Shown piece after piece: positions 1 to 19,654 of a stretch of DNA of 19,654 bases. Under the pieces are notes generated by a model, which ran no database searches, was not told the DNA's origin, and saw only the letters and a program-made list of their open reading frames with translations. Source of the stretch: Promethearchaeota archaeon (lineage in GTDB: Archaea > Asgardarchaeota > Hermodarchaeia > Hermodarchaeales > Hermodarchaeaceae); NCBI GenBank assembly GCA_048939625.1, contig JBHLPH010000029.1, positions 1-19,654 on the forward strand, given 5' to 3'. The stretch's first letter is position 1, and every line of letters starts with the position of its first letter. The translations under genes were made by a program, and so were the position numbers.

Positions 1-716
1 TCTTGACTCCTTGGGGTTATACGAGTGAACCAAGCGAATTTGAACCATTTTTTGCCAATCTCGGAGCTGCAGTAGAGGACGGCTCGGGTTATGAATGGTG
101 GAGTGCCACCCAATTATACCCCTCCTTTGGTACATGGGATGACTGGCTACTCGGTGAATATGGCATCCCCGCAGTGACCCTGGAAACGTATGGAAATGAA
201 TCAGCTTGGGGACACAGTATTTGGGACTATTTTAACCCAAGTGCCGACCAAGTTCTGACCAACTGTTACCGTGTCCGCGACGCTATTTTTTCAATGGCTG
301 ATGTTATTATGGACGAACCTGGAGAACCAGTTATTGTGGTTCCCAGCGTTGTTTCTAGTTTTGTCTCTACTCCTGTTTCCGTGTATATTGAAGCGAGTAA
401 AAGCGGATTTCAGATGCTGCTCTTGGAATATCGGTACAATCCCGAGCAGAATCAAAATTGGGTGGGGCTTCCATTAGTCCATCGGGAAGGAAATCGATAT
501 GAAGCATTGGTTCCTGCCTTGGCTCTTGGTGGTAATGTTGAACTACATGTGTACGGATATGATTTCGCTGGACATGTGATTTATTCGGATTCGGTATTCT
601 ATTCGATTTCCCCTTTCATCTTTGCGGGACTTGTCATAACCATTGTTATTCTTGTAATTGTGCTTGGGGTGGCTATTTGGGTGATTATTCACCTGCGCCG
701 TCACCAACTAACGTAG
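1..716 (+). CDS. M14 family zinc carboxypeptidase, C-terminal part (5' end outside window), with beta-rich spacer domain and C-terminal membrane anchor
   Basis: Frame is open from the window edge. PWGY, LYPSFGTWDDW and IPAVTLE resemble the M14 C-terminal motifs (catalytic Glu). Ends with a hydrophobic helix (FIFAGLVITIVILVIVLGVAIWVII) and a basic tail (HLRRH). The HxxE zinc motif is not in the window. Confidence 0.7.
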   Translation, partial: LTPWGYTSEPSEFEPFFANLGAAVEDGSGYEWWSATQLYPSFGTWDDWLLGEYGIPAVTLETYGNESAWGHSIWDYFNPSADQVLTNCYRVRDAIFSMADVIMDEPGEPVIVVPSVVSSFVSTPVSVYIEASKSGFQMLLLEYRYNPEQNQNWVGLPLVHREGNRYEALVPALALGGNVELHVYGYDFAGHVIYSDSVFYSISPFIFAGLVITIVILVIVLGVAIWVIIHLRRHQLT

Positions 717-793
717 ATAAACACGAAAGCAAGCCTTTTGGGTAAGGTCTAGCTAAAAGGTTCCATCTTTTGTCTTCAAAGGAGCCTCCTCTT

Positions 794-2257
794 ATGCCCA
801 AAAAAACCGATCAACTAATTGCCGTAATCGATCTTGGCACGACTGGGAATCGTTCCGTCTTATTTAATCTGAAAGGTCAAGAAGTTGCCAAGGCATACCG
901 TGAGTTCCCAACTATTACCGATGAACCTGAACAAGCAGAACAGGATACACAGGATTGGTGGAAAACAACCCAAAAAACGATGCACGAGGTAACCAACCGG
1001 CAAGGAATTGACCCCAAGAATATTATTGCGGTTTCTGTGGTGACTCAACGTGCAACACTAGTACCCCTTGACAAAGAAGGAAACCCGCTAGCACATGCAA
1101 TAACTTGGATGGATATGCGAATTTCTCCCTCAGCGGAGCAATCTGAAGAAATTATCAAACAACGAGTAAGTCTCCGGCGAGCCCTTTGGTTCAAAGATAT
1201 GATTCCTGGCATATTCAAAAAGACCTGGAAATTTGTGATGCCTGATGCTTTCCTTTACTATCGGCTTACTGGCAATCTTGGTTCGGATTTGACAAATCAT
1301 GGGTTTGGGCTCCTTGACAATGAGACGTTTACTCTCGATGAGAAGTTGGGTGAGGAACTTCAGCTACCTATTTCGTTATGGCCCGACTTGGTTCACTCAG
1401 GAACAGTTATCGGGGAAATAAACCAAACAGCTGAGAAGGATACAGGTCTTTTAGCTGGAACTCCAGTAATCGTTGGTGGAGGAGACCAACAATGTTCGGT
1501 CTTGGGATTAGGTGTTCTGAAATCTGGTGATGCCAAACTCACCCTTGGCACCGGATCTTTTATTGTTACACCGGTAGAAAAAATCCTCAAAGATCCTCTG
1601 GGTGTCCTATTCAACCACCCCCATGTTCTGCCTAATCAACGGGTTCTCGAAGGCGCCCTTCCTGGAACCGGGACCATTCTTCGCTGGTTCCGAGATGAAT
1701 TTGGACATGTCGAGTGTGCTGTTGCTGAACGACTCGGACGAGATCCTTATGATTATATCATCGCTGAGGCAGCTCAAGCGCCGCCTGGTTGTGATGGAAT
1801 TAGTGTTTTTCCCTTCTTCACATGGAGTATGGGAAAAATCCAAGATCTCGGATTTCAGCACACACGCGCTCATATTGCTCGGGCAATCTTGGAAAGTGTA
1901 GCCTATGCGATTCGCTTTGTCATCGACACAATGTTTTCGGTAGGTGTGACAATTAATGAGCTCCGCCTTGATGGAGGTGGTGCACGGTCCGCCCTTTGGC
2001 GGCAAATTCAAAGCGATGTCTCTGGTAGACCTGCAATATATACTCATGTGGACGAAGGTACTGCCTTAGGCGCTGCAATTCTTGCTGCTGTTGGGCTCGA
2101 TTTGTATGCATCTCCTGAACAGGCAGTCAAGACGATGGTCCATGAACAGGAAAAGCATACACCTAACCAGCAATATTCCGAGGCTTATAATAAGGGGTAT
2201 TCTCAGTTTCAACAAACCGTGATGAATAATCTCCAGGAAATTCTCAAACATGTCTAA
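794..2257 (+). CDS. FGGY-family carbohydrate kinase (glycerol kinase/YgcE/xylulokinase-like)
   Basis: IDLGTT phosphate loop, TQRAT, WMDMR, GGGDQQ, LGTG and DGGGARSALWRQ motifs. ATG at 794 is preferred over TTG at 770 because AAAGGAG lies at 778-784. Confidence 0.9.
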   Translation: MPKKTDQLIAVIDLGTTGNRSVLFNLKGQEVAKAYREFPTITDEPEQAEQDTQDWWKTTQKTMHEVTNRQGIDPKNIIAVSVVTQRATLVPLDKEGNPLAHAITWMDMRISPSAEQSEEIIKQRVSLRRALWFKDMIPGIFKKTWKFVMPDAFLYYRLTGNLGSDLTNHGFGLLDNETFTLDEKLGEELQLPISLWPDLVHSGTVIGEINQTAEKDTGLLAGTPVIVGGGDQQCSVLGLGVLKSGDAKLTLGTGSFIVTPVEKILKDPLGVLFNHPHVLPNQRVLEGALPGTGTILRWFRDEFGHVECAVAERLGRDPYDYIIAEAAQAPPGCDGISVFPFFTWSMGKIQDLGFQHTRAHIARAILESVAYAIRFVIDTMFSVGVTINELRLDGGGARSALWRQIQSDVSGRPAIYTHVDEGTALGAAILAAVGLDLYASPEQAVKTMVHEQEKHTPNQQYSEAYNKGYSQFQQTVMNNLQEILKHV

Positions 2258-2275
2258 ACAAAAAGGGTGAAGTTA

Positions 2276-2794
2276 ATGGATGCATTGAAAGCAATTTTAA
2301 CTCGAAAATCCATTCGAGCATTTACTGAACAAGAACTCTCCGATGACCAAATCCAAACTCTCCTTCAAGCGATGGTCGCTAGTCCCAGTGCAGGCAACCG
2401 ACAGCCTTGGCGAATCTATGTGGTCCGGGATACATCACTCAAAAAGAAACTCGCCATCGGAGCTTATGATCAGCAATTCATCATCAAAGCCCCTGTAGTC
2501 TTTGTCGTGTGCCGAGTTCCTGATGAATCTGGGGCCCGTTATAAAGACCGTGGTCGAAACCTCTATTCAATTCAGGACACTGCAGCTATGACTCAGAATC
2601 TCTTACTCGCAGTGCATAGTATGGGATTAGGAGGTTGTTGGGTTGGGGCGTTTAATGATAGTGCAATTGCGGCAGCAATTAAGTGTCCGTCCGGAGTATT
2701 GCCTGTTTCGATAATTCCGGTGGGTTATCCAGATGAATTACCGCAAACCCGACCACGTCGCTCAATTGATTCAGTCGCTCATTTCATACCCTAG
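2276..2794 (+). CDS. Nitroreductase family flavoprotein
   Basis: RKSIRAF, SPSAGNRQPW, GLGGCWVG and VGYP motifs. ATG at 2276 follows GGTGA at 2266-2270 (alternative start GTG 2267). Probably co-transcribed with the kinase. Confidence 0.9.
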   Translation: MDALKAILTRKSIRAFTEQELSDDQIQTLLQAMVASPSAGNRQPWRIYVVRDTSLKKKLAIGAYDQQFIIKAPVVFVVCRVPDESGARYKDRGRNLYSIQDTAAMTQNLLLAVHSMGLGGCWVGAFNDSAIAAAIKCPSGVLPVSIIPVGYPDELPQTRPRRSIDSVAHFIP

Positions 2795-2806
2795 CATCTA
2801 TTTCTC

Positions 2807-3484
2807 CTACATTTGCTTCTGTAGGATTAGTAAAATGCAAAGTGGATAGACCCAGATAATCGCTGTTATTGCTGAGATGATTTCAGGAATCGCAACACCA
2901 GTGAACGGGAGAAGATTCACGTAATAGAAGACCCAAATCAGCGCACTAATCAAGGCGAGAGCGAACGCGATTACACCTATCAAGCGAAGATGTTTTTCTT
3001 GCATCAACCGAATGCCATAGATCATACCTGCCACCAAGAGAGTTACGAAGAATCCCACGGAAACAATGAAATGTGTATATCCAAAGCCTTCATGGAACAC
3101 GCCAATAGCGATTAGAAAAAACTGGGCAATCGTTAATAGAATCGCTGCAATAATGCCAATCACAGATCTTTCGAAGACTTGGTGACGAATTAACCAAAAG
3201 GTCAATACCAGCGTGAAGAGACCAGCAAGGATAAGGCCCGAATTAAAAATTGGTGCCGCTGGATTCACGCCAGGGGTTCCATTTGAACCGCCTAGCATCC
3301 AAGGATGTCCCAAATCACTTAGAGCATTTGTCAACCAGTTAAACCAAGGGGACAGTAAAATCGCGGTAATAATCCCTATCAAAGCAATAAGAGGACCAAT
3401 TATGCCGCAGAGTCCTGAAAAACGTGTGGAAATAAGGAATTCTAACACCGGATGTAATTCTTTTTGCTCTTCTTTTTCTGACAA
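2807..3484 (-). CDS. DUF998-family integral membrane protein
   Basis: PWFNWLTNALSDLG signature, IFNSGLI, a conserved-looking His (HFIVS) and about 6 transmembrane segments. Confidence 0.75.
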   Translation of the reverse strand: MSEKEEQKELHPVLEFLISTRFSGLCGIIGPLIALIGIITAILLSPWFNWLTNALSDLGHPWMLGGSNGTPGVNPAAPIFNSGLILAGLFTLVLTFWLIRHQVFERSVIGIIAAILLTIAQFFLIAIGVFHEGFGYTHFIVSVGFFVTLLVAGMIYGIRLMQEKHLRLIGVIAFALALISALIWVFYYVNLLPFTGVAIPEIISAITAIIWVYPLCILLILQKQM

Positions 3485-3651
3485 GATAATCTACCCTTAA
3501 AGAATTCAGTTATACTCGCTTAGGCGCGAAGATAATGATAAGACTTCCGCAAACAAAATTCTGAAGAAATCACAAAAAATGGTAAAACAACTCTAAAGTT
3601 AACTAAAAAAATCGAAAACTGATTTACAGGAAATATACTAAATAGAGTCTT

Positions 3652-4284
3652 TTATTCTTGAATGAAGGGCTTTAGTTCATTGGGTAACGGTTCACCAATA
3701 GTTTGAAACTCTGCGGCCAGGGTTTTCATGAACGTTACTAACAGATTGTGTCTCGGTACCGCAAGGGCTTTTCCAGTTTTGGTTGACATACGGTTTTTTA
3801 GTTTTAGCAATTTTCGGTCTATGTGCTCAATAGTCCCATGAAGCCCTCGTTGTTGCACGAGGCTTTCTGCAATAGTTCTAGCCAGTCCTAGTGCCCCCAT
3901 AGCATCTAGCTTGTCAGCATCACTAAGGATTTTCCCCTCAAGAGAATCGGGCGTCTTATTTTCGCTAAACCTGTGGGTCCGAATCGCTCCTGCCACCTGG
4001 GACAATTTCTCCTTTGGAAAGGCAGTGGTCGCCAAAAAGGCTACGGCCATATTCGCCCCAATCTCAGCATGGGATTCACCAGTCACCTCTTCCTCAGGTC
4101 GACCAATATCATGAAGTAATGCTGCAGCCTCAAGAACCTCCAAATCCGCTCCTTCTTTTTGCCCGATTAGCATACTCAGTTGACGTACTCGTAATGTGTG
4201 TTCATAGGAATGGGCTCCGCGTTTACCCACACAAATCGCATTGTAAGCGAATTCTTCAATTGCACCCACAAGTCTACTGTCCAT
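3652..4284 (-). CDS. HD-domain metal-dependent phosphohydrolase
   Basis: HSYEHTLRV, LLHDIGR, HAEIGA and DADKLDAMG motifs. GGTGA RBS upstream on the minus strand. Confidence 0.9.
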   Translation of the reverse strand: MDSRLVGAIEEFAYNAICVGKRGAHSYEHTLRVRQLSMLIGQKEGADLEVLEAAALLHDIGRPEEEVTGESHAEIGANMAVAFLATTAFPKEKLSQVAGAIRTHRFSENKTPDSLEGKILSDADKLDAMGALGLARTIAESLVQQRGLHGTIEHIDRKLLKLKNRMSTKTGKALAVPRHNLLVTFMKTLAAEFQTIGEPLPNELKPFIQE

Positions 4285-4463
4285 AATGATTCACCGAAAC
4301 CATAGAATCTACTTTCCTAAAATCAAAATACCGGATAAATAATTAGCCCAAAAACGAGTTTAAAGAACTCTCAGGAATACGTCATTTCATAAAACTAGAC
4401 GTAAACTATAAGGGTGTAGTCTTAACGAAGATAATTACACGAATTCATGGGTGTTAAAACAGC

Positions 4464-4943
4464 ATGGCTTTAATCGGGTTTCTTCTGCTTTTAATCGGCG
4501 GCATATTACTCCTCTTTTCAGGACAATCTATCGCCTTGGACCCTCTTTACGCAACATTCCTAATAGACTTCATTAACGCAATTTTAGGACCACCATGGGG
4601 AGAACAAATTGTCGGGGCCCTAATTATCATCACTAGCTTAGGGGGTATCCTTATCATCATCGGTTCAATCCTTTGGTATGCAGCAGGGTCTGGCATTTTT
4701 GCGACAATCGGTCGCATTATTGTTTCACTCGCTACCTTTTCGGCTTTCTTCTATGTAGCAATGGAGCTTCTAAACGCCTTTGCCCTCGGTATCTTCAGTC
4801 AACCTATTGATGTCATCTTAGCCTATTTCTTGGGTCTGGGGATTGGATTCGCTAGTGTCATCATGATACTCATTGGGAACTTCATTGGAGCTGGACGTAA
4901 GAAGAAAGAACCAGAATCATATGAAGATACCAGTGAGGCCTAA
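4464..4943 (+). CDS. Hypothetical multi-pass membrane protein (about 4 TM)
   Basis: 159-aa ORF filling the gap between genes. Gly/Ile/Leu-rich hydrophobic segments, charged C-terminal tail, GGGTG upstream. Confidence 0.7.
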   Translation: MALIGFLLLLIGGILLLFSGQSIALDPLYATFLIDFINAILGPPWGEQIVGALIIITSLGGILIIIGSILWYAAGSGIFATIGRIIVSLATFSAFFYVAMELLNAFALGIFSQPIDVILAYFLGLGIGFASVIMILIGNFIGAGRKKKEPESYEDTSEA

Positions 4944-4958
4944 TCGCGTCTTTAAGTA

Positions 4959-6260
4959 CTATTGCTTCTTCTTTTCATGTTTCAGAGTCTCTGGTACGAT
5001 GAGTAAGACGATTAGGAACGCGATGGCATTCATTAGAAGGGCAAAGACCAAATTACTTCTCAGCGTGAAGAATACAAACTGGACCAATGCTCCACCAATA
5101 ATAGGTCCAAATGCCTGTCCAATTGAATTCGCTGTGGCAATCGTTGACATAGCACGACCACGGCGTTCAGCTTTACTCAGATCAGCGGCAGCAGCATAGC
5201 CTGCCGTGGAAATGAGTGGATAGAGAGGAATGAACCATAACAACATGGCAACAAATGGATCAAAGATAAACAAATACACCAACATAAACATGGCATAGCC
5301 AGCAAATCCCACGAGGATTACTGGTTTTCGTCCAATTCGATCACTACCATGTCCTGCGGCCAGGGTCACACCTAACCCAAAGAGCGAAGCAAACCCATTA
5401 GCAATTCCAATCATTAAGGGTGTTCCCCCAATCTCTGATACTAGGTAGACTCCAAAGAAGTATGCAAAACCGTTCACACCAAGGCTGCTAATAGCCACAG
5501 CTGCAGCTAAAACCAAGAGAATCCACGTTAGTGGTTTCCACCAAGGTCGGGGAATAATTTCTGATCTCGATGGAACTTCTTCTGGTTGTGAAACGCGAGT
5601 TGTCTGGGGGATTTCCCGGACAATGATACCGATCATCAATGCTCCAGCAATAAACGCAAACCCGCCAAGCAAGAATAAGCCTGACATGCCAATGAGAGTA
5701 AACAGAAATCCTCCTGTGAAAGCTCCCACAGACCATCCGACACTACTTGTTGCTAGTAATAATCCCACTGCACCTCCCTTGAAAGTCCGTGCTTCCGTGA
5801 GGTAGGCATTCGCCATCGGAACTGCTGCGAGTGAGAACAAGTATGCAACGCAAGTGACGACGAGAAACGTGAAGCTATCCTGGATGAAGATATACAGAAA
5901 GAAACTAATGGTCTGAGCAATAAATCCTAGAATAATGAAGGGGATGCGGCGGTGCCATCGATCGGATAATGAACCCCAAAAGTATACACCCAATAACCCG
6001 ATAAGAACAGGAAGTCCACCAATGAGACCGATTAGGAGAAAAGCCGTTTCGCCAATCCCCGCAAAGAGGTAGAAACTCCCAAATTGCCAAAAAATTGAAG
6101 CCGCGAAATGGTATAATGAAAATCCTAACAAAATGCCCCAGATGTAGCGTTGGGGAACTTTGGAACTAGACAATGAATCGCTAATCTCTTCGCGACTACC
6201 CATACGCAGCCATGCCAGCATCCGATTCAAAAAGCTATGCCTCTCGACCATTTTCACCAT
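4959..6260 (-). CDS. Major facilitator superfamily transporter
   Basis: About 12 TM segments. Motif A appears twice (GSLSDRWHRR, GHGSDRIGRK), plus GPIIGG and a terminal PET motif. Confidence 0.92.
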   Translation of the reverse strand: MVKMVERHSFLNRMLAWLRMGSREEISDSLSSSKVPQRYIWGILLGFSLYHFAASIFWQFGSFYLFAGIGETAFLLIGLIGGLPVLIGLLGVYFWGSLSDRWHRRIPFIILGFIAQTISFFLYIFIQDSFTFLVVTCVAYLFSLAAVPMANAYLTEARTFKGGAVGLLLATSSVGWSVGAFTGGFLFTLIGMSGLFLLGGFAFIAGALMIGIIVREIPQTTRVSQPEEVPSRSEIIPRPWWKPLTWILLVLAAAVAISSLGVNGFAYFFGVYLVSEIGGTPLMIGIANGFASLFGLGVTLAAGHGSDRIGRKPVILVGFAGYAMFMLVYLFIFDPFVAMLLWFIPLYPLISTAGYAAAADLSKAERRGRAMSTIATANSIGQAFGPIIGGALVQFVFFTLRSNLVFALLMNAIAFLIVLLIVPETLKHEKKKQ

Positions 6261-6280
6261 TCACTTCCAATTTCCAATGA

Positions 6281-6289
6281 TTTTTTATG
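6281..6289 (+). promoter_or_regulatory. Possible TATA box for a leaderless mutY transcript
   Basis: TTTTTTATG starts about 30 nt upstream of the GTG at 6312, and there is no RBS before that start. Short AT-rich motif, so weak evidence. Confidence 0.35.
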
Positions 6290-6311
6290 ACACAACTGAA
6301 GTCAACAAGAT

Positions 6312-7028
6312 GTGACCACCAAAAAAACCAAGCAATCGGTCGATCTTGCTCCGGCTTCGCTAGCGACTCCCGAACGGATTCAAATATTTCAACGAGTGTT
6401 AATGCAGTGGTATCAGGAAAATGGACGGGACCTCCCCTGGCGGAGTACTCGCGATCCGTATCAAATTTTGGTTTCAGAAATCATGTTGCATCAAACCCAA
6501 GTCGACCGTGTGATTCTCAAATATCACGAATTCCTTACTGCCTACCCAACATTCGAAGCTCTCGCTGCAGCACCTCTGGAAGAAGTTCAGCAATTGTGGC
6601 GTCCACTTGGCTATAATTTCCGGCCAGGTAGGCTTCATCAAATCGCCAAATTCGTTGTTACTAGTATGAATAGTCAGCTTCCCAACACACTTGAAGAGCT
6701 TATGGCTTTGCCGGGAATTGGGCGCTACACTGCAGGTGCGATTCTAAATTTTGCCTTTCATATTGATGCCCCCATTCTTGACACCAATACCCAACGAGTC
6801 CTCAAACGCTATTTTGGTATTTCAGGCGACCCATTCCGGATGCCCGCTAAAAACCAACTTTGGAAGCTTGCGCAGGAAGTGATTCCTCCCAGCAAAGGCT
6901 ATGTTTTTAATCAAGCTCTATTAGACTTTGGTGCCCTCCAATGCCCTGCCCGTACTCCAGACTGTTCTTCTTGCCCTTTACTTCAAAGTTGTCCTTACGG
7001 TAAAACACAGTTAAAGAAAATTACTTAG
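6312..7028 (+). CDS. mutY: HhH-GPD DNA glycosylase, short MutY-like (A/G-specific adenine glycosylase) with 4Fe-4S motif
   Basis: GRDLPWR, DPYQILVSEIMLHQTQV, HhH LPGIGRYTAGAI (no lyase Lys), catalytic ILDTN and C-x6-C-x2-C-x5-C. No C-terminal Nudix-like domain. Confidence 0.8.
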   Translation: MTTKKTKQSVDLAPASLATPERIQIFQRVLMQWYQENGRDLPWRSTRDPYQILVSEIMLHQTQVDRVILKYHEFLTAYPTFEALAAAPLEEVQQLWRPLGYNFRPGRLHQIAKFVVTSMNSQLPNTLEELMALPGIGRYTAGAILNFAFHIDAPILDTNTQRVLKRYFGISGDPFRMPAKNQLWKLAQEVIPPSKGYVFNQALLDFGALQCPARTPDCSSCPLLQSCPYGKTQLKKIT

Positions 7029-7953
7029 CTGGTGCTCTGGGGTAATTGATGAATAAAATACCCAAAATGACCAAAGATAAACCAATAATGAAAGTAGGGT
7101 AGATGGGTTCATGGAGCAAGAGAAACGAGAAGAGATTGCCGAAGACGGGGACTAGAGCGATAAAGACTGCAGATTTACTAGCGCCAAGGTTTTTAATTCC
7201 CAGGAAGTAGAAAAGGAATCCTAAGACAGTGACAAAAATTCCCATATAGAGGATGTTCAACCAGAAGGTCAAATCCACCATGAGGGGAAGGGTCCAGAAC
7301 TGTTCAAACATGGCTCCAATGAAAAAGATCAGTGTTCCAAAGAAAATCCCCATAGCGGTGGTTTCGAGGGAGGTCCGGTTCCTCATGACGGTTTTGCCCA
7401 GGATGGAATACAGCCCCCAGGTGAACATGGCGCAAATGAGAATGAGATTCCCAATCAAGTACTCAAATTGAAAAGCGAGCAGAGCTTGAATGCCAACAAC
7501 GAACACAATTCCAATGAAGCTGAATAGAAATCCGATGTATCGCCATTTTGGGGTCAAACGTTCGGAAAGAAGAATGAAGGCCAGCAGACTCACTGTAACC
7601 GGATTAATGCCAGCAATAATAGATCCTTGGGCTGCCGTCGTGAACTGCATGCCAATGAGGAAGAGTATGCCATACCCGAAAATGCCAATCAGTCCTAACA
7701 AAAAGAAGAACCCGATATCTCGTGCAGTGTAGGTTTTCATTGATTGTGGTTGGGTGGCTAGCATCAAGGGGATGAAAATCAAGCTTGCAGTGAAAAAGCG
7801 AAAGAACCCTACTGTCATGGGAGGGGCTACGGTGACAACGATTTGGGCTGAGACCCAGCTTCCACCCCAGAAAATCATCGCTAGAATAAGCAGAATGTAG
7901 TATTTCACAGCACTGAGATTCAATTTAGGGGTGGCTCCTCGAATTGAAGCCAC
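7021..7953 (-). CDS. EamA/DMT family transporter
   Basis: Two EamA repeats (FWGGSW...FRF; LLSERLT; LLLHEPI), about 10 TM segments, GAGGTGA RBS at 7957-7963. 3' end overlaps mutY by 8 nt. Confidence 0.92.
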   Translation of the reverse strand: MASIRGATPKLNLSAVKYYILLILAMIFWGGSWVSAQIVVTVAPPMTVGFFRFFTASLIFIPLMLATQPQSMKTYTARDIGFFFLLGLIGIFGYGILFLIGMQFTTAAQGSIIAGINPVTVSLLAFILLSERLTPKWRYIGFLFSFIGIVFVVGIQALLAFQFEYLIGNLILICAMFTWGLYSILGKTVMRNRTSLETTAMGIFFGTLIFFIGAMFEQFWTLPLMVDLTFWLNILYMGIFVTVLGFLFYFLGIKNLGASKSAVFIALVPVFGNLFSFLLLHEPIYPTFIIGLSLVILGILFINYPRAPAK

Positions 7954-7970
7954 ACTTCACCTCGTGAGCT

Positions 7971-8016
7971 AAAAAATGAATGGATTCGACAACCCTACTC
8001 GCCAAAGAGGGTTGTC
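7971..8016 (-). terminator. Hairpin plus T6 tract at the 3' end of the RadA-like gene
   Basis: Perfect 9-bp inverted repeat GACAACCCT (7988-7996) / AGGGTTGTC (8008-8016) with an 11-nt loop. On the minus strand it is followed 11 nt later by TTTTTT (7971-7976). Confidence 0.5.
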
Positions 8017-8774
8017 TGATATGAGCTAAGTCTGCGTCTTGACTGCGGATTGACAGTGCTCCGTTGCATCCATGGACGGCTGGGATGCTTCTCTAATGTA
8101 AACGTGTCAGTGGTGTTCTGACGGTGATGGTGGATGAGCACGTGGAACCGATGGCGAGCCGCTTGACCGATTCGGAGGGGCGGCTTTGACTCACGCTTGG
8201 GGGCATCGGCACTAGCCACGACAGCAACCTGATGAGCAAAAGCGAGTTGTTTTATTTGTGCAGCAAGCTGGGCACGGCGAAAGACACGGGGATCGGTGAC
8301 GGAGTCCAGTGCTGCTGATGTGTATGTATCGCCTTCTTCTTCCTCTTGTACGAGGTGTGTAAGACCATTGATGAACAGAATCGGGGCATCGAACCCATGA
8401 ATCGTGTTTGGTGCTTCGCCGAGGAGTGATAACAACTGGTCTGTGGTAAAGGCACGCGCGATGTGAAGTCGTTGCAGATGAGTAGTAGGGGCTGCTGAAA
8501 GGGATGCAGTTTGGAGCTTGTTGAGGATGTTGTCTGGACGAATTTTGTTGTTGGCATCGATGACGGCGACGTGTCGGTGGGGACCATAATGCAGAAGGGC
8601 GGTAGCGATGGCTTGTTGTAGCAGGCTCGTACAGTGTGGGCTGCCAAAAATAAGGTAGCTGAGCCCGGCTTCAAAGCCGCCATCCAAGAGCTCATCGAGG
8701 AGGGGGCTGGCTGTGGGGCATTTGGTTTCTTGATGTTGTACCATTGAGAAGGCTGTCTGAAACATCCTGTTCAT
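7995..8774 (-). CDS. RadA/Rad51-like RecA-fold paralog, predicted ATPase-inactive
   Basis: Colinear with the RadA core: FQTA; PTASPLLDELLDGGFEAG; VIDANNKIRPDNI (vs YIDTEGTFRPERI); LHIARAFT; ILFINGL (vs VVDSL); VAVVAS; KHPSRP. The Walker A GKT is missing. Confidence 0.8.
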   Translation of the reverse strand: MNRMFQTAFSMVQHQETKCPTASPLLDELLDGGFEAGLSYLIFGSPHCTSLLQQAIATALLHYGPHRHVAVIDANNKIRPDNILNKLQTASLSAAPTTHLQRLHIARAFTTDQLLSLLGEAPNTIHGFDAPILFINGLTHLVQEEEEGDTYTSAALDSVTDPRVFRRAQLAAQIKQLAFAHQVAVVASADAPKRESKPPLRIGQAARHRFHVLIHHHRQNTTDTFTLEKHPSRPWMQRSTVNPQSRRRLSSYQTTLFGE

Positions 8775-8833
8775 CTTCTAAGGAATTCGTGTTAGTCTCG
8801 TGTATGGTGCGAAATCTGCTGTTGAATAGGTGA

Positions 8834-8859
8834 CAAAAACCCTCAAAAACCCGCAAACC
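8834..8859. repeat. 10-bp-period tandem repeat CAAAAACCC(T/G) x2 plus a partial copy
   Basis: CAAAAACCCT CAAAAACCCG CAAACC read directly from the sequence. Confidence 0.7.
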
Positions 8860-8860
8860 T

Positions 8861-8879
8861 ACACACTCACTGAGTGTGT
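8861..8879. promoter_or_regulatory. 19-bp palindrome, candidate transcription-factor operator
   Basis: ACACACTCA-C-TGAGTGTGT has perfect 9-bp arms and lies in a divergent intergenic region. The 1-nt spacer favours a DNA binding site over an RNA hairpin. Confidence 0.55.
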
Positions 8880-8888
8880 TTGGTTCTT

Positions 8889-9641
8889 ATGGCGTATCAT
8901 GCAAGTGCCCAATTCTATGATCTCTTTGCACAAGGTAAGGAAAAAGAAAAGGCATTTTATCGGATGCTAGCCCAAGAAGCGGGTTCTCCTGCGCTGGAAT
9001 TGGGCGTTGGGACTGGTATTTTCGCTTTTGCCTTAGCAGAGGATGGAATTACTGTAGTGGGATTGGAGCAGTCACGAGAAATGCTCCAGGAGGCACGAAA
9101 GAAACTGCAAAAAGCGCCTGCAGAAATAGCCCGTCGTCTTCTGTTTATTGCAGGGGACATTAGTAATTTTCAGCTAGACCAAAAATTCCGGATTATCTAT
9201 GTCCCATCCGGGAGTTTCCAATACCTTGTGACCCGGAAGCAGCAATTAGGCTGTTTGCGAAGTGTAAAAGCTCATCTTCACAAGGAGGGTTCTTTTGTCT
9301 TCGATGTATGGGTCGGAGAATCCGATACGAGTGGGACTTGGCGGCGCCTGGAAACTGCGGCATTACCAGAGGGTGGTGCAGTAACCCGGTCCATTTCAAC
9401 GAGGCTTGAATCTTCTAAGAAATTGATAGATACGGTTCTTCGGTTCGATATTCAGGATGAGGAAGGACGAATTTCGGAGACTTTGTTTGATTGGTCTCAG
9501 CTCGCGGTCCTTTCTGTAGAGGATGTGAAATTTTTACTAGCTGAATCGCACTTTCAGGTTGAAACGCTCTATTCTTCCTTTTCTCGAGAGCCTTGGACGC
9601 CTGAATCATCTCGGGCAATATTCGTTACAGAATCAGTTTAG
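8889..9641 (+). CDS. Class I SAM-dependent methyltransferase
   Basis: AQFYD, motif I LELGVGTG, GLEQSREML, GDI and HLHKEGSFVFD. ATG at 8889 is preferred over GTG at 8874, which lies inside the palindrome. Confidence 0.9.
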   Translation: MAYHASAQFYDLFAQGKEKEKAFYRMLAQEAGSPALELGVGTGIFAFALAEDGITVVGLEQSREMLQEARKKLQKAPAEIARRLLFIAGDISNFQLDQKFRIIYVPSGSFQYLVTRKQQLGCLRSVKAHLHKEGSFVFDVWVGESDTSGTWRRLETAALPEGGAVTRSISTRLESSKKLIDTVLRFDIQDEEGRISETLFDWSQLAVLSVEDVKFLLAESHFQVETLYSSFSREPWTPESSRAIFVTESV

Positions 9642-9662
9642 TCTTTGAACTCACTATCAAGT

Positions 9663-9689
9663 AAAAAAAACTCGGTAGTCACCGAGTTT
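9663..9689 (-). terminator. Intrinsic (hairpin + U-tract) terminator between convergent genes
   Basis: AAACTCGGT (9668-9676) - AGTC - ACCGAGTTT (9681-9689). On the minus strand the stem runs into T8 (9663-9670). Confidence 0.65.
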
Positions 9690-9713
9690 ATTGAAACTGT
9701 GAGTTCTTGTTTG

Positions 9714-9899
9714 CTAGAAGAATAGTAAGGCAATAACAATGAGTGCCAAACCAATAAAGAGCAGACCCTTTTCCATGAAGTGGCTGAGCGCGGTTTTTGG
9801 ACCCTGATGGGCCCATTGGTAGAGATAAGTCCAACTTCCGAGAATCAATAAGAGTCCAATCAAAGCCATGACATTACCTATCAGTGATAGAACCATCAT
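9714..9899 (-). CDS. Small 2-TM membrane protein (about 60 aa)
   Basis: Two hydrophobic helices. AGGTG RBS at 9903-9907 precedes ATG ATG (9899/9896). Promoter-like box upstream and terminator downstream. Confidence 0.65.
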   Translation of the reverse strand: MMVLSLIGNVMALIGLLLILGSWTYLYQWAHQGPKTALSHFMEKGLLFIGLALIVIALLFF

Positions 9900-9943
9900 A
9901 TACACCTAAGTTAGAGGAGTTGGAGTATCTGCAATGCTTCTGG

Positions 9944-9958
9944 TTTAAAGCCTTTTTC
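9944..9958 (-). promoter_or_regulatory. Archaeal BRE + TATA promoter-like element for the small membrane gene
   Basis: Minus strand reads GAAAAAGGC-TTTAAA about 45 nt upstream of the start codon. Confidence 0.45.
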
Positions 9959-10083
9959 TCTTACCTGAAAACCGAGTTTTGGTCGCTGAAGTTGGCTTTT
10001 ATGAATGAGGACGTACTAGTACCCGTCTGTTCGGAAAGATATCCTCATTTCACTAAAAACACTGATGGAAAGGTTTGAGTATC

Positions 10084-11550
10084 ATGTCTAAAACTTCGAC
10101 GGCTTTCAATGTGAATCGTGTTAAGCGGCAACTTGAGGTCTGGCTCGGGAAGGAGAATGTGTCAGCAGCGGAAGTGGATAAAATCTGCTATTCCCGAGAT
10201 GCTTGGCCTCTTCGTTTAATCCGGCTTGGGCGATTAGTGTTAGAAGCTCAACCGGATCTGATTGTCTGGCCACAGACCGTCGATCAAATACAAAAGATTG
10301 TCAAACTTGCCAATCAGGAAGGCATTCCTCTCATTCCCGTTTCTGGTGCCGGTGGGGTAGCCGGTGGAACTCTTGCAATAACCGGAGGTATCATTATTGA
10401 TTTAAAGAAGATGCGGCGAGTGCTTGAAGTGGACGAAGCCTCTCTAACTGTCACAGTCGAACCCGGAATTCTTGGTCAAGAACTGGAGGAGGATTTACAG
10501 GCGCGTGGGTACACCTCAGGACATTTTCCCTCTTCGATTTATAGTTCAGCTTATGGTGGTTTCGCTGCGGCTCGCTCGGCGGGGGTTCTTTCATCAAAAT
10601 ATGGAAAAATCGAAGATATGATTACAGGTCTAGAGGTAGTTCTACCTACTGGCGAACTATTACGGACTAAAGCGGTTCCCCGCTCCTCGATGGGTCCGGA
10701 TCTCAAACACCTGTTCATTGGATCAGAAGGTACTTTTGGTATTATCACAGAACTGACCCTACGAATTGCACCTGCTCCACAGGCTACCCAATTTGCTTCC
10801 TATCTGTTTTCTAATTTAACCACGGGAATGAACGCTGTCAAAGAAATTTTCCGTCATGATTTGAAACCCGCTCTGATTCGCTTGTATGACGAAAATGAGA
10901 CTCGGTTTGTTCTTGGTCGATTCAAATCGCCACCGGCGGGGGCGTGTGTCCTCAATCTCATGTATAGTGCGACTAAAGATTTAGTTCGCCTTGAGAAACG
11001 CACCGTTAGCAAAATCTGTCAAAATGAAGGAAGTGAGGATTTGGGTCCTGGTCCCTCCAAACAATGGTGGGAGAATCGCTTCGATCTCTATTACCCCTCG
11101 AGTCTGAATATGGGTCCAGGAATGCTTTATGATGTATTAGACGTCGCTGCTAGTTATGCCAACCTCGAGAAGATGTATTGGGCGATGCGGAAAGCGATTG
11201 AAGCAACAAGCATGAGTACCATGAGCCACTTTTCCCACTTTTACCCAGATGGTGGAAATATCTATGTCATCTTCATTGGTCATGGTGGAACGCCCGAAGA
11301 AGTTGAAGCAAAATATAATCAAGTTTGGCAGGTGGGGCTTGAAGCAGCACACAAGGCAGGTGGCACATTGAGTCATCAACATGGAGTTGGACTCTTGAAA
11401 TCCTCTTGGATGGCTACCGAGCACGGATCCACTGGCTTTGCTCTCCTTCAGGCAATTAAACAGTATTTAGACCCTAATAATATCCTGAATCCAGGTAAAC
11501 TCGGTTTTTCCAAAGAATCGACCAAGCCTACTGGCGGAGGGACTAAATAA
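10084..11550 (+). CDS. FAD-binding oxidoreductase (VAO/PCMH family), alkylglycerone-phosphate synthase/YgcU-like
   Basis: PDLIVWP, GHFPSS...GG, KYGKIEDM, GPDLKHLFIGSEGTFGIITE, PALIRLYD, HFSHFYPDGGNIY, GGTLSHQHGVG and DPNNILNPGKL. ATG 10084 follows AGGT (alternative start TTG 10075). Confidence 0.88.
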   Translation: MSKTSTAFNVNRVKRQLEVWLGKENVSAAEVDKICYSRDAWPLRLIRLGRLVLEAQPDLIVWPQTVDQIQKIVKLANQEGIPLIPVSGAGGVAGGTLAITGGIIIDLKKMRRVLEVDEASLTVTVEPGILGQELEEDLQARGYTSGHFPSSIYSSAYGGFAAARSAGVLSSKYGKIEDMITGLEVVLPTGELLRTKAVPRSSMGPDLKHLFIGSEGTFGIITELTLRIAPAPQATQFASYLFSNLTTGMNAVKEIFRHDLKPALIRLYDENETRFVLGRFKSPPAGACVLNLMYSATKDLVRLEKRTVSKICQNEGSEDLGPGPSKQWWENRFDLYYPSSLNMGPGMLYDVLDVAASYANLEKMYWAMRKAIEATSMSTMSHFSHFYPDGGNIYVIFIGHGGTPEEVEAKYNQVWQVGLEAAHKAGGTLSHQHGVGLLKSSWMATEHGSTGFALLQAIKQYLDPNNILNPGKLGFSKESTKPTGGGTK

Positions 11551-12752
11551 TGACCTCTTCAAAAACACCGGATCTACCTGCTTCTCTCGATGATTATGCA
11601 AAAATTAGCCGCCTTTGTAGTCTATGTAGTCGCATGTGTCGGCACTCCTGTCCTACCCATTTAGTCACAGGTTCAGATGCATGCAGTCCCATCGGTCGAG
11701 CGCTTATCATTGAATTATACCGGGGCCATAAAAGTGCCCTTACCGAAGCCGCGGTTGACCGACTCTACCAATGCAATCTCTGCGGAGCCTGCAAAGCCTG
11801 GTGCAAGCCGCGTCATGAACTCCCCCAAATCATCGAGCTTGCTCGTGAACGAGTGGTCGAAGAAAATCGGGCTCCTATGGGAACCTTAGCGCTTGATCAA
11901 AACGTATCTGAGTACTCCAATGTGTATGGAGAGCCTCACAATAAGCGGTTCGTTCTCCTCAAAAATGCTCTCAAGGACACTACTCCAAATGCAAAAGTTG
12001 CTTATTTTGTTGGATGTACAACGGCGTATCGACACCCTGAAATCGCATTAGCCACTCATAGGGTGTTCAAAGCTCTCAATATCGAGTATGATTTCTTATC
12101 TGGATCTGAAAGCGAGGTATGCTGTGGATCCCCATTAATTCGGGCAGGATTCATTAAAAGCGCAAAATCGTTAGCTACACAGAATGTGGCCGCGATTGCA
12201 AAATCAAATGCTCAAACGGTGATTACTACCTGTCCGGGATGTGCTCGAGCCCTTAGAAATGATTATCCTCGACTGGGAATATCGTTACCTAAGAAGGTTC
12301 GAGTGTTACATATTTCCGAGTTTCTCATCCAACATCAGAAGAAATTAGCTCCTTTGCTCACGCAACTCTCTGCACAAAATCAAACATTGCTGACCTATCA
12401 CGACCCTTGTCACCTGGGGCGAGAACTAGGCGTCTACGAGCAACCCCGTCGCTTACTCCATTTAATCCCCGGTATTCAACTAAAGGAATTTGTGCACAAT
12501 CGGGATAAGGCTGATTGCTGTGGTGGTGGCGGGGCTTTACCTAAAACCTTTCCCTCTCTCAGTGAGGAAATTACACACCGCCGGTTGGATGATGCAAGTA
12601 CCCTTGCGGTGGAGCTGCTTGTATCAGCATGTCCAAACTGTAAACTTCATTTCACTGACGTCCACTTAAAGAGTACTGGAGACGAATTTGAAATCCTTGA
12701 TTTGATGGAATTACTTGTGAGAGCTCTTAAAGCCCCAACGCGGGGAAGATGA
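11550..12752 (+). CDS. (Fe-S)-binding oxidoreductase subunit, GlpC/HdrD/GlcF-like (two ferredoxin-type Cys motifs + two CCG domains)
   Basis: CSLCSRMCRHSCP and CNLCGACKAWC; YFVGC...CCG...CPGC; YHDPCHL...CCGGGG...CPNC. Start overlaps the upstream stop (TAATG, 11548-11552). Confidence 0.9.
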   Translation: MTSSKTPDLPASLDDYAKISRLCSLCSRMCRHSCPTHLVTGSDACSPIGRALIIELYRGHKSALTEAAVDRLYQCNLCGACKAWCKPRHELPQIIELARERVVEENRAPMGTLALDQNVSEYSNVYGEPHNKRFVLLKNALKDTTPNAKVAYFVGCTTAYRHPEIALATHRVFKALNIEYDFLSGSESEVCCGSPLIRAGFIKSAKSLATQNVAAIAKSNAQTVITTCPGCARALRNDYPRLGISLPKKVRVLHISEFLIQHQKKLAPLLTQLSAQNQTLLTYHDPCHLGRELGVYEQPRRLLHLIPGIQLKEFVHNRDKADCCGGGGALPKTFPSLSEEITHRRLDDASTLAVELLVSACPNCKLHFTDVHLKSTGDEFEILDLMELLVRALKAPTRGR

Positions 12753-13269
12753 ACAGAAGTGATAAAATAACGAAGGCTACAAGGGCAACTCCGTTCCCAA
12801 TGAGCCATCCTTTTTCATATTTCTTGGGAACATAGGTGATGTTCCCTGGTGGCGCTTTCATCCCTTTTTCGATGTAAATAAACGCCTCTAATGGATTCTT
12901 CATGAAGCGATTGAGCACAGACCGAGTACTTGGCGCAAGATCCAGGAATAAATGGCAGGCACAACTAAGTAAGAACACCGCGATGAAATATCGGTCAATA
13001 GGGGTCCACCAACCCAGGAAATACACTGGGATAAAGAAGAGCGTGACAATGACTAGCGGTGCTAGCACACTGTGGGTGATGATGGAGCGATGGCCAAGCA
13101 GAGGTTTCCAATGAATATCGAAGTCAGAGAATATTCCACCAACCCAGGCAATTAAAAAAAACCAGAAGCTGAATACTGCCGGTAAGAGCCAGGGGAAGAG
13201 GAATTGAAATACAATCCATCCTACGATGAAGATGATTGTGGTAAAGAAGACATGGTCCCAACCATTCAT
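12727..13269 (-). CDS. Membrane-bound metal-dependent hydrolase (YdjM-like)
   Basis: N-terminal His, SDFD, HRSIITHS and HLFLD motifs with TM segments. ATG at 13269 follows GGTG (alternative start 13284). 3' end overlaps the Fe-S gene by 26 nt. Confidence 0.7.
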   Translation of the reverse strand: MNGWDHVFFTTIIFIVGWIVFQFLFPWLLPAVFSFWFFLIAWVGGIFSDFDIHWKPLLGHRSIITHSVLAPLVIVTLFFIPVYFLGWWTPIDRYFIAVFLLSCACHLFLDLAPSTRSVLNRFMKNPLEAFIYIEKGMKAPPGNITYVPKKYEKGWLIGNGVALVAFVILSLLFIFPALGL

Positions 13270-13348
13270 AAGGTAACACCGCATTCTCTCGGAAATGAAC
13301 TTCCCTAAAAATGTTCAATTTCTTCAGGCAGGATTTTAAGTTCTGGGA

Positions 13349-14167
13349 TTATTCATTCTCGGAATTCAACAATTCCGAGATGACTCCGCCCGCACTGAAA
13401 TACATGCCATTAAATGCCTCGGCATATTGATACCCTACTTCTTTGCCTGTTTCTTGAGCAGATAGTGTTATCCAAGCTCGGTAGATATCCTGCCAATTTA
13501 GGGTCTCGAGAATCGGAACTGAAAGCCCTGCAAGAAGTACGCGTTGTTTTGTTTCTTCTAAAAGCATCTGCAGCTGACTTTCATACTGAAAAAGTGCTTG
13601 GATTTTCTTCTCTAAACTTTCGCTAATGTCCACGAAGGTTGTTGGGGTTGGACTATTCCATCCAAAATATTTAGTCACGATATGGGGATTTAGTCCCTTC
13701 TTCAGCTGCTCTGGAAAGTAAAGGTGCAGATGGCTTGTATAACACGCTTCGTAAATCGAGCGTCCCACAGCCCGATGATCAGGATGTGGGTCATAGGGAT
13801 CATGAGGATCAAAGCTAAACACGATATCAGGACACACTTGGCGAATCACTTCAGTATACGATCGACGAAGTTCCAAGTCAGCAACTACTTCCCCATCTGG
13901 AATACCCATATACAGGACCTCTTTCACACCTAGCACTTGAGCAGCCCTTTTTGATTCCTGTTTTTCGACTTCGATCATTGCTTCTCGTGTCATTGTAGGA
14001 TCCAAAGTTCCCTTTTCGCCAAAGGTTGTACATAGATTTACTAATCTATGACCCATCTCCGCAAGCTTGGCGATGGTTCCTCCCGCAAAGAGGGTTGCAT
14101 CATCAGGGTGGGCTTCAACAACTAAAACGGTTAGTTCTTCTTTGGTGTCCCACAATTCGTCTGACAT
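13349..14167 (-). CDS. PIG-L/LmbE family deacetylase
   Basis: AHPDD, TFGEKG, HPDH, VDIS...KKIQAL...YESQ and YAEAF motifs. Confidence 0.9.
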   Translation of the reverse strand: MSDELWDTKEELTVLVVEAHPDDATLFAGGTIAKLAEMGHRLVNLCTTFGEKGTLDPTMTREAMIEVEKQESKRAAQVLGVKEVLYMGIPDGEVVADLELRRSYTEVIRQVCPDIVFSFDPHDPYDPHPDHRAVGRSIYEACYTSHLHLYFPEQLKKGLNPHIVTKYFGWNSPTPTTFVDISESLEKKIQALFQYESQLQMLLEETKQRVLLAGLSVPILETLNWQDIYRAWITLSAQETGKEVGYQYAEAFNGMYFSAGGVISELLNSENE

Positions 14168-14288
14168 GACTATCCCATGAGCTAGGTTCTATTCTGCTTC
14201 AAAGGGTTTTCCTTTTCGTGGAAAGACAAGGTCGGAGTGCAAGACTGCTAAAACGCGTTCGACCGTTCTGGATTCTTGTCGACGTAGA

Positions 14289-14330
14289 TTTAAAATGCTC
14301 ACCATTCCTCTTTTAGATAGACACGTCTAT
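14289..14330 (+). promoter_or_regulatory. TATA-like box and palindromic operator candidate upstream of mtrH
   Basis: TTTAAA at 14289-14294. ATAGAC-AC-GTCTAT at 14317-14330 sits about where transcription would start. GAGGT RBS at 14340-14344. Confidence 0.4.
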
Positions 14331-14351
14331 TTCATTCAAGAGGTCTGAACT

Positions 14352-15287
14352 ATGCCAGGTCAAAATCAGTCTGTAGAGCCTAAAACTGTTCAAATCGGTG
14401 ATATCATCCTCGGAGGAGACAGGGGTGAATACCCGACCACACTTATACTTTCGATATTTCATCGTGGAGACCAGCTTGTAACCGATCCGGTTCAAGGCAT
14501 CTTCAACCAGAAACGAGCAACCCGTTATTTGACTCGGGCATTGAAACTTATTGAAACAACCGGAACCCCACTCATACTTGATGTCTTAGCGGAGACCCCT
14601 GAGGCAATGAATAATTACCTCACATTTCTAGCTGAACAAACTCCATCAATTCCATTCCTTATTGACAGCAGCTCCAGAGATGCACGACTAGCCGGTGTGA
14701 CAACCGCTAAGGATACAGGTCGTTTAGACTTGGCAATTTATGATGCTATAAGCCATCATACGTCCCCAGAAGAATTGAATGCTTTGAAGAAGGCAGGAAT
14801 TAAAGCGGCAATAATCCTTGCACATAATCCCCTTGATATACGCCCACAAGGTCGACTCGAAGCACTTCAAGGCACACCGGAAACTGAAGGTCTCCTCGAT
14901 AAAACCAAGACTGCCAAGATTACAAAAATCCTCGTTGACACAGTCGCCTTGGATCTCGCCGGTTTGAGTATTGCAGCTGCTGCTATGCGCTTTGTTAAGA
15001 ACCAATTAGGATATCCAGTAGGTGCGGGTTCAGCAAATAGCGTTGCGTTATGGCGTCATGCCTCTAGAATCTCGCCAGCCGCAAAGCGGTATCTAGCTTC
15101 ATCACTATGTACATATTTGCAATGCCATGGTGCTGATTTTATTCTAGCAGGACCTCTTCGTCGAGCTCCGCGTTTCTTTACCTCGGTTTCGGTTACAGAT
15201 GCCCTCCTTGCTTATACATCCGCCAATGGAGCCTATCCTGCACCCACACCAAAAACTCGCACTCATCCACGTTACAAAGTCCTTTAG
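14352..15287 (+). CDS. mtrH: MtrH-family methyl-H4MPT/H4folate:corrinoid methyltransferase, divergent and stand-alone
   Basis: GGDRGEYPT (vs GGQPGEYPT), GIFN, TPEAM, PFLIDS, GLL, GYPVG, ADF..GP and a C-terminal HP..K.L, all colinear with MtrH. Confidence 0.85.
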   Translation: MPGQNQSVEPKTVQIGDIILGGDRGEYPTTLILSIFHRGDQLVTDPVQGIFNQKRATRYLTRALKLIETTGTPLILDVLAETPEAMNNYLTFLAEQTPSIPFLIDSSSRDARLAGVTTAKDTGRLDLAIYDAISHHTSPEELNALKKAGIKAAIILAHNPLDIRPQGRLEALQGTPETEGLLDKTKTAKITKILVDTVALDLAGLSIAAAAMRFVKNQLGYPVGAGSANSVALWRHASRISPAAKRYLASSLCTYLQCHGADFILAGPLRRAPRFFTSVSVTDALLAYTSANGAYPAPTPKTRTHPRYKVL

Positions 15288-15306
15288 CAAGCACAGGAAA
15301 ACAGAG

Positions 15307-15570
15307 TTATTCCGAATAATCCGCTAACCGTTTCTGCTGCCCTTTTTCATCGCTTGGATGTTCTGCTTGAGAACTATCCAGCTTTTTATATTCAGAAATC
15401 AACACATGCCGTTCTCTAACTAGCCTGGGGCGGTGACAGCACATATGTACGCCTGAAGGCAAGATGAGTTTTGATGTAAGCTTTCCATGAACACGGATAT
15501 ACTCGCCACAATTTTTACACCGATATATTGTGTAATACTTAAACCGTGTCACAATCATCCAGACCTGCAA
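15307..15570 (-). CDS. Small Cys-motif metal-binding protein (CxxC-x22-CC)
   Basis: YRCKNCG...MCCHRP. GTGAGGT RBS-like sequence upstream of TTG 15570. Fills the gap between mtrH and the GNAT gene. Confidence 0.6.
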   Translation of the reverse strand: MQVWMIVTRFKYYTIYRCKNCGEYIRVHGKLTSKLILPSGVHMCCHRPRLVRERHVLISEYKKLDSSQAEHPSDEKGQQKRLADYSE

Positions 15571-15721
15571 TCAGGTTGGTTACCTCACTGAGAAAGGTTT
15601 GCTCATCTTAAAATGTTAGGATTCCACGAGCTGCATTCTTTTTACACATTTTCCAAAGTGCACCAATACAATTTTGAGGTAGCAACCAATCGAACGCTAA
15701 GCACTCAGAAGGGAAATTACA

Positions 15722-16969
15722 ATGGAACAAGATATTGGCGATGGATTCATCATGCGACCGGCGACTCCTGCAGACCAGGAGGCAATCACTGCCACGGTCA
15801 AAACAGTCTTTGGGAAAGACGTTAGCCCCATGATTGATCGACTCTTCAATTATCACCCGGATTTCCCAGTGTCTGACCATTTCTTAGTAATTGATACCAA
15901 CAAAGTCAAAGTCGCATCCTACTTTTGCCTTTCCCGCACCAAATGTGTTCTCAATGGCACTGAATTTCCTGTAGGGCATATGGAAATCGTTGCAACTCTC
16001 CCCGAATACCGCCATCGCGGGTTCATCCGACAACTCAACACAATCTTCGAACAACGTGTTGAAGAATATCAGCTCTCACTCCTTGTCATCATTGGAATTC
16101 CCTATTTCTATCGTAGTCTAGGTTATGTCTATGGTATTACTTGGGGTGGAACTTGTGTTGTTCCACTTGAACTCATTCCGAAACTGAAAAAGGGCGAAGA
16201 AGAATCGGTACAAATCATAGAGATAACTCAAGACACCTTCGACGAATATCTTGAAGCCCGCATTCAACGTAATTCCTATCTCGATTTTTATCGGAAAATC
16301 TCATCAGCGGATTATCCTTATCTTACACATGGTCGCCTAGGTGAGGATTCAGTTTACCGGTTCTATGTCGTCAAACACAAGAATGCCATCGTAGGATCTT
16401 TTATGCTCACGGTTGGATGGGGCTTCGTTGAAATCCACGAGCTATGGGTTGGCAACTTAACCCACATTCTTTCAATATTACGTTTCCTAAAAACAATGGC
16501 AAGACGACGACGGTTACCCCTCCGCATTTACCTCCCTTCACGTCCAGCGGTGAAATCAGCCATTGAAGGACTAAGCCGATCAAAATTCGAGCGACCCTAT
16601 GCATGGTATATTCGAATCCCATCAATTAAACGCTTCTTGGAAACAATCACTCCGGTTCTGGAACATCGCCTCGCCCAATCAGATTTTGCCCACTTGTCCG
16701 ACTCACTACGTTTGAATTGGTATCGGGCAGCAATAGAGATTATCTTCAAAGATGGGAAGGTCGACGAAATCAAAGAAATCCGTCGCCAAGATCTCAAAGA
16801 AGCTGATGTAGCTGTTCCATTTCCAACAATCTATCAACTGCTGATGGGGTACAAAACCATTGATGAACTGCACCAGATGTATCCTGATGCTGGTGGACGG
16901 GCATTTAAGCTACCAATCGTTCGTGTTCTATTCCCGAAAATTCGAGCTCAGCTTACACCCGATTTCTGA
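15722..16969 (+). CDS. GNAT acetyltransferase, Eis-like (tandem GNAT + SCP2-like C-terminus)
   Basis: VATLPEYRHRG acetyl-CoA motif A, GIPYFYRSLGY and a C-terminal QLLMGY. Length (415 aa) is typical of Eis-like proteins. Confidence 0.85.
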   Translation: MEQDIGDGFIMRPATPADQEAITATVKTVFGKDVSPMIDRLFNYHPDFPVSDHFLVIDTNKVKVASYFCLSRTKCVLNGTEFPVGHMEIVATLPEYRHRGFIRQLNTIFEQRVEEYQLSLLVIIGIPYFYRSLGYVYGITWGGTCVVPLELIPKLKKGEEESVQIIEITQDTFDEYLEARIQRNSYLDFYRKISSADYPYLTHGRLGEDSVYRFYVVKHKNAIVGSFMLTVGWGFVEIHELWVGNLTHILSILRFLKTMARRRRLPLRIYLPSRPAVKSAIEGLSRSKFERPYAWYIRIPSIKRFLETITPVLEHRLAQSDFAHLSDSLRLNWYRAAIEIIFKDGKVDEIKEIRRQDLKEADVAVPFPTIYQLLMGYKTIDELHQMYPDAGGRAFKLPIVRVLFPKIRAQLTPDF

Positions 16970-16976
16970 TTTAAAC

Positions 16977-16982
16977 AAAAAA
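16977..16982 (-). terminator. Oligo-T terminator candidate for the helicase gene
   Basis: T6 on the minus strand immediately after the TAA stop at 16983-16985. Confidence 0.4.
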
Positions 16983-19625
16983 TTAGACAAGGGGTTCTTC
17001 GGTGATTTCAGGCTTCTCAACCGTTGGAGCTTTCACTCCTTTTAATACCATTTCTGCTGTCTCTAAGGCTCCAGCCTTAAACAAAGGTGTATTATTGTTG
17101 CCACATTGATATGAGAAGGTACAAGCAGGACACCCCTCTAAGGCTTCACACGTACAATCATTCAGAATAACAGATACACGTCGTAGAGCCTCTTCCAGTC
17201 GGTCATAGAGTAACTTTGCAAGCCCGCTTCCTCCTGGGCTGCCGTCATAAATGAAGATAAGCCCAGAAGATCCCATCGAAACTCCACCAATGGCGTTTCG
17301 CCCACCGCCTGTCAGCATATCACTGCTTTCAATCAATGTATGTTCAAGGGCATGAAACCCACCTACGATGAGTTCCTCTTCAGTAATTTCGTTCTCCTTA
17401 TCAAGAGGCTTCTTTGAAACCTGAATCTGTTTGGCAGCCTCTTTGACCGCAGACATGGGATGTGGGGCCGTGAAAAAGAAACCTTTCGTTGGATAAGTGA
17501 ATTCCAACGGTTGGTCAAGATCCTTAGTTTTCACAATTCTATCCGTGTAGATGTCCTTGATTACATAACCGGTAATAACCTCGGTCATCCGCAAGTCCGC
17601 ATAATGCACGGTCATGCCATACACTTGCCTTGTGTCCAGTACACGGATAATTTCGGGGTTAACATGCCGGATGGGTTGAGTCATCTCACGGTGATTAGGG
17701 GGTAATCTCCTAACAACAGCTCTTCCAACACCATGACGATATTCGAATTCCAAGGATTCAAAGGTAGTGCCAGCAAGTAAATAGTAAGCTCCAGGGTGCA
17801 GTTCACCCATGGCAATCGGCATCTGGCGTTCACCGATGATCTTTCCATCCTGAATGATCTTCACACTATCCCCAATTCCTCGGATAGAGTAACGAGCCAA
17901 AATACGGCGGGCCTGGATGATATCCGGTCTTAACTTGCTTTTCGATTCTGTCAAGAATCCCTCCTTAAGCAACAGTTGAAGTATAGCTTGAAATTCTGCG
18001 AATTCCTCCTGGTCAATCGGCATATCAAGGGCGGCTGCCATTAATTGGTGGTACGCCACTACCTCATTATGCGGTTCAACATATGCCGGGTCAATATCCA
18101 TAAAATAGTCGTCAGGGTGCTCACGATAGTAGGTGCTAATAGCATCATTTTGACGAAGTGCTAAGATGGCAATGCTTTCTTGCCCTTTTCTTCCTGCTCG
18201 CCCAATCCGTTGGGTCAATCGAGTTATCCCTACTAACATTGATACAACACCTTCTAGGTCTCCAATGTCAATTCCCAACTCGAGGGTGGGTGTTGAAACC
18301 AGTAAGTCTAGTTCTCCCCGACGAAAATCGTCCTCTACTTGGCGACGATAGGTCATTGGAAGACCCGCGCGATGAACGGCACTCTTTAGTTGTGTACGTC
18401 GTGAGATTAGATTGATGACCTCTGCATTCTTGTGTGTATTCGCAAAAACAAGGGTCTTTAGATCATAGCGAACTAACTCTCGGGCAACCCCAGCAATCAT
18501 TGTGCTTTGACTCACACGTTCTGGATAAAGCATAAGAAAATGGATGATTCCCTTTTTTCCAGTTTCACAATGAATACTCATTACTGAACGGTCAAACAAG
18601 AGCTCAGCAAATTCTTGCGCATTCGCAACAGTGGCAGATGCTCCAATCAGCTGCAGAGGGGGACAAATCCGTTGAAGCCTTCGGAGAAGGAAATGGACGT
18701 TTGACCCAAAAGCTCCCACATAAACATGCAGTTCGTCTAGCACAACATGCTTAGCTGTGCGAACAAGTCTTCGAATGGGGTCACGCTGTCGAATCAAATG
18801 TAGGTGAAGCATATCAGGATTAGTAATCAGGATGTCAGGTGGCTGTTTGAAAATTGCTGCTCTTTCTGATTTGGGTGTGTCTCCATCAAGCACCGCAACA
18901 TCCAGCCCAACACTCGATGCGAGGACTGCCAGTTTTCCCGCTTGATCGCGTGCAAGAGCCTTTGTGGGATAGATGAAAATGGCTTCAACAGCACGTTGTT
19001 CTGCAGGCCGAAGAGGTCCCCAGCCAACTCGGTTTTCCAAGATTTGTTGAATCACAGGTAGAGCAAAGGCTTCCGTTTTTCCGGTTGCTGTTGGTGCAGA
19101 GACGACCACATCCTGACCATTTAGAATGTGCTGGATGGCTTTTTCTTGAAAAGCGAAGAGTTGGGTTACACCTTGCCGTTTTAGGGTTGCCTTTAATTGG
19201 TCATCGATTGGTGCCGCATCAATCAAACACCCTGGTTCAGGCGCAGTCTCGGAGAACTGTCGGTATTTGACTAATCGATAGGCGGAATCCCTAAGAATCC
19301 GCTGTAGTACTTCTGGTAATCGACTGAAAGAGGTCACTCCGGCTACTCTAAGCTGTTTTTCCCACTCCTCTTTGGATTTCAATGGTGTATCGACCTTCTT
19401 TTTATGGCGAGGTCTATGGGGCTTACCCTTTACTCTAGCCTTTTGGGTAAGTTCCCCGGCTTCCATGACGTCCACAAAGCGTAAATACGCTGCAACTGGA
19501 TCCCCAACCTCTCCAGGACTGGTCTGGTGGCTTGCCCCGCATTCTTTACAGATTACCATGAAATGGTTACCAGTACGTCTTACTTCCACAAAACCTGAGC
19601 ATCGTGGACATATCCTGTATGACAT
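16983..19625 (-). CDS. SF2 DEAD/DEAH helicase with C-terminal DUF1998 Zn domain (Hrq1/SftH/MrfA-like) and an N-terminal Zn ribbon
   Basis: APTATGKT, YPTKALARDQ, TNPDML, DELH, SAT, HRAG, LELGIDIG and QRIGRAGR. C-terminal HALEH, IYDGSPGGSG and CxC-x4-CPAC. N-terminal CPRC...CKEC. GGTGGGAG RBS. Confidence 0.93.
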   Translation of the reverse strand: MSYRICPRCSGFVEVRRTGNHFMVICKECGASHQTSPGEVGDPVAAYLRFVDVMEAGELTQKARVKGKPHRPRHKKKVDTPLKSKEEWEKQLRVAGVTSFSRLPEVLQRILRDSAYRLVKYRQFSETAPEPGCLIDAAPIDDQLKATLKRQGVTQLFAFQEKAIQHILNGQDVVVSAPTATGKTEAFALPVIQQILENRVGWGPLRPAEQRAVEAIFIYPTKALARDQAGKLAVLASSVGLDVAVLDGDTPKSERAAIFKQPPDILITNPDMLHLHLIRQRDPIRRLVRTAKHVVLDELHVYVGAFGSNVHFLLRRLQRICPPLQLIGASATVANAQEFAELLFDRSVMSIHCETGKKGIIHFLMLYPERVSQSTMIAGVARELVRYDLKTLVFANTHKNAEVINLISRRTQLKSAVHRAGLPMTYRRQVEDDFRRGELDLLVSTPTLELGIDIGDLEGVVSMLVGITRLTQRIGRAGRKGQESIAILALRQNDAISTYYREHPDDYFMDIDPAYVEPHNEVVAYHQLMAAALDMPIDQEEFAEFQAILQLLLKEGFLTESKSKLRPDIIQARRILARYSIRGIGDSVKIIQDGKIIGERQMPIAMGELHPGAYYLLAGTTFESLEFEYRHGVGRAVVRRLPPNHREMTQPIRHVNPEIIRVLDTRQVYGMTVHYADLRMTEVITGYVIKDIYTDRIVKTKDLDQPLEFTYPTKGFFFTAPHPMSAVKEAAKQIQVSKKPLDKENEITEEELIVGGFHALEHTLIESSDMLTGGGRNAIGGVSMGSSGLIFIYDGSPGGSGLAKLLYDRLEEALRRVSVILNDCTCEALEGCPACTFSYQCGNNNTPLFKAGALETAEMVLKGVKAPTVEKPEITEEPLV

Positions 19626-19654
19626 CGTTCGCTCCCACCAGCGGATTCCATTAC

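What the first reader, a model, noticed from the sequence alone, without database searches (positions are those of the whole stretch)
7995..8774. ATPase-dead RadA/Rad51 paralog that keeps the FxTA filament-polymerisation motif
Seen: the full RecA-fold core is colinear with RadA, but Walker A is eroded and shortened (FGSPHCTS, no GKT), the catalytic Glu is lost (IDAN vs IDTE), Walker B has Asp->Asn (FINGL) and there is no N-terminal HhH domain. The protein nevertheless begins MFQTA (FQTA at 8751-8762), the position of the RadA/Rad51 FxxA oligomerisation motif mimicked by BRC repeats. Known analogies: inactive RecA-like ImuA, Walker-less Rad51 paralogs of the Shu complex, and inactivated RadA-like genes linked to archaeal PolB2. 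No polymerase is adjacent here. Inference: a non-catalytic filament cap or adaptor, possibly a two-ended RadA-to-PCNA bridge in an uncharacterised damage-tolerance system.
Basis: partly seen in the sequence, partly recalled or inferred. Interest (0 to 1): 0.72.

Follow-up and report, generated by a model that had tools for sequence, protein, structure and literature searches.

The report
Unlinked dead-RadA subunit of PolB2 polymerase
This Asgard (Thorarchaeota-type) gene encodes an enzymatically dead copy of the recombinase RadA that belongs to the already described "iRadA" helper of the error-prone PolB2 DNA polymerase; here it lies apart from its partner genes and keeps RadA's own docking peptide at its very first residues, which may tether the polymerase to recombination filaments.

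Summary
Window 7995-8765(-) encodes a 256-aa RecA-fold protein (259 aa from an upstream ATG). It has no HhH domain, no P-loop lysine (GSPHCT), IDANN in place of IDTEG and LFxNG in place of the Walker B Asp. It starts M-F-Q-T-A.

The gene is not decaying: dN/dS is 0.11, there are 52 orthologues, and F, T and A of the motif are near-invariant.

It is not an uncharacterised system. In a tree it falls with the Walker-less RadA-like proteins of other Asgard lineages (SH-aLRT 98), apart from RadA. Those proteins sit in iRadA-PPB2-PolB2 operons, the published PolB2 "mutasome". In this family and in a second one labelled Thorarchaeota the gene is unlinked. PPB2 was found elsewhere in 12 of 14 congeners, and a true PolB2 in each of the three loci that reached far enough.

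This assembly (87.6% complete) shows neither partner; a contig end near the expected site makes a gap likely.

The most conserved block, ARAFTTDQLLSLL, is the FxxA-pocket region. PolB2 probably fills it, which leaves the protein's own FQTA free for RadA. A RadA co-fold gave only weak support. The tail QTTLF is a degenerate clamp motif; a better one sits on the lineage's PolB2.

The scan reached the same reading before on another genome (e1-5600974).

The parts
7995..8765 (-). Coding sequence of the iRadA-like protein: 256 aa from the conserved ATG at 8763-8765, stop at 7995-7997. An upstream in-frame ATG at 8772-8774 would add MNR.
   Evidence: conserved start; Rad51/RadA fold; dN/dS 0.108
8751..8762 (-). 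F-Q-T-A, the retained RadA/Rad51 polymerisation (FxxA) motif at residues 2-5 of the mature protein. The N-terminal tail is modelled with low confidence, which fits a flexible peptide.
   Evidence: Aligned with RadA G[FLI]ETAD. F 27/27, T 27/27, A 26/27. Present in 12/12 congeners. pLDDT 47-66 over the first 20 residues.
8628..8645 (-). Walker A remnant G44-S-P-H-C-T49: shortened by two residues, no lysine.
8547..8561 (-). I72-D-A-N-N76 in place of RadA IDTEG; the catalytic Glu is lost.
8421..8459 (-). A106-RAFTTDQLLSLL-118, the most conserved block of the family. It aligns with RAD51 YARAFNTDHQTQLL, the region that forms the FxxA-binding pocket (the pocket assignment is from my knowledge of RAD51-BRC4 and RAD51 filament structures, not computed here).
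   Evidence: Alignment to RAD51. 9 of 13 positions are invariant in 32/32 sequences. A108 and F109 are invariant across all Asgard relatives.
8334..8378 (-). Walker B remnant L133-F-I-N-G137 (Asp replaced by Asn), followed by the conserved acidic run E144-E147 where RadA has DNA-binding loop L1.
8004..8018 (-). C-terminal Q253-T-T-L-F257 on a basic tail. It is a degenerate clamp-binding-like motif: Q 28/28 and L 28/28, but no aromatic pair. It is absent from the most divergent subclade.
   Evidence: Relatives in other Asgard families end in canonical PIP-like TTLDxW/F[FL].
8830..8878 (-). Conserved upstream region. An 8-bp hairpin (8862-8878) carries compensatory changes among congeners. It is followed by a 33-nt block, GTAGGTTTGCGGGTTTTTGAGGGTTTTTGTCAC (8830-8862), which is probably the core promoter or a regulatory site of the divergent intergenic region.
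   Evidence: alignment of 13 upstream regions; unique in the genome; the fold as a whole is not significant

Best explanation
The gene encodes the iRadA subunit of the archaeal PolB2 translesion-polymerase complex. The published model of this 'mutasome' is PolB2 + iRadA + a PPB2 trimer. In this lineage the gene lies away from its partners.

Shown here:
- It is a RecA-fold core that cannot bind or hydrolyse ATP.
- It is under purifying selection.
- It belongs to the clade of Asgard proteins that sit in iRadA-PPB2-PolB2 operons.
- It co-occurs with PPB2 at family level.

Inferred:
- Its invariant ARAFTTDQLLSLL surface is the pocket that accepts the FxxA-like loop of PolB2. The lineage's PolB2 keeps a ..VFRYGG.. 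loop before H-L-D-R.
- It therefore acts as a passive scaffold of the polymerase.
- Its own N-terminal M-F-Q-T-A peptide is the ancestral RadA polymerisation motif, nearly the BRC-repeat FHTA. It remains free and plugs into the equivalent pocket of RadA, or of a second iRadA. That would dock the polymerase at the end of RadA filaments.
- The QTTLF tail is a weakened clamp-binding motif. The PCNA contact in this lineage is more probably made by PolB2's QTVLDSHI / QGVLDAYL tail.
For: Fold and dead motifs.

Selection: dN/dS 0.108 at dS 0.57; 52 orthologues at 46-98% identity.

Clade: all Walker-less Asgard proteins form one group (SH-aLRT 98) separated from RadA; the window's family is a long branch inside it.

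Context of relatives: in 10 of 10 loci sampled from families f9, f12 and f23, the relative lies next to or within 5 kb of PPB2 (MGRTVPSFRP...) and a ~800-aa PolB2 with the published HGIVDS motif.

Co-occurrence: strong hits of this family occur only in f1, f6, f9, f12, f20, f23, f28 and f30. PPB2 occurs in f1 14/18, f6 71/76, f9 59/68, f12 3/3 and f23 6/7, and in none of 20 families that lack the protein.

Same genus: PPB2 in 12/14 genomes. A 735-aa PolB2 (E 1e-130 to the Loki PolB2) lies ~6 kb from PPB2 in three of them.

Motif homology: RadA of other Asgards reads GFETAD, f6 iRadA reads GF[QR]TAD, and this family reads MF[QE]TAF, all in the same alignment columns.

Literature: PMC11791011 models PolB2 binding iRadA through a Rad51-type oligomerisation motif and reports C-terminal clamp motifs that 'shuttle' between iRadA and PolB2. 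PMC4104785 first described the linkage.

RadA contact (weak): complex prediction of own RadA with this protein scored 0.39, best of 3 controls 0.00. That mark was reached by 58 of 80 solved complexes and 2 of 110 mismatched pairs. At 0.60 or under it was reached by only 7 of those 80 and by both mismatches. Runs agree in at least 88% of contacts; partner pLDDT is at least 74. No interface was given, and solved RAD51-RAD51 and RAD51-paralogue complexes mean the pass may come from memory.
Against: No PolB2 or PPB2 gene is within 10 kb in the window or in three orthologous loci.

Neither partner was found anywhere in this assembly. Against congener G073, the orthologous site on contig C30 is contiguous without PPB2.

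No shared promoter box was found between this gene and PPB2 or PolB2 in the genus.

Binding to PolB2 was not tested here. Binding to RadA has weak support only. The family sits on a long branch (1.8 substitutions per site), so its placement inside the clade is less sure than the clade itself.
Confidence: 0.72

Rival explanations
1. A PolB2-independent RadA mediator or filament cap. The dead paralogue uses FQTA to bind the free pocket at one end of a RadA filament and its own pocket to accept RadA's (L/I)ETA. It would nucleate, stabilise or cap filaments, as RAD51 paralogue complexes, Rad55-57 or archaeal RadB/aRadC do.
For: The gene is unlinked from any polymerase in two families labelled Thorarchaeota. 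This assembly shows no PolB2 or PPB2. Both the donor motif and the pocket block are conserved. The genus RadA carries Leu/Ile instead of Phe in its own motif, so a Phe-bearing competitor could bind well. The co-fold gave a weak pass: 0.39 against controls at 0.00, with the caveats given. The top structural matches include RAD51-paralogue complexes that cap RAD51 filaments.
Against: Family-level presence tracks PPB2 almost perfectly. The protein nests with operon-encoded iRadAs. Absence of the partners from this 87.6%-complete assembly is explained by a contig end (C80) about 1.9 kb short of the place where two congeners carry PPB2. Within the family, 13 genomes have both genes, 3 have only this one, 1 has only PPB2 and 2 have neither, as expected from 72-91% completeness.
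Confidence: 0.15
2. A self-assembling inert ring or filament. Because one chain carries both the FxxA donor and the acceptor pocket, the protein polymerises head-to-tail on its own. This would be a storage or auto-inhibited form, and PolB2 would displace the neighbouring subunit's peptide.
For: Donor motif and pocket block are the two best-conserved short elements. The linker from the motif to the core is 27 residues against 29 in RadA, long enough for the RadA-type inter-subunit contact.
Against: DNA-binding loop L1 is replaced by an acidic EEEE run, so a nucleoprotein filament is unlikely. This reading can coexist with the best explanation.
Confidence: 0.08
3. A decaying, functionless RadA duplicate.
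For: All catalytic motifs are lost.
Against: dN/dS 0.108. Intact ORF in 12/12 congeners and 52 orthologues down to 46% identity, with 38 invariant columns. Relatives exist across at least eight Asgard families.
Confidence: 0.02

Closest known systems
iRadA, the inactivated RadA of the PolB2 (Dpo2) mutasome: PolB2 + iRadA + PPB2/arCOG07300 (Makarova, Krupovic & Koonin 2014, PMC4104785; Timinskas, Timinskas & Venclovas 2025, PMC11791011)
   Same: RecA/Rad51 core without the HhH domain. ATPase motifs destroyed. A conserved pocket of the Rad51 oligomerisation type. A C-terminal clamp-type tail. Same clade as operon-encoded Asgard iRadAs. Co-occurs with PPB2.
   Different: The gene is unlinked from PPB2 and PolB2 in this family and in f6. 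The paper analysed only genes found near PolB2, and no Thorarchaeota entry was found in the parts of its tables held here. The protein keeps RadA's own FxTA peptide at the extreme N-terminus, which the paper does not discuss. The tail is degenerate (QTTLF), while PolB2 of the lineage carries the PIP-like motif.
Archaeal RadA / eukaryotic RAD51
   Same: Fold, colinear core, FxxA motif at the homologous position with a similar linker length, and the pocket-forming ARAF block.
   Different: No HhH N-terminal domain, no Walker A lysine, no catalytic Glu, no Walker B Asp, and an acidic run instead of loop L1. NCBIfam RadA score is 31 bits against a cut-off of 259.
RadB (euryarchaeal-type RadA paralogue)
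   Same: A short RecA-fold paralogue without the HhH domain.
   Different: RadB keeps a P-loop. This genome has its own RadB-like gene with GPGGVGKT (L002:1465-2163). The window protein scores only E 0.0016 against the RadB profile, and it has an FxTA motif.
RAD51 paralogue complexes (BCDX2, CX3) and BRC repeats of BRCA2
   Same: They work alike in principle: RecA-fold or peptide modules that engage RAD51 through the FxxA pocket and cap or remodel filaments. They are among the top Foldseek matches. One orthologue reads FHTA, identical to BRC4 (P0028; the BRC4 sequence is from my own knowledge).
   Different: These are eukaryotic, and several paralogues keep ATPase motifs. No sequence-level orthology was shown.
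Bacterial Pol V mutasome (UmuD'2C-RecA) and ImuA
   Same: A RecA-family protein serves as a subunit of an error-prone polymerase and is bound through the filament-type contact (PMC11791011).
   Different: Pol V uses active RecA taken from a filament. Here a dedicated dead paralogue is the subunit, and any contact to the RadA filament is inferred only.

Membership tests
iRadA (PolB2 mutasome subunit) | Rad51/RadA ATPase-core fold without the N-terminal HhH domain | tested here: met
   Pfam Rad51 28.5 bits. AF2 model plus Foldseek TM 0.74 to RAD51/RadA. The protein begins at the polymerisation motif.
iRadA (PolB2 mutasome subunit) | ATP-binding and hydrolysis residues replaced | tested here: met
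   GSPHCT, IDANN and LFxNG across 32 orthologues.
iRadA (PolB2 mutasome subunit) | Gene next to PolB2 and PPB2 (arCOG07300) | tested here: not met
   The neighbours are an EamA transporter, an HhH-GPD glycosylase, a methyltransferase and an FAD oxidase, in the window and in L008, L010 and L011. The feature is met for the protein's relatives in f9, f12 and f23.
iRadA (PolB2 mutasome subunit) | PolB2 and PPB2 present in the same genome | tested here: inconclusive
   Not found in G000, which is 87.6% complete. PPB2 is present in 12/14 congeners, and PolB2 in the three loci that reach far enough. Contig C80 ends about 1.9 kb short of the expected PPB2 site.
iRadA (PolB2 mutasome subunit) | Common descent with operon-encoded iRadAs, apart from RadA | tested here: met
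   One clade, SH-aLRT 98, RadA outside it. Non-Asgard iRadAs could not be included.
iRadA (PolB2 mutasome subunit) | Binds PolB2 through the Rad51-type pocket | not tested
Indirect evidence only: the pocket block is invariant, and the lineage's PolB2 keeps the ..VFRYGG.. loop before HLDR.
iRadA (PolB2 mutasome subunit) | C-terminal PCNA-binding motif (frequent in the family, not universal) | tested here: inconclusive
   QTTLF has the Q and L but no aromatic pair. Relatives carry TTLDxW/F[FL]. PolB2 of congeners ends in QTVLDSHI / QGVLDAYL.
RadA recombinase | Walker A GxxGxGKT, Walker B Asp, catalytic Glu and HhH domain | tested here: not met
RadB | Intact P-loop and a match to the RadB equivalog profiles | tested here: not met
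   E 0.0016 (18 bits against a cut-off of 278) and no P-loop. A separate RadB-like gene exists in the genome.

The most novel reading that the evidence does not exclude
The N-terminal FxTA peptide of iRadA docks the whole PolB2 mutasome onto the exposed pocket at the end of a RadA filament. Archaeal error-prone synthesis would then be recruited or licensed by recombination filaments. This would be an archaeal counterpart of Pol V activation by RecA*, found in close relatives of eukaryotes. Alternatively, in genomes that have lost PolB2, the protein persists as a stand-alone RadA filament cap.
Probability: 0.3. Interest if true: 0.65.

Novelty: new member of a known kind. Interest (0 to 1): 0.38.

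Why it matters
It turns an apparent orphan 'dead recombinase' into a recognisable part of a published translesion-polymerase complex. It also shows that in two families labelled Thorarchaeota the three mutasome genes are scattered, so neighbourhood-based surveys miss this subunit.

The one point that goes beyond the literature read here is the strictly conserved RadA polymerisation peptide at the very N-terminus of a subunit whose own pocket is predicted to be filled by PolB2. This gives a concrete, testable route by which the polymerase could be brought to RadA filaments. If that fails, the gene is an ordinary lineage-specific member of a known family.

Tried and rejected
1. PolB2 or PPB2 in the window's own genome. 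tblastn with Loki and same-genus PolB2 and PPB2, an HMM of PPB2 over all ORFs of at least 40 aa, and the genome search all found nothing. The weak hit at C36:9338-9400 lies in a non-coding frame.

2. The 654-aa exonuclease-less PolB on contig C9 (P0086) as the missing PolB2: rejected. It matches PolB1-type profiles best (343 bits), keeps YGDTDS, is only 20-24% identical to Asgard PolB2, and has no PPB2 or iRadA beside it.

3. A shared promoter box between this gene and PPB2 or PolB2 in the genus: none found. The 20-mer of the upstream element is unique in the genome and absent from PPB2/PolB2 loci at up to 5 mismatches. No shared 6-8-mers were found either.

4. An RNA element upstream: no Rfam hit in the window. 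The fold of 8766-8900(-) is not better than shuffles (z -0.76).

5. The search for related loci with the broad alignment A3 failed because no stretch was conserved enough. With PPB2 as query it returned records with Asgard or unnamed titles (one titled Nitrosopumilaceae) among the 80 kept, so non-Asgard iRadAs could not be inspected for an N-terminal FxxA.

6. The 208-aa 'HAGNSDYI' protein (C9:9369-10004), noted by another reader as a second cryptic RadA paralogue: hhalign against the iRadA and RadA alignments gave probability 0.4, E 0.14-0.16, so it is not supported by this single-sequence test.

7. Conserved neighbours as functional partners. The HhH-GPD glycosylase and EamA synteny holds only within this family. 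f6 relatives have a different neighbour, a 552-aa Zn-ribbon protein.

Full report
**What is there.** The ORF at 7995..8774(-) is real. Twelve of twelve genomes of the same genus place a start codon directly before the Phe: ATG in ten, TTG in two. Several have no in-frame ATG further upstream.

**Homology and fold.** Similarity to Rad51/RadA is weak but significant.
- Pfam Rad51 scores 28.5 bits (cut-off 22).
- The NCBIfam RadA profile gives E 1.4e-7, far below its naming cut-off, with query residue 4 aligned to profile position 66.
- RAD51 is the best solved relative, at E 7e-4.
- An AlphaFold2 model built on 32 orthologues (pLDDT 76.8, pTM 0.78) is a RecA-fold core. It matches RAD51, RadA and RAD51-paralogue chains at TM about 0.74.
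- The first 20 residues are modelled with low confidence, which fits a flexible peptide.

**Dead but selected.** Across 32 orthologues:
- The P-loop is G-S-P-H-C-T, two residues short, with Cys in place of Lys in 28/32.
- IDANN replaces IDTEG.
- Walker B reads L-F-V-N-G.
- An invariant acidic run (EEEE) sits where RadA has DNA-binding loop L1.

There are 52 orthologues at 46-98% identity. dN/dS against the nearest species representative is 0.108 at dS 0.57. The 'decaying copy' reading is refuted.

Among the 27 sequences with a full N-terminus, F is 27/27, T 27/27 and A 26/27. The best-conserved block of the whole protein is A106-RAFTTDQLLSLL-118. It aligns with RAD51 YARAFNTDHQTQLL, the region that builds the FxxA pocket; that assignment comes from my knowledge of RAD51-BRC4 and filament structures.

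**Which family.** An exhaustive profile-free search found few close clusters. Beyond them lies a tail of ~250-aa Walker-less proteins at 25-44% identity. Many have an N-terminal F-x-T-A-D and a C-terminal TTLDxW/F[FL].

A profile of all of them was searched over 301 Asgard genomes. Strong matches (above 220 bits) occurred in eight families: f1 (the window's own), f6, f9, f12, f20, f23, f28 and f30. Elsewhere only RadA-level cross-hits appeared.

I fetched 20 kb around twenty of these genes.
- In all ten loci from f9, f12 and f23, the gene lies next to, or within 5 kb of, two partners. One is a ~90-aa gene starting MGRTVPSFRP. The other is a ~800-aa family-B polymerase with HGIVDS in place of the DxD motif.
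- This is the published iRadA-PPB2-PolB2 operon (PMC4104785; PMC11791011, which lists Lokiarchaeota and Heimdallarchaeota examples).
- In all ten loci from f6 (source names 'Candidatus Thorarchaeota') and in the window's family, no polymerase lies within 10 kb.

A maximum-likelihood tree puts all the Walker-less Asgard proteins, operonic or not, in one clade (SH-aLRT 98) separated from RadA. The window's family is a long branch within that clade.

**Partners elsewhere.** A PPB2 profile over the same 301 genomes gives f1 14/18, f6 71/76, f9 59/68, f12 3/3 and f23 6/7. It gives zero in twenty families, none of which has a strong iRadA-like hit.
- In the window's genus, PPB2 is present in 12 of 14 genomes.
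- In three of these, a 735-aa PolB2 lies about 6 kb from PPB2 on the opposite strand. It is 32-35% identical to Loki and Atabey PolB2 (E about 1e-130).
- In f6, PPB2 and PolB2 are adjacent while iRadA is tens to hundreds of kb away.

The three genes of the complex are thus scattered in these two families.

The genus PolB2 keeps a ..AVFRYGG.. loop just before H-L-D-R. This is the position where the 2025 paper places the Rad51-like beta-alpha motif that binds iRadA. The genus PolB2 also ends in QTVLDSHI or QGVLDAYL, a PIP-like tail. That agrees with the paper's observation that the clamp motif is usually on either iRadA or PolB2, not both. It also makes the QTTLF tail of the window protein look like a weakened relic: Q and L are invariant, but there is no aromatic pair.

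**This genome.** Neither PPB2 nor PolB2 was found in the 2.31-Mb, 87.6%-complete assembly.
- Compared with two congeners (G110, G114), the genes that flank PPB2 map to contigs C30 and C80. C80 ends inside a gene about 1.9 kb short of the expected PPB2 position.
- Compared with a third congener (G073), which has a different arrangement, the orthologous site on C30 is contiguous without PPB2.

An assembly gap is therefore a sufficient but unproven explanation. Within the family, 13 genomes have both genes, 3 only iRadA, 1 only PPB2 and 2 neither. That is what 72-91% completeness would produce.

The 654-aa exonuclease-less polymerase on contig C9 is PolB1-derived, not PolB2.

**The N-terminal motif.** RadA of most Asgards reads G-F-E-T-A-D. 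f6 iRadA reads G-F-[QR]-T-A-D. The window's family reads M-F-[QE]-T-A-F. Operonic Loki iRadAs read F-D-S-G-F. All lie in the same alignment columns, with a similar linker to the core.

The motif is therefore inherited from RadA and kept throughout the Asgard iRadAs. In the text read here, the 2025 paper describes iRadA only as lacking the N-terminal domain involved in oligomerisation and does not mention a retained motif. The RadA of this genus has Leu or Ile instead of Phe at that position.

If PolB2 fills iRadA's pocket, as modelled in the paper, iRadA's own peptide is free for the pocket of RadA or of another iRadA. The one co-fold allowed (own RadA with this protein, both with alignments) gave 'weak support':
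- Score 0.39; best of 3 controls 0.00.
- That mark was reached by 58 of 80 solved complexes and 2 of 110 mismatched pairs.
- At 0.60 or below it was reached by only 7 of those 80 and by both mismatches.
- Runs agree in at least 88% of contacts; partner pLDDT is at least 74.
- No interface was reported, and solved RAD51 assemblies may be remembered by the model.

The docking step remains an inference.

**Surroundings.** The synteny is FAD oxidase/CCG, (methyltransferase), this gene, EamA, and a convergent HhH-GPD glycosylase. It is conserved down to 51% identity within the family but not in f6. I therefore read it as inherited gene order, not a functional unit.

Upstream of the gene lies an 8-bp hairpin with compensatory changes, followed by a 33-nt block conserved across the genus and unique in the genome. 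I found no box shared with the PPB2 or PolB2 promoters. There is no Rfam match.

**Verdict.** The system, however, is the known PolB2 mutasome, not a new one. It is a new member of a known family, in a lineage where the genes are dispersed, with one unreported and testable feature: the N-terminal RadA docking peptide. The scan's index shows the same reading reached earlier on another genome (e1-5600974).

Noticed in passing
window 8830-8878 (- strand sense): An 8-bp hairpin (CACACTCA/TGAGTGTG) with compensatory changes in congeners, followed by a 33-nt block with two GGGTTTTTG repeats. The block is conserved across the genus and unique in the genome. It lies in the divergent intergenic region shared with the methyltransferase gene, whose real start may be the ATG at 8889 and not the GTG at 8874.
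   Followed up: partly
L001:1285-2223(+) (G000:C9:26376-27314): The genus's true RadA carries G-[L/I]-E-T-A-D instead of the G-F-E-T-A-D found in all other Asgard and archaeal RadAs aligned. The key Phe of the polymerisation motif is Leu or Ile in this lineage, while the dead paralogue keeps Phe.
   Followed up: partly
L007:5781-7745(-) (G000:C9:41780-43744): A 654-aa family-B polymerase with intact YGDTDS but no exonuclease domain. It matches PolB1-type profiles best (343 bits), ends in a QKRLLDY-like tail, and has no PPB2 or iRadA beside it. It is not PolB2.
   Followed up: partly
L065-L070, about 40-100 nt upstream of PPB2: PPB2 genes of the genus share an inverted repeat, GCAAGAA ... (about 30 nt) ... 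TTCTTGCA, just upstream of a TTTTTAGC TATA-like box. PolB2 promoters show a similar TTCTTTTGCA + TATA arrangement. This may be a regulator site. It is not present upstream of the iRadA gene.
   Followed up: partly
L070:6724-9819(+) versus L075:7597-9627(-): The 1031-aa gene beside PPB2 in congener G073 is 676 aa in this genome. Residues ~397-725 are missing from an otherwise 79-86% identical protein, which suggests an intein or insertion present in one species only.
   Followed up: no
P0056: A 4551-aa protein in the representative library matches residues 19-57 of the query (the ..LLDELLDGGFE..GLSYL.. segment) in 20 separate stretches. This is an unexplained repeat protein.
   Followed up: no
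L002:7-2163(+) (G000:C28): A RadB-like gene with an intact P-loop (GPGGVGKT; RadB profile 140 bits, below the cut-off of 172) lies directly downstream of the C-terminal part of a helicase-like ORF that I read by eye as Rad3/XPD-like (no family search was run on it).
   Followed up: no
G000:C9:9369-10004(-) (L076:6367-6993): The 208-aa protein with 'HAGNSDYI' was flagged elsewhere in the scan as a second Walker-less RadA paralogue. It shows no significant profile similarity to the iRadA or RadA alignments (hhalign probability 0.4).
   Followed up: partly
L084 (DATKYM010000073.1): A contig titled Nitrosopumilaceae carries a PPB2 that is 74% identical to the Asgard query. This is probably a mis-binned Asgard contig and not a thaumarchaeal mutasome.
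   Followed up: no
(G108, G190, G286, G103, G120, G181, G030): Several Loki- and Thor-type genomes carry two or three strong copies of the iRadA-like gene but mostly a single PPB2.
   Followed up: no
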